The notes under the pieces: model-generated | The model's input: only the letters and a program-made list of their open reading frames with translations | Told to the model about the DNA's origin: nothing | Databases searched by the model: none | DNA from: Leptolyngbyaceae cyanobacterium | Lineage (GTDB): Bacteria; Cyanobacteriota; Cyanobacteriia; Phormidesmidales; Phormidesmidaceae | Length of the DNA stretch: 64,000 nucleotides | Assembly: GCA_965263355.1 (NCBI GenBank) | Contig: CBDHHL010000056.1 | Coordinates: 2,272,001-2,336,000, forward strand | Direction of reading: 5' to 3' | Shown: one piece after another, positions 1 to 64,000 of the stretch | How positions within the stretch are numbered: the stretch's first letter is position 1 | Layout: each line of letters starts with the position of its first letter | Translations under genes and position numbers: made by a program

Positions 1-803
1 GCACTCACCGCCACGGTCACAAACAGTGCCACCATCATCAACTTTGGCTGACTAAATCCCGTATTCTTCACCGCCGCCGGAAAACTTTGGAGCAACAGCC
101 TTAAGCCCAAAGCTACCCCTGCCCCCGTGCCAAATATCCACGGCAGATTTGCCCATGGAATACTAGCATTGGTATCGTCTGCAGACGGAACGTTGGCAAC
201 CGTTTGATTCGGATTAATTTGCCGTAATATCCAGGCCGCCAACAAAAGCACCACCGTACCAATGGAAAATGCCGCCAGAGACCCTAAACCTAAAATAAAT
301 TCACTTGCCAAGGGAGCCATGGCCCCCGTTACGCCACCCACCATGGTCAATACACTAGCAGCTTGGGGTAAGTCCGATTCAAACGCATAGCGCCCGAGCA
401 AGGATAGGGCTGGACTCCGGAAAATAGTCATCGCCAACGCCCAGGCGACTAAGGCCACAGGCAACAACGGCTTAAGGGATATACCAACCAACACCAATAA
501 GGGAATCCCAAAAAAGCAAAAGGCCGCCACAATCATCCCCAGAGCAATCTGCGGAAAACGGCTACCCACCCAATGCTGACGCTGGTCAGAAAAGCTCCCC
601 ATCAGGGGTTCCATCACTGCGCCCAGAGCATTTTCAATCACAAGCAGTAAGGTGGCTAAACTAGCCGCAAACCCCAGAGCGACTAGCAAATCCTCCAGAT
701 ACAGGTTGTAAATCACCCAAGTCAGGGAAATCGCCCCTTGAACTGCGGCTAACCCTAACACCTGGAGCCAAAGAATTCGCTGTTCTACCGCTGCATTACT
801 CAT
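1..803 (-). CDS. MFS transporter, 3' end runs off the window
   Basis: Manual translation from ATG at 803: MSNAAVEQRILWLQVLGLAAVQGAISLTWVIYNLYL..., hydrophobic multi-TM pattern. Not in the ORF track because it is truncated at the window edge. Confidence 0.75.
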   Translation of the reverse strand, partial: MSNAAVEQRILWLQVLGLAAVQGAISLTWVIYNLYLEDLLVALGFAASLATLLLVIENALGAVMEPLMGSFSDQRQHWVGSRFPQIALGMIVAAFCFFGIPLLVLVGISLKPLLPVALVAWALAMTIFRSPALSLLGRYAFESDLPQAASVLTMVGGVTGAMAPLASEFILGLGSLAAFSIGTVVLLLAAWILRQINPNQTVANVPSADDTNASIPWANLPWIFGTGAGVALGLRLLLQSFPAAVKNTGFSQPKLMMVALFVTVAVS

Positions 804-855
804 AGCAACTCATCTAACTCATAAACCAATATACGGACATTTGACGCCATATCCC

Positions 856-894
856 TGCCTGTAGGGGTATGGCATGCAATGCCCCCTACAGGCA
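856..894. repeat. REP-like palindrome (GTAGGGG...CCCCTAC type)
   Basis: tgcctgtagggg-N15-cccctacaggca, perfect 12-bp arms, directly after the dctM stop codon. Confidence 0.6.
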
Positions 895-898
895 AAAT

Positions 899-2230
899 TC
901 ACCCGCTAATAGACGGCAACCAATTCACCAAACCTGGAAACGCAATAATGGCCACTAACACCAATAGCTGCAGTGCGATAAATGGCACCACACCGCGATA
1001 AATATTGCCCGTAGAGACCTCTTTCGGAGCTACCCCCCTGAGATAAAACAAAGCAAATCCAAAGGGCGGTGTCAAAAATGACGTTTGCATGTTGGCTCCA
1101 ATAATCACCCCGTACCACACCAGATCCATGCCCAACTGCTGAGCAACCGGAGCAAAGAGGGGAATCACGATAAAGGCAATCTCAAAGAAATCAATAAAGA
1201 AACCGAGGATAAAAATCGTCAGCATACTGACAATCAAAAAGCCAACATTGCCCCCTGGCAACTGGGTCAGCACATCAAAAATAAAGCTGTCCCCACGCAA
1301 ACCACGAAACACCAAGCTAAAGGCCGTCGACCCCAATAGGATAAAAATCACCATGGTCGTGGTTCGCAGGGTGCTGTCACACACGTCTCGCAAACTGCGG
1401 AAGGTTAGCTGTCGATTAAACGCCGCCAGCACCATCGCCCCCACCGCGCCTAAAGCCCCTGCCTCCGTCGGTGTAGCAATGCCAAAGAAAATGCTGCCGA
1501 GTACAAGCAAAATTAATACCAGTGGTGGCACCATCACCCTCAGTACCTTTAGCAGCAGGGCTTGACCACGGGTTTTTAGTAGCTCTGGGGGTAGCGCAGG
1601 CAGCAAATCGGGACGGCTGACGGCAATGATCACCACATGCACTACAAAGGCAGCGGCCATTAGTAGCCCAGGGATAAAAGAGCCTAAAAATAAATCACCA
1701 ACGGACACCCCTAGCTGATCGGCCAACACCACCAGTACAATGCTCGGTGGAATAATTTGGCCAAGGGTGCCTGATGCGGCAATAACTCCGGTCGCCACAT
1801 CTTTGTTGTAGCCGTAGCGCAACATCGTTGGCAGGGAAATTAAGCCCATGGTGACTACTGTTGCGGCTACCACACCAGTGGTGGCAGCGAGTAAGGCCCC
1901 TACGACAACAACTGCGATCGCTAATCCTCCCCGCAGTCGACCAAACAGGCTACCCATGGTTTCTAGCAGGTTTTCCGCAATGCCTGACTTCTCCAGCATG
2001 GCCCCCATAAAAATAAAATAGGGAATCGCCAGCAGGGTGAAATTATTCATGATGCCAAATATACGCTGGGGCATCGCCGTCATAAAGATGGGATCAAATA
2101 CCCCAAAGGCAATGCCCAATAGGCCAAATAAAATGGCCACTCCCCCAAGGGAAAAGGCCACCGGGTAGCCCAGGGACAAGAGTACCAACGCCCCCGCAAA
2201 CATTAAGGGTCCCAGCCAATCAATCAGCAT
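899..2230 (-). CDS. dctM: TRAP transporter large permease (DctM family)
   Basis: Motifs GTLGQIIPPSI and SFLTPPFG, many TM segments. Start probably MLIDWLGP at 2230. Confidence 0.9.
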   Translation of the reverse strand: MLIDWLGPLMFAGALVLLSLGYPVAFSLGGVAILFGLLGIAFGVFDPIFMTAMPQRIFGIMNNFTLLAIPYFIFMGAMLEKSGIAENLLETMGSLFGRLRGGLAIAVVVVGALLAATTGVVAATVVTMGLISLPTMLRYGYNKDVATGVIAASGTLGQIIPPSIVLVVLADQLGVSVGDLFLGSFIPGLLMAAAFVVHVVIIAVSRPDLLPALPPELLKTRGQALLLKVLRVMVPPLVLILLVLGSIFFGIATPTEAGALGAVGAMVLAAFNRQLTFRSLRDVCDSTLRTTTMVIFILLGSTAFSLVFRGLRGDSFIFDVLTQLPGGNVGFLIVSMLTIFILGFFIDFFEIAFIVIPLFAPVAQQLGMDLVWYGVIIGANMQTSFLTPPFGFALFYLRGVAPKEVSTGNIYRGVVPFIALQLLVLVAIIAFPGLVNWLPSISG

Positions 2231-2786
2231 CACCAGCCTCCCCATCTAGTGGTGCATCCTCCGCTGGTAAATGGCCAGAAAAAATGGCCCAATGTTTAAT
2301 CGCTTCTGAAATTCCCTGCAATATCAACAGCCCAAAGCTGACTAAAATCATCGCCTTAATCGGGTAACGGGGTAGACCGTTCGGATCGGGCGACATTTCC
2401 AAAATCTGCCACGATTTGATGACTGCGCCCCAGGAGAAATAAATCACCAGGGCAGAAAATGGAATGAGAAACAACACCGTCCCAATAAAATCTGCCAACG
2501 CTTTGTGCCGCCGAGACCAGCGATCATAAAACACATCCACTCGCACATGACCGCCCCTTTGCAGGGTGTAAGCAGCCCCCAGCAAAAAGACAATGTCAAA
2601 TAAGTACCATTGGGTTTCGATCAGAGCATTGGAACTGAGGTTTTGACCCACCAGATTACCGAGATAGCGACCAATGACATTCCAGGTGCCAACGCCAATC
2701 ATCGCCAGTACTAACCAGTAGGCGAACTTGCCGATTTGACGGGTAAATGCATCTATCTTGCGAGCGATAGAGAGTAAGGACTGCAA
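2220..2786 (-). CDS. dctQ: TRAP transporter small permease (DctQ family)
   Basis: Motif LGAAYTLQRGGHVRVD, 4 TM segments, overlaps the dctM start. Confidence 0.88.
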   Translation of the reverse strand: MQSLLSIARKIDAFTRQIGKFAYWLVLAMIGVGTWNVIGRYLGNLVGQNLSSNALIETQWYLFDIVFLLGAAYTLQRGGHVRVDVFYDRWSRRHKALADFIGTVLFLIPFSALVIYFSWGAVIKSWQILEMSPDPNGLPRYPIKAMILVSFGLLILQGISEAIKHWAIFSGHLPAEDAPLDGEAGDAD

Positions 2787-2844
2787 AGTGTTTAGCCTAT
2801 TTTCTACCGGGGTATTTTATACCGTTGTGATGGGTATGTAGGGT

Positions 2845-2852
2845 GCGATCGC
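2845..2852. repeat. HIP1 octamer GCGATCGC (example; more than 20 copies across the window)
   Basis: Recurs near 1914, 5447, 9254, 12357, 21087, 36876, 46080, 59012 and 61943, among others; cyanobacterial hallmark. Confidence 0.9.
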
Positions 2853-2951
2853 ACAATTTGCAACGTTTTTACTCACCAGTCACCGAGCATATTTTCGGTT
2901 GATCAGTCTACCCAAAGCCAGGATAAGGATATGGTAAAGGGCACGATAATC

Positions 2952-3449
2952 TTACCAGCCCATTGTTCCAGGCTCCCCTTTAAAGGGACCTGCTAAATCT
3001 TGAGTAATCCATCCGCCATAGTAACTGCCAGCCTGAGGGATAGCCAATTCTCCATTAACGTAGCACGCATCCATTTGTCGAGCTGGAAAACAGTAATATT
3101 GAGTGAGCGGTACAAAATCTGGCGTTGGCTCAAAAAACCTCCAAGCTCCACGGGAAGCTCGTTGCTCGCCTACAACAACATCGTAATAATATGACATCCC
3201 CTTCCATTCGCAAAAAGAAACATCTCCTGTATGAATCACACAGTCAAGATCAACGTCAGATTCAGGAAAGTAATAGGTGGGCGGATGGCTCGTTTCAAGG
3301 ACGCGTTTGCCCTGATGCGTCTCAGCAATAACCACGCCGTTAAAAACAACTTTTAGGTACTTATTAGTATCTTCCCAGCGAGCAGGACGAGGATAATCCC
3401 ATACAGATTCTTGACCAGGCTGAGGCGGAATTGGAGTAGGTCGTATCAT
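2952..3449 (-). CDS. DUF427 domain protein
   Basis: ESVWDYPRP, RVLETSHPPTYY and CEWKG motifs. Likely start MIRPTP at 3449. Confidence 0.8.
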   Translation of the reverse strand: MIRPTPIPPQPGQESVWDYPRPARWEDTNKYLKVVFNGVVIAETHQGKRVLETSHPPTYYFPESDVDLDCVIHTGDVSFCEWKGMSYYYDVVVGEQRASRGAWRFFEPTPDFVPLTQYYCFPARQMDACYVNGELAIPQAGSYYGGWITQDLAGPFKGEPGTMGW

Positions 3450-3480
3450 TGATTGTGTGTTTTTAGTCTTGCTTAGCAGA

Positions 3481-4839
3481 TTATAATTGGCTTTCAATTT
3501 TCTTGAAAACCCAATCAGGGATACTATGCTCTGTGGAGTAGACCTGATTGTATTTCTGCTCAAGCTGTTCCCAATTAATTGTGTCGTCTGCTAGCACCTC
3601 TTTTTCAAAGACATCTAAAGCGATTCCTGACAAGCCTTTCTCTAGACATCGCTTCATCGCCAGTCGGCTTTCATCAATTTCACCAATACACTCAAAAGGT
3701 GTATGTTCTGCTAATCCAATCATTTCTCGGAACGTTGGCAACAGGTCTTCATCATTAAACAGATTCACTCCAAATACAGCGTCCACCAAGGTCGAATCGA
3801 AGGTAGCCATTAATCCCAGCCAAACATAGGCACACTTGGGACATTTTTTACACCATGGCTTCTGAATATTACAAGAATGAATGTGCGGCAACAATTCTGG
3901 ATACTGGGCGAGTTTCTTGAAGATACGAATATCATAAATAGGTTGCAAAATACTAAAATAGTTAAAGTTGGCCAGCAGATGGGTTTGAATAAAATCATTT
4001 AGAACTTTTTCAGCTTCATACCCTTTGCCCCATTGATGATTGACCTCCTGATCCAGATCTTGCCAGAACAAGTTGCCTGTGTTGGCACTTTTTTCATGGG
4101 CAAGGCAAAGATGCTGATATCCATGAGCAAGCATCAGGGGTAGCGATTCAAAAATAGATACTGGGGTTTCTGGGACAGTAATTCCTGAATTTTCGGGAAA
4201 GTAAAGTTCAAATAGAGGATAATCCAAGAAATCATCGTATATGGAAATCCGATGACGTTGGATTGGGGCCATATGGGACACGACTTGATCAATCAGTTTG
4301 TGCTGAAAATCTGCCTTGCCATAGACACTGTGGGAGTACTGCATTGAGGCAAAGGCAATGTCAGATTCTTGCAAAAGCTTGAGGGCAACTGCACTGTCTT
4401 TTCCACCGCCACAAGCCGCAAGAATAGTATCATAACTACCAGAGATGGTAAATGATCGCTGCTGCGCTAAAGAGACACCAGGATAAACCATGGTTGGCCC
4501 TAGATAGTCGGTGACATTATTTTCATACCAATGTTGTCCGAAGACCCCTTGATAAATACTGGCAAATAGTTCTAATGCCGCAGGCTCAAGGTGTTCTGCA
4601 ATGAGACCGATGTCATAAGTTTTTGGAAACAGAGAACAAAGCTTCATTCCTTCGAACAGAGCAATGTAAGCAACGATTCGATCAATGTTTCCTTGGGTGT
4701 ATTTGCGAATCAGGTCAGGGAAAGAAACATCGTGATAAAACACCTTTGTTGAAAAGTGCAGGCGATCAGCACTATACTTCAAATCTAAGTGATAAGGATG
4801 AGTGATGACCTGACAAATTTTGATCGCTTCAACTCTCAT
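3481..4839 (-). CDS. MurL-like PP-loop ATP-dependent protein (related to UDP-MurNAc-L-Ala-L-Glu epimerase)
   Basis: GGGKDS PP-loop, HEKSA, NHQWGKG, HSCN, WCKKCPKC and PFECIG motifs recalled from the MurL family. Confidence 0.6.
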   Translation of the reverse strand: MRVEAIKICQVITHPYHLDLKYSADRLHFSTKVFYHDVSFPDLIRKYTQGNIDRIVAYIALFEGMKLCSLFPKTYDIGLIAEHLEPAALELFASIYQGVFGQHWYENNVTDYLGPTMVYPGVSLAQQRSFTISGSYDTILAACGGGKDSAVALKLLQESDIAFASMQYSHSVYGKADFQHKLIDQVVSHMAPIQRHRISIYDDFLDYPLFELYFPENSGITVPETPVSIFESLPLMLAHGYQHLCLAHEKSANTGNLFWQDLDQEVNHQWGKGYEAEKVLNDFIQTHLLANFNYFSILQPIYDIRIFKKLAQYPELLPHIHSCNIQKPWCKKCPKCAYVWLGLMATFDSTLVDAVFGVNLFNDEDLLPTFREMIGLAEHTPFECIGEIDESRLAMKRCLEKGLSGIALDVFEKEVLADDTINWEQLEQKYNQVYSTEHSIPDWVFKKIESQL

Positions 4840-4996
4840 AAGTGGTTATAAATCATCTTTCATCAGCTAGCTAAATCGGGTCACCGAATTTGGAACCGCT
4901 ATGACAAAATCAGTGCCTTAGTGTGGCAGAGTTCTATTCGGCAAACTATTCGAATCTATTCTATGTCAGAGGTTTACTGTGCCGGATAGCTCACGA

Positions 4997-6029
4997 TCAA
5001 ACCCTTTGCGCCAATATCAAACCAAACCACCGCTGCTCATCGGTAAAAGTTTTCAATACCTTTAATCTGTTGGAAGTTAGCTGTTGTTGAATTTCAGCCG
5101 GGTCAAACTTGCGAGAAATTTCGCTCAGCAAACGCTCTCCTTTTGAAAACTGGACTGTCAAATCCAATTTTTTCAAGGGTAACAGTTTGCGTTTGTTGAC
5201 TCTCCAAATACATTTCAATCCGATGCTCTTCAGAGTTATAAATAGCCTGATGGTGAAACTGATCTAGACAAAAATCACCGTCATAGCGATAGTTGAGATG
5301 CCGCAACATGTTGAGATTAAACATCGCTGTGACCTCCTGGGCATCGTTATAAGCCGCTTCTACTATGGCAATATCTTTCTGCAAATCTACCCCTAGTAAA
5401 AAGAAGTGACCTAAGTCAAGGGCACTGCTTACTTGCCGCAAAAAGCGATCGCATTGGTCAGGCGATAAATTTCCCAAGGTGCTGCCAATAAACATCACCA
5501 TACGTGTGGCTAACTGAGTCTCTGGCAAAGACTGTAGGGCTGGTTTATAAGTGCCGACCAGGCCATGTATGCTAAGCCTTGGATAATCGTACAGCAGTTG
5601 TTCGGAGCTAGCTTGGAGCATCGTCCCACTGACATCCACAGGTACGTAGCGCAAGGGTAAACCATTCGCCTGATAAGCATCTAATAAAATACGAGTTTTA
5701 GTTGCACTACCACTGCCTAATTCCACCAATTCACAGGCACCAGTCAACTGGGTAATCTCATGGGCATAGCGATGAAAAATAGCCGATTCTGTGCGAGTAG
5801 GATAATACTCCGGCAGTGCACAAATTTTCTCAAACAACTCGGAGCCGAGCCGATCATAAAAATATTTTGGGGGTAAAGATTTGGGTGTTTTAGTGAGGCC
5901 CTCAACTACATCCTGTCCATCAACAGTAACCGCCAAAGCAGCCTCATTGTCTAGATCTTGAATGTGTAAGCGAGTAGATGCGGGAATGCTGCGAGGGCAA
6001 TCAACTGCAGAAGAAGTCATAGCAATCAA
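4997..6029 (-). pseudogene. egtD: L-histidine N-alpha-methyltransferase EgtD, frameshifted (real or sequencing error)
   Basis: LPPKYFYD, ELGSG and FIGSTLGN motifs in ORF 5103-6029. The conserved C-terminus (SEISRKF...WFGL) is in ORF 4997-5218. One extra base in the T6 run at 5168-5173. Confidence 0.85.
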
Positions 6030-6088
6030 AAATCAACAGAGATAGTTTAGCTTGAAATGTTACGTCTTCTTTACAGGATAAACCTGTA

Positions 6089-7342
6089 CTACAACGCGCA
6101 ACGGAACCCCATAAATAGCTCCCTGACGTGAGGTTCGTACCAGTTACGAAAGCTGGGCCGCAGCGCCCAGGGCCGTGTGGCCCAACTTCCTCCCCGCAGC
6201 ACCCGGTGACCATCATCGAAATAAACTGCCGAGTATCCTTGGTAAGGATATGCCTGAAAACCAGGATAGGGACGAAACCAGCTATCGGTCCATTCCCAGA
6301 CGTTCCCTAGCAGGTCATAACACCCGTAGTCACTCACCGCCTGGTTAGATTCCCCCACAGGACTGGTATAGCCGAGACGATGATCGCAGTTAATCTGCGC
6401 TAGCAGCTTAGGTAATTTTGCCCTTAATCCCTTCGCCGCCAGTGCCCACTCTGCCTCTGTTGGCAGCCGTTTGCCAACAAATCGGGCATAGGCACTAGCT
6501 TCGTACCAATTCACACCACACACCGGATGATAACTAAAGGCCGCGATATCATGACTGGGCCAATATAAAGGCTGACTCACCTGGCTCGACTGTAACCACC
6601 GCCAACCCTCACTACACCACCACTGCCGATCTTGATACCCTGATGCTGCTATGAACGCTTCATACTGACTACAGGTAACAGGCACCCGGTCGATCTGATA
6701 CGATTTCATCTCCACCCAGTGGGCAGGTCGTTCGTTATCAAAAGCAATGTCGGCCTCAGGCAGGTTAGAGGCCAGCCCCATCTGTACAGACTGTCCGGGA
6801 ATCTTGACCATGCCAACCGTTTCTGGGGAAAGCTTATTCCCAGTCTGAGCCACAGGCTGTCGCAAAGGTGTTTTGTGCCCCTGGGTTTGATGCAGGGCCA
6901 TCACCAAAGATATCGTTTCATTATGCTGGCACTCATGCTGGATCAACCAGTGCCAGAGACGTCTCTGGTCACTTAAGGGGGCACTCTCAAAATACGCCAA
7001 GGTCCGTTGACGAATATCTTCCAGAAAGATTAATAATTCGTCTAAACTCGGAAGCAATTGCCGTTGAGCTTTGGGCAAGCCATCCGCCGCAAACAGCTTC
7101 TCGTAGTGGGTATAGGGAGATGACTGCTGAGCTAGATGTTCTAAAACCCACAGCGACTCAGTGAAGGCGATATGTCCTAAATGCCAACCCACAGGACTAA
7201 AATCAGGGTGAGCCTGTTGTTGCAACACTCGTTTGCTAATACCTTGCACCAGTGTCAAAGTTCTGTCACGACATTGCTGCAGCGTATTTTTAAGGTAGTC
7301 ACGTAATTGCGCCTCATCCATCGAGCCAGTAATAGGAAACAT
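6089..7342 (-). CDS. egtB: Ergothioneine sulfoxide synthase EgtB (DinB_2 + FGE-sulfatase)
   Basis: SPVGWHLGH, HECQH iron-binding motif, RLPTEAEW, GNVWEW, GFRC; adjacent to egtD. Confidence 0.85.
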   Translation of the reverse strand: MFPITGSMDEAQLRDYLKNTLQQCRDRTLTLVQGISKRVLQQQAHPDFSPVGWHLGHIAFTESLWVLEHLAQQSSPYTHYEKLFAADGLPKAQRQLLPSLDELLIFLEDIRQRTLAYFESAPLSDQRRLWHWLIQHECQHNETISLVMALHQTQGHKTPLRQPVAQTGNKLSPETVGMVKIPGQSVQMGLASNLPEADIAFDNERPAHWVEMKSYQIDRVPVTCSQYEAFIAASGYQDRQWWCSEGWRWLQSSQVSQPLYWPSHDIAAFSYHPVCGVNWYEASAYARFVGKRLPTEAEWALAAKGLRAKLPKLLAQINCDHRLGYTSPVGESNQAVSDYGCYDLLGNVWEWTDSWFRPYPGFQAYPYQGYSAVYFDDGHRVLRGGSWATRPWALRPSFRNWYEPHVRELFMGFRCAL

Positions 7343-7528
7343 AAGAGAAGTCTTAAAGAAAAGACATTAAAGACATTGATGAATCGTTAATCTCACGAAT
7401 GAGTAACAATAACCTCACAAGCATCGTAACCAAAGATTTTTACCGACTACAGAAGAAGATTTTCAGACGATTGAAATTTTCTCCATTAAGAAAGTTCCCT
7501 CTAAACTAAGTTACTTGCTAGCGTCTGC

Positions 7529-7768
7529 TTATTCACTACAAGTAAGTGTAGATGCAACTGTAGAGACAATCCGAAATTTATCCTGAGCTGAGAATCGATA
7601 CAACAAAACCTGCAAAGCAGCCAAAAGCAAGGTACCTAAAGACACTCCAGCAGAAAATGCTAACTGGCAAGGGATGGAGTCAGAGACTGAGACAACTTTA
7701 AGGTGTTTTTCGAATGATGATATGACGTAAATTGGACAGGGCTTGGAGACAAACTCAGTGTCGAAAAA
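7529..7768 (-). pseudogene. Start-less remnant resembling an NRPS condensation-domain segment
   Basis: Open frame reads ...AGVSLGTLLLAALQVLLYRFSAQDKFRIVSTVA..., similar to the C-domain consensus GxTLFMxLLAAFQVLLYRYSGQxDI. Confidence 0.45.
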
Positions 7769-8049
7769 CTATCCACTCGATTACACCTCTATATGCCTAA
7801 GTATTAAGTATTTTAAATGCTAATATTGCTCGATAGCAGGCAAGGATAAAAGTATAGGTTGCAATTAATCAGTTCGTCTGTAAAGAACAACTATCTACCT
7901 CCGTAAATGCAACAGATAAGCTAATTCTATATGGAAGAAATTTTATGGAAATATTTTAGGTATACAGACTTAAAGATCCATAATCACAGTCATTCATTGG
8001 TAAAGAATGCTGGAATTGCCTCTCGTGATAGTTTCAAAACATGAAATCA

Positions 8050-8844
8050 TCAGGAAGCGCGATTAAATTGACGAATATGAGGTTGCAGATCGTTAGCAGC
8101 AACCGTCAGGCTATGGGACTGGGCTAGGGGCTCCCAATCATCGACGAACAAAGGTTCAGAAGCCAGAATAACGCCCTTAGGTTGACGTAGCAAGTAAAAC
8201 GAAGGGGCCTGGGCCTGGTTATCAAAACGGCAAGCTACCAGTTTTTGACCATCGCTCAACACAATCGTCCCCGATACCCTCACATCATATTTATTGGCTA
8301 AAGATTGAATCATGACAATCGCTTGCTCCAACGCTCCCAACAATTCCAACTGAGGATCTAGCTCTAGCAAATGGGTAATCAGGGCAAAAATATGTTCAGA
8401 GTCAGTCAAACCATAAATATTTTGATAAGCGACATCGCCAATCAGATCCCGCATAGGACGATAGAGCGTCTGACGAAATTTCTCGATCCAACCGTTATGG
8501 ATAAATAGCAGCTGACCATGGCGAAACGGCTGACAATTACTAAAGTCCAGCGGTAAACCCGGCGTAGCACTACGAATATTGGCAACAAAGGAGCGAGCAC
8601 GAATGTAGCGACACAGATGAGGTAAGTTCGCATCATTCCAAATAGGTAATACATTGCGATAGATAAACGGCTCCGCCATCAGATCGTCAGGATGATGCCA
8701 GCCTAGGCCAAACCCATCTGCATTTAGCAAGGCAATTTGTAATTCTTTGGGTTGATAGCTTTGAACAACTAATGAATGTTTGGGTTTAAATATAAGCTCT
8801 TCAAGGGGGATAGACGCTCCTAAATACGCAAGTAAACGACACAT
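8050..8844 (-). CDS. egtC: EgtC, Ntn-hydrolase (class II glutamine amidotransferase family)
   Basis: MCRLLAYLG with N-terminal Cys nucleophile (start 8844), NADGFG, NCQPF, HNG, TDSEH. Confidence 0.85.
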   Translation of the reverse strand: MCRLLAYLGASIPLEELIFKPKHSLVVQSYQPKELQIALLNADGFGLGWHHPDDLMAEPFIYRNVLPIWNDANLPHLCRYIRARSFVANIRSATPGLPLDFSNCQPFRHGQLLFIHNGWIEKFRQTLYRPMRDLIGDVAYQNIYGLTDSEHIFALITHLLELDPQLELLGALEQAIVMIQSLANKYDVRVSGTIVLSDGQKLVACRFDNQAQAPSFYLLRQPKGVILASEPLFVDDWEPLAQSHSLTVAANDLQPHIRQFNRAS

Positions 8845-8898
8845 GATAAGGGATAAAAGAATGATCAGCATCCCCCTAGACGCCACTCAGGGGATATC

Positions 8899-9282
8899 TT
8901 AATTGGTTGTCAATGAGAAGGCAGCAGTCGCTAACAATCCCCAACCAATAATCAGAGCCAGTCCACCAATTGGCGTCACGGCTCCTAACACCTTAATTCC
9001 AGATAGACTCAGACCGTAAAGGCTACCAGAAAAGATCATAATCCCCATCAGAAATGCCCAACTTGCGTAAGTCAACCAGCTATTGGTCGGAAGTTGTAAC
9101 CACAGCAGCCCTACCAGCAATAAAGCCAGGGAATGATATATCTGGTAGCGTACGCCTAACTCAAACGTAGCTAAGGCCTTTTCGGTCAGCTGCGCTTTGA
9201 GTGCATGGGCACCAAAGGCACCGCCTGCCACAGATAAGCCACCTAAGATGGATGCGATCGCAATACACAAACGAGGATTCAT
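8899..9282 (-). CDS. DUF423 (YgdD/TMEM256) membrane protein
   Basis: GAFGAH, YQIYH, FSGSLY and LGAVTPIGG motifs. Confidence 0.85.
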   Translation of the reverse strand: MNPRLCIAIASILGGLSVAGGAFGAHALKAQLTEKALATFELGVRYQIYHSLALLLVGLLWLQLPTNSWLTYASWAFLMGIMIFSGSLYGLSLSGIKVLGAVTPIGGLALIIGWGLLATAAFSLTTN

Positions 9283-9622
9283 AGGTGCACACAGAAAATA
9301 AACCTCTTTTAGGGTAACAATGCCCCACTATCTTGTCCGAGGGATTATTGACATCGATCAAGACAGTACTCGCTTTAATCTCATTACTCTGGTGGGCACA
9401 GTCAATGCCCCCTCGATTCGGGACTGACATCTCTGAACAACAATATTGACTTCCCCCTTCTCACCAGCTTCTTAAGAATAGTCCTGCGGCTAATGCTGGC
9501 AATAATGCAGTCGCTACCACAAGCAATCCCATGGATAGTCAAGATTGTTCGCTGTGACTCTGCCCCCCAGAATTGGGGGTGCAGCAGGACCACGCATTAC
9601 CACAAGATTACTATCAGATCCC

Positions 9623-10318
9623 TTAATCCGAGACTTTTACCGCCTCAAGTAAGCGAGAAAAATAAAACTGTGATGCAGTAAACTCGTTACGCTTTACTTG
9701 CCAACCGTTAGCTTTCAATACCGCACGCACATCAGCTTCACTATGCAAATAGGCACGGGTAGCCTTACTGGGGCCAGGAAAAAACTCGCCAATGCGTTTG
9801 AGCAGTATATAGAAAGGATTCTTGGGCGCAAAGCTCAAAATTAATCGTTCTTCCGCCAAAGAACTTAAATGGGAAATCATGTCACCCGCTTTGTCTTGAG
9901 GATAGTGAATTAACACATCCAGACAAATAACAGTATGATAGCTGCCATCTAAAGTCTCCAAATCCTGAGCATCAAAGACAGGTATAGCCTCAGGTGCCAA
10001 CTCCTCCCTAGAGCGACAAATGGCTTCTTCTACCATTTTTTCGGAAATGTCACTGGCATAAACCTTGGCCCCCATAGCGGCTAGCGGAATACTCAAACTA
10101 CCCACGCCACAGCCTGCATCACACACAGTCAGTCCTGCTGCACTACCATCCTGCTTAAACCAGTAAAGGACATGATCAACCGTTTGCTGATGGCCTTCAC
10201 GAATATCACGCTGCACTTTATTAACCTGACCATTCCCATAAATACGGTTCCATCGATCGAAACCTTGGGCGTTGAAATAGTCTCGAACGATGGTCTTATC
10301 GTCAGTTGAACTTGTCAT
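9623..10318 (-). CDS. chlM: Mg-protoporphyrin IX methyltransferase
   Basis: GFDRWNRIYG, CDAGCGVG, CLDVLIHYP, FPGPSKATRAY. Start 10318 (alternative 10336). Confidence 0.92.
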   Translation of the reverse strand: MTSSTDDKTIVRDYFNAQGFDRWNRIYGNGQVNKVQRDIREGHQQTVDHVLYWFKQDGSAAGLTVCDAGCGVGSLSIPLAAMGAKVYASDISEKMVEEAICRSREELAPEAIPVFDAQDLETLDGSYHTVICLDVLIHYPQDKAGDMISHLSSLAEERLILSFAPKNPFYILLKRIGEFFPGPSKATRAYLHSEADVRAVLKANGWQVKRNEFTASQFYFSRLLEAVKVSD

Positions 10319-10608
10319 AGGATTGGTCAGAAACAATCGATAGCATTTCTTTACCGTCAGATCCTATTACGTTTTGGCAATCAGCGATCCAATACCCACG
10401 TCTGACCACTCATCATTCAATGCCCTATCCGAAATTGTGCTCTTGACGCACAACTAACGGCCCCAGGTACCAATTGAATACGGGAAATTTTGCTAGATTT
10501 ACAGTTCAGTTATTCAAGCCTGTAATCCGGTCTACTTTCGACTTCTGACTTCCGACTTCAGCCCTAGCCTAAATTTTCCGGCTAGAGTTGATACTCATGG
10601 CCCCTCCA

Positions 10609-11757
10609 TTAATTTTCTAAAATTCGCTGCCAACTTAAGCGCACGCCATCGTAATGCCAACGTATCAAGTGGCACATTTGTCTGGGAGCCAATCCCGGTA
10701 ACCCGATCGCCTGACGCGGCTGTTCCGTTGCTAAAACAATCGCCTCATCTACGTCACACAAACCCCACGAAACTAAATTGATGGCTCCATCCAACAAAGG
10801 GCGAGTCGTTCCCGATAGAGTCCCATCCGGTAACCGGGCAGTCCCATCTACCACTTCTATCTCACGGCTATCCCAGGGATAGGTTCCGTCTGGCAAACCG
10901 AGGGGAGCCAGCGCATCACTGACTAAAAAAAGGCCACCTGCTCCAGAACGACCACGACCTGCTCTGAGTAACAGATCGAGCATGGTAGGGCAGACATGCT
11001 GTCCATCGGCGATTAAACCAACAAACACATTGGGATGGGTCAACGCTGCCCCCAACAACCCTGGTTCACGATGGTGTAACCCTGGCATGGCATTAAACGC
11101 ATGGGTCACCATTGAGGCACCTTGGGAAAACGCGTCTTGAGCTTGGGTCGCCGTCGCCAGGGAGTGCCCTAAACTGACGATAATATTGTGAGATCGCAAC
11201 CATGGAATCACCCCTGTCGCCACTTCCATTTCTGGAGCTAGGGTGACAATCTTAATCACATCCACATAAAGCTCTAATAGGGGTTGCACCCGATCCAGTG
11301 ACAAGGACTGAAGATATTCCTGGGGATGTGCGCCCCGTTTAGCCGGATTCAAGAATGGTCCCTCTAGATGAGCCCCGAGCACCGTTGCATGGTGAGGATA
11401 CCCCCCAGCTGCTTGATAAGCCTGAATCACTGCTAAACTACGTTGAATTTGCTCAGGATGCGCAGTTACCAGAGTCGGTATAAAGGCATCAATACCTTGA
11501 TTCCATAAAAAACTGGCTGCTTTTTGTAGTTCTATCGGATCAGCAAGATCAGGAAACGCCAGCCCTAATGCCCCATTAATTTGTATATCCACCCCTCCCA
11601 AGGAAACCCAATCACCGTTTAAGTCAATTGCCTGTGCTGCATTAGCAGCGACTTTAGCCATAGGCAAAATCGACCGCAGCTGATTGTCTGCCACCTCAAG
11701 ACAGAACAACCCTGACATTTGGGGTAATCGTGCATTGAGCAAAATTGACATGGGCAC
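10609..11757 (-). CDS. nagA: N-acetylglucosamine-6-phosphate deacetylase
   Basis: HLEGPFL, KRGAH, TLAPE, THAFNAM, IADGQH. Confidence 0.9.
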   Translation of the reverse strand: MPMSILLNARLPQMSGLFCLEVADNQLRSILPMAKVAANAAQAIDLNGDWVSLGGVDIQINGALGLAFPDLADPIELQKAASFLWNQGIDAFIPTLVTAHPEQIQRSLAVIQAYQAAGGYPHHATVLGAHLEGPFLNPAKRGAHPQEYLQSLSLDRVQPLLELYVDVIKIVTLAPEMEVATGVIPWLRSHNIIVSLGHSLATATQAQDAFSQGASMVTHAFNAMPGLHHREPGLLGAALTHPNVFVGLIADGQHVCPTMLDLLLRAGRGRSGAGGLFLVSDALAPLGLPDGTYPWDSREIEVVDGTARLPDGTLSGTTRPLLDGAINLVSWGLCDVDEAIVLATEQPRQAIGLPGLAPRQMCHLIRWHYDGVRLSWQRILEN

Positions 11758-11956
11758 TTCACGCTCAAATCTTCGTACGAATCATCCCATAAGAACCCAG
11801 TAGGCTATCAACAGCTACCAGCAAAACCAACTATGGTTATCGATGCACATATGGGTCGATGGTACGTCAGGGTAACGTTATCACGTATGAATCTTAGAGA
11901 TACTTTTTGTCCTGACTGACCTGACAGATTGTCTACACTATTTCACGGATCATCCT

Positions 11957-12499
11957 ATGACTTCTCCCCTTGTCGGCATTATTATGGGCAGCGATTCTGA
12001 CCTGCCCACTATGGAAGCAGCCATTATTGTTTGCGAAGACTTCAAAATTCCCCATGAGGTTGCTATTGTATCGGCTCATCGCACCCCACAACGCATGGTG
12101 CAGTATGCCCAAACTGCCGTCGAACGAGGCTTAAAGGTAATCATTGCAGGCGCAGGCGGAGCCGCTCATCTACCTGGAATGGTAGCGGCTATAACACCGC
12201 TACCTGTGATTGGTGTGCCGGTTAAAAGTCGCAGCATGCAGGGTATCGACTCCCTTTATTCCATCGTTCAGATGCCTGGGGGCATCCCGGTGGCAACGGT
12301 GGCCATTGGCAATGCCAAAAATGCAGGCTTGCTGGCGATCCAGATATTAGCGACTTGCGATCGCGAACTCTTACAGCAAATCCAAGCCTATCGCCAAACC
12401 CTGGAAAACAACGTCTTACAAAAGCAACATCGCCTGGATGAACTGGGTCCCCATCCGTACCTAAAAACGATATTTCCATCAAAAAACATTGACAAATAG
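11957..12499 (+). CDS. purE: N5-carboxyaminoimidazole ribonucleotide mutase
   Basis: [25 protein letters not shown]. Confidence 0.95.
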
Positions 12500-12602
12500 C
12501 CCTAAGCACAAGGCTTTAAGACCGAGTCAGATTATTAATTTTTGAAAAGAACCAAAAATAAGTAAGGCTCAAACCCCTAATATTCCATTCACACAGAACA
12601 AG

Positions 12603-12618
12603 TGTATTTCTTGATACA
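12603..12618. promoter_or_regulatory. NtcA binding site upstream of amt
   Basis: tGTA-tttcttga-TACa (GTA-N8-TAC), about 300 bp upstream of an ammonium transporter, a known NtcA target class. Confidence 0.75.
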
Positions 12619-12915
12619 GAACGACTTGACTGAAATTGGTGGAATCTATCTAATGGGCATTTGTAATGTCCCAGAACAGATACATCTGCTGCCAAGTTGT
12701 TGTAGGTGCAAGATATGGCAAATATGCTGCTGGTAAAAATTCTTAGTTGAGCCCAATTTTGATTTTTCCCAGGTTCAGCATTGGCATATCACGGTTTTAG
12801 GCCCATAGTGGGTCATTGAGTATCTTGAACTGTCAAGGTCCCCTCACACATAGACTTCACTGTCTAGGATCCGAATCCTTTGAGAGTGGGGTTTAAGTTG
12901 ATTGGATTGTGTTGA

Positions 12916-14400
12916 TTGGATTGTGTTGTAGGAACGTCTGTTGAGATGTCTAGTCTAAATTTGAGCCGCAAGGCAAGACGACGTAAATCGTCTGTCTGGG
13001 ATACCTATGCGCCGCCATTTGATCAAATGGCTAAGCGCTTTTTTGGCAGAAGCTTTTCCTGGGCTTGGCTAGCTTGTATACCTTTGGCACTCGTTATTGT
13101 TGCCACTTGGAATACAGCAGCCCATGCGCAGGAAGATGCCATCACTGCTGACAATGTTCAGTTTGTTTTAGATAACATCTGGGTGCTGGTCGCAGCTATC
13201 CTGGTGATTTTCATGAATGCTGGTTTCGGTATGTTAGAAACTGGATTCTGCCGCCAGAAGAACGCTGTTAATATTCTTTCCAAAAACTTAATCGTCTTCG
13301 CTTTAGCCACCTTATCCTTCTGGGCTTTTGGGTTTGGTTTCATGTTCAATGAAGCGACTCCTGTGATTGGTTTAGGCAATTTCTTTTTGTCTGGCTATTC
13401 CACTGATACCCCTGAGTTTGGAAATTTGACAGTCCCTGTGTTTTTCCTATTCCAGGCGGCGTTTGCAGGAACTGCAGCAACTATCGTTTCTGGTGCAGTT
13501 GCAGAGCGGATTAAGTTTATTGATTTCATCATCTTTAGCATTTTGCTAACAGCAATTTCTTATCCAATCACTGGTCACTGGGTATGGACTGGGACTGGTT
13601 GGCTAGGTGCAAACGTTGGCTTTTCTGACTTTGCTGGGTCTACTGTTGTGCACTCTGTCGGTGGTTGGGCCGCTCTGTGTGGTGCAGCCATCCTTGGCCC
13701 TCGCATTGGTAAATACCAAGACGGTCAAATCAATGCTATTCCGGGCCACAACATGAGTATTGCTACTCTTGGCTGTTTGATTCTGTGGATCGGCTGGTTT
13801 GGGTTTAACCCTGGCTCTGAGCTAGCAGCTGATGCAGCTGTACCTTACATTGCTGTAACCACTAACTTGGCAGCAGCAGCCGGTGGTGTAGCCGCCACTG
13901 TAACTGCTTGGATCATGAGCGGTAAGCCTGATCTATCCATGATCATCAACGGCATCTTGGCTGGTTTAGTTGGCATCACTGCTGGTTGTGCTGGCGCTAG
14001 CTTCTTTGGTGCAGTCATCATCGGCTTAGTAGCAGGTATACTCGTTGTTTTCTCTGTCGGTTTCTTTGACAGCATTAAGATCGATGACCCTGTCGGTGCC
14101 ATCTCTGTACACCTTGTTTGCGGTATTTGGGGCACACTTGCAGTTGGCCTATTCGATACGTCTTCTGGCTTGTTCTACGGTGGCGGTATCGGTCAGCTAA
14201 TTGCTCAGATTATCGGTATTATTGCCATTGGTCTGTTTACCGTTGTCTTCAGCGCTGTTGTTTGGACTATCCTCAAGTCTGCCTTTGGCCTACGCGTTTC
14301 TGCCGAGGAAGAACTCAAGGGTTTGGATATTGGTGAGCACGGAATGGAAGCTTATAGCGGTTTCCTCAAGGACACTAGCGATATGGGCGGTGTTGCCTAG
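12916..14400 (+). CDS. amt: Ammonium transporter (Amt family); start codon uncertain
   Basis: [42 protein letters not shown]. Confidence 0.93.
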
Positions 14401-14461
14401 GTTCTAGGTAGCCTACGTTCTTCCAATACGCCTTATAGGTGTTAGAAGAATATCTGCTATT

Positions 14462-14503
14462 AGGGAGGCTGATTTCTTAGCGGAATCAGCCTCCCTGCTT
14501 TTT
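14462..14503 (+). terminator. Rho-independent terminator after amt
   Basis: agggaggctgatt-N9-aatcagcctccct followed by a T run. Confidence 0.75.
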
Positions 14504-14619
14504 AGGTACATACTTTCTTACCCTAAGCTTAGTTACAATTCCTCCGCAGGCTGTGTAGGCGCTGATAAGGTTGGGGCAGTTGAGTTAACGGTCTCAACAT
14601 CAATTAAATCCTACGGTTA

Positions 14620-16635
14620 ATGGGCAATCCGGCTTCAGTTTTAGACGAGCTGCTTGCGGCCTTACCCACATTAAGGCCACAAATGTATTTCAAAACATCG
14701 CTGACGGCCCTTTCCCATGCGATGGAGGATCAGGTATTGGCAGGGGATGATCGCCCCTTAATGATTGCTAGCTTTCAGCAAGAGCGATTTTATCGTCAAG
14801 AAGCCCATCGCTATTTGCGGCTGGCTGACATTACTTCTCAAATTTATGTCTTAGCAGCAGCAGATACTAAGTTTGCCGATACCGATGGCACTACCAGGCA
14901 CGAAACAATTGCCTTTGAACCAGAGGATGCATTAGTCCACGAGTGGCATCTGGTAGTACTGGGCAAACAGTATACCGCCTGTTTAATTTGCCGCGAACAT
15001 CAGCAAGACGCTCAAAAACCCAAAATTCTCAGTGGTGTACCTGATTTTGATCAAAGCCGTCGCTTTGAGGGCATTTGGACTCTTGATCGACATGTATGCG
15101 AGCAGGCAGCCTATATTTTGTTACAGCGAATCGCTCACTATCGACCAGATTTAGCCGACCAGGTTACGCAAGCTCAAATACAGTTTCTGCCTGCGGCCCT
15201 ATTGCAAGGTCAATCCAATAGCGAGGAAATTGCAGAGTCCTACCCGTTTGCACAGCGGTTAGTAACCTACGTACAGGCTAGCCAGTATAAGCTGCTGAAA
15301 GCTTATAAAACAATGGCCGCCCAGGAAAATCGAGAGCGTTTAATCAACTCTATTACAGCAGCCATTCGTCAATCGTTAAACCCAACGGAGGTGTTTGCGA
15401 TCGCAACCCACGAACTTGGCCAACAAATTGCCACCTGCCGCTGCATTATTTATCGCAGTGGGAATAGCGCCAGCGTTGAAATCCATCACGAATTCCGTCA
15501 ATCCAATATCACTTCCCTCAAAGGTAAAATTTGGCCCCTGGTGGAAAATCCTTTATTCCAAACCGTCAACCGCCAACGAGAATCTCTGACATATCTACGG
15601 TACGAAACTGACAATCAAGATACTAATGTTTTCGAAGATATCTCAACAATCGCAGCACTATTGGACCAGTGGGACATTCGCGGCTGTTTACTCGTTCCCC
15701 TGATTTACCAAGAACGTCTGCTGGGGATGATCGAATTACACCAATGCACAGCCGCACCACAGCTTTGGAACAAACATGACATTAGTTTAGTAGAAGCCGT
15801 AGCGACCCAGCTCAGCGTTGCTGTTATTCAAGCTGAAGCCTATGCCAACCTAGAAAGTCTCAATCAACAGCTAGAAGCCCTCGACCGCACACGCAGTAAC
15901 TTGATCGCCATCACTGGCCATGAACTACGTACACCCTTATCAACAATTCGAGTCTGCCTAGAAAGCATTTTCACAGAACCAGATATGCCAGCCGATATGC
16001 GACAAGCAATGTTGCAAACTGCAATGGATGATTCCGAACGAATGCAGCGGCTCGTTCAAGACTTCCTCACCCTATCACGCCTAGAAAGTGGCCGGATCGA
16101 ATGGAATCTCGAATCACTTTCCCTGAACGAATGTGTAGCCCTTGCCCTAAGCAGTCGACGGACTAACTCCAGTTACCCGCATATCACAATCGACTTGCCA
16201 GATAACTTACCTCTGATTCGGGGTGATGGCGAATGGATTGTTGAAGTTCTCACAAAACTTCTTGACAATGCCTGCAAGTTTACTGATCCGAACGGTAGTA
16301 TTTCTATCGCAGCTATTATTAAAGACAATGCGCTGATAGAAGTTTCTGTCAATGACAGTGGTCGAGGCATTGAGCCTGAGCGTCTAGAAACTGTCTTTGA
16401 ACGCTTTTATCAAGAGGAAGGAGCACTGCGTCGATCAGTGGGCGGAACAGGTCTCGGGCTTGCGATTTGTCGTCAGATTGTAGAAGCCCAAGGCGGTAAA
16501 ATTTGGGCTACGTCGGAGGGCAAAGATAAAGGTACCCAAGTTCATTTCAGCTTACCTATAGCAGCCCAGAAATCAACCCGATCAAAAAAGAAAACAGGCA
16601 TCAAGTCATCACGTCCTAAAAAAATCTCAGTTTAG
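14620..16635 (+). CDS. DICT + GAF sensor histidine kinase
   Basis: DICT signature (FKTSLTALSHAMED, EWHLVV), GAF region, H-box GHELRTPL, N/G boxes (LLDNACKF, GGTGLGLAI). Confidence 0.88.
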   Translation: MGNPASVLDELLAALPTLRPQMYFKTSLTALSHAMEDQVLAGDDRPLMIASFQQERFYRQEAHRYLRLADITSQIYVLAAADTKFADTDGTTRHETIAFEPEDALVHEWHLVVLGKQYTACLICREHQQDAQKPKILSGVPDFDQSRRFEGIWTLDRHVCEQAAYILLQRIAHYRPDLADQVTQAQIQFLPAALLQGQSNSEEIAESYPFAQRLVTYVQASQYKLLKAYKTMAAQENRERLINSITAAIRQSLNPTEVFAIATHELGQQIATCRCIIYRSGNSASVEIHHEFRQSNITSLKGKIWPLVENPLFQTVNRQRESLTYLRYETDNQDTNVFEDISTIAALLDQWDIRGCLLVPLIYQERLLGMIELHQCTAAPQLWNKHDISLVEAVATQLSVAVIQAEAYANLESLNQQLEALDRTRSNLIAITGHELRTPLSTIRVCLESIFTEPDMPADMRQAMLQTAMDDSERMQRLVQDFLTLSRLESGRIEWNLESLSLNECVALALSSRRTNSSYPHITIDLPDNLPLIRGDGEWIVEVLTKLLDNACKFTDPNGSISIAAIIKDNALIEVSVNDSGRGIEPERLETVFERFYQEEGALRRSVGGTGLGLAICRQIVEAQGGKIWATSEGKDKGTQVHFSLPIAAQKSTRSKKKTGIKSSRPKKISV

Positions 16636-16664
16636 TTTACTCCAACAGCGAGAAACGATATTGC

Positions 16665-17798
16665 TTAACGGTTTTCCGGTAGAGGTTGGCCAAAGGTTAA
16701 TGGCGCAGATAACTCAGTTTGCACGATCGTACGCTCAGCCGCTGGTTGTTGAATAGGTTTTGGTACAGAGTTCTCACCACCGTTCTCAACAGTAGCTGGA
16801 GGGTTTTGCACCTCCACTGGAGCTAACGCTGTCTCTGTCGGCACCACAGACACAGACACATCAGTCTCCGACACATCTGCAGCGGCAGCTACCTCGATAT
16901 CCATAGAGGGTACATCTGCAGAAGCTTCAGCCCCAGACACCTCGACACTTTGAGAAAGTGCCGAGTCAAATGGTTCCAGCCCATCAGGCTCATCAGATGG
17001 AGCATCTACACCAGCACCTAGATCTGGCAAGCTTGATGGACGGGATGCGGCTACTGGAGCGACCGAGGTGTTCAACGTCTCATTGACTTCAGTGTCCTCA
17101 AGCTCTGGCACTTTCATTGGGGGTATATCTGTTACCTCCGTCACAACAGCAGCAGTTGAAGCATTGACTTCAGGTAAATCTTCTAAAGGCGGGACAATAA
17201 CCGCATCCGTTAAGGGCGGCACCGTCACAACACCATGTGCAGGTTCAGACTCATAGGGATCCAGCGGTAAGGGGGCCGCAGCAACCGGCTTTTCAGACAG
17301 ACTAAGGTTAGCCGCTGACCAACTGATATCAGTATCAGGATTACGTGTTGGTACAGAGCCAGCACCTGCCACTACACTATCGCTACTACCAGTAATCAGC
17401 GGTCGAAAACGCCAATGCCGTTGACCGTCACCCCAATCATCAAATTGAATATCCGCTTGATCAGGCGACAGCACTATCTCAGGAGCTAACTCAATCACCA
17501 CCCTGACATTACCAGCGGCATGCTGTGCCACCCGAATATATTGCACAGCACCACCATACCTCTGCTCTGGGTTAACGTTGCCAATCTCCGTATCGGGGAT
17601 ATCTAGCACCAAGCGAGGAGGATCTGCAAGCAGAAAAAATTCTGGAAAGACCTGATCGGACAAGGAAAATGTCAGCTCACTGCTACTTATGTCAAATGAC
17701 CAATCTTGCAGCTCTTTGGCCCAACTCGGTGAAGTTGATAAGGCTAGAGCCGCAAGACTCGCTCCCAAGAACTGGTAAAAACGGTGCTTAAACCCCAT
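16665..17798 (-). CDS. AMIN-domain protein with long acidic/Pro-rich tail
   Basis: Signal peptide, then FFLLADPPRLVLDIP and IRVAQ...VRVVIEL (AMIN). Start likely 17798. Confidence 0.7.
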   Translation of the reverse strand: MGFKHRFYQFLGASLAALALSTSPSWAKELQDWSFDISSSELTFSLSDQVFPEFFLLADPPRLVLDIPDTEIGNVNPEQRYGGAVQYIRVAQHAAGNVRVVIELAPEIVLSPDQADIQFDDWGDGQRHWRFRPLITGSSDSVVAGAGSVPTRNPDTDISWSAANLSLSEKPVAAAPLPLDPYESEPAHGVVTVPPLTDAVIVPPLEDLPEVNASTAAVVTEVTDIPPMKVPELEDTEVNETLNTSVAPVAASRPSSLPDLGAGVDAPSDEPDGLEPFDSALSQSVEVSGAEASADVPSMDIEVAAAADVSETDVSVSVVPTETALAPVEVQNPPATVENGGENSVPKPIQQPAAERTIVQTELSAPLTFGQPLPENR

Positions 17799-18164
17799 AG
17801 CTCTTACCCGCAGAACACTAACAAACACGATTAAGGCTAAAAGCATACGGTACTTTGTCACAAATGACCGATATTTTTGATAAAAATTTCCCACACCTTA
17901 TGCTTTTGTAAGCCATGATAGGCTCAACCGGACAACGCTTAACTATTCGCACCCTTTAGAAAGGAAACATATAGCTTATGGAAATGCATGAGTTGCTAAC
18001 ACTAATCTTGCTCCTCAGCCCTGGCTTGCTATTATCTGCCCTTGTTATGTCTGCCATGGCTTTTGGTGGCTAACCCTAGATTGAGCGCTTGAGCCTCTAG
18101 AAACCAAAGCCATACAAAAGCGTGATTGAATAACCAATAAAGGAAATACGTTGAGGTCTTTGCC

Positions 18165-18749
18165 ATGGTGATGGTTGAATCCACAATGCTGGCCTTAGGA
18201 ACCGAAGCTCCAGCATTTTCACTAGTAGATGTTGTGTCAGGTGCCCCTATCACCCTAGATACTTTCTCAAATAGCAAAGCGCTCTTGGTAATGTTTATTT
18301 GTGTCCACTGCCCTTTTGTCAAGCATGTGGAGCAAGAATTAGCAAACATTGGCCATGACTATGTCGATCAAGGTTTGGGAGTGGTCGCCATTAGCGCTAA
18401 CAGCATTGAAACCCATCCTCAAGATGCGCCTGAGCATATGAAAACTCAAGCAGACATTCAGGGCTTCAATTTTCCCTATTGCTATGACGATACCCAAGCC
18501 GTAGCGAAAGCCTACACTGCCGCCTGTACCCCTGACTTTTTCCTCTTTGATGCCCAGCTAAAATTGGTCTACCGGGGACAGTTGGATGACAGTCGCCCCA
18601 GTAATGGTAAGCCTGTTACCGGTAAAGATTTACGACAGGCGATTGATACAGTATTGGCTGGGCAAAGCATATCTGACACCCAGATACCAAGCGTTGGCTG
18701 CAATATCAAATGGACTCCAGGCCAAGCGCCAGCTTATTTTGGTGCCTAG
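18165..18749 (+). CDS. Thioredoxin-like redoxin (AhpC/TSA family)
   Basis: CVHCPFV, ACTPDFF, YRGQLDDSRP, GCNIKW. Confidence 0.88.
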   Translation: MVMVESTMLALGTEAPAFSLVDVVSGAPITLDTFSNSKALLVMFICVHCPFVKHVEQELANIGHDYVDQGLGVVAISANSIETHPQDAPEHMKTQADIQGFNFPYCYDDTQAVAKAYTAACTPDFFLFDAQLKLVYRGQLDDSRPSNGKPVTGKDLRQAIDTVLAGQSISDTQIPSVGCNIKWTPGQAPAYFGA

Positions 18750-18794
18750 TACAGCGTCAAGACCAGTAGTCGTCAAGTTGTTTGAACTTGACGA

Positions 18795-19688
18795 CTACTG
18801 ATATCTCAAGTTAGCTCTAGGATTAAATCCCTCAATAGCTCGTAGCTTTTCATAGAGTTCAGTTTCCTGAATGCTTAGGTTTGTGGGCACCACTACTTCT
18901 ATTTCCACAATTTGGTCGCCGCGTTCTTGTAATGCCCGACCATAGCCTTTACCGGCTAAACGCAGCTTTCTACCAGATTGAATGCCCGCTGGAATCGTCA
19001 TCTGCACTAACCCATCTAGGGTAGGCACTGTTATCTGCCCTCCCAGTGCTGCTTCACTGGGAGTAATTGGCAAATTGCAGATTATATCTTGACCTTGAAC
19101 AGTCAAAAAAGGATGGGGCTCTACCACAATATTGAGATACAGGTCGCCACCATTAATCCCTTGGCCCCTGAGACGAATCCGTTGCCCTGTAAACATCTTG
19201 GGCGGCATCTCTACTTCTAACGCTCGTCCGTCTTCGAGGCGTATCCGTTCTGTGCCCCCGTGAAACGCTCGCTCCAGAGGAACCTGTAAAGATGCCTCCG
19301 CATCACGGCGCTGGGAGGCGTTTGGGGCATCTGCTTTATGAGGTTGTTTCTGGGTTTTCTTTGCTTGGGCGGATGACTTAGGCCTTTCTCGACGATTGAG
19401 CAATTGCTCTACAAAGCGATTAAAGTCCTCTAAATCCCGATAGTCCGTCTCCGACTTTTGTTGTTGCCAATAGCGCCGATAATCATCGTACTGTGACTTA
19501 CGGTCTATATCTGACAGTATTTCATAGGCTTCATTCAAGGCTTTAAAGCGTTCTTCAGCTACTTGATCACCGGGATTAAGATCAGGATGACACTGGCGAG
19601 CAAGATGACGATAGGCCTGTTTGATTGTTTGTGAATCGGCAGTCTCAACAATGCCGAGAATCTCGTAATAGTCTCGAAAGTTTTGCAT
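18795..19688 (-). CDS. dnaJ: DnaJ-class co-chaperone (J domain + C-terminal domain, no Zn finger)
   Basis: DYYEILG, HPD motif, GDLYL, GDQIV; directly downstream of dnaK. Confidence 0.88.
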   Translation of the reverse strand: MQNFRDYYEILGIVETADSQTIKQAYRHLARQCHPDLNPGDQVAEERFKALNEAYEILSDIDRKSQYDDYRRYWQQQKSETDYRDLEDFNRFVEQLLNRRERPKSSAQAKKTQKQPHKADAPNASQRRDAEASLQVPLERAFHGGTERIRLEDGRALEVEMPPKMFTGQRIRLRGQGINGGDLYLNIVVEPHPFLTVQGQDIICNLPITPSEAALGGQITVPTLDGLVQMTIPAGIQSGRKLRLAGKGYGRALQERGDQIVEIEVVVPTNLSIQETELYEKLRAIEGFNPRANLRYQ

Positions 19689-19705
19689 AGTGGGGTCAGA
19701 CCGAC

Positions 19706-22700
19706 TTACCAGACTTCGTCTTGGTCGCCCCATTCATCGTCGCTGTAACGTTGTGAGCTACTGCTGTTTTGTCGACGAACATTGCCAGCATAGTCTTGAG
19801 TAGGGGCATTGGCTGACTCACTCGGCTTGTCAGCCCAAGGATCGTCATCTATTATGGGCGCATTAGAATTCCAGTTAATGTCTGCCGCTCTGCCAACGTT
19901 AGCAGCATCTTCGGCGATGGGATAACCGGTTGTTGGTTGAGCTGGATATCCATCAATATTAGAGGGCTTGTAACGCTCTGAATTAGGCGGACTAACTGAC
20001 TCTCTCCCTGCAGAATCAGAGCCATAGCGCGCCTGCGCTCTAGTATCTTGACCATATGATGGTGTGGAACCTGGTTCTTGGCGATAACTACCTGCAGGCT
20101 GTCCGTAGGATTCTCGTCCGTAACTCTGTTGCTCACTCTGTTGATCGTAGTTGTCTCTTACGCTTCTGTCTCTGTAGGTGCCACCATCATAGGCTGCCTG
20201 ACGATCATAGTCGAAACCACGGTCATCGCCATCTTGATTCATCTGGCGATAACTACTTCGATTGTAGGCTTCTTGCCCATAATTGGATTGGCCATAGTCA
20301 GATGGGTTATACCTGGATTGGTTATAGCCCGTTGGCCCATACCTATCCTGAGCAGATTGATAACCATCGCTATCCTGCGATGGAGACTGATCATCGTAAG
20401 CGCGCGACCTGTAACGACCACCTTGATTAGTATCCTGTGTAGTTTGGTCATGCCGCTGGTTTTGATCATCGTAGCGCCCTTGATTAGAACGTCCTTGCTC
20501 AAATTGGTCCTGACGATATCCCTCTTGGTCATAGTATGAGCCCTGACCATAGCCATCTCGGTTGTAATTATCCGCTGCAGCATCATATCGACGACCTGAG
20601 CTGTTGTCATAACTACGACTGTCATAGCTGCTGCGGTTATCACCACGACTGTCATAGCTACGGCCATCGTAACTACGGTTATCATATCCCCCTCGGTTAT
20701 CGTAACCACCACGGGAAGTGTCGTAAGCTGAGCTACCACCACCTGGACGAGACACTGGTTGGTTCCAGCTATCATCCCAATCATCCCAACCACTACGATT
20801 ATCACGACGACCAGCAGACCAACTAGGGCTATCCCACTGACTTTGACCATTCCAGTCGTAATCACGACGATAGTAATCGTCGTCATCGTCAAAGGCTTTT
20901 TTAATGGTGTCGCCAATTTGGCTAAAAATATTGCCGTCGTCATTATCGGCGTCGTATAAATAGGCCTCACGATTCAGCTCATACAGTTCATCCTGCAGTT
21001 CAGACTGAATCATATCGACCATGCGCTCATCGTCACGTTTGAGAGCATCACGCAGATCTTGAATCAAATTATCAATGCGACGTTTGCGATCGCGAGCAAA
21101 TTGCAAACCAAAATCAATGGACACACTACGCATCGCCCGCTCCGCCTGGAAGGTAAGGGTCTCAGCCCGATTGCGCTTCTCAATGCGTTGCCGCTGCCCC
21201 CGGTCTACATCAGCAAATTCTTCAGCTTCCTTGAGCATCCGCTGGACATCGTCTTCGGATAGGTTAGACGCCTCTTGCACCGTAATACTTTGCTCACGAC
21301 CCGTGGTTTTATCCATGGCCGAGACTTGCAAAATACCATTGGCATCAATATCAAAAGACACCTGTATCTGTGGAATACCCCGTGGAGCTGGGGGAATGCC
21401 CATCAGCTTGAACCGCCCCAGGGATTTATTATCGATCCCCATTTCCCGCTCCCCCTGGATCACATGCACTTCCACAACCGTCTGATTATTTTCGGAGGTT
21501 GAGAAAACATCCGAGCGCCTTACAGGAATCGTCGTATTGCGAGGAATCACCTTTTTCATCACACCGCCAATGGTTTCTAACCCCAAAGACAAGGGCGTGA
21601 CATCTAAAAGCATAATGTCCTTCACTTCTTCAGTGAGGATACCGGATTGAATAGCAGCACCCACAGCAACCGCTTCATCGGGGTTAACGTTCTGGTTAGG
21701 CTCTTTACTCAGAACAGAGCGCACCAGCTGCTGCACCATGGGCATGCGACTAGAGCCGCCCACAAGAACCACCTCATCAATTTGCGAGGGAGACAGACGG
21801 GCATCATTCATTGCCTGTTGCAGGGGAGCCCGGAGACGACCAATCAGATCAGCACAGAGGGACTCAAAGTGCGATCGCGACAACTTTTTCTCAATATGCT
21901 TTGGCCCATCTGGAGTAGCTGTAATAAACGGCAGATTAACTTCCACCGTGGGCAGCCCTGACAGTTCAATTTTTGCCTTTTCAGCCGCTTCAGTTAATCG
22001 CTGTAGTGCCTGTCGGTCTCGCCGCAGATCAATCCCTTCCGTTTCTAAAAACTCATCTGCCAGCCAGTCAACTATTTTCTTGTCGAAATTGACACCGCCC
22101 AACTGAGTATCACCACTGGTAGAGCGCACTTCAAAGACACCATTGCGCACATCCAAGATAGAGACATCAAAGGTGCCACCCCCCAGGTCAAAGACCAAGA
22201 TAGTTTGATTGAACTGATGCTCCAGTCCGTAAGCTAATGCCGCTGCCGTCGGCTCGTTGATAATCCGTTTAACCTCTAGACCCGCAATCCGTCCTGCATC
22301 CCGCGTAGCCTGTCGTTGAGCATCATTAAAATAAGCAGGCACCGTAATTACAGCACCGGTCACAGACTGCCCGAGGTAACGACTTGCCTCTTCCGCCAGC
22401 TTACGCAGCACCATGGCCGATATTTCTTCAGGCGCAAAATCCTTATCTAGCCTAGGACAGCGAACTTTGATATCGCCCACATCATCCTTTCGCACAGTAT
22501 AGGGAACACGCTTTGACTCAGAACTAAGTTCTGTATATTTACGCCCCAGATAGCGCTTGACATTGTAAAAAGTATTTTGAGGATTGAGCACTGCCTGTCG
22601 CCGGGCCATTTGACCCACTAGGCGCTCACCCTCTTTGCTAAATGCTACATACGAAGGGGTAGTTCGCATCCCCTCCGTATTGGCGATGACCACCGGTTTG

Positions 22701-22765
22701 CCACCTTCGATGACTGAGACAACTGAGTTGGTAGTACCGAGGTCAATACCGACGACCTTACCCAT
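19706..22765 (-). CDS. dnaK: DnaK (cyanobacterial DnaK3 type) with very long low-complexity C-terminal tail
   Basis: [26 protein letters not shown], followed by ~390 aa rich in Y/D/G/R/S/Q. Confidence 0.93.
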
Positions 22766-22961
22766 CCGCTAGGTTTCTCCCACTGCGCGTGTGGCGGCAA
22801 CAGCCACCTACACAATTAATCATATATATACTAGTCGCTTAGTAGTCTAAGCCACTATCGTGCTGCAGCTTAACCACATGTACACATCCTTATAATGGTC
22901 TGATTAGGATGAAATTGTCCATTCCAGAGAACCGACCATAGCTTATACGACTTCTCAAAAC

Positions 22962-23276
22962 CTAAACTCTTAGCAACCTGGGGCAACTGCATCGACCAGG
23001 AAACCCTGAAAGACCCCAAAAATCGTCATCATTATCACCAGAATCGTAAAGATAAGCTTCACGATTCAGTTCATATAGTTCATCTTGCAAATCGCATTGA
23101 ATTTCATCAAACAGGCCATCTTCTTGATTATCGAGGGTGTTTTGTAGAGCTTGAACCAATGTTTCAATGCGGCGTTTGCGATCTCGCGCAAACTGCAATC
23201 CAACGTCAATGGAAACACCGCGTATAATTCTCTCTGCATAGAATGCAAGCGCTTCAGCTGTGGCATACGTCAACAA
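22962..23276 (-). CDS. Stand-alone copy of the DnaK C-terminal helical lid (small CDS or pseudogene)
   Basis: [16 protein letters not shown] and [16 protein letters not shown] match dnaK sequence at about 20935-21166. Confidence 0.6.
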   Translation of the reverse strand: MLTYATAEALAFYAERIIRGVSIDVGLQFARDRKRRIETLVQALQNTLDNQEDGLFDEIQCDLQDELYELNREAYLYDSGDNDDDFWGLSGFPGRCSCPRLLRV

Positions 23277-23378
23277 TTATGATAATTTGCTTATGATTTG
23301 CGGATAGGCAAAAGTCTTGAAGCTAAAAACTAGCTATAACTGATCCGAATTCTCTGATAGTATGGAAGCCGGAAGTAA

Positions 23379-23461
23379 GCGGATGTGGCGGAATTGGTAG
23401 ACGCGCTAGGTTTAGGTTCTAGTGTCTTCGTGACGTGAAGGTTCAAGTCCTTTCATCCGCA
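23379..23461 (+). tRNA. tRNA-Leu (anticodon TAG)
   Basis: GCGGATG acceptor stem pairs with CATCCGC-A; D loop AATTGGTAGAC; anticodon loop TTTAGGT; long variable arm; GTTCAA T loop. Confidence 0.93.
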
Positions 23462-23467
23462 TTATCA

Positions 23468-23499
23468 CCCCAGTTTCTAGGAGGAAGCTGGGGTTTTTT
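23468..23499 (+). terminator. Terminator after tRNA-Leu
   Basis: ccccagtttc...gaagctgggg followed by T6. Confidence 0.7.
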
Positions 23500-23607
23500 A
23501 CACTAATTCCGACGAGAACCTGGGTTCTTTCGGTTGGTTGCAAATTTGGTAACCTACCCTACTGGCCAGGGTTTCCATCTCATACTGGAGCCAAGAGTCC
23601 AGATGAG

Positions 23608-24534
23608 ATGTGGGAAAAAATCATGGCAAAGGTAATGAAATCGGGTTTAGCGTTACTCGTGGCGGTTGTTAGTTTAGCCAGCTGCGGCGCTGCTAATGAA
23701 TTAAGCAGGGAAATCAGCTCTAAACCAGAAGCCCCTATGGAGTCAGCTGCCGTCGCTGACTCTGCCAATATTTTGGCTCAAGAAAGCAGCATTCAGGCAG
23801 AATCAGTTGCAGCGGATGCTCGTAACCCAGTTGAACCGCCTAATGATATTGCCGCCGGACAACCTCAGTTAATCAAGCGGGCTCAGCTGAGTCTAGTGGT
23901 AGAGTCCATCGATGATGGCTTAAAGCGAGCATCCCAAATCATTCGTACCCAGCAAGGCGACATTTTAGATCTACAGGACAATCAAATTGAGGCCGTTCAT
24001 CGCACTGCCTATATCCGTATTCGAGTTCCCCAAGCAAATTTAGATACATTGTTAGAGTCCCTTGGAGAACTGGGCACTGTTCAGCAACAGGGGTTAAGCG
24101 CAGAAGATGTTTCCACCCAAATCGTCGACGCCCAAGCGAGGCTACGCAACCTGCGTAAATCAGAGGAATCATTGCTCAAAATTATGGAGCGTTCTGGCGA
24201 GATTTCCCATGTATTAGAAGTGTCTCGTGAACTCAGTCGGGTACGCGAACAAATCGAACAAATTGATGCACGTGTGCAAAACCTACAGACCCAAGTTCGT
24301 TACTCCACAGTAGATTTGACCTTAGCAGCAGCTGTGGCGGCACAACCCATCGGTCGACCTTTGGGCGAAACAATTAGTACCACCTGGCGGGACGCAACTC
24401 AGTCCGTGGGCGACGTCACCGTAGGGCTTATGCAACTTGGTTTGTGGTTATTAGCCTATAGTCCTTATTTACTGGTGGTAGCACTGGTCAGTGTGCTTGG
24501 CTATCGCACTATTCGAAGTCGGCTCAGTGCCTAG
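23608..24534 (+). CDS. DUF4349-domain lipoprotein
   Basis: Lipobox LASC, IRVP, EDVSTQIVDAQARLRNL coiled coil, C-terminal TM segment. Confidence 0.8.
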   Translation: MWEKIMAKVMKSGLALLVAVVSLASCGAANELSREISSKPEAPMESAAVADSANILAQESSIQAESVAADARNPVEPPNDIAAGQPQLIKRAQLSLVVESIDDGLKRASQIIRTQQGDILDLQDNQIEAVHRTAYIRIRVPQANLDTLLESLGELGTVQQQGLSAEDVSTQIVDAQARLRNLRKSEESLLKIMERSGEISHVLEVSRELSRVREQIEQIDARVQNLQTQVRYSTVDLTLAAAVAAQPIGRPLGETISTTWRDATQSVGDVTVGLMQLGLWLLAYSPYLLVVALVSVLGYRTIRSRLSA

Positions 24535-24604
24535 ACCTGGCCACGCCCCCCGGTTTTTATGGGATAACTGGCAAAGATCATCCAGATCACTTAAAACCGG
24601 GAAG

Positions 24605-25606
24605 CTATAAGGAAAGGCCCTTGTAGTCCTGATACCAGGCAACAAATTTTCCAATCCCCACCTCCAGAGAAGTACTAGGAGCAAACCCCACATCGGCTGA
24701 CAAATCGGCCACTTCGGCATAAGTAGCTGTCACATCCCCTGGTTGCATCGGCATCATTTCCTTCACAGCAGTTTTGCCCAAGGCTTGTTCAATTATCTCG
24801 ATGAAGCGCATCAGCTCTACTGGACTATGATTACCAATGTTGTAGACCTTGTAGGGCGCTGCAGTATTAAAGGCATCATCTGTAAGTGGTTTAGGTAAAT
24901 GCCGTAAAACTCGTACTACACCTTCCACAACATCATCTATATAAGTAAAGTCCCGTTGCATTTTGCCGTGGTTATACACCTGGATAGGTCGGTTGTTTGC
25001 GATCGCATCCACAAACTTAAAATAGGCCATATCCGGGCGTCCCCAGGGACCATAGACGGTAAAAAACCTGAGCCCTGTTGTGGGTAAATTATACAAATGG
25101 CTATAGGAATGGGCCATCAACTCATTTGCTTTTTTGGTGGCCGCATATAGCGACACCGGATGATCCACATTATCAGCCGTAGCAAAAGGCACTTGACGAT
25201 TAGCCCCATACACTGAGCTAGAAGATGCATAAACTAAGTGATCAACACCACTATGACGGCAGCCTTCCAGAATGTGAATAAAGCCAACCAAATTACTATC
25301 AGCATAGGCATAGGGATTTTTGAGTGAATACCGCACACCAGCTTGAGCGGCTAAGTGAATTACCCGATCAAACGATTGCGATTGAAATAAAGCATCCATC
25401 TTCACACGGTCCGCCAAGTCTATAGGAGCGAACGAAAAAGATGGATGAGGTAACAGTTGTTCTAATCGCCCCTGTTTAAGAGAGACAGCATAATAGTCAT
25501 TAAGATTATCAATGCCATAGACCATATCCCCATCGGCCAACAGCCGCTGTGCTACAAAGTAACCAATAAAACCAGCAACCCCTGTTACCAAAACGTTCAT
25601 ATACAA
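24605..25606 (-). CDS. NAD-dependent epimerase (UDP-glucuronate 4-epimerase-like)
   Basis: GVAGFIG, HLAAQAGVRYS, YAATKK, GRPDMA. Confidence 0.9.
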   Translation of the reverse strand: MYMNVLVTGVAGFIGYFVAQRLLADGDMVYGIDNLNDYYAVSLKQGRLEQLLPHPSFSFAPIDLADRVKMDALFQSQSFDRVIHLAAQAGVRYSLKNPYAYADSNLVGFIHILEGCRHSGVDHLVYASSSSVYGANRQVPFATADNVDHPVSLYAATKKANELMAHSYSHLYNLPTTGLRFFTVYGPWGRPDMAYFKFVDAIANNRPIQVYNHGKMQRDFTYIDDVVEGVVRVLRHLPKPLTDDAFNTAAPYKVYNIGNHSPVELMRFIEIIEQALGKTAVKEMMPMQPGDVTATYAEVADLSADVGFAPSTSLEVGIGKFVAWYQDYKGLSL

Positions 25607-26081
25607 CTCAGTTACGTTAAACGCGCTTACTATAAGGTATTCCTTCCGTCAGCTTTATCAAATACAAAAGGGAATATACGCTTTACACAATCGTGCTAAG
25701 TGAAAAAGATACAAATGAATCACATCTCAAATTCTGAGACAAAAAAGTTTAGGATTCCTTCAGAAACTGTACTAAAGGTTTAAAGTCCGTTTTGCAAAGA
25801 GCTTTGGCAAAACAAGCTCTTTCTGATTATTTTTGTATGAATTATGTCACTGACAAGGACATAATTGCCGTCAAACACATAGTCTGAAATATCTATAAAA
25901 GTGGCAGTTTATATAAAAATCAACATCCTTAAATAACTACTAGACAAACAAATTCAACTTTATTTAAAAGTATCTCCATACCAACTATATCTTTAATTTT
26001 TAAGGTGAAACAACTGTTCTACATCAGTGCTAGGATTGCCAGAGAACAAATGTGAAAGAAGTAAGAAGGACGTAGTTGTAA

Positions 26082-28238
26082 ATGCAAGAAATTGACAAGT
26101 CAATATCTTTTGATGGACGGGATATTCGACTTAAGGTGGGTCTTTTCGCTCCCCAAGCAGGTGGTTCGGTATTGATTGAATCTGGAGAAACCGCCGTATT
26201 AGTGACTGCAACCCAATCTAGCCCGCGTGAGGGGATTGATTTTCTACCATTACTGGTGGACTACGAAGAGCGTCTTTATGCAGCAGGTCGCATTCCCGGT
26301 GGCTTTTTACGTCGAGAAGGCCGCCCTCCCGAACGGGCCACATTAGTAAGTCGCCTCATTGACAGACCGATGAGGCCTCTGTTTCCCCCATGGATGCGAA
26401 ATGACATTCAAGTCGTAGCGACGACCGTCTCCATGGACCATGATGTTCCCCCTGATGTGCTAGCAGCGACAGGAGCATCCATTGCCACACTATTAGCCCA
26501 AATTCCATTCTATGGCCCGATGGCAGCGGTACGAGTAGGTCTAATCGGTGATGACTTTATTATTAACCCTACCTACAAAGAAATTGAAGAGGGAGATTTA
26601 GACCTGGTTGTTGCAGGCTCACCTGATGGCGTAATCATGGTTGAAGCTGGCGCTAACCAGCTTCCTGAGCAGGATGTGATTGAAGCCATTGACTTTGGTT
26701 ATGAGGTTGTTCGCGATATTATCCAGGCACAAAAGGAGATCATGGCAGAGATGGGTATTGAGTCAGTGACTCTGCCTGCGCCCGAAGCAGATCCCACACT
26801 GGCAGACTTTTTAGCAGATAAGGCAACCGACAGCATCAAAGATATTTTGAAACAGTTTGAGCTGTCAAAACCTGAACGGGATGAGAAACTTGATGGGCTT
26901 AAAGCGCAAATTAGCGAGCAGGTGAACACGTTAGCCGAAGATGATCCAATCCGTGTAACGGTGACTGAAGATGGAAAAGCCTTTGGTAATGCCTACAAAA
27001 GCCTGACCAAAAAACTCATGCGGGCCCAAATCCTTGACGAAGGTGTACGGGTTGATGGTCGCAAACTCGACGAAGTTAGGCCCATTAGCTGCCGCACAGG
27101 AGTATTGCCCAGCCGTGTTCATGGCACGGGGCTTTTCCGTCGGGGACTGACGCAGGTGATGTCGGTGGTCACGTTGGGCACCCCAGGCGATGCTCAATTA
27201 ACTGATGATCTGCATCCAGACGAAGAAAAACGGTATCTACATCACTACAATTTCCCCCCTTATTCGGTGGGCGAAACCCGTCCTATGAGATCTCCAGGAC
27301 GACGTGAGATTGGCCACGGGGCCTTAGCAGAACGTGCCCTAGTGCCTGTTCTACCATCCATGGCTGAGTTTCCCTATGTCATCCGTGTAGTTTCTGAGGT
27401 GCTGTCCTCAAATGGTTCCACATCCATGGGCTCAGTATGCGGATCCACACTCTCACTAATGGACGCTGGCGTTCCCTTGACAAAGCCGGTCAGTGGTGCA
27501 GCTATGGGGTTAATTAAGGAAGGCGATGAGGTCCGCATATTAACGGATATTCAGGGCATTGAAGACTTTCTGGGGGATATGGACTTCAAGGTGGCTGGTA
27601 CTGACAATGGTATTACAGCACTGCAAATGGATATGAAGATTACCGGTCTTTCAATCAAAACGATTGCCGAAGCCATTCACCAGGCTAAACCGGCTAGACT
27701 GCATATCCTTGCCAAGATGTTAGAAGCCATCAACGCTCCTCGCACGGAGCTTTCACCCTATGCACCTAGATTACTCACCTTTAAGATCGATCCCGAAATG
27801 ATCGGTATGGTCATTGGTCCTGGCGGCAAACAGATTAAGAGCATTACCGATGAAACCGCTGCCAAAATTGACATTGCCGATGATGGCACCATTACAGTTT
27901 CCTCAGTAGATGGTGCAGCAGCTGAGAGGGCTCGAATACTGATTGAAGCTATCACCTTCAAACCCGCAGCTGGGGATGTGTACGTGGGTAAGGTAACCCG
28001 TATTATTCCTATCGGTGCTTTTGTCGAGTATCGTCCAGGCAAGGAAGGCATGATTCATATTTCACAGCTGGCTGATTATCGAGTAAACAAAGTCGAAGAT
28101 GAAGTCGCTGTCGGGGAAGAAGTTCTGATAAAAATTCGAGAAATCGATAGTCGTGGTCGTGTCAACTTGACTCGTCTTAACATTCACCCCGATGAAGCAG
28201 CCAAGGCTCGTGCTGCTGCTGGGTTAGCCACGAATTAA
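26082..28238 (+). CDS. pnp: Polyribonucleotide nucleotidyltransferase
   Basis: Two RNase PH domains, [18 protein letters not shown] and S1 domains. Confidence 0.96.
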
Positions 28239-28271
28239 AATAAGCCCTGAATCAGTGAACCTTAAGGGTTG

Positions 28272-28301
28272 GAGGGCAACGCAGATGACTGCGTTGCCCT
28301 C
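28272..28301 (+). terminator. Strong 3' hairpin after pnp
   Basis: gagggcaacgcag-atga-ctgcgttgccctc, perfect 13-bp stem, no clear U tail. Confidence 0.6.
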
Positions 28302-28408
28302 AAGCTGATGGCATCTAATCGTTATCGATCTATTGACCTTAATTTGCACTGGGTTAAGGTTTCTCGGTAGGATGCATCATGCAATATCGAGAGCGAAATT
28401 AAACACCC

Positions 28409-29134
28409 GTGCGAAGAATTGTTATCGCTGGTAATTGGAAGATGCATAAAACTCAGGCGGACAGTCTGGCGTTTTTGAATGATTTTTTGCCCCATTTAGA
28501 GGCCACTCCTGAGCATCGGGAGATTATTCTATGTTCTCCCTTTACAGCCCTGACCACACTTTCTCAAACACTCCATGGCTCACGGGTAATGGTAGGTGCT
28601 CAGAATGTACACTGGGAAACTTCCGGCGCATATACGGGAGAAATTTCTGGGGAAATGTTGACAGAAGTTGGCGTGCGCTATGTGATTGTTGGCCATAGTG
28701 AGCGCCGCCAGTATTTCGGTGATACTGATGAAACTGTAAATCTCCGTTTAAAAGCAGCTCAAGCCGCTGGGCTAATCCCGATTCTATGTGTTGGTGAGAC
28801 CAAACAGCAACGCGATGCAGGAAAAACTGAAACCCATGTAGTTAGCCAGATAGACAAGGGTCTAGCAGGTGTAGATCAACGTAATTTAATTATTGCCTAC
28901 GAGCCAATATGGGCGATTGGCACCGGTGATACTTGCGCTGCAGACGAAGCAAACCGTATTTGCTGGCTGATTCGTTCTCAACTAGCCAACAAAGACGTTC
29001 CCATCCAATATGGTGGCTCCGTCAAACCCAGTAATGTGGATGAAATTATGGCCCAACCTGAAGTTGATGGTGCCTTAGTAGGCGGTGCCAGCCTGAATGC
29101 TGATAATTTTGCCCGCATCGTTAACTATCAGTAA
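28409..29134 (+). CDS. tpiA: Triosephosphate isomerase
   Basis: [32 protein letters not shown]. Confidence 0.96.
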
Positions 29135-29167
29135 ATTAATGCTGCTATGTTATGTGCAGTCCTGATG

Positions 29168-29262
29168 GACTACCTGCACCCGGTATCGCAGGAAATCCAC
29201 AAGGAAGTGGCCCCTACAGGCTGATGCATTTTTTATCAGGGTTAATGAACTCGGATTTGGTG
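29168..29262. repeat. Dispersed ~95-bp repeat, copy 1
   Basis: Aligns with 55995-56087; shared block ctgat(g/a)catt(t/g)tttatcag(g/c)gttaatgaactcggatttggt. Confidence 0.7.
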
Positions 29263-30669
29263 TTAGATATCTGTTGGGCTTACCCCCTGATTGACAGACA
29301 CCAAACTAGTAGCATTTACGAACTGTGTGTCAGTATGGTGTGTGTCATTACGTATGCAATAGTGGGCATGCACATAGATACGATCGCGACCTTGTTGCTT
29401 AGCATGATATAGAGCCAAATCAGCCGCTTGGAGTAAATCCTGGGAGGCCATCTCGGGTCTAGGAATAACTGTGGCAATGCCCATGGTTAGAGTTACATAG
29501 CCGCTAACATCAGAGGTGGCATGGGGAATAGCAGCTTTTTTTAGCGCTGCCCTAATGGTACGGGCAACACGATGGCCCCCATCGGTCTCCGTATTGGGTA
29601 AAACCACCGCAAATTCTTCACCACCATAACGAGCTACTAAATCTGCAGAGCGATGAATACAGCTGGTCAGTAGATCGCTTACCTGGGCTAAGCACTCATC
29701 TCCTGTAGGGTGGCCATAGCAATCGTTATATCGTTTGAAGTAATCGATATCACATAAAATCAGCGTCAGGGGTTGACGCTCGCGCACGAGCCGATTCCAT
29801 TCAGCATCAAAATAACGGTCAAACTGTCGCCGATTGGCTAGCCCTGTCAAACTATCCGTCAATGCCAGGGTCTTTAAATCTTCGTTATCTTGCCTCAGCT
29901 GATCGTATAGAAAGCTATGGTGTAATGCGATCGCAATTTCATCTAATAGGATTTTGGCCTGGGTGTGCTGCTCTGGCCTCCAAACATGATTCCTATCTTT
30001 ACGCCCAATAGCCACTAAGCCCCAAAGCTTATCAGCCATACGTAAATGATGGACATGAGGTAAATGAATAGGTCCCAGCAGCCAAACGCCAGGAAATTGA
30101 TTCAGCCATGCGTGAGCTGCTGGAAACTGTGACACAGAATGATCATCCAGAACGATAGGCAATGACTGTTGTAGCTGTGTGCTCACAACCTCCAACTCAA
30201 GGTACGCATTTAAAGCATGAGCATGCTTAGCATTCATCGAATGTAAGGACGATGCCACAGACTGCCAACAGCAGGGAGCATTCTCAAGCAGAAAGATCCA
30301 ATCTGCCTGAAAAAAATTCATAAGTTCCTGTATTACGGTTTGGTAAACATCGCTGACAGTCAGTCCTCGTCGGATCCGCTGAATGGTTTCCCGTAAGTCA
30401 GTTTGCTGTTGTAGCTGCTTCTGAAGCTGCTGCATATCATCCAGGCTATCTTCAGAATCAGGGAAACGGGTCATCCTCGAGGAGGGTTCAAAGGGGTGAT
30501 GACAGGTTTGCCCACCTGGGGCCAGAAACCACAGCTGCTCATCACACACTGAGGATTGCGCCCCAAAAAAAAACAGTGTCTGTAGCTGAGGTAATTTTTG
30601 AATCAAAAACCTGTGGTACATAGAATGCCCAGGAATAAAAAAAGTGCAATCAGCGATGCCATCCGTCAA
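29263..30669 (-). CDS. Diguanylate cyclase (GAF-like + GGDEF); start uncertain
   Basis: TDSLTGLANRR, DIDYFKRYND, RSADLVARYGGEEF, ADLALYHAKQQGRDR. Confidence 0.88.
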   Translation of the reverse strand: MTDGIADCTFFIPGHSMYHRFLIQKLPQLQTLFFFGAQSSVCDEQLWFLAPGGQTCHHPFEPSSRMTRFPDSEDSLDDMQQLQKQLQQQTDLRETIQRIRRGLTVSDVYQTVIQELMNFFQADWIFLLENAPCCWQSVASSLHSMNAKHAHALNAYLELEVVSTQLQQSLPIVLDDHSVSQFPAAHAWLNQFPGVWLLGPIHLPHVHHLRMADKLWGLVAIGRKDRNHVWRPEQHTQAKILLDEIAIALHHSFLYDQLRQDNEDLKTLALTDSLTGLANRRQFDRYFDAEWNRLVRERQPLTLILCDIDYFKRYNDCYGHPTGDECLAQVSDLLTSCIHRSADLVARYGGEEFAVVLPNTETDGGHRVARTIRAALKKAAIPHATSDVSGYVTLTMGIATVIPRPEMASQDLLQAADLALYHAKQQGRDRIYVHAHYCIRNDTHHTDTQFVNATSLVSVNQGVSPTDI

Positions 30670-31147
30670 TTTCTACTATCCTTAATATGCCGCCAAATAA
30701 GGCAGTAATTCAACGTAAAAGGAGAAAAACGTATCTATATGCGAGTAAAATCTCAGGACACACTCATAAACGCCCTAACTAGCCTTGAATTCACGTTAAA
30801 CTTAATAATTTTACGGATACACCCTTGCACACCGGTTTTCTCAACCACTTCCATCTACCACTGTTAGACCAGCCTTAGACGCTAGGAATTTATCGGGAAA
30901 GCACACCTGAGCTGATTAGCAGGAACTACAAAAGTGTTTCGCTAGTTGTCTACTATGACCGCTTAATTCAACAGCAGCGTCTGTTAACTGCCCTGGCACA
31001 TCACTGAATTAACAGTATCGACCCCTATTTCATGAACTTCTATCGTAGAAAGACTGAAATTTGTTACGACAAGCCATGCTTAATGGCTAGACAGATTCAC
31101 TAGAACCATTGGTAAAAATCAACAGAACGCGACCACACTAATTAAAG

Positions 31148-31945
31148 TTAAGAATAATTAAGGAAATGGTCGAGACCGGTTACGAGCGAAGGAGGCCAGC
31201 GTCGTACAGTCTTCACCCAATTAAGATCAGCATAGCGTCGGTCAAGTCCTCGGGCAGCCACCCACTGACTTTCCGCTTCACCCCGGTTGCCTGTCTCCCA
31301 TAAAGCAACCGTTAAGGCAGCACGTACGTCTGCATAATTCGGATATTTACGGGCCAAACTTTTGAGCACTTGAACCGACTTCGCACGTTCACCAACTTCA
31401 AACAGTGCAACACCATAGTTGGCATATCCTAAAGAAAAACTCGGCTGCATAATGATCGCTTGCTCATAATCTTTGAGAGCAGCTTGCCAATCACCCTGAC
31501 CACCTTTAGCATTACCTCGGTTGTTGTAGGCAGCTGGATCATCAGGTGACAAATTCAAGACACGATTATAGTTATCAATCGCTTTCTGCCAATTGCCCAA
31601 AGCTTCGTAGGCAGCACCACGATTGAGATATGGCTCAGGCTGCAATGGATCTAATTCAATGGCTCGGTCATAGTCATGTATTGCATCTTGAACTTTGTTT
31701 TGCCCCACCCGCACATTGCCTCGATTACTCCACACAGCAGGCTCATCAGGTAATGCATCAATTAGCTGAGTCCATACTATTTCGGCTAAGTCAAATTTTC
31801 CGCTACGGGTAAGTTCAAATGCTTGTCTACGTAGCTCATTAATATTGGATTGCTTTATCGCCGGAGTTCCTGCCAAAGCTGGTGATGGCAATATGAATAT
31901 GACTCCCACCAAGAGTACAAAGGCAACTACAAGTAACCGGCGCAT
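31148..31945 (-). CDS. TPR-repeat protein with signal peptide
   Basis: Repeated (W/Y)xNRG...AIxDY TPR motifs. Start MRRLLVV at 31945 avoids overlap with tilS. Confidence 0.82.
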   Translation of the reverse strand: MRRLLVVAFVLLVGVIFILPSPALAGTPAIKQSNINELRRQAFELTRSGKFDLAEIVWTQLIDALPDEPAVWSNRGNVRVGQNKVQDAIHDYDRAIELDPLQPEPYLNRGAAYEALGNWQKAIDNYNRVLNLSPDDPAAYNNRGNAKGGQGDWQAALKDYEQAIIMQPSFSLGYANYGVALFEVGERAKSVQVLKSLARKYPNYADVRAALTVALWETGNRGEAESQWVAARGLDRRYADLNWVKTVRRWPPSLVTGLDHFLNYS

Positions 31946-32036
31946 AGCATTCAAAGACGTCTTCCTATATAGCTTAGGGTGAATTGATAGTCCTAGCCAT
32001 GCAAAGACCTTCGTTAATGGCGCAAGTCGTGCGTGC

Positions 32037-33044
32037 CTATTGCAATTTGATCCAGCCATGCTCAACCCAAGCAAGCCGTCCCCCTGGCAACGGATCGGTT
32101 TGTGTTCGGTTGGGAGCATGGGCCAACGCCACCAGTTTCTCGATATGCTCAAAGTTGGGCTGCTGAGGTAAAGCAGCTTGTAGCAAACGGCGAATCACAC
32201 GTCGCTGAAGGGCTAATGGAGCATTTGCAAACCGTGAGCGCTGAATCTGCCACCCCTGTTCCTTAACTTCAATCACCTCGGCATAGAGTTGATCGACTTG
32301 GGCTTCTAAATAGACAACTTCGGCGGTAAAGATTTCAGCCGTTTGAGCGAGCGTAGTTTCAACATTTGGGTTGAAGTGCGATCGCAAATAAGGCATCAGT
32401 TCCTGACGAATGCGGTTACGGCGATAGTATAGGCTGTCGTTAGAGCTATCTTGCCAAACAGGGAGTGCTAACGCCTGACAAAACGTCCCTGTGTCTTGCC
32501 GTGTCAATTTCAGCAGGGGTCGAGTCACCCAAATCTTCGCAGGCTCATGCCTTAAGGGTCGTTGCCAGCTTAAGGCTTGGACACCATCGGCCCCACTACC
32601 ACGCAACAAATTATAGAGCACTGTCTCCGCTCGGTCAGTGGCCGTATGGCCAGTCACCACATGATGATAGTCATTGTTACTGGCCAGGGTTGCAAATACT
32701 CCATAGCGCCAATCCCGAGCTGCTGCCTCCGTCTTGGGTAACCCCTGAGCTGTTTCTACAAAACAAGGAATATTCCATTGCTGCGCTAGCCGCGACACAT
32801 GGGCAGCATTCTCAGCAGAATCAGAGCGCCAGCCGTGGTCACAGTGAACCATGGCCAAATGCCAATCCCATTTTGATCGCAGATCTAATAGCAGTTTGGC
32901 CAAACATAAAGAATCCTGCCCCCCAGACACAGCCATCAAAATAGATGAGCCTTTAGGAAGCAGGATATTTGTTTTTAGCAAGGTATGAATCCTAGCGTGA
33001 ATATGGGTCCAAGGCATGGGCAATGAGCAGTGAATAATAGCCAA
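32037..33044 (-). CDS. tilS: tRNA(Ile)-lysidine synthetase
   Basis: AVSGGQDS, HCDHGWR, EAAARDWRY, GHTATDRAET, RNRIR. Confidence 0.92.
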   Translation of the reverse strand: MAIIHCSLPMPWTHIHARIHTLLKTNILLPKGSSILMAVSGGQDSLCLAKLLLDLRSKWDWHLAMVHCDHGWRSDSAENAAHVSRLAQQWNIPCFVETAQGLPKTEAAARDWRYGVFATLASNNDYHHVVTGHTATDRAETVLYNLLRGSGADGVQALSWQRPLRHEPAKIWVTRPLLKLTRQDTGTFCQALALPVWQDSSNDSLYYRRNRIRQELMPYLRSHFNPNVETTLAQTAEIFTAEVVYLEAQVDQLYAEVIEVKEQGWQIQRSRFANAPLALQRRVIRRLLQAALPQQPNFEHIEKLVALAHAPNRTQTDPLPGGRLAWVEHGWIKLQ

Positions 33045-33078
33045 CCAAGAAACTCAATTTCCTACCCTGGACACCGCG

Positions 33079-35280
33079 CTAACCATCCAAGTCAGTTAGT
33101 TTATCGGCAACATCAGAAGCCTTATTGATACCTCGCTGACCAAGCTGACCAGCTTGGTCCTTAAGATTGCCAGCTTGTTGCTTAGCCTGATTAGCCATGT
33201 CGCTGGTCTTATCAGTGACAGAATCAGCAGTATTATTGACGTTATTGCGTACACGCTGCCAAAGAGACCTAGGCGCAGAAGTACTACCTTTTATAGCATT
33301 ACCAGCATCATCAGCCATCCCGCCAAGCTTACCAGTAACGGCATTGGCTCCACTTTGGACTGCATTACTAGCACTACCTAAACCACCTTTGAGGCCGCTG
33401 CCCCCCTGCTGAGCAGCTCCCTTAACAGTACCAAGACCGTCTTTAGCCGCGTCACCGACATTACCAAGACCATCTTTCACAGTGCCAAGACCGCCCCTAG
33501 CCGCATCACCGACATTACCAAGACCATCTTTCACAGTGCCAAGACCGCCCCTAGCCGCATCACCGACATTACCAAGGCCATCTTTCACAGTACCAAGACC
33601 GCCCCTAGCCGCATCACCGACATTACCAAGACCACCTTTCACAGTACCAAGACCGCCTTTAGCCGCATCACCGACATTACCAAGACCACCTTTCACAGTA
33701 CCAAGACCGCCCCTAGCCGCATCACCGACATTACCAAGACCACCTTTCACAGTGCCAAGACCGCCCCTAGCCGCATCGCTAACATTATCAAGGCCACCTT
33801 TAGCCGCATCACCTGTTTTTTTAGCAGCAGACCAGGCAGCACTACCACCAGCAGCAGTTCCTGCTGCGATACCAGCACCGGCTGCTTTCCCAACACCTGA
33901 CACACCACTAGCAACATTAGGCCCTTGAGCAGTGGCATAGGTTGCATCTTTGTCCTTACGACGAGCACCCCAGGCAACTAACCCCAAACAAGCTGCAGGA
34001 ACAATCAGCAGCCACCAGAGATTGGCACGGCTGATAGAAGACTGGGGACTAACGTCTCTCCCCTCTTGATTCGTTGCTGCTGCAACGTTACTAGCCGCAT
34101 CGCTTGCGGCGTCGGCAGCACCCTCGACCACATTACCGGCAGCGTCGGCAGCACCCTCGACCACATTACCGGCAGCGTCGGCAGCACCCTCGACTACATT
34201 ACCGGCAGCGTCGGCAGCACCTTCAACTACATTACCCGCAGCATCCGTTGCACCCTCGACTACATTACCTGCAACATCAACAGCACCTTCAACCACATTA
34301 CCGGCAGCATCCGTTGCACCCTCGACCACATTACCTGCAGCATCGGCAGCACCCTCGACTACATTACCCGCAGCATCGGCAGCACTCTGAACCGTATTAC
34401 TAGCGGCACTAACCACACCATCCAAGGGATTAGCAGCCTTCAACGCAGACTGCCCAGGCTCACCAGCGGCATAGCCTAAAAAGGCTGCTACGGCGGGAGA
34501 AGGCTCTCCTTTGTAGACAAAAGAAAAGGGCTGAGAGAAGGGATAACGAGGATCAGTAGGCAACGTTTTGTGCATCGACAAGATACGCACACCGGCCAGA
34601 TCCTCAACTTCACTAATCAGGCCATAGCTAATGCCATCGGCCCCTAATTCCTTGGCGATATCCTTAGTGCTATCGGTATTCAACTGTGAGGCACTACTCC
34701 CTGTAGCAAATTCAGCCGCCTGGAAAACAGGATAGGGTGCCAACGCCAGACGTGTATCACTAGTATCAGGGCGGTCTACCAGACGAATCGCTCCGCTAGG
34801 GCCCCCAACTTCCGACCAGTCAGTAATCTCACCCCGGAAAATCTTGGCAAATTGCTCGGTGGTTAAGCTCTTACTAAACGGATTATCCTCACCCACAATC
34901 ATCGCAATCTTAATGCGATTAACATCTACAGCAGACAGGCCCTGAGCCCGCTCATTTTCAGTTAGAGGCCGACTGATGGCAGCCAAGTCAGCATCACCAT
35001 TGATTAAAGCCTGAATAGCCTGATTCGCACCCACAGCATCCACATTCACTGCAGCACCATCAAACTTACCTTCAAAGTCGGCTTTAAGCGCATCACTGAT
35101 TAGAGTCATGGCATCGGAGCCACTACTGACTTGGAGACTCGTATCGCTAGGCACAGAGGTAGGCACTTCAAAGGCAGCGGGCAATGCCATCGTGGGACGA
35201 AAGAATGGCTGGCTAGGTACAATTACCGTCAGCAAAGCAACCGTAGCAGCCAAAGACAAAGTAGAGCAGGACTTAAGCAT
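33079..35280 (-). CDS. PstS/PBP-like substrate-binding protein with two internal repeat tracts and a central TM helix
   Basis: DLAAISRPL, IFRGEITDWSEVGG, DRPDTSDTR; 11-aa repeats; LWWLLIVP TM segment; 18-aa repeats. Confidence 0.7.
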   Translation of the reverse strand: MLKSCSTLSLAATVALLTVIVPSQPFFRPTMALPAAFEVPTSVPSDTSLQVSSGSDAMTLISDALKADFEGKFDGAAVNVDAVGANQAIQALINGDADLAAISRPLTENERAQGLSAVDVNRIKIAMIVGEDNPFSKSLTTEQFAKIFRGEITDWSEVGGPSGAIRLVDRPDTSDTRLALAPYPVFQAAEFATGSSASQLNTDSTKDIAKELGADGISYGLISEVEDLAGVRILSMHKTLPTDPRYPFSQPFSFVYKGEPSPAVAAFLGYAAGEPGQSALKAANPLDGVVSAASNTVQSAADAAGNVVEGAADAAGNVVEGATDAAGNVVEGAVDVAGNVVEGATDAAGNVVEGAADAAGNVVEGAADAAGNVVEGAADAAGNVVEGAADAASDAASNVAAATNQEGRDVSPQSSISRANLWWLLIVPAACLGLVAWGARRKDKDATYATAQGPNVASGVSGVGKAAGAGIAAGTAAGGSAAWSAAKKTGDAAKGGLDNVSDAARGGLGTVKGGLGNVGDAARGGLGTVKGGLGNVGDAAKGGLGTVKGGLGNVGDAARGGLGTVKDGLGNVGDAARGGLGTVKDGLGNVGDAARGGLGTVKDGLGNVGDAAKDGLGTVKGAAQQGGSGLKGGLGSASNAVQSGANAVTGKLGGMADDAGNAIKGSTSAPRSLWQRVRNNVNNTADSVTDKTSDMANQAKQQAGNLKDQAGQLGQRGINKASDVADKLTDLDG
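33430..33810 (-). repeat. 54-bp coding tandem repeat (GGLGTVKxGLGNVGDAAR), about 6-7 copies
   Basis: Visible in both DNA and translation. Confidence 0.85.
34100..34390 (-). repeat. 33-bp coding tandem repeat (AADAAGNVVEG), about 8-9 copies
   Basis: Unit gcagcaccctcgaccacattaccggcagcgtcg. Confidence 0.85.
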
Positions 35281-35795
35281 ATTTAAAACCTCGTATCAAC
35301 AAAAGCCAATTCACTAGAAGCTAAACAGAATGTGTGTAAGAGCCTGACAAGCACGGCCTCAGAATTGAACGGTAATTTTACCGTTGCAGAAAAAGACAAA
35401 TCAACATGCTACGTTCGGAAAATCAAACAAATATCTAGTTAACTTGAGGCTTCAACTAGACATTTCGGATTTTTGCTTGAATACAGAGCGTATAAAGCTA
35501 TAAATCAACTAAATCAAGACTTAAGAATGTGTGCTTGGACAGATGTATCAAATTTAACAATAGGGCTGATTCAATGGTTCAATTCAGAACTTCAGTATTT
35601 TTTCGGGTTAAATACTGAAAAGTTCGTGTAAACGTCGCATGGGGATTAAGACATTTGTATTAAGCCACCTGGCCATGGCCGCTTATGACTCGTTAGCACC
35701 AACGGTGTTAAAACCTGGACCAAACCCCGGATGATAGTTACAATATGCGCTGATTCACGAGAGGGTAAACCTGTAGTGGTCTATGCTCCTCGTTG

Positions 35796-35868
35796 ACCTT
35801 GTGCACATCCAAGTTGCCGCATAGAAGTTCCTCTACGGTAAAGCTACAGTTCTGGACGTGGACAAGGT
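35796..35868. mobile_element. Short MITE-like element with terminal inverted repeats, copy 1
   Basis: accttgtgcacatccaa ... ctggacgtggacaaggt; right half matches 52725-52764. Confidence 0.5.
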
Positions 35869-35871
35869 GTA

Positions 35872-36921
35872 TTGCATGATCAATGTTTTTTACCTGTAGC
35901 TAGGAGCATCCTAGAGACCCTCTTAGCCAACTTCAACATGGATAATGGCGCAGCCAACAAAACACCCAAGCACGAAGGTTTCGATAGCCAGCTAAATCCA
36001 GGCGAATCGAACGTTGAACAGCTCAATGCTGAAAACACATCCCCCCAGGATAGTCGTTCGGCGTTGGCTGCCCGCTTAAGGACCTCGAAAAATGTAGAAC
36101 TCTACGTTTATGAAGCAGAAACTAACGAGACTATTGAAGCCTTAACCGATGTATCCTCCCTTGACTTGGAGGTGGGAGAACCACAAGACGATATTTCTAA
36201 ACAGCAGATTACGTTCAAGAGTGAGCAAGGCAGACTACTATTGTTGCTGCCGACCGCTGCTGAAAAAAGTTTTACTCCCGTGGAATGGGAAGAGTTATGT
36301 CAACAGCTCAAGCGTCGTCTCATTGCTGAAGACAGATTTTTTCAAACTGATACGATCGTTCATCTAATTGTTCGGGATCGATTGCTCGATAATCGTCAGC
36401 TACAAGAAGTGGACGAGTTACTTCAGATGGCTCAGCTACGCCTGAAGCGAATTTATACCCAGCGTCGACAAACAGCCGTCGCTGCTGCAACAGCAGGCTA
36501 TTCGGTAGAGCAACAAACCAAATTAGAGCATCTAAATAATGACGATCGAGCACAAGGACAGGCGTTAGAAACGCCCATGTACTTGCAAATGACCGTACGC
36601 TCTGGTGTTGAGATTCGTCATCCGGGCACGATCGTCGTTCTTGGTGATGTGAACCCAGGGGGGGCGCTGATCGCGGCTGGGGATATTTTTGTGTGGGGGC
36701 GACTTCGGGGTGTGGCTCACGCAGGCTCAGAGGGCAATACAGCCTGTCGCATCATGGCATTACACATGCAACCTACTCAGCTCCGTATTGCTGACCATGT
36801 AGCTCGAGCACCCGAAAAACCACCGGCTTTATATCAACCAGAAGTTGCTTATGTAAACAAAGATAGTATTCGGATTGCGATCGCATCCGAATTTGCCCAG
36901 ATTCACCTCAACTCCCCTTGA
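35872..36921 (+). CDS. minC: Septum site-determining protein MinC; start uncertain
   Basis: TVRSGVEI, GDVNPGG, VWGRLRGVAHAG, QLRIAD; upstream of minD. Confidence 0.9.
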   Translation: MHDQCFLPVARSILETLLANFNMDNGAANKTPKHEGFDSQLNPGESNVEQLNAENTSPQDSRSALAARLRTSKNVELYVYEAETNETIEALTDVSSLDLEVGEPQDDISKQQITFKSEQGRLLLLLPTAAEKSFTPVEWEELCQQLKRRLIAEDRFFQTDTIVHLIVRDRLLDNRQLQEVDELLQMAQLRLKRIYTQRRQTAVAAATAGYSVEQQTKLEHLNNDDRAQGQALETPMYLQMTVRSGVEIRHPGTIVVLGDVNPGGALIAAGDIFVWGRLRGVAHAGSEGNTACRIMALHMQPTQLRIADHVARAPEKPPALYQPEVAYVNKDSIRIAIASEFAQIHLNSP

Positions 36922-37073
36922 ACTAAGGTTTCAATACGGGCTCAAGTCGTTCAATTCAACAAGGCGCAAAAATTCCTTTGAGAATTTCCCATAAAATTTG
37001 CCACAACGTGCGATTATTGCCCTACTTAAGCCCTACCTACCGCGAACACCGTCCTCAATCGCCCATTTAATCC

Positions 37074-37874
37074 ATGGCTATGAATCGTATTATTGTCATT
37101 ACCTCCGGCAAGGGAGGCGTTGGGAAAACCACCTGTACCGCCAACTTGGGAATGGCCCTAGCCAAGTCAGGGAAACGCGTCGTAGTGATTGACGCTGACT
37201 TTGGATTACGCAACTTAGATTTGCTCCTAGGTCTGGAAAATCGCATCGTCTATACAGCCCTAGATGTATTGGCAGGTGAGTGTCGTCTCGATCAAGCCCT
37301 GGTCAAGGATAAACGTCAGCCTAATTTAGCCCTGCTGCCTGCAGCTCAAAATCGCTCTAAGGAGTCAATTACCCCAGAGCAGATGAAAAAACTGGTACGA
37401 GCCCTGACCAAAGCTTATAACTTTGTATTAATCGATAGTCCTGCTGGAATTGAGATGGGTTTTCGCAATGCGATCTCAGCGGCGCGGGAGGCCATTATTG
37501 TCACCACACCGGAAATTTCTGCCGTCCGTGATGCTGACCGTGTAATTGGTCTGCTGGAAGCCAATGACATCAAGGCCATGCGACTGATTATCAATCGCCT
37601 CAAGCCCTCCATGGTAGAAGCTGAACAAATGATGTCGGTCAAAGACGTGCAAGATATTTTAGCGGTACCGCTCCTGGGCGTTATTCCTGATGATGAGCAG
37701 GTAGTGGTTTCTACCAACAATGGTGAGCCTCTAATTCTAGACAAAGAACTCTCTCTAGCGGGGACTGCCGTCTCCAACATCTCTCGTCGGCTACAAGGCG
37801 AAAAAGTCCCATTAATGGATTTGAGCGTACCAAAAGATAGCTTCTTTAAGAAACTACGCCAGCTATTTAACTAA
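37074..37874 (+). CDS. minD: Septum site-determining ATPase MinD
   Basis: SGKGGVGKTT, DFGLRNLD, C-terminal amphipathic helix. Confidence 0.96.
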   Translation: MAMNRIIVITSGKGGVGKTTCTANLGMALAKSGKRVVVIDADFGLRNLDLLLGLENRIVYTALDVLAGECRLDQALVKDKRQPNLALLPAAQNRSKESITPEQMKKLVRALTKAYNFVLIDSPAGIEMGFRNAISAAREAIIVTTPEISAVRDADRVIGLLEANDIKAMRLIINRLKPSMVEAEQMMSVKDVQDILAVPLLGVIPDDEQVVVSTNNGEPLILDKELSLAGTAVSNISRRLQGEKVPLMDLSVPKDSFFKKLRQLFN

Positions 37875-37941
37875 CCTTTTAACCCCAACGGTCGATGGGT
37901 GGCGACCGTTGCTTATGCCCTTCGCCTTATCGGAAACGACT

Positions 37942-38331
37942 ATGATTAGCGACTTCCTCGAACGACTTTTTGGCTCCCGTGAACCGGTTAGCCGTGACAC
38001 AGCTAAGCAGCGACTAAGATTTGTTTTGGCCCATGATCGGTCTGACATCTCACCCCAAAACTTAGAAAAGCTGCGCCAAGAAATCTTGGAGGTGGTATCT
38101 CGCTATGTCGAACTTGACTTTGATAAGCTTGAATTTGCCCTCGAATCGGACCAACGTGTGACAGCCTTAATGGCCAATTTACCCATTCGACGTGTACGCT
38201 CTAATCCACTAGAGCCTGATAGTCCGGTAGAGACCATCAATCAACCTAACCTTGCACTGGAAGATACGGGTATCGATTTAGAGGAGGCCGTTGAAGAAGT
38301 CTCTGAAACGGCAGATATTCCTCTAGATTAG
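37942..38331 (+). CDS. minE: Cell division topological specificity factor MinE
   Basis: AKQRLRFVLAHDR, ANLPIRR; acidic C-terminal extension. Confidence 0.92.
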   Translation: MISDFLERLFGSREPVSRDTAKQRLRFVLAHDRSDISPQNLEKLRQEILEVVSRYVELDFDKLEFALESDQRVTALMANLPIRRVRSNPLEPDSPVETINQPNLALEDTGIDLEEAVEEVSETADIPLD

Positions 38332-38334
38332 TAT

Positions 38335-38817
38335 TTACCGCCATTGTCGGTTGTATTCGTAGATTGCGATCGCCCCTGCCGTTTGCACATTGAGAGATTC
38401 CACTTGGCCATATTGGGGAATCGTCAAGAGCACATCACATTGAGTCTCAATATCGCTAGGGATACCAGTTAATTCTCTACCCAATACCAATAATGTCTTG
38501 GCTGCAAAGGAATACCCAACAAGGGACCGTGCTTGGCAATTAGCTGTTAGGGCGACGCGGGTATAGCTCAGTTTCTGAGTCAACCAAGCTTTTAGTCGCC
38601 AGGGGGGACAATAGTCGACTGCTTGCCATTGTTGGGCTGAAGCTGAGATTTTACGAAACTCCCAGGAATTATCCGACTCAGGCAAAATTAAGCGATTAAC
38701 TCCTAACACTTCACAGGTACGACACAAAGCTGCCTGATTAGTAATTTTTTCCACTAATGAGGCACAGACTACCAGGGAGGGCGCGCCATCTTTAGTCTCC
38801 GGGCACAAGCTCCACAT
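38335..38817 (-). CDS. TrmH/SpoU-family RNA methyltransferase
   Basis: LVLGRELTGI, IPQYGQVESLNV. Confidence 0.8.
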   Translation of the reverse strand: MWSLCPETKDGAPSLVVCASLVEKITNQAALCRTCEVLGVNRLILPESDNSWEFRKISASAQQWQAVDYCPPWRLKAWLTQKLSYTRVALTANCQARSLVGYSFAAKTLLVLGRELTGIPSDIETQCDVLLTIPQYGQVESLNVQTAGAIAIYEYNRQWR

Positions 38818-39397
38818 TTAATTCATTCACCGGACGACGACGCAACACTGCCGACTCCTCGCGAGGCAACAGACCAAAGACTTCTCGAAAGACATCGTCT
38901 ACTGCTTCATAGCTAACAGCCCCCATTTGATCAAACCGAACATTGCCGTTGCTATCAAGCACTAACGTCTGCGGCACAGATCCTTTGAAATAGTAGCCCG
39001 GTTCACTGGGGGTAAAGGAATCCTTTAAGGGAATAGCGTCAGCCATCACTGGCACAAAGTTAGCAACTCTGCCATAGGGTGCCTGCAGTTGGGAAATAAC
39101 AAACGAATATTCTTTGCAATCTCGACTGTCATCCACATAGAAAAACAATAGGGTTGGTTTTGCTTGCCTTAGAGACTGGGCCAGATTAACTCGGGGCGGC
39201 ACAATCGCACCATTCCCTGCATAGAGGGCAAAAATATTGCCATCGTAGCTATCATCGTGGAGACTCGCCCAAGCGTGGCCAGGAAAGCAGAGTGTGGGGA
39301 TGAGGAATGTGGCGATCGCAACTCCAGTCACTAACCAACGCCGTATCGACAGACAATCAACCCATCTTTTCAAGCGCTCAATTGCAAAACTGCCCAT
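38792..39397 (-). CDS. Thylakoid membrane PSI accumulation factor-like thioredoxin-fold protein
   Basis: DDSYDGNIFALYAGNG, FYVDDSRDCK, VPQT. Confidence 0.7.
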   Translation of the reverse strand: MGSFAIERLKRWVDCLSIRRWLVTGVAIATFLIPTLCFPGHAWASLHDDSYDGNIFALYAGNGAIVPPRVNLAQSLRQAKPTLLFFYVDDSRDCKEYSFVISQLQAPYGRVANFVPVMADAIPLKDSFTPSEPGYYFKGSVPQTLVLDSNGNVRFDQMGAVSYEAVDDVFREVFGLLPREESAVLRRRPVNELNVELVPGD

Positions 39398-39465
39398 AAA
39401 ATCCCGACTCTTAGAGTTACACCACTACCATTACGCCATAGAACGGGCTCTCCCTATAGATATTC

Positions 39466-40074
39466 TTAGCTTCCTCGAAAGCTCTCAATCACACCCTGTA
39501 ATTCAGCTTTAGCAGTTGCATACTCTTCAGCCGTAGTCCATGCAACTACTTGGTAGTAATTAGTCTTACCCTCAACCGTGGTGTGCAAATAAACAATCGG
39601 CAAATTATCGACCCTGCCTCGTACTTCATACTGCATAACCTTCAGACCATTGAGCGAGGTCATCGTAGTAGCTGTTTCAGTTTGCTCCTGAGTCAGCCCC
39701 CTATCCAAAAAACTCAAATACTGAACTGCATTGTTTCCCAAACTAAAAGCACCCACTTCAGACGTCTTTGGATCGGCGAGCACCAGTACATACATTGTCC
39801 TATCTTCGTGGGCGACATACAAATCTGCATCGGGACGTAGGGTCTGCACATCGACCCACCCTGCAGGTAGAGTCAGCTGCACATCGCTCTCTTCATTCGT
39901 CAATAGTTGTCGACCATTAGACAAATTTTGAACCGTGATGGCATTGATCACATCTTTAGTACGTTCACCCACTCGGTTACAGCTGGTTGCACCCAGTAAA
40001 CAACCAGCGGCAACCGCAATGAGTGCAGATCGTCGTAATAGGCCTGCAGTTGGTTGCTTAAACTTAAAATCCAT
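39466..40074 (-). CDS. Hypothetical lipoprotein
   Basis: Lipobox-like ATSC, 202-aa ORF. Confidence 0.6.
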   Translation of the reverse strand: MDFKFKQPTAGLLRRSALIAVAAGCLLGATSCNRVGERTKDVINAITVQNLSNGRQLLTNEESDVQLTLPAGWVDVQTLRPDADLYVAHEDRTMYVLVLADPKTSEVGAFSLGNNAVQYLSFLDRGLTQEQTETATTMTSLNGLKVMQYEVRGRVDNLPIVYLHTTVEGKTNYYQVVAWTTAEEYATAKAELQGVIESFRGS

Positions 40075-40285
40075 GATTATCCGCTTGACTCAAAACACCA
40101 GATACCAGTTAGCCAAAAGCATAGACCACATCTACGTACAAATTGCAAACTTTGACCATAAATTTGACCATGAAAACCATCAACCATTGTTCTACGTGGA
40201 ATTAAATTACGGCTTTCCCAGGCATTAAGGTTAGCGCTTTGACCTATGCTGGACTATGGAAATTTCTTCATAAAAATTAGAGACC

Positions 40286-41377
40286 ATGCTTAGAGCTGGA
40301 ATCGTCGGGCTCCCCAATGTAGGCAAATCAACCCTTTTCAATGCATTAGTCGAAAACGCCAAAGCCCAAGCAGCGAACTTCCCGTTCTGCACCATTGAAC
40401 CAAACGTCGGTGTCGTTGCCGTACCCGACGTTCGGTTGACCGTTCTGACGGAAATTTCCCAATCTGAAAATACAGTTCCGGCCCGCATTGAGTTTGTCGA
40501 CATCGCAGGTTTGGTCAAAGGGGCTAGCAAAGGGGAAGGCCTCGGCAATCAGTTTTTAGCGAATATTCGCGAAGTGGATGCCATTGTCCATGTTGTTCGT
40601 TGTTTTGAAAACGATGACATTATCCACGTGGATGGCTCCATTGACCCATTGAGGGACGCTGAAATTATTAACCTGGAATTGGCCTTGGCCGATCTCGAGC
40701 AAATCGAACGCCGCATGGATCGGGTACGTAAACAAGCACGCAAAGATCCTGACGCCCAAGCAGAACTAGCTGTCTTAGAGAAAATTCAACCCTTATTAGC
40801 GGATGGTAAATCAGCCCGCACTGTCCAACTCGAAGACGAGGAGGAATTACTGATCAAGTCCCTGGGGTTCCTCACCCGCAAACCCATTATCTATGCCGCC
40901 AATGTATCCGAAGATGAACTGGCTGATGGCAACGCCTGGGTTGAGCAAGTCAAAACCCTAGCAGCCCAAGAAAACGCCCAAGTAGTGACGATTTCGGCCC
41001 AGGTCGAGGCAGAACTGCTAGAACTCCCGGAAGACGAAAGGACCGATTTTCTAGAAGCTCTGGGGGTGACCGAAGGGGGCCTTAAATCCCTAATTCGGGC
41101 GACGTATGATCTGCTGGGATTGCGCACCTATTTCACCACTGGCCCCAAAGAAACCCGGGCCTGGACTATTACTGCAGGCATGTCTGCTCCCCAGGCAGCA
41201 GGGGTTATTCATACTGACTTTGAGCGGGGCTTTATCCGGGCTGAAACCATTGCCTATCAGGACTTAGTCGATCACGGTTCGATGAACGCCGCAAAAGAAA
41301 AGGGGTTACTTCGGAGTGAAGGCAAAGAATATACCGTTCAAGAGGGCGATGTCATGCTCTTTAGATTTAATGTTTAG
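40286..41377 (+). CDS. ychF: Redox-regulated ATPase YchF
   Basis: GLPNVGKST, NFPFCTIEPN, DIAGLVKGAS, TGS domain. Confidence 0.96.
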   Translation: MLRAGIVGLPNVGKSTLFNALVENAKAQAANFPFCTIEPNVGVVAVPDVRLTVLTEISQSENTVPARIEFVDIAGLVKGASKGEGLGNQFLANIREVDAIVHVVRCFENDDIIHVDGSIDPLRDAEIINLELALADLEQIERRMDRVRKQARKDPDAQAELAVLEKIQPLLADGKSARTVQLEDEEELLIKSLGFLTRKPIIYAANVSEDELADGNAWVEQVKTLAAQENAQVVTISAQVEAELLELPEDERTDFLEALGVTEGGLKSLIRATYDLLGLRTYFTTGPKETRAWTITAGMSAPQAAGVIHTDFERGFIRAETIAYQDLVDHGSMNAAKEKGLLRSEGKEYTVQEGDVMLFRFNV

Positions 41378-41383
41378 TCAACG

Positions 41384-41857
41384 ATGAATACGCAAAAGAT
41401 CCTCGCCTCAGGTCTACACCTGAAGCGACCATGCTTATTAGTCGCAGATTTAGAACGCTCCCTCAGCCTGTATCGAGATTGTCTAGGATTTCAGCTAGAC
41501 TATGTTGGCAAAGCTGACCCTGACTCTTATCTATATCCAGTCTTTCAGCTTCCGGCCACAGCAGAGCTACGATTTGCAGCTCTGAGTACAGCTCAAGAGC
41601 CACGGGCCTTAGCCCTGACTGAAGTTAAGGGCAGTACTCTACCACCTCCAATACCGCCTTACCGGGGGGCTACTGTTATTCGCGTGCCCACCTTAGTCAG
41701 GGTAGTATCAGAGTTGCGATCGCTAGGGTTAAGCCCCATCGAAGCCAGCTCTTTTTCCACACCTCCCAATTTGACATTTACAGAACAAGCTGTATGCGAC
41801 TTTGATGGTCACTTGATTGTGCTTTACGAAGTGCAACAACGCTATTCCAAAGCTTAA
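41384..41857 (+). CDS. VOC/glyoxalase family protein
   Basis: LVADLERSLSLYRDCLGF ... DFDGHLIVLYE. Confidence 0.7.
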   Translation: MNTQKILASGLHLKRPCLLVADLERSLSLYRDCLGFQLDYVGKADPDSYLYPVFQLPATAELRFAALSTAQEPRALALTEVKGSTLPPPIPPYRGATVIRVPTLVRVVSELRSLGLSPIEASSFSTPPNLTFTEQAVCDFDGHLIVLYEVQQRYSKA

Positions 41858-41956
41858 AGGTCACTTCCTTCGCTGCATTCCTCAGCTTGCCCCCAAAAAA
41901 TCTATTGATAGAGACTATCCATACACAGCAGATCCGATTAGAATCTGTCCAGCGCC

Positions 41957-42823
41957 TTGCATACTGGCTTAGATACTGTGGCTAATCGGTTTCTCAAAGC
42001 TCCGTTGACAATTCCCTCGTGGGCAATCCTATCGCTCCTGATGAACGCTGTCCTGTTCATCACGCTCCTGATCCTATGGCAGGAAAAACCTGGTGGTAAT
42101 GACCCCACCGTCATTCCACAAGCCAATGCAGCCTATGCCAACGATCCCAAGACCACCATTGATTCTGCATCAGTACCTCAGGTAACCACCCGACAACGCC
42201 TGAGCTACGAGCAGTGGGTCACCGTACTCGGTCAGGAAATCGCAACCATGGCCGAAAAGAACCCAGATCACCTCACTATTTTGCTAGGTGACTCACTGAG
42301 TTTATGGTTTCCAGCAGAGCTACTACCAGGTCGCCGGGTATGGATCAACCAGGGTATTTCAGGAGAAAAAACCTACACCCTCTTGAACAGACTCCATCTG
42401 CTTGATGTGGCCGAGGTAGACACAATTTTTTTAATGATCGGCATTAACGATTTAATCTGGGGCCAAAGTGACCAGCAAGTACTGGAAAGTTATCGCGACA
42501 TCATGGACTATCTGACTACCAAACATCCTAATACCCAGGTGGTAGTCCAATCGATCTTGCCCCACGGCGCAGAAACATCTACTTGGGAAAGCCGTCACCT
42601 ACTGCTCGAATTACCCAACGAACGAATTCGAACAATGAATCAATCCTTGCAGGATATCGCCAAGAATTACGATGCCCATTACCTAGAGCTCTATCCAATT
42701 TTTGCCAACGGCGAAGGCAACCTCAGACCCGATTTAACCACAGACGGGCTGCATCTAAATCGTCAAGGCTATTTGGTCTGGCGGGCTGCAATCTCACTTT
42801 ACAGCCAGCTAAAATTGCAATAG
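41957..42823 (+). CDS. GDSL/SGNH lipase/esterase with N-terminal TM segment
   Basis: LGDSLS, NQGISG, IGIND, DGLHL. Confidence 0.85.
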   Translation: MHTGLDTVANRFLKAPLTIPSWAILSLLMNAVLFITLLILWQEKPGGNDPTVIPQANAAYANDPKTTIDSASVPQVTTRQRLSYEQWVTVLGQEIATMAEKNPDHLTILLGDSLSLWFPAELLPGRRVWINQGISGEKTYTLLNRLHLLDVAEVDTIFLMIGINDLIWGQSDQQVLESYRDIMDYLTTKHPNTQVVVQSILPHGAETSTWESRHLLLELPNERIRTMNQSLQDIAKNYDAHYLELYPIFANGEGNLRPDLTTDGLHLNRQGYLVWRAAISLYSQLKLQ

Positions 42824-42933
42824 AGCAATTCATAATTTTTCAAGGCATGGCCTGCAATGTCCCTCTCCATTACCCATTGCCCATTCCCCCTTTTCGGTAG
42901 ACTAGACATATCTTCTGCCTCTTTGTAAAACCA

Positions 42934-44154
42934 ATGGATACCAGAGCTTTTCGCCGTAGCCTAAACAAGTCTGACAACTACTATCGAAATCAGGGGTTTG
43001 GCGAAAAAGAGCAAATCGCAGCCCAAATGGGTGACGAATACCAAAGTGAGCTGATTACAACTATTCGTGCCCAAGGCTACACCTACACCCAAGGCAATGT
43101 CACCATTAAGCTTGCTAAGGACTTTGGCTTTTGTTGGGGTGTTGAACGTGCCATCGCCATGGCCTATGAAGCTCGACAGCATTTTCCCAATCAACGCATC
43201 TGGATTACGAACGAAATTATTCATAACCCCGGCGTTAATCAGCGACTGCAAGAAATGAATGTCCAGTTCATCCAGGTCATTGATGGGGTCAAGGACTTTT
43301 CGGTAGTCGATCAAGGCGATGTCGTCATTTTGCCCGCGTTTGGTGCCAGCATTGACGAAATGAAATTGCTTAACGAACGGGGCTGCACCATGATCGATAC
43401 CACCTGTCCCTGGGTATCCAAGGTTTGGACCACGGTGGAAAAGCATAAAAAACAGTCATTCACCTCCATTATCCACGGTAAATACAAGCACGAAGAGACG
43501 GTCGCCACCAAGTCCTTTGCTAACAAGTATTTAGTCGTTCTAAATCTAGATGAAGCCAAATACGTCGCCAATTACATCCTTAATGGTGGCGACCGTAACG
43601 AGTTTTTGACTAAATTTGCCAACGCCTATTCCGAAGGATTTGACCCTGACCAAGATCTAAATGCCGTGGGCATAGCCAATCAAACCACAATGCTAAAAGG
43701 AGAAACTGAACAAATTGGCAAGCTGCTAGAACACACCATGTTGAAAAAGTATGGCCCCCATGCCCTCAACGAGCATTTTTCTAGCTTCAACACCATCTGT
43801 GACGCTACCCAAGAACGTCAAGATGCCATGTTTGAGCTAGTCGATATGAAGCTAGATCTGATAGTCGTAATTGGTGGCTTTAATTCATCCAACACCACTC
43901 ACCTGCAGGAAATTGCGATTGAGCAGGGAATCCCTTCCTATCACATTGACAGCCCTCAACGTTTGGGACCCGGCAATCAAATCGAACATAAACCCCTGCA
44001 CCAAGCGACAACAGTTGATCAAAACTGGCTACCAGCAGGGAAAGTTGTGATTGGCATTACCTCTGGTGCCTCCACCCCCGACAGATCTGTTGACCAGGTC
44101 ATTCAACGGATTTTTCAACTCCAGGCAGAACTGCCTACAGCTGTAGGAGTTTAA
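42934..44154 (+). CDS. ispH: 4-hydroxy-3-methylbut-2-enyl diphosphate reductase
   Basis: [35 protein letters not shown]. Confidence 0.95.
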
Positions 44155-44642
44155 AGGGCTGCCTGATTGGCTGAATGTATATGCCTCATACGCTGAGCAA
44201 TAGTAATGATTAAAGCTCCAAAGATACCCATTTAGAGAGGATCATGGACATAGTTAACGCTCTAAGCGATAAAGGCAACCCTAGGCGTCCTAAGTGGCGA
44301 CAGAGAGGGTATTTTCCCTAAAATATCGAGATGGACATACACAACTTGTCAACCGACTTTTTTGTTTGTAAGTAGACAACGGTTTTTCACAGAGGTCATG
44401 GGACAGTTTTTAATTTTCTGCCATTAAAAACCTTACTGCCAAAGTCAGTGAGTGCAACCAGCTTCTACACACTGCAAAAGTTCTATACGCAAGTATTCCA
44501 GCATCTACCTAGTCTGATTTGATACCTGGTTAACATCTCAGACATGGCTTCAGTAGAGCCACGGGTGCAATTGCATCCGAAAATCATTAATTCTTTTAGG
44601 TAGACTTAGCTGACAACATGTAAGTTCCTGATTGAGTTCCTG

Positions 44643-46007
44643 GTGACTATGGTTCGTACAGATATCCAGAACGCCCAACACGTTTTATACGATTTCTTTC
44701 TCTACAGTGTTCAAACAGAACCTGTTGATGTCGTTTTGGCTACATTTCGCCGTCTCTTTGTGGATTATGTCGAATCATCCACTGAGTCAGAGCTTCCCGT
44801 CGCCCTTTACTCCATCGTTATTGCCAATAGCGAAGAGCAATTTCTGTTTACCCTGAAACGGGTTTGCTACATATTGATCAATAACTGGGGCATTCAACGT
44901 CGACCAGAAGCAATTAAAGCTCTCATCAAAATGTTTGATGACCAAGTGCTTTTACGCCCAGGTGTGTCGATCATCCTCAAACGATTGCGTAGTTGGATGA
45001 AGAGCTTTCTGACCAGTCAGGATTTTCAAGATCTCAAACTGTTTGCTGCCCGCTATGAGCAGGAGCAACATTGGAGTGAACGATATACATCCTATCTACT
45101 GGCACCTCAATACCTTAATCTAGAAAATCCTATAGAGCAGCGGGAAGCTGCTCGCAGTTTATCGTCGCAACTCAAGTCTAAGTTTCGCTTTGACCTAGCG
45201 ATGTATACCGCAAAATCACAGATGGATTGCCCTTCAACCACAGTGGACAATCCAACGATGTTGGGCGAAACTGCGATCAATTTAATTAAAATGCTGCTGC
45301 TTCAGCCAGGGCGCTTTGGCTACGAAAACCTAGCAAATTTGTTGCACCAGCAATGTCATCAGCTTAATTACTGGAACTTCAAACGGGCGCTTCTACATTA
45401 TCTGGCCTATGCCTTACCCAACAATGCCATCACCGCATCCCTAAAGGAAAAGCTACCCAATTCCGTCCTGCCCCTATATCGCCATAACGATACGGAACTG
45501 ATTACAGAAGCCTTGAGTTTGCGCACATGCAAGTGTGTAGTTGACTTTCTTACCAGTGCCGACGGCGAAAAGCCCTCCCAGTTATTTAGTATGTTTCTGG
45601 CCCAGGGCAACCCCCTCGTGCTAGTGATTTTATTGTTGAAGATTGCCCTGTTTTGCCCCCATGTACAGGCCCATCTTGAACTTCGCATTGCCAGCTTAAT
45701 TCGTTATTACGAAATTTACTCAGAAGGTGACTGTCGCTGGGTAATCAACTTTTTTGAGGTATTTCGCATTACCTTTGCAGTTTATGCCAGTGGTACACTC
45801 TACAACCTCGTACATGTCTCGACTGATGATTCCTCTCCCTCATCCCTGAGTGCCTATCGGATTTTTTCTCAGCTGCGTGACCAGCATATTAAATTAGAGC
45901 AAGTCACACCAGAATTAGTACAGGCTTTGACTGAGGAAGATACACTGCACATGACACCCCTACCAGCGGAGGTGCCCACTATCTCACCTCAGGCGATCGC
46001 AAGTTAG
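44643..46007 (+). CDS. Conserved cyanobacterial hypothetical protein
   Basis: 454-aa ORF; LKRVCYILINNW and FRFDLAMYTA look like conserved blocks. Confidence 0.65.
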   Translation: MTMVRTDIQNAQHVLYDFFLYSVQTEPVDVVLATFRRLFVDYVESSTESELPVALYSIVIANSEEQFLFTLKRVCYILINNWGIQRRPEAIKALIKMFDDQVLLRPGVSIILKRLRSWMKSFLTSQDFQDLKLFAARYEQEQHWSERYTSYLLAPQYLNLENPIEQREAARSLSSQLKSKFRFDLAMYTAKSQMDCPSTTVDNPTMLGETAINLIKMLLLQPGRFGYENLANLLHQQCHQLNYWNFKRALLHYLAYALPNNAITASLKEKLPNSVLPLYRHNDTELITEALSLRTCKCVVDFLTSADGEKPSQLFSMFLAQGNPLVLVILLLKIALFCPHVQAHLELRIASLIRYYEIYSEGDCRWVINFFEVFRITFAVYASGTLYNLVHVSTDDSSPSSLSAYRIFSQLRDQHIKLEQVTPELVQALTEEDTLHMTPLPAEVPTISPQAIAS

Positions 46008-46033
46008 TCCCTGGCAAGAGTCTCAACGCGGCC

Positions 46034-46834
46034 CTAGTCAGCCTGACGAGCAAACTGATAGGCTCCTTGGACAGAAAGCGCGATCGCAACTATTAACAGC
46101 ACTGGTATTGAATACCAGGGAAATTGATTAAGCGGCTGATATGCTGCAGCACGTAAACCAACTGTCGTGTATGTCAGGGGCAACAGATAAACAATGCCCT
46201 TAAGCAAGGTTGGCAGTGTGGATGGCTCAAAAAACGTTGCTCCCAGAAATGACATCGGCACAATCAAAAAGTTGTTAAACAACCCGACGCTTTCTAAGGA
46301 CTTAACATTTAAGCCAACGATCACCCCCAGACCGGCAAAGACTGCACAGTTCAGCACCAATAGCAGCAAGAACAACGGGTTTAGAAAACTCCACACATCA
46401 CGGGTAAATAGCACCGCTACTAAAATCACTGAGCCTGCCGTCAATAGGCCACGCACAATACCCGCCAACATTTTCCCTAAATGCATTGCCAGGGGATGAA
46501 TGGGAAACAGCAGCATTTCCTCAAAATTTTTCGTAAACAGTCTTTCCCCACAGATGGAAAATGTAGTCCCGCCAAAGCTAATCACCATGGACGAAAGCGC
46601 CACCATACCAGGCAAAATAAATTCTAAATAACTATCCCCAATTGGCGGTGGCGCTACCTGATCAAGAGAGCTTCCCAAGCCTAGGCCAAAGGCAAGAATA
46701 TAGATCAGTGGCGACACCAATCCTGAGGCCGCCACCTGGGGAATCCGCACCCGCAAATCCAACCAGTCTCCCCAGAAAATGGTCCAGGTGTCTGCCAAGA
46801 GTGTGCGCAGTGTACGATCGCTCAAGATTTTCAC
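46034..46834 (-). CDS. ABC-2 type transporter permease
   Basis: YLEFILPG, FLGATFF, LLPLTY, 6 TM segments. Confidence 0.82.
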   Translation of the reverse strand: MKILSDRTLRTLLADTWTIFWGDWLDLRVRIPQVAASGLVSPLIYILAFGLGLGSSLDQVAPPPIGDSYLEFILPGMVALSSMVISFGGTTFSICGERLFTKNFEEMLLFPIHPLAMHLGKMLAGIVRGLLTAGSVILVAVLFTRDVWSFLNPLFLLLLVLNCAVFAGLGVIVGLNVKSLESVGLFNNFLIVPMSFLGATFFEPSTLPTLLKGIVYLLPLTYTTVGLRAAAYQPLNQFPWYSIPVLLIVAIALSVQGAYQFARQAD

Positions 46835-47198
46835 AACGTTCTAAGACTAGATTATTAAGATATCTTTATTATCGACGGTTACGGCCTTGTTTTTCCCATA
46901 TTCTTGCCTAACTGAATTAGCTCTACTTCAAAAGTCATACTGATTTTCCTAACCACAGGGCAATCACCACCAAATTAGAGGGGTTGTTCGATCACAGGCA
47001 CTAAATCTAGTGTCTTGACCGCCTAAAAGTTAGGGCCAAACATCGCCATAATCCTAGATTTATCTAGCAGATCAGGTTATTTGAGCGAGTCTACAGATTT
47101 CAACTCTGAAGAACTATTACGCTTCCTCACAAAGAATGTAAACAGCGTCATGCACAGTGATAGATTTGTGAGCGATAAGGTTGAGAGATAATATTTCC

Positions 47199-47627
47199 AT
47201 GTCTGAAGAAATTACTGGCAAAACTCCGATCTTTGGTGGCAGCACTGGTGGTTTGCTTTCCGCTGCTGAAAAGGAAGAAAAGTACGTTATCACTTGGAGC
47301 AGTACAAAGGAGCAGCCCTTTGAAATGCCCACTGGTGGTGCAGCTATCATGAATTCTGGCGCGAATATGCTTTATTTGGCTCGTAAAGAGCAATGTTTAG
47401 CTCTCAGCCGCCAGCTTAAGACCAAATTTAAGCCCAGAATTACTGACTATAAGATTTACCGTGTTCTACCCACTGGCGAAACTACCTATCTACATCCTGC
47501 TGATGGTGTAGTCCCTGAAAAGGTAAACGAAGGTCGCGCCTTCAACGGTAAGAAAGATCGCAGCATCGGTGAAAATCCCAACCCCGCCACTATTAAGTTC
47601 AGTGGTAAAGAGACCTACGAAGTTTAA
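47199..47627 (+). CDS. psaD: Photosystem I subunit II
   Basis: [39 protein letters not shown]. Confidence 0.96.
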
Positions 47628-47680
47628 GCCTAATAGCGACTCGCTGAGTGCATTGGCTTAGAAAGCAATACTATGGTTTC

Positions 47681-47710
47681 AAAGAGGCAGTCCATGGGCT
47701 GCCTCTTTTT
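47681..47710 (+). terminator. Terminator after psaD
   Basis: aaagaggcag...ctgcctcttttt. Confidence 0.7.
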
Positions 47711-47873
47711 AGTGGCTCAACTGAATAGCTCCATGGGTCAGCCGTCCTGCTGCTTGCCAATGGTTCAAATCATAAGGCAGGCTGAGTAAACGTTATCCAT
47801 AAACTATAGTTTTCTGTAGAGCAAACTCAAGGTTTCAACGCTATTGAGCCTGTGTCTACCACTCCAATATTCC

Positions 47874-49406
47874 ATGATCTATCCAGACCTAGCGACGTTT
47901 AAGGCCCTTGCCCTACAAGGTAACTTTGTTCCGGTATACCAGGAGTGGGTGGCCGATCTGGATACTCCAGTATCAGCCTGGTGCAAAGTATGTGCAGGTC
48001 AACCCTATAGTTTTTTGCTGGAATCAGTAGAAGGGGGTGAACATCTTGGTCGCTACAGTCTTTTAGGATGCGATCCCCTATGGACACTAGAAGCCAGAGG
48101 GGAAACAACTACTCAGCGATTTCGAAATGGGGATGAGCAGGTTTTTACAGGTAACCCGTTTGAGATTTTGGCCAACTGTCTTGCTCCCTACCAGCCAGTA
48201 ACATTACCTGAATTACCCCCTGGTATTGGTGGACTCTTTGGATTTTGGGGCTATGAATTGATTAAGTGGATCGAGCCGACAGTGACGATCCATTCTGCCA
48301 ATCGGGACGACCTGCCCGACGGTCTGTGGATGCAGGTGGATAGCCTGCTGATTTTTGATCAGGTTAAGCGAAAAATCTGGGCCGTCAGCTATGCCGATTT
48401 GCGTGATCCGACGGTTAATTTAGACCAAATCTATGGAGAAAGTTGCGATCGCATCACCACCCTGGTCAACAAACTCAACCTGCCCTTATCTAACCAAGAC
48501 AGTCGTCTCTCCTGGACTCCCCCCAGCAGCAACCAAGCGACAGAACTGAAATACACCAGCAATCGCACCAAGGAGGAGTTTTGCCACTGTGTCGAAACCG
48601 CCAAAGCCCATATTAAAGCTGGAGATATTTTTCAGGTAGTCATCTCCCAACGCCTGACCACCGACTATAGTGGCAATCCCTTTGACCTCTATCGTTCATT
48701 ACGGCTAGTTAATCCGTCACCTTACATGGCCTACTTCAACTTCCAAGATTGGCAAATTATCGGCTCCAGTCCTGAGGTAATGGTCAAAGCCACCCGTGAA
48801 GGAAATGACAATACCCTGTCTGCGCTTTTGCGGCCTATTGCTGGTACCCGTCCTCGCGGTAAAACACCGACCGAAGATAATGCCTATGCGGAAGATCTGC
48901 TAGCCGACCCTAAAGAAATTGCTGAGCACATCATGCTGGTAGACTTGGGCCGAAACGACCTGGGCCGCGTGTGTACCAGCGGCACCGTCAGCGTAGATGA
49001 ACTAATGATCATCGAACGTTACTCCCACGTGATGCATATTGTCAGTAACGTAATTGGTCAACTGGCTCCTGGAAAAACTGCCTGGGACTTGCTCAAAGCC
49101 TGCTTTCCCGCCGGCACCGTCAGTGGAGCGCCTAAGATCCGTGCTATGCAAATTATTAACGACCTGGAACCCTGTCGTCGAGGCCCCTATTCTGGTGTCT
49201 ATGGGTACTACGACTTTGAAGGACAGCTCAATAGCGCCATTACTATCCGCACCATGGTAGTGGAAGGCAAAGAAGATGGCAGCCATCGCATCAGCGTTCA
49301 GGCTGGAGCAGGATTGGTTGCCGACTCAATCCCTGACAACGAATATCAGGAAACCCTCAATAAAGCCCGGGGAATGCTTGAAGCTGTCCAATGCTTGAAG
49401 ACTTGA
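47874..49406 (+). CDS. trpE: Anthranilate synthase component I
   Basis: FLLESVEGG, GDIFQVV, RPIAGTRPRG, EHIMLVDLGRND, GTVSGAPK. Confidence 0.92.
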   Translation: MIYPDLATFKALALQGNFVPVYQEWVADLDTPVSAWCKVCAGQPYSFLLESVEGGEHLGRYSLLGCDPLWTLEARGETTTQRFRNGDEQVFTGNPFEILANCLAPYQPVTLPELPPGIGGLFGFWGYELIKWIEPTVTIHSANRDDLPDGLWMQVDSLLIFDQVKRKIWAVSYADLRDPTVNLDQIYGESCDRITTLVNKLNLPLSNQDSRLSWTPPSSNQATELKYTSNRTKEEFCHCVETAKAHIKAGDIFQVVISQRLTTDYSGNPFDLYRSLRLVNPSPYMAYFNFQDWQIIGSSPEVMVKATREGNDNTLSALLRPIAGTRPRGKTPTEDNAYAEDLLADPKEIAEHIMLVDLGRNDLGRVCTSGTVSVDELMIIERYSHVMHIVSNVIGQLAPGKTAWDLLKACFPAGTVSGAPKIRAMQIINDLEPCRRGPYSGVYGYYDFEGQLNSAITIRTMVVEGKEDGSHRISVQAGAGLVADSIPDNEYQETLNKARGMLEAVQCLKT

Positions 49407-49587
49407 AAGAGATTTTCTAGAAAATGTGCATAATTTCAGAAAATTGCACGTAAAACTTTATGTCACTGCCCTAACGCAGAAAAATAAGAACTTCTGAGTA
49501 TCTTCTGATGTTATTGCTGTTCTAGGCAAACTAGCTTGGATAAAGGAACATAACTTAGCAACAAAAATCAATATTTGTGCTCAAACC

Positions 49588-49932
49588 TTGTCTGAAAAAA
49601 CGTACTTTTTTAATCCAGAGTTATGCCGTAATGAAACCGAGGTTGTTAGCAAGTTTATTGTTCATTATTTACTCCCTGCCCTAGGATATACCCCGAGCGA
49701 TTGGGGGCAGGAAGTCACGATAGGTAATCTGCGATTAGATGTACTTGCGATCGCAGCAAACATACTCAACCAAAAACATTGGTTTCGACTAGTGATAGAA
49801 GCCAAAGGCCCTAAAACATCGTTAGATGCTCACGTCAGAAAACTACGTCAATATCAAAACAGCTTTCAAGCCCGTTACGGCATATTGACGAATGGGAAAC
49901 AGGTTAAGCAACACATGGCTAACCAAAATTAA
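49588..49932 (+). pseudogene. Truncated type I restriction HsdR N-terminal (PD-(D/E)xK) domain
   Basis: NETEVVSKFI..LLPALGY, RLD, IEAK, YGILTNG, then stops almost immediately. Confidence 0.6.
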
Positions 49933-49939
49933 CTATTAA

Positions 49940-50865
49940 CTAAACCTCATTCGGATCAATGCCTAGCTCCTGTAACTTAGCAGCAAGACGTTCAGCTTTA
50001 GCTTGTGCCTGAGCAATCTGCATTTGAGCCTGAGCTGCTTGAATCTGAGCTTGAACAGCGCTCTCCTCCGGAGTGAGTAATCGCTTACCCATTTCGTCAT
50101 ACCAATAGAGCCATTCACGCTCCCATCCCTGATGGATACCCCGATCTCGCCCTAACGCCAGACCGATTTCCGGTAGCCAGATCGGGCCTGCATCGCTTAA
50201 ACGCTGGTAGCCACCGTTGACCAAATGGTAAACCTCCAGAGGATCTCGGTTTTGATACCGTCTGGGGTTAGGCAAATACACCGCATAGTAGGGAATGCCC
50301 AGATCAATGTAGCGTTCTCGCTTGCGCTCATATTCACCTCCATAGGTTTTAGAGACTACTTCTAATGCCAGGGTAGGGACAATATTATCTTCTGGTAGCC
50401 ACCGTTGACCAAATGGTAAACCTCCAGAGGATCTCGGTTTTGATACCGTCTGGGGTTAGGCAAATACACCGCATAGTAGGGAATGCCCAGATCAATGTAG
50501 CGTTCTCGCTTGCGCTCATATTCACCTCCATAGGTTTTAGAGACTACTTCTAATGCCAGGGTAGGGACAATATTATCTTCTTCCCACAGCACATAGCTCA
50601 AACGACCGTCTTCGCCATTCACCCGGCGTTCTACACCTAAGCTGAGAAATCCATCGGGAACAATAGCAGACTCCTTGGGGGCAAAATATACGCCCATATC
50701 AACACCGAAGAACCAGTCATCACGGGTTGCCCAGTTAAGGGCCAGGGTGCTGGCCAACAGGTTAGGAATCAGATTTTGTAACTCGTTATCCACCGGGGTA
50801 TCGTCCGAGTCGGGTAGCTCGAATGAAGAGGGCAAACGCTGCGTCGGATCGTACTTAAGTACCAT
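49940..50865 (-). pseudogene. Uma2-family endonuclease interrupted by a 188-bp tandem duplication
   Basis: LPDSDDTPVDNELQ, VPDGFL, LEVVS, WLYWYD. Removing one copy gives an intact 245-aa ORF. Confidence 0.82.
50204..50579. repeat. Tandem duplication, 2 x 188 bp
   Basis: 50204-50391 reads identical to 50392-50579. Confidence 0.92.
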
Positions 50866-51162
50866 GCTGAAGACGAGGAATAAGTATATCTATACTAGCC
50901 CACTAGACGAGACACCCCATGCGGATGGCTTTCATACAGATACAGCCAACATTCCACACTCTCAACTGTCACAATCAGATATTAAATTTGAAAGCCTTTT
51001 CCATAGAGACTTTGAGTACCTAGATAATTCATTTGAACTATTCCCAGATCATTCTCAATAGTTAGATTCTATTGAGAATTCATGTCTCTTTAGATGCTGT
51101 GATCCGTTGGCTTCGTTATTAATTATCCGATGTGCCAATTTAATGGCGGAATGTGGGATACA

Positions 51163-51290
51163 GATAAAATATTTACAATTATCGACGGTTAGCAGCGATT
51201 AGCCATCCTCAGCATTTTGGCAATCGATGTAATTGAGAAAATAGATTAGCTGACACAGAAAGGCATTGATGTCTGAAAACATCAAGATCT
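51163..51290 (+). pseudogene. DUF262 (GmrSD/ParB-like) gene remnant
   Basis: Reads DKIFTIIDG*QRLAILSILAIDVIEKID*, i.e. the DGQQR motif with CAG changed to TAG. Confidence 0.55.
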
Positions 51291-51394
51291 CCAGGAACTT
51301 TTAAGGCAAACCTATCTTGGCGATCTCGACCCGTGTTTTAGGACATCCTCCCCTTGTTTGGTCAGGGGAGGTACTGTAAGCAGAGGTATAAGGG

Positions 51395-52474
51395 CTATAG
51401 CAAATGTAGAAACTTATCTTCCTTACCCAGTGCCTTAACAGCTTTTTTGATTTCCTGGGTGCGTTCTTTTTTCACAATCAGGGTGGCATTGCCATCACGC
51501 ACAATCACCACATCTTCTAAGCCAATGGTGACGACCACCTCATCTTCATTAGAGGAGTAAACAATACAACCATTGGTATCGTGGGCCTGGTGCTCACACA
51601 TATCCACATTGGCAGCATCCCCCTTCATTAAGCGCTCAATGGCATTCCAATCACCCAGGTCATCCCAGCCAAAGTTAGCAGGAATCACGTAGGCTTTCTG
51701 GGTTTTTTCCATCACTGCATAGTCGATGCTGAGCTTTTCTAATTCGGCATAGGCATCGACTCCCTTGCTGAGCAACGGTCCCATCAATTCAGGTGCATAG
51801 GTTTTGAGTTCGTCGATCATCACACCAGCCGGAAAGATAAACATACCGCTGTTCCAGCTGTAGCGACCGCTGGCTAGAAACTCTTCAGCAACGCTGCGCT
51901 CGGGCTTTTCAGTAAAACGACTAACGCGGTAAGTCGCCAAGTCACCATATTTTCCTGCATCATCGCCCTGCTCAATATAACCATACCCAGTGGAGGGGAA
52001 AGTGGGTTGAATACCAAGTGTGGCAATTGCCTGCTGACTCTGGGCTAGTTCAGCTGCAGCGTGAATCGTAGCTCGGAACTTGGGTTCATCGGTGATGTAG
52101 TGATCGGCAGGGAAAAAACATGCGATCGCATCATTCCCATGGCGCTTAGCCACCTCTAGCGTTGCCCAAGCGACCGCTGGTGCAGTATCTCGCCCCTGAG
52201 GCTCCACCAAAATATTCTCAGCGGGCAGCTCGGGTAGCTGTTGTTTTACCCCCTCTGCCAAATGAGATGCCGTAATTACCCAAATTGCATCCCAGCCACC
52301 AGCCAATGGCAACAACCGATCAGCTGTAGACTGCATCAAACTACGACCGCTACCGTCTAAACATAAGAACTGCTTGGGATTCTTGAGACGACTTACGGGC
52401 CAAAAGCGCTCCCCTTTACCGCCAGCTAAAATAATCGGCACTAACTTTAGAGTTTGATTGATAGGTTGTGTCAT
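51395..52474 (-). CDS. Mannose-1-phosphate guanylyltransferase
   Basis: ILAGGKGERFWPVSR, PKQFL, FTEKP, WNSGMF, SIDYAVMEK, WDDLGDW. Confidence 0.9.
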   Translation of the reverse strand: MTQPINQTLKLVPIILAGGKGERFWPVSRLKNPKQFLCLDGSGRSLMQSTADRLLPLAGGWDAIWVITASHLAEGVKQQLPELPAENILVEPQGRDTAPAVAWATLEVAKRHGNDAIACFFPADHYITDEPKFRATIHAAAELAQSQQAIATLGIQPTFPSTGYGYIEQGDDAGKYGDLATYRVSRFTEKPERSVAEEFLASGRYSWNSGMFIFPAGVMIDELKTYAPELMGPLLSKGVDAYAELEKLSIDYAVMEKTQKAYVIPANFGWDDLGDWNAIERLMKGDAANVDMCEHQAHDTNGCIVYSSNEDEVVVTIGLEDVVIVRDGNATLIVKKERTQEIKKAVKALGKEDKFLHLL

Positions 52475-52695
52475 TGTTTACTTAATAAAGTTAAATTACG
52501 GCGTTAAAATGATGTGTCCCTATGGAGTTCCGAACAATATTAGCGACTACTCAAAACACACAGTGAACAGGTAGCTTAATATTAGTTAACTTCTCAACTA
52601 TGTGTAGACCATGTCAAATGTCTTTAACCCCATAGTTCAGGCTAGTTTGGCAACGTTATCTACCCATGAGTAACCCATAAGCAAATTTGTTGCTT

Positions 52696-52766
52696 AAACC
52701 ATGTCTAAGTTAAAACCTGCAGCTTCCCCTACGGAAAAACGACCGTTCTGGACATGGACAAGGTTT
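52696..52766. mobile_element. Short MITE-like element, copy 2
   Basis: aaaccatgtcta ... cccctacgg ... ttctggacatggacaaggttt; homologous to 35796-35868. Confidence 0.5.
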
Positions 52767-52785
52767 AACAACCAACCAACCCAAA

Positions 52786-54249
52786 ATGTCAAATTACATT
52801 CTGCCCCTCAATGGGTGCTTACGTAGTTTGACTTTAGGGGCCACTATTAAGTTCTTTGCTAGACGAAATAACCCTCGTCCGGGCATTCTAAATAAACAGT
52901 CTATGTTTCCCTCTTCGCCATCTAAGTCCGACTCTATGGCCGTTTCACATCAGCCTAAACGCCGTCTATTCGTCGGCAACTTACTTAGATTTTTTGCCTG
53001 GACTGGTATTTTCGGAACAACCGCAGTGGTGTCTGGGGCAGCCGGAGCTGCTTTTATCTTGACTGTTCCCCTGCCTAAGGGTCTGGGTGAAGCCACCGCG
53101 AATCCTCCCCTGAGCGACCTGTGGCAATCTGGATTTCGTTATCAGGTATCTCGTCCCGTTACTATCCTATTGATGGGTCTGGATGAAGCAAGGGATATCG
53201 AAGGTGCCAGACCAGATGATCTGGTCGGCCGCACTGACACTATCTTACTGGCGCGAGTTGATCCTGATGCGGAACAAATCAACGTTATGTCTATTCCCCG
53301 CGATACCCGTGTGGAAATTCCAGGCTATGGCGTCGATAAAATCAATCAGGCAAATGTGGAAGGTGGAGCCGAACTGGCTGCTCAAACCGTCAGCTATAAC
53401 TTTAATCAAGTTGAAATTGACCGATATGTACGGATAAGTACCGCTGCATTTCGCGAAATTGTCGATTTAATTGGCGGAGTGGAGGTGTTTGTCCCTAAAC
53501 CCATGAAATATGAGGACAAAACCCAAAATCTGGTGATTGATTTAGAACCTGGTTGGCAAACCCTCAATGGGAATGAAGCTGAGCAGTTTGCCCGGTTTCG
53601 GCAAGATAATTTAGGGGATATTGGTCGAGTACAACGGCAGCAAATCTTGCTAAAGGCATTGCGCGATCGCATGCTCAACCCCAAAGTCATTACCCAATTA
53701 CCCCAAATTGTTCGCATTCTGCAAAATCATATCGATACGAATCTATCGACCGAAGAGATACTTGCCTTAGCAGGCTTTGGACTGCAGCTAGATCGAGAAT
53801 CCCTCAATATGGTGATGCTGCCAGGTCAGTTTAGTAATCCTGAAGAGTATAGGGCCAGCTATTGGATTGCTGACAATAATCGCACTAACGAGGTCATGCA
53901 GGAGTTCTTTGATACTGAACCTGATGCTCTGCTAGCACACGACACTCCGCGACGATCCATTAGCCGCCTGCGTATAGCCATCCAAAATGCATCGAGAGAC
54001 CCCTATATGGCCCAAGCCGTAGCCGATCACCTACGCAATGAAGGTTTTCGAAATGTATACCTGATTGAGGATTGGCCAGACTTTCATCATCAGACAACCG
54101 TGATTGCTCAAAGAGGTGATCTAAATGGTGCTGATTTTCTAGAAGCCGTCTTGGGTACTGGGAAAGTCGTCGCTGACTCGACTGGAGACCTTGATTCTGA
54201 TATTACCATTCGCGTTGGCGATGACTGGACCGAGCAACTAACTCAGTAA
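52786..54249 (+). CDS. LCP (LytR-CpsA-Psr) family protein with LytR C-terminal domain; true start probably downstream
   Basis: RTDTILL, SIPRDT, KINQA, FARFR, GDIGRVQRQQ, DITIRVGDDW. Confidence 0.88.
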   Translation: MSNYILPLNGCLRSLTLGATIKFFARRNNPRPGILNKQSMFPSSPSKSDSMAVSHQPKRRLFVGNLLRFFAWTGIFGTTAVVSGAAGAAFILTVPLPKGLGEATANPPLSDLWQSGFRYQVSRPVTILLMGLDEARDIEGARPDDLVGRTDTILLARVDPDAEQINVMSIPRDTRVEIPGYGVDKINQANVEGGAELAAQTVSYNFNQVEIDRYVRISTAAFREIVDLIGGVEVFVPKPMKYEDKTQNLVIDLEPGWQTLNGNEAEQFARFRQDNLGDIGRVQRQQILLKALRDRMLNPKVITQLPQIVRILQNHIDTNLSTEEILALAGFGLQLDRESLNMVMLPGQFSNPEEYRASYWIADNNRTNEVMQEFFDTEPDALLAHDTPRRSISRLRIAIQNASRDPYMAQAVADHLRNEGFRNVYLIEDWPDFHHQTTVIAQRGDLNGADFLEAVLGTGKVVADSTGDLDSDITIRVGDDWTEQLTQ

Positions 54250-54516
54250 TCTAGTAAGCTCGAACCAGTGAGAATAACAACTATTAGTCTGTCAAGCCTG
54301 AGATTTAGGATGAGGCAAGTAAAGAGTAACTCTTTACTCTTGATTAATACAGAATCCTAATTTTTAGCATTGACGCTGCACTGGTTATGTATGCCTTCAG
54401 GAAACAGGGTAGCTTCTAGGACATACAGGGTTCCCATTTATGCTGATCAAGACCTTACTGACCACTCTGCTAGCTTGTGTTTGGCTACTCTTAGCCGCAA
54501 CACCTGCTCAGTAAAG

Positions 54517-55215
54517 CTATCCTAATGCTTGCATCAACGGTGACCATGCTGAAATATCGGCCATAAGGGTACGATACCCTAAAACATTTGGATGTAACCC
54601 ATCTTCACAAAGTCGCTCGTTGCACCAAGCCTGTCCTTTCGATTTCCATCGCTGAAACAGGTCTAAATAAGGAATCTCCCTGGCTTCACAAGCATGACGA
54701 GTCATTTGATTGTAATGAGCCTGATCAATACTGGAAAAGTAAAGTACATCTGCATAGGGCATCGGCGCTTCATTTACAGGCACCATTCCTACAAAATAAG
54801 TGGGGCAGAGTTGACTGGCTTGATCCAATAAACCGTGTAGCTCTCGGGTAAATGTAACCTCATCCGTCATCTGACGTCCCGTAGGTCTCCCCAAACGTGC
54901 ACTATCATTTAAGCCCACTGACAACACTAAAACGTCAGGCACTCGACGACGCAGTTCACCACGCAGCTTAAATTCACCTTCTAGTCTTGTGGCAACTTGC
55001 TTCACGCCATCGCCCCGAACACCCAAGTTATAAATAATTGGACCTGGCTGTGATGGATCCATCCATTGGCGACGCAAACGTTCAACCCAGCCACCCCCCT
55101 CAGTATCACCATAACCATAGATCAGGCTGTCGCCCACTATAACGACTTTTTTAGGATGAGCTGTTTTAGGTTGACAACCAGGAGCAACAGCAGCACGAGC
55201 AACAAGAGCAGCCAT
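54517..55215 (-). CDS. GDSL/SGNH hydrolase
   Basis: VGDSLIYG, NLGVRGD, GLND, DGLHPN. Confidence 0.85.
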   Translation of the reverse strand: MAALVARAAVAPGCQPKTAHPKKVVIVGDSLIYGYGDTEGGGWVERLRRQWMDPSQPGPIIYNLGVRGDGVKQVATRLEGEFKLRGELRRRVPDVLVLSVGLNDSARLGRPTGRQMTDEVTFTRELHGLLDQASQLCPTYFVGMVPVNEAPMPYADVLYFSSIDQAHYNQMTRHACEAREIPYLDLFQRWKSKGQAWCNERLCEDGLHPNVLGYRTLMADISAWSPLMQALG

Positions 55216-55376
55216 AGGAGACTTTAAAAAGAGCGGAATAACGGAACTAATGACGTTAGCCCCAGGAGCAAGTCCTTATATGTAGACTCCCGCAAATTAA
55301 CATTTTGTACCGCTTATTTTCAAATCTTTATGGTTATAAGCATATTTCGTGAATCTTGTAAGTATTTTGCATAATA

Positions 55377-55408
55377 ATTCCCCCGGCGCGATCTCACCCC
55401 GGGGGAAT
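55377..55408 (-). terminator. Hairpin downstream of gifA
   Basis: attcccccgg...ccgggggaat. Confidence 0.6.
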
Positions 55409-55434
55409 ATTCATTTCAAACAGTAGAACAATCG

Positions 55435-55635
55435 CTAGCTCATGGCCGCATGGCTTCGACCATAGATATGCTGTACATCATACCTGGGCTTACCTTGAAT
55501 TCTAATGCCTGCACCGATTGCATCGATGGGCATACCTACATCAGTAGCAGCACGGCTCAACAAAGAACGCTGTCGATTAGTAACAGCATGGCGATTACAA
55601 GCGATGCGAAGTCTGGCAGATTCCTGAATAGACAT
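55435..55635 (-). CDS. gifA: Glutamine synthetase inactivating factor IF7
   Basis: MSIQESAR...NRQRSLLSRAATDVG...QGKP...YGRSHAAMS matches the IF7 pattern; AGGAGG RBS; next to glnA; NtcA box in repressor position. Confidence 0.88.
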   Translation of the reverse strand: MSIQESARLRIACNRHAVTNRQRSLLSRAATDVGMPIDAIGAGIRIQGKPRYDVQHIYGRSHAAMS

Positions 55636-55704
55636 CCCTATTAACCTCCTACAAAAGTGATTTCAGAGGCACCGTTAGAGTGCCACACAATCTTTTCATC
55701 TTCA

Positions 55705-55736
55705 ATTATAGTCAATAAAACCGTATAAAATGATAC
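55705..55736 (-). promoter_or_regulatory. NtcA-repressed gifA promoter
   Basis: GTA-N8-TAC at 55723-55736 overlaps the -35 zone of a perfect TATAAT (55705-55710, minus strand). Confidence 0.82.
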
Positions 55737-55994
55737 GGTTTTATGATTAAATCAAAAAATAAATATTAAGTTTTGAATATGCGTTGTCAATATTTTCTAT
55801 ATCTTGTTGCTGTCTACCGCTAATTTTTTAACCTCATACAAAATCTGGGTATCCACTCAAGCTGGGAAATTCTGGTTAAGTAGGAATCTAGAATCCAGGA
55901 GCCAGAATTTAGAAGGGATATGGCTTCTGGCTCCTGACTTCTGATGTCTATCCTTAGGAAAACTTCCCGCTTTAAGTTGGTACCCCAAAATCTT

Positions 55995-56087
55995 GGCTAT
56001 CTGCACCCAATATCGGAAGGCATCCATAAGAGAGTGCCCCTCAAGACTGATACATTGTTTATCAGCGTTAATGAACTCGGATTTGGT
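55995..56087. repeat. Dispersed ~95-bp repeat, copy 2
   Basis: Homologous to 29168-29262. Confidence 0.7.
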
Positions 56088-56115
56088 ATCACACAGCACT
56101 AGAAACATTGAGCAA

Positions 56116-56148
56116 TAAAAAACGCCAGCATTTAGGCTGGCGTTTTTT
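56116..56148 (-). terminator. Terminator after glnA (bidirectional type)
   Basis: aaaaaacgccagc...gctggcgtttttt. Confidence 0.8.
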
Positions 56149-56188
56149 ACTTAAGTATTAAGTGAGCAATAAATTGCAGACGAATCGC

Positions 56189-57610
56189 TTAGCAATCGTA
56201 GTAGAGCGCTAACTCATAGGGGTGAGGACGAATATCCATGGGGATAACTTCCGTATCAAGCTTGTAGGAAATCCAGTTTTGGATAAAGTCTTCTGTGAAG
56301 ACTCCCCCTTGAGTCAAAAATTCATGATCAGTTTCTAATGCCGATAATGCTTCCTTCAAAGACCCTGGAGTGGATGCAATCTTAGCCAACTCTTCAGGGC
56401 TAAGCTCATAGATATCTTGATCAATAGGAGCAGGGGGCTCAATCTGATTCTTAATTCCATCGATACCAGCACAAAGCATTGCCGCAAAGGCCAGGTAAGG
56501 ATTAGATGTTGGATCAGGACAGCGGAACTCTAAACGCTTAGCCTTAGGACTATCACCAGACAGGGGAATCCGAATTGCAGCAGAACGGTTACCATTGGAG
56601 TACACCAAGTTAACAGGTGCCTCAAAACCAGGCACTAAACGCTTATAAGAATTTGTACTGGGATTGGAAAATGCTAGTACTGCAGGTGCATGCTTAAGTA
56701 GGCCACCAATATACCAAGTGGCTAACTGACTGAGGCCTGCATACATATCACCCGCCATTAATGGTTGTCCATCCTTCCAAATGGATTGGTGAGTGTGCAT
56801 CCCAGAACCGTTGTCCTCAAACAAAGGTTTCGGCATAAAGGTAACAGTCTTGCCGTACTTTTTCGCGACATTCTTGATGCAGTACTTGTAGGTCATCAAC
56901 CAGTCAGCTGCTTGGATCATTTCCCCAAAGCGGAAACCTAGTTCACACTGACCACCCGTTGCCACCTCATGGTGATGCTTCTCAATGGGCACACCACAAG
57001 CTGCCATAGTCAATAGCATCTCAGTCCGCATGTCTTGGGAAGTGTCGGTAGGAGACACTGGGAAATACCCGCCCTTATAAGCAGGCTTATATCCTAAGTT
57101 ACCGCCCTCTTCTTCACGCCCCGTATTCCAACGGCCTTCAACGGTGTCTACATGGTAGTAGCTGGCATTGGACGTGGTATCAAAGCGAACATCATCAAAA
57201 ATAAAGAACTCAGCTTCAGGGCCAAAATAAGCGGTGTCACCTATGCCGCTGGCCTTTAGATAATCCAATGCTTTTTGAGCAATTACACGGGGACAACGGT
57301 CGTACCACTCGCCAGTACGTGGCTCCTTAATCGAGCAAACCAAACTTAGGGTAGGCTCCTTCATAAAGGGATCAATCCAAGCCGTCGCCGGGTCAGGCAC
57401 CATCGACATGTCAGACTCGTTAATGGCCTTCCACCCACGGATACTTGAGCCATCAAATGCCACTCCATCGGTAAAGCTACTTTCATCAATCTGGCTGCGA
57501 TGCACCGTGAGGTGTTGCCAAATACCAGGCAAATCGATGAACTTCAGATCAATCATCTGGATGTCTTGATCGTTGATCATCTGCAAAACTTCTGCGGCAG
57601 TTTGAGCCAT
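56189..57610 (-). CDS. glnA: Glutamine synthetase type I
   Basis: [42 protein letters not shown]. Confidence 0.97.
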
Positions 57611-57942
57611 GGATTACTCCTTATATATGCATTCACTAAAGCCGTCTTTGAACTTCTTGAGGGAAATGTAGGCTTTGCAGTACGGACAGGCCAACACGTT
57701 TAACGGCCAAAACATTAAACAATGAGTGAGACCGAAAATGTGTACCTATTAGAAATTTTCTATATTCCTAAGTAGCGGCAAGCATATTCGCTCAACTCGG
57801 GCCACCTGACATGGCAAACAGAGAACTTCACTCATCCCCATACAACCCTTGAAACCGGCTAAGATTCAAAGGCTAGCCAGACCATTCAACAAAGCACTGC
57901 GTTTGAGTAAACATCAGTATTGACTCTGCCTAGGCTGGGATA

Positions 57943-57985
57943 ATCCTAGGAACAGTAATAACGAGCGATTGTATCTCTTGTTACA
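57943..57985 (-). promoter_or_regulatory. Canonical NtcA-activated (class II) glnA promoter
   Basis: GTA-N8-TAC at 57971-57984, then a 22-nt spacer and TAGGAT (TAN3T) at 57943-57948 on the minus strand. Confidence 0.85.
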
Positions 57986-58392
57986 AATTCAGGTTTTCTC
58001 TACATGCTGGCGGGGCAATTCAGACAACTCCTTCCACCTGAGGTGCAACAAACAATTGTTGCGAAACATTGCACATTGTAAAAAATAAGTAGCCCAATCC
58101 CTGTCTCGCTATGGTGTTTTGTCTGCTGTTTAATCCACCGTGGTAAACTAAGTTCTGGTATTTGAGTGTTGATAAGCGTTGTCGCTGAACGAGTTTCAGG
58201 ATTTATATGGCAGCGGCAAGACACTTGAAAAATACTTAGACAAGCAGCCAGATAGCTCTTGCGTTTGTTCTCATATTTAGTTCATTCCAATGGCTGATCA
58301 ATGCTTGAACAAGGACTTTCACCCCTAGTTTGGTTATAAGTTCCTACTTGATTTTTTGAGTCGCACATTAATCGCATCGGGAGAAAGGTTTC

Positions 58393-58902
58393 ATGCGGGA
58401 TACGGTGACGGGTTTAATTAGCACCTACGACATCACAGGTCGTTACCTCGATCGCGACGCCATCGCTTCTCTAAAGTCTTATTTTGAGAGTGGTGCTGAT
58501 CGAGTTAAAGCTGCAGCCTATGTCAGTGCCAATGCATCTAGCTTAGTAAAAGCTACTGCTACTGCGTTATATGAGCGAGTGCCTGAATTACTTCGTCCGG
58601 GGGGCAACTCCTACACCACGCGGCGCTATGCAGCGTGCCTACGAGATTTGGATTACTACCTGCGCTATAGCAGCTATGCCCTTGTAGCAGGCAATTGTGA
58701 TGTTCTGACAGAGCGGGTACTCAATGGTCTACGTGAAACCTATAATTCTTTGGAAGTGCCTGTGGGACCCACAGTTATTGCCATACAGATTATGAAGGAT
58801 GTCCTGAAAGAGCAGCTAGCGGCCCAAGGAATTGGGGACACTACATTTGTAGATGCGCCGTTTGACCATCTTGCCCGTGAACTAGGCGAAGTCAGTGTGT
58901 AA
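58393..58902 (+). CDS. apcF: Allophycocyanin beta-18 subunit
   Basis: MRDTVT...YLDRDAI, RPGGNSYTTRRYAACLRDLDYYLRY; divergent from glnA. Confidence 0.9.
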   Translation: MRDTVTGLISTYDITGRYLDRDAIASLKSYFESGADRVKAAAYVSANASSLVKATATALYERVPELLRPGGNSYTTRRYAACLRDLDYYLRYSSYALVAGNCDVLTERVLNGLRETYNSLEVPVGPTVIAIQIMKDVLKEQLAAQGIGDTTFVDAPFDHLARELGEVSV

Positions 58903-58927
58903 GCCTATCTAAGCAAAATAGTTTTGC

Positions 58928-58959
58928 AATGAGGTACTCAGTCGAGTACCTCATTTTTT
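58928..58959 (+). terminator. Terminator after apcF
   Basis: aatgaggtactc-agtc-gagtacctcatt followed by a T run. Confidence 0.78.
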
Positions 58960-58963
58960 ATGC

Positions 58964-60217
58964 TTGTTTATGAATTATTTGGGAATTGATTTTGGCACCT
59001 CAGGTGCACGGGCGATCGCAATTGATGTACAGGGACAAGTTGTTGGGGAAACACGCGCTCAGTACCCATCGCTAGAACCTAATGCACACGGATGGGAGCA
59101 AACATTATGGGCGTTGATTGCTCAGATACCAGGGGATGTGCGGCAAAAGATCAGCGCAATTGCCATTGATGGCACGTCGGCTACGGTTTTGCTATGCGAT
59201 CGCAATCACAAACCGCTCACGCCTCCCCTGCTCTATAACGATGCTCGTGGCGGTGTCCCCACGGTTGCCCCAGCTATGAGCCCCGCCCATAGCGCCACAT
59301 CTAGTCTGGCTAAGGCCCTGTGGTGGCAACACAATCTACCTGGCAGTTTGCTTGCCGATGCCCGTTTCCTAGTCCATCAAGCCGATTGGATCAGCAGCCT
59401 ACTCCATGGCCAACCTGGCATCAGTGATCATAACAACGCCCTGAAATTGGGATTTGATCCACAGACCTTGAACTATCCTGCCTGGCTCACAACCCTAGAA
59501 CTAATAAGTGATTGGCTACCACGTGTGATCGCACCAGGCGCAGCCGTCGCACCGATTCAAGCCCATCTTGCTAAGCATTTTGGACTGCCGGTCAACTGCA
59601 TGATCAAAACCGGCACAACCGATAGCATTGCTGCTTTCCTAGCCAGCGGTGCCAGGTCCATAGGAGACGCTGTCACTTCCCTGGGCTCCACGCTAGTTCT
59701 CAAATTGTTAAGTTCTGTTGCTATCAACGACTTTGCCAGTGGCATATACAGCCATCGTCTTGGCAACAAATGGCTGGTGGGTGGAGCATCCAATACAGGT
59801 GGGGCAGTCTTAAGCCACTACTTTAGTGATAATGAATTGCGCTTACTGAGTAAACAAATCAACACTAGCCAACCTAGCGGCTGCGATTATTATCCCCTCA
59901 TCAGCACTGGCGAACGATTTCCTATCAACGACCCCAACCTAAAACCACAATTGACACCCCGTCCCACAGACCCAGTAAAGTTTCTCCATGGCTTACTAGA
60001 AAGCATGGCCAGGATCGAAGCCCTAGGCTATCAAAAACTTATAGCCCTGGGCAGTGGCCCTATCAAGCGAATCTACACAGCCGGAGGTGGGGCCCAAAAT
60101 ACCGCATGGCAGACGTTACGTTCTCAGGCTCTCAGCACTCCGTTAGTGCCATCACTGCACACTGAAGCAGCCTACGGAACTGCATGTCTAGCCGCCGGAT
60201 TAGTTAGCCACGGCTAG
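58964..60217 (+). CDS. FGGY-family carbohydrate kinase
   Basis: LGIDFGTSGAR, GTTDSIAA, SLGSTL, AGGGA. Confidence 0.85.
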   Translation: MFMNYLGIDFGTSGARAIAIDVQGQVVGETRAQYPSLEPNAHGWEQTLWALIAQIPGDVRQKISAIAIDGTSATVLLCDRNHKPLTPPLLYNDARGGVPTVAPAMSPAHSATSSLAKALWWQHNLPGSLLADARFLVHQADWISSLLHGQPGISDHNNALKLGFDPQTLNYPAWLTTLELISDWLPRVIAPGAAVAPIQAHLAKHFGLPVNCMIKTGTTDSIAAFLASGARSIGDAVTSLGSTLVLKLLSSVAINDFASGIYSHRLGNKWLVGGASNTGGAVLSHYFSDNELRLLSKQINTSQPSGCDYYPLISTGERFPINDPNLKPQLTPRPTDPVKFLHGLLESMARIEALGYQKLIALGSGPIKRIYTAGGGAQNTAWQTLRSQALSTPLVPSLHTEAAYGTACLAAGLVSHG

Positions 60218-60312
60218 ACCGTAAAACTGCCGCTATCCATGATTGTCAGCAAAAAGCCAATGTTCACTATGAACACTGGCTCAGTAAAAGCTCTTATCAA
60301 AAAAACTCAGCT

Positions 60313-60426
60313 CTAGAAGTTGAGCTGATCACCACGGCGATACTGCATATAGGCAGCGACAAACAAACCGGCCAACGTTACCGGAATTAGACCCAAAACA
60401 ATTCCTGATAGTAAAGGTTCAATCAC
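60313..60426 (-). CDS. petG: Cytochrome b6f subunit V
   Basis: Manual translation from a GTG start: [37 protein letters not shown] (37 aa), below the ORF-track cutoff. Confidence 0.93.
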
Positions 60427-60718
60427 GCCGCATTTTCCTCAATGACTTACAAGCTAACAGAAGCAATGACAGCTACACATTACTTCTTCTACCTTTATAT
60501 TAAGACATTGCCTTAATTGAGCCTAGCCCTAGAATCAATTTCCCAATAATTCGGCCAGAGTGAACATCTGGCTCGTTTGCTAAAATTCAGAGCTAAACCA
60601 TTAATAGTTTAATAAAAGCTAAAGATTTCACCCTTATTTTCAAGCTGAAACAACTTGCACTCTCTCCTGAGAAAACTTTAAACTGTGTATCATACGCGTA
60701 ATAAAAAAGTGTTACGTT

Positions 60719-61135
60719 TTGCTTGTGACCCAAAATACTGTCGATAGTCCAGCCATTACTCAGTCCCCCCTGACCAACCAGGATAGTCGGCTGGTTGTAC
60801 AGTTTGCCTTAGCAGCGACTACTATTTTGATATGCATCATCTTAATTGTTTGGGGCATTCACAAGGTCCAGATTTCTGATCCCTACATTCACGATGTTTT
60901 AAATTCTGTGGGCAACCTCGAACGGGGTCAGCAATTGTTTTGGCAGAACTGTGCCACCTGCCATGGTTCAAACGGAGCTGGTGAGGTTGGTCCTGATCTA
61001 CAGAGTGTTTCAGAGCGTAAGTCACAGGTCGCCTTAATTAGACAGGTCATCAGTGGCAAAACTCCACCCATGCCGCAGTTTCAACCCAGTACTCAGGATA
61101 TGGCTGACCTGTTGGTATTTTTAGAAACCTTATAG
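60719..61135 (+). CDS. cytM: Cytochrome cM
   Basis: N-terminal TM segment, DPYI, CATCHG heme motif, GKTPPMPQFQP; divergent from petG. Confidence 0.8.
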   Translation: MLVTQNTVDSPAITQSPLTNQDSRLVVQFALAATTILICIILIVWGIHKVQISDPYIHDVLNSVGNLERGQQLFWQNCATCHGSNGAGEVGPDLQSVSERKSQVALIRQVISGKTPPMPQFQPSTQDMADLLVFLETL

Positions 61136-61340
61136 GGTTAGGTATTGGCATCGCTAGGTAATCAAAGAACAAGAGGGTGATATCTGCTTGATTTTCACCC
61201 CCTTGTTTTTTGTCATAACGAATACGAAATCCTGGCTACTTACTCAATATGACAGATTGACCACAAAGGGTTGGCTCCAAAGATTGATGCCGTTAGAAAC
61301 GGGGTCAATTTGCGGATTTGGGGTAGCGGATCAATGTCAC

Positions 61341-62402
61341 CTAACCTTGCCGACCGGTACGTTCTAGACCTAATTGAATCAACTGATCCACAAGCTGAGC
61401 AAACTCAATCCCAGACGCTTGCCATAGCATAGGATACATACTAGTCGCAGTGAATCCTGGAAAAGTATTGATTTCATTGATGAGTACTTCGCCAGTACTC
61501 TCTACATAGAAAAAATCTACCCGTGACAAACCAGCCCCATCAATGGCTTGAAATGCTTGAACAGCCTGCTCCTGAATAGTGGTTACCACATCACTTGGCA
61601 GCGGTGCCGGAATCGCTAAATCGGCTTGACCACTGGTGTACTTGGTCTCGTAGTCATAGAAATCGGCATCAAAGCTAATTTCACCAATGACTGATGCCTT
61701 CGGATTGTCATTGCCCAGAATTGCACATTCCACTTCACGGGCAATGACACCAGCTTCCACAATAATGCGGCGATCATAACTGGCGGCACTATCAAGGGCT
61801 GCCTCTAGTTCTTGACGATCCTTAGCTTTGGCAATACCTACAGATGAGCCCAAGTTAGCAGGTTTTACAAAGCATGGATAGCCGAGGTTATCTTCTATCT
61901 GATCGCATAGCTTCGGAAAAACGCAGGGATTGGAATAGACTTGCGATCGCAACACCTCGATATAGTTCACCTGGGGCAATCCCACCTGTGCAAACGCAGA
62001 CTTCATCGCCAGCTTATCCATACCCACTGCCGCAGCCAAGACGCCACAGCCCACATAGGGAACCTGCATCAGCTCAAACAGTCCCTGAATCGTTCCATCC
62101 TCACCATTGGGTCCATGGAGCACAGGGAACCAGATATCCACATCAGTTGCTAACTTCGGTAGGCGATCGATAAGTGATATTTCATCCGTCCCAATCACTA
62201 ATGGCTTACCGGAAGTCAATACATCCTGGGCATCCATAACCCACACACCATCCTTACGGATATAAACGGGTAGGATTTCATACTTCTCAAAATTCCCCTT
62301 GAGGCTTAACCCATGGGCAATCGCCTGGGCCGAACAAATAGATACCTCATGCTCTCCAGAACAACCACCAAACAATAAGCCTACGCGCATTTTTGCCATC
62401 AA
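61341..62402 (-). CDS. ddl: D-alanine-D-alanine ligase
   Basis: [38 protein letters not shown]. Confidence 0.95.
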
Positions 62403-62590
62403 GTCGGCCCCTTTTTACCTAAAAAATAAATTAATGCTGCTTTAGAGACACAACCAAGTCAACGTTCCCCTTGGGGCGTATTGGAGCATCTACTCCATAA
62501 GTAAAAAGCAACACTAAAAAGAATATTAAGAGGTTAACCGATCACAGGCTTAATCTATTCATCACAGGAGTTCTCAAAAGATTACTGGGC

Positions 62591-62649
62591 AAAAAAAACT
62601 CCTAAGCCCTAAAAGGGCTCAGGAGTCAGACATCAGGGTGCATCTACCA
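62591..62649 (-). ncRNA. NsiR1-like sRNA, copy A
   Basis: TGGTAGATGCACCCTGATGTCTGA, then terminator CTCCTGAGCCC-TTTTA-GGGCTTAGGAG-T8; TCCGGA at 62679-62684. Confidence 0.65.
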
Positions 62650-62767
62650 GCTAACTGTCCACGGCATTCACCCTTACTTCCGGACAGAACAAAAATTAGC
62701 ATGCACATTCTCATAATCCTTTATTTGACTCAACGACTGGACTCCAAATATGACCCTAAAAATTTTG

Positions 62768-62826
62768 AAAAAAAACTCCTAAGCCCTAAAAGGGCTCAGG
62801 AGTCAGACATCAGGGTGCATCTACCA
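62768..62826 (-). ncRNA. NsiR1-like sRNA, copy B
   Basis: Same core and terminator as copy A; TCCGGA at 62856-62861. Confidence 0.65.
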
Positions 62827-62943
62827 GCTAACTGTCCACGGCATTCACCCCTACTTCCGGACAGAACAAAAATTAGCGTGCACATTCTCACAATCCTTTA
62901 TTTGACTCAACGATTGACTCCAAATATGGCCCTAAAAATTTTG

Positions 62944-63002
62944 AAAAAAAACTCCTAAGCCCTAAAAGGACCCAGGAGTCAGACATCAGGGTGCATCTAC
63001 CA
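62944..63002 (-). ncRNA. NsiR1-like sRNA, copy C
   Basis: Same core; terminator has two substitutions that keep pairing as G-U; TCCGGA at 63032-63037. Confidence 0.65.
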
Positions 63003-63139
63003 GCTAACTGTCCACGGCATTCACCCCTACTTCCGGACAGAACAAAAAATCAACTGGCATTCAATCATTGGCATCACTTACCAAAAGAAAGCATCAAGAT
63101 TTTAGAGACCCCGTGAAAAAAACAACATGACCAGAGATA

Positions 63140-63514
63140 ATGCCATTGCACCCTCGACCTTACTCAGGATCTGTGAAATATTTTTTCTTGTCCGACGGCT
63201 GGACCACTGGCAGAGTATGGGAGTTTGGCGGCCTATGGAATGAAATCGCCTGGCAGCGCAAACCAATCATTAAACAGTTAAGGCTTTACATCGAAGAAGC
63301 CACCGAAAAGTTATGGCTATATCAAGTTGAAGACGACGTCTTAATGGTCGAAGTTCGGCCTGAAGATGACACGGCGATCCCCATTGGCCAAGTTGTTTTA
63401 AAGCGACTGATAACCGCTGATCAAGTGATCGAAAAGCTATGTGAAAGTAGTCATACTGCTATCACTGCTAACTTAGAGGCTAACCTTCCTAAGCAAGCTA
63501 GTTATCCCTTATAG
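63140..63514 (+). CDS. Conserved cyanobacterial hypothetical protein
   Basis: KYFFLSDGWTTGRVWEFGGLW ... IGQVVLKRLI; start may be the GTG at VKYFF. Confidence 0.6.
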   Translation: MPLHPRPYSGSVKYFFLSDGWTTGRVWEFGGLWNEIAWQRKPIIKQLRLYIEEATEKLWLYQVEDDVLMVEVRPEDDTAIPIGQVVLKRLITADQVIEKLCESSHTAITANLEANLPKQASYPL

Positions 63515-63531
63515 GAACAGAGTGATAAATG

Positions 63532-64000
63532 CTATAGGGTAGACCGCAAATTACTGACAGCCCGTTGTAAAGAGGCTAGAGCACGGCTATAACCGAGTGC
63601 CGCACTGACCCAATTGCCTTCAGCCTGGGTCAGCTCGGATTGAGCTGTCAAAACATCTAGCTGGGTACCTACACCAGCATCCAGACGTAAGTTAGCCAAC
63701 TCTAAGGCACGTACAGCTTGATTAATAGCCGTTCTAGCGGTGCGTACATTTTCTTCATTAGACCGCATCGTAAAGTACGCTTGTTCAACTTCAAAACGGA
63801 CCTGATCCAAAACCTCAGAAAAACGTTCTTCAGCGATAGCAGCACTCGCTTCCTGCTGACGGGCTCTGGCATAAGCAGCACCACCATCTACAAGCAACCA
63901 ATTTAATTGGGCTCCAAAGTTATAGTTATCTGAAGAATTATCAAAAAAATCACTCCAAGTATAGTTAGCAAATAAACTAACTTGAGGTTTAACAGCCGCT
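63532..64000 (-). CDS. TolC-family outer membrane efflux protein, C-terminal part only
   Basis: VRFEVEQAY, AGVGTQLDVLTAQSEL; frame continues to the window edge. Confidence 0.82.
   Translation of the reverse strand, partial: AAVKPQVSLFANYTWSDFFDNSSDNYNFGAQLNWLLVDGGAAYARARQQEASAAIAEERFSEVLDQVRFEVEQAYFTMRSNEENVRTARTAINQAVRALELANLRLDAGVGTQLDVLTAQSELTQAEGNWVSAALGYSRALASLQRAVSNLRSTL

Follow-up and report, generated by a model that had tools for sequence, protein, structure and literature searches.

The window analysed here, a stretch of 64,000 nucleotides from a Leptolyngbyaceae cyanobacterium, carries three tandem copies of a small RNA on the minus strand between ddl (61341..62402, minus strand; D-alanine-D-alanine ligase, Pfam PF07478 and PF01820) and the divergent gene of a conserved cyanobacterial hypothetical protein of 124 aa (63140..63514, plus strand), which is syntenic in relatives. 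For the latter protein, no match was found in Pfam or NCBIfam, and its Atlas clusters are all 'hypothetical'. The three copies gave full-length matches to the Rfam NsiR1 model (RF02399), each covering model positions 1-60 of 60 with a score well over the gathering cut-off of 39: copy 1, the distal one (62944..63002, 59 nt, 56.1 bits), copy 2 (62768..62826, 59 nt, 58.2 bits) and copy 3, adjoining ddl (62591..62649, 58.2 bits). NsiR1 matches in the 64-kb window were confined to these copies, and membership of the RNAs in the NsiR1 family is close to certain.

Copies 2 and 3 are identical in RNA sequence. Copy 1 differs from them by two substitutions, both located in the terminator stem, which is kept. 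In the predicted fold, a weak 5′ hairpin is followed by a core that is largely open and then by the terminator, a 14-bp stem and U-run (minus strand, 62944-62980 in copy 1 and 62768-62804 in copy 2); tested on copy 2, this fold had a z of −4.9 and was matched by none of 200 shuffles. The direct repeats are spaced by 177 and 176 bp, and the distal unit has about 105 bp (62944-63048) in common with the others and is divergent beyond that, i.e. the array consists of two full units and one partial unit. A preliminary description of the locus had recognised NsiR1 from its core and proposed a terminator and a transcript of about 59 nt for each copy, which agrees with the Rfam matches, the folded stem and the U-run, all read from sequence. 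Its spacing of 176-177 bp also stands, but the third full unit does not, and the hairpin given as 11 bp was measured at 14 bp. The pieces joining the copies were present in contigs of run X1, possibly the window's own source, in which the depth of the repeat piece (24.5 versus about 9 for the flanks, approximately 2.7-fold) fits three copies.

The PNPase encoded in the window is 92% identical to those of Leptothoe spongobia (G001) and G002 and 91% identical to that of G136, compared with 79-83% for other thin filaments and 74-75% for Nostoc-type and Microcoleus proteins. In the PNPase and Ddl trees the host was grouped with G001 and G002 at 100/100, and G136 was also in a 100/100 group. By these identities and trees, the host is placed outside the heterocystous Nostocales and inside the Leptothoe clade, in agreement with its first characterization as non-heterocystous-looking. 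The members of this clade are filaments without heterocysts. A nifD match was present in G136, and none was found in G001. G001 has HetR and, of the HetZ family, only the hetZ′ paralogue; G002 has HetR, HetZ and HetZ′, and no HetP-family match was found there.

G001 shares the gene order of the window (tolC-like gene, hypothetical gene, NsiR1, ddl), and a single NsiR1 copy lies between the hypothetical gene and ddl in G002, so that the copy number at this site is one in G002, two in G001 and three in the window. Among the matches listed, 9 of 121 loci lie directly upstream of ddl on the same strand, to which G001 and G002 are added. Judged from gene order, the ddl position is a conserved synteny, apparently one old site among several, and local tandem duplication at this site between the hypothetical gene and ddl is the best explanation of the triplication. 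The array lies away from hetF, as initially described: the Nostoc-type arrangement with divergent hetF and a cis-antisense copy is absent here, and hetF is located elsewhere than the ddl-linked NsiR1 in both G001 and G002.

Past the last terminator, an extended −10-like motif of the TGTGATA type was seen by eye at 62536..62546 (minus strand). The motif precedes ddl in most of the ddl-linked relatives inspected, the window version differing by one base, and it is probably ddl's own promoter. Pairing of the window RNA with the ddl start (−9.8 kcal/mol) and with the start of the hypothetical gene was not above background, and both genes were rejected as NsiR1 targets. A small hairpin in the ddl leader (about 62480-62497, minus strand), the loop of which resembles the NsiR1 5′ hairpin, was treated as a chance likeness, none being seen in G001 or G002.

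Several other features of the window, all but the last named from likeness, deserve mention: a DnaK-like ORF (1019 aa; 19706-22765, minus strand) extended at its C-terminus by a long stretch rich in Tyr, Gly, Asp and Gln, with a short ORF next to it that is similar to part of the C-terminal domain (22962-23276, minus strand), a phosphate-binding-like protein with long tandem 11-residue repeats (33079-35280, minus strand), an ammonium-transporter-like gene (12916-14400), the divergent pair of glnA and an apcF-like gene (56189-58902, about 4 kb from the array) and a tRNA (23379-23461).

Predicted promoters of the array

A predicted σHetZ (DIF1) promoter lies on the minus strand ahead of each copy, at 63011..63037 for copy 1 (−35 TCCGGA, 17-nt spacer, −10 TGGA) and, by pattern match to the consensus of PMC13342950, at 62835..62861 for copy 2 and 62658..62684 for copy 3. 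The layout TCCGGA-N17-TGGA-N8-T, of which the last T is the predicted start, was found in 3/3 copies, and TCCGGA begins 35 nt ahead of the predicted 5′ end in each of them, as the estimate of 30-35 nt upstream of the core had anticipated. The pattern TCCGGA-N16/17-TGNA occurs five times in the window, always inside the array, compared with an expected 0.79; none of 100 shuffles reached five. The promoters had originally been taken for HetR-dependent DIF1 promoters. The DIF1 type was right, but according to the available text of PMC13342950 such promoters are read directly by the sigma factor HetZ, not by HetR, and the three promoters fit the σHetZ consensus published there. A HetZ-dependent ChIP peak over the nsiR1 array is given in the part of the supplement of that paper at hand.

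Two points complicate this assignment. In one dataset row, expression of nsiR1 is marked as 'up' when hetZ is mutated; this counts against the σHetZ model and might be explained by σHetZ′. The base at −11 is G in the array promoters and also in Leptothoe relatives, and the available text of PMC13342950 does not have G among the −11 substitutions reported active in vitro for Anabaena σHetZ; this G may weaken the array promoters. On balance, σHetZ-type transcription of the array copies is very probable. At copies 2 and 3, the palindrome TCCGGA is in addition part of a plus-strand pattern of the σHetZ type (N17-TGCA; 62679-62705 and 62856-62882), absent at copy 1, which would transcribe antisense into the neighbouring copy.

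Distribution of the NsiR1 family and a sibling class

Co-occurrence was examined in an even sample of 151 cyanobacterial genomes, of which 83 had a match to NsiR1, 82 to HetR, 84 to the HetZ family and 46 to nifD; the genomes are related, and kinship inflates these tables. The HetZ-family genomes are all 83 NsiR1 genomes plus G057. NsiR1 was thus present in 83/84 HetZ-family and 81/82 HetR genomes, with an agreement of 150/151 for the HetZ family and 148/151 for HetR (both 81, NsiR1 only 2, HetR only 1, neither 67). No such association was seen for nifD (both 29, NsiR1 only 54, nifD only 17, neither 51), and a link of NsiR1 to nitrogen fixation was rejected. By our proxy, a HetR 88-90% identical to a Nostoc protein (the next being 84%) together with shortened nifD matches, no more than 3 of the 82 genomes with HetR appear to be heterocystous. 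The earlier suggestion of an ancestral circuit, older and wider than heterocysts, is supported by the way NsiR1 tracks HetR and the HetZ family across the sample.

The exact core 17-mer was found at 121 loci at least, mostly in non-heterocystous filaments by title, two non-cyanobacterial matches without promoter or terminator being left out. With at most one mismatch, the DIF1 hexamer lies at −34 to −36 in 82/84 copies that we grouped with the Nostocales from titles and sequence likeness and in 118/119 of the others. Among the matches listed, 18 of the 80 loci with long flanks are divergent from hetF, and 8 of these 18 read as not Nostocales; other loci adjoin cobM and varied genes. Five non-heterocystous relatives have 3-7 NsiR1 matches each at several sites, and about 12 copies stand in tandem in Microcoleus G157. 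The hetF-linked loci outside the Nostocales and the tandem copies in G157 imply that heterocyst-formers share both tandem arrays and the hetF link with other lineages. In 5/5 genomes checked, the contig carrying hetF, or at least the place of the gene on it, had no NsiR1 match.

Some individual cases stand out. A DIF1-class copy divergent from cobM, outside the hetF array, recurs in both non-heterocystous and Nostoc-type genomes (L242, L263, L010, L021, L048, L079, L136). G012 (L157, L173, L179) has NsiR1 and the hetZ′ paralogue alone, with no HetR match; in G057 (L154, L175, L180, L184), HetR and HetZ are present, a hetZ′ match is lacking and all the RNAs belong to the HetR-box class described below. 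The genomes with HetZ′ alone (G001 and G012) carry DIF1-class copies, and the one with HetZ alone (G057) HetR-box-class RNAs only; HetZ′ as the specific driver was rejected, as this concerns three genomes only, the assemblies of which may be incomplete.

NsiR1 has been described as heterocyst-specific, with hetF and alr3234 as targets, in the sections available of PMC9045159, PMC11797042 and PMC6596454. Its occurrence outside heterocyst-formers is not new: the portion of Table S3 of PMC4734099 at hand lists homologs in 38 of 89 genomes, 27 heterocystous and 11 not, the latter including by column count Leptolyngbya PCC 7375 and PCC 6406, and RNA162 of Limnospira indica is discussed as a homolog in the accessible text of PMC8400943. 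These homologs belong to the same family in filamentous cyanobacteria without heterocysts; the parts of the two sources at hand give presence or annotation only, without promoters, copy structure, co-occurrence or targets. Of the preliminary claim of a multicopy NsiR1 homolog in a new context, the family and the non-hetF site hold, and the presence in a non-heterocystous host had already been tabulated (PMC4734099). As far as the available descriptions go, the window RNAs share with NsiR1 of Nostoc/Anabaena sp. PCC 7120 the length of about 60 nt, the 5′ core, the intrinsic terminator, a DIF1 promoter per copy and the tandem direct repeats, but there are three copies instead of twelve, located beside ddl without a cis-antisense copy instead of divergent from hetF. 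The lineage of the window, unlike PCC 7120, is without heterocysts, and the conserved targets predicted below are hetZ, hetZ′ and patU, in contrast to hetF and alr3234 in the available accounts of PCC 7120.

Among weak Rfam hits, the NsiR1 core and terminator were found behind a different promoter, composed of a GGG-N5-CCC palindrome and a housekeeping-type −10 (L186, L202, L207-L236, L238, L256, L268; for example near 49770 on contig C50 of G002). In the text seen of PMC4192349, GGG-N5-CCC is the published requirement for HetR binding, and we infer that HetR may bind at the palindrome of this sibling class. The pattern was present in 71/151 genomes and in 0/67 of those without a HetZ-family gene, and a reversed-pattern control gave 0; four of the pattern rows are copies of the DIF1 class, from genomes with a true match as well. 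Many members score under the Rfam NsiR1 cut-off. Upstream, gatB is the commonest neighbour among the loci examined (17), with ffh (11) or argJ (6) on the downstream side. The class is also present in Nostocales-type genomes, and none was found in G001 or in the window. The gatB-linked sibling was absent among the sRNAs in the part of Table S3 of PMC4734099 at hand, which has one core match, and no gatB entry was recognised in the HetR ChIP table, where most entries are locus tags. Literature searches, judged mostly by titles and abstracts, returned no report of it; the primary NsiR1 papers of 2010 and 2020 could describe it. Two further NsiR1-like RNAs (L204 and L205) have neither promoter class and carry CTGCAG near −35.

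Pairing of the core with start regions

Since HetP-family genes occur in only 27/151 genomes, genes co-occurring with NsiR1 were taken as target candidates; they were chosen by hand rather than by a genome-wide search and were read in other cyanobacterial genomes. The 18-nt invariant core was paired with their start regions and with a background of 508 starts (median −9.4, 5th percentile −15.1 kcal/mol). In the first set, 16/23 hetZ′, 13/22 hetZ, 9/21 patU and 0/18 hetR starts were at or below the 5th percentile, after one duplicate hetZ, two loci without a patU junction and two hetR without a start in range had been dropped or merged, and with the hetZ′ starts picked after the sites had been seen. 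The observed mean was reached by 0/60 shuffled cores for each of hetZ′, hetZ and patU and by 31/60 for hetR. In a further set of 20 genomes per gene, with starts assigned by a fixed rule and one row lost per set, the fractions were 13/19 for hetZ′, 9/19 for hetZ and 10/19 for patU, with 0/100 shuffles each; this set includes some close relatives of first-set genomes. Because the genomes are related, the p-values are not to be taken as probabilities. The antisense strands of the further-set sites scored near background.

The site of hetZ′, which is alr0202 in PCC 7120, has the form GTGCA-(TC or CT, or a longer variant)-ACC and lies immediately before the start; its middle varies and yet pairing is kept with a bulge. 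The hetZ site is of the type CATCAGGG...ATCTGCC and covers the ribosome-binding site. Background starts with a ribosome-binding motif paired far more weakly (median −10.4). The patU site is a partial core complement at the hetZ-patU junction right ahead of the patU ATG; it doubles as a promoter spacer, often encodes HetZ C-terminal codons and lies outside the transcript from that promoter. A mirror test of G-U tolerance, informative for hetZ only, was negative in 18/22 and 16/19 hetZ sites, meaning that G-U-compatible changes are favoured; hetZ′ gave a neutral outcome in either set, and patU a neutral one in the first set and a weak one in the second. About half of the patU sites and 10/19 of the held-out hetZ sites were no better than background.

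The window RNA itself was paired with Leptothoe-clade sites, where the observed values were reached by 4 of 300 shuffles for hetZ′, 0-2 for hetR and 3 and 20 for patU; pairing with the hetZ start was at chance level (113 and 146 of 300). The hetP-like start of G001 gave 0/300 shuffles. As a positive control, two Nostocales hetP-family starts, one of which begins Met-Tyr like alr3234, paired with the core (0/200 shuffles). Only a few of the 34 HetP-family starts examined did so, and this, with the occurrence of the family in 27/151 genomes, led us to reject it as a universal target. A hetF start site was not among the best pairings. hetR was rejected as a general target on its 0/18 starts below the background 5th percentile, and a site in its coding region was weak (1/25 shuffles). 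In the Leptothoe clade (L148, L149, L354), a near-full core complement lies before an upstream hetR start codon, which is not general elsewhere.

In both sets, then, hetZ, hetZ′ and patU have start regions complementary to the invariant 5′ core, which hetR in general has not; the prediction is that NsiR1 acts back on its own sigma/anti-sigma module. From these complementarities, NsiR1 likely pairs in vivo with at least one of the three mRNAs. Literature searches, again mostly at the level of titles and abstracts, showed no such pairing; the primary papers of 2010 and 2020 could contain such predictions.

A possible feedback arm and its rivals

The reading that we favour, and hold to be fairly probable, is that NsiR1 made by σHetZ/HetZ′ is a feedback arm of the HetR/σHetZ/PatU switch acting through hetZ, hetZ′ and patU. 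σHetZ or its paralogue σHetZ′ would transcribe each copy as a 59-nt RNA, the unpaired 5′ core of which would act in trans by base-pairing around the translation starts of hetZ, hetZ′ and patU (the anti-sigma) and, in Leptothoe-clade genomes, additionally at the site before hetR. Covering of the start sites would most likely lower translation, so that NsiR1 would damp or time the switch and set its threshold, additional copies giving a higher dose. The net sign of regulation may not be the same in every lineage. According to the available part of PMC9045159, overexpressing NsiR1 in Nostoc promotes differentiation and hastens commitment, which fits repression of patU better than repression of hetZ.

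It is unlikely that the σHetZ-driven copies act mainly on the Nostoc targets (the hetP-like gene and hetF) or on others and that the hetZ, hetZ′ and patU motifs are kept for a DNA-binding protein, ribosome binding or codons. The strong pairing of the window RNA with the G001 hetP-like start speaks for this, as do the mostly Watson-Crick, strand-neutral hetZ′ motif and the purine-rich ribosome-binding sequence within the hetZ site. However, HetP-family genes are too restricted and their starts mostly unpaired, hetF is apart from NsiR1 in all five genomes checked, other starts with ribosome-binding motifs pair far more weakly, and variable spacing such as that within the hetZ′ motif is more readily understood as an RNA bulge than as a DNA site for a protein. 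With hetP-family genes in 27/151 genomes and hetF often not adjacent, the two validated targets cannot explain a core invariant in 83 genomes. Titrating RNAs typically occur as multiple dispersed copies, and the invariant 5′ end could be a protein-binding element through which the numerous copies soak up an RNA-binding protein, for instance PatR or PatU3. In the text available of PMC11797042, NsiR1 is among the RNAs bound by PatR in CLIP-seq, and RNA binding in vivo is given for PatU3. We regard this as quite improbable, as PatR homologs are reported across cyanobacteria in the source text at hand whereas NsiR1 is confined to HetZ-family genomes, and the same core is the predicted pairing seed for alr3234-like starts; base pairing and protein binding are, moreover, compatible.

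The position and number of the copies invite two narrower explanations. Read-through from three σHetZ promoters could act in cis on ddl and tie peptidoglycan precursor synthesis to the developmental circuit, which would agree with the recurrence of the same-strand ddl-upstream position. The strong terminator between each promoter and ddl, the conserved promoter-like motif of ddl's own, its unpaired start and the 3-7 matches at several unrelated sites in relatives make this very unlikely, and the wall or septum control through ddl advanced in the preliminary description is not supported. Alternatively, the triplication could be a neutral accident with one or more copies weak or silent, as the series of one, two and three copies at the ddl site and the possibly weakening −11 G might suggest. 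But promoters and terminators are intact in 3/3 copies, the changes in copy 1 keep the stem, and copies in tandem have arisen repeatedly, reaching about 12 in G157; this explanation, which is scarcely probable, covers only copy number and not the function of the family.

The feedback reading can be widened to the sibling class. NsiR1 might be the RNA arm of a pre-heterocyst switch, in which two sibling classes with one seed converge on hetZ, hetZ′ and patU (and on hetR in Leptothoe), a tentative proposal that we rate slightly below even. One class would be made by σHetZ/HetZ′ and the other from the housekeeping-type promoter with the HetR box, HetR and σHetZ each tuning the gain of the circuit. 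σE with RybB/MicA and the Vibrio Qrr siblings are conserved-seed sRNAs made by a regulator and damping its pathway. This is an analogy only, with no sequence relation to NsiR1, and unlike in those systems the predicted targets of the window NsiR1 are the sigma-factor and anti-sigma mRNAs themselves. The σHetZ/σHetZ′/PatU circuit of PMC13342950, the promoter consensus of which fits all three window units, is presented without a post-transcriptional arm, and NsiR1 is not mentioned in its main text as available (0 occurrences).

Taken by itself, the window locus is an ordinary family member, and its value lies at the level of the family, in the predicted feedback pairing with hetZ, hetZ′ and patU and in the HetR-box sibling class. 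The prediction names the exact seed and target positions for standard reporter tests. If the pairing is true, it would supply a post-transcriptional loop that the best-studied circuit of bacterial patterning has been missing, in Nostoc too. The role of HetR and HetZ in filamentous cyanobacteria without heterocysts has been called a mystery (PMC11298460, in the part available). The nsiR1 promoter is a ready reporter for tractable strains, Leptolyngbya BL0902 for example, and on the wider reading with two classes it would mark the cells or conditions in which this still unexplained circuit fires in such filaments.
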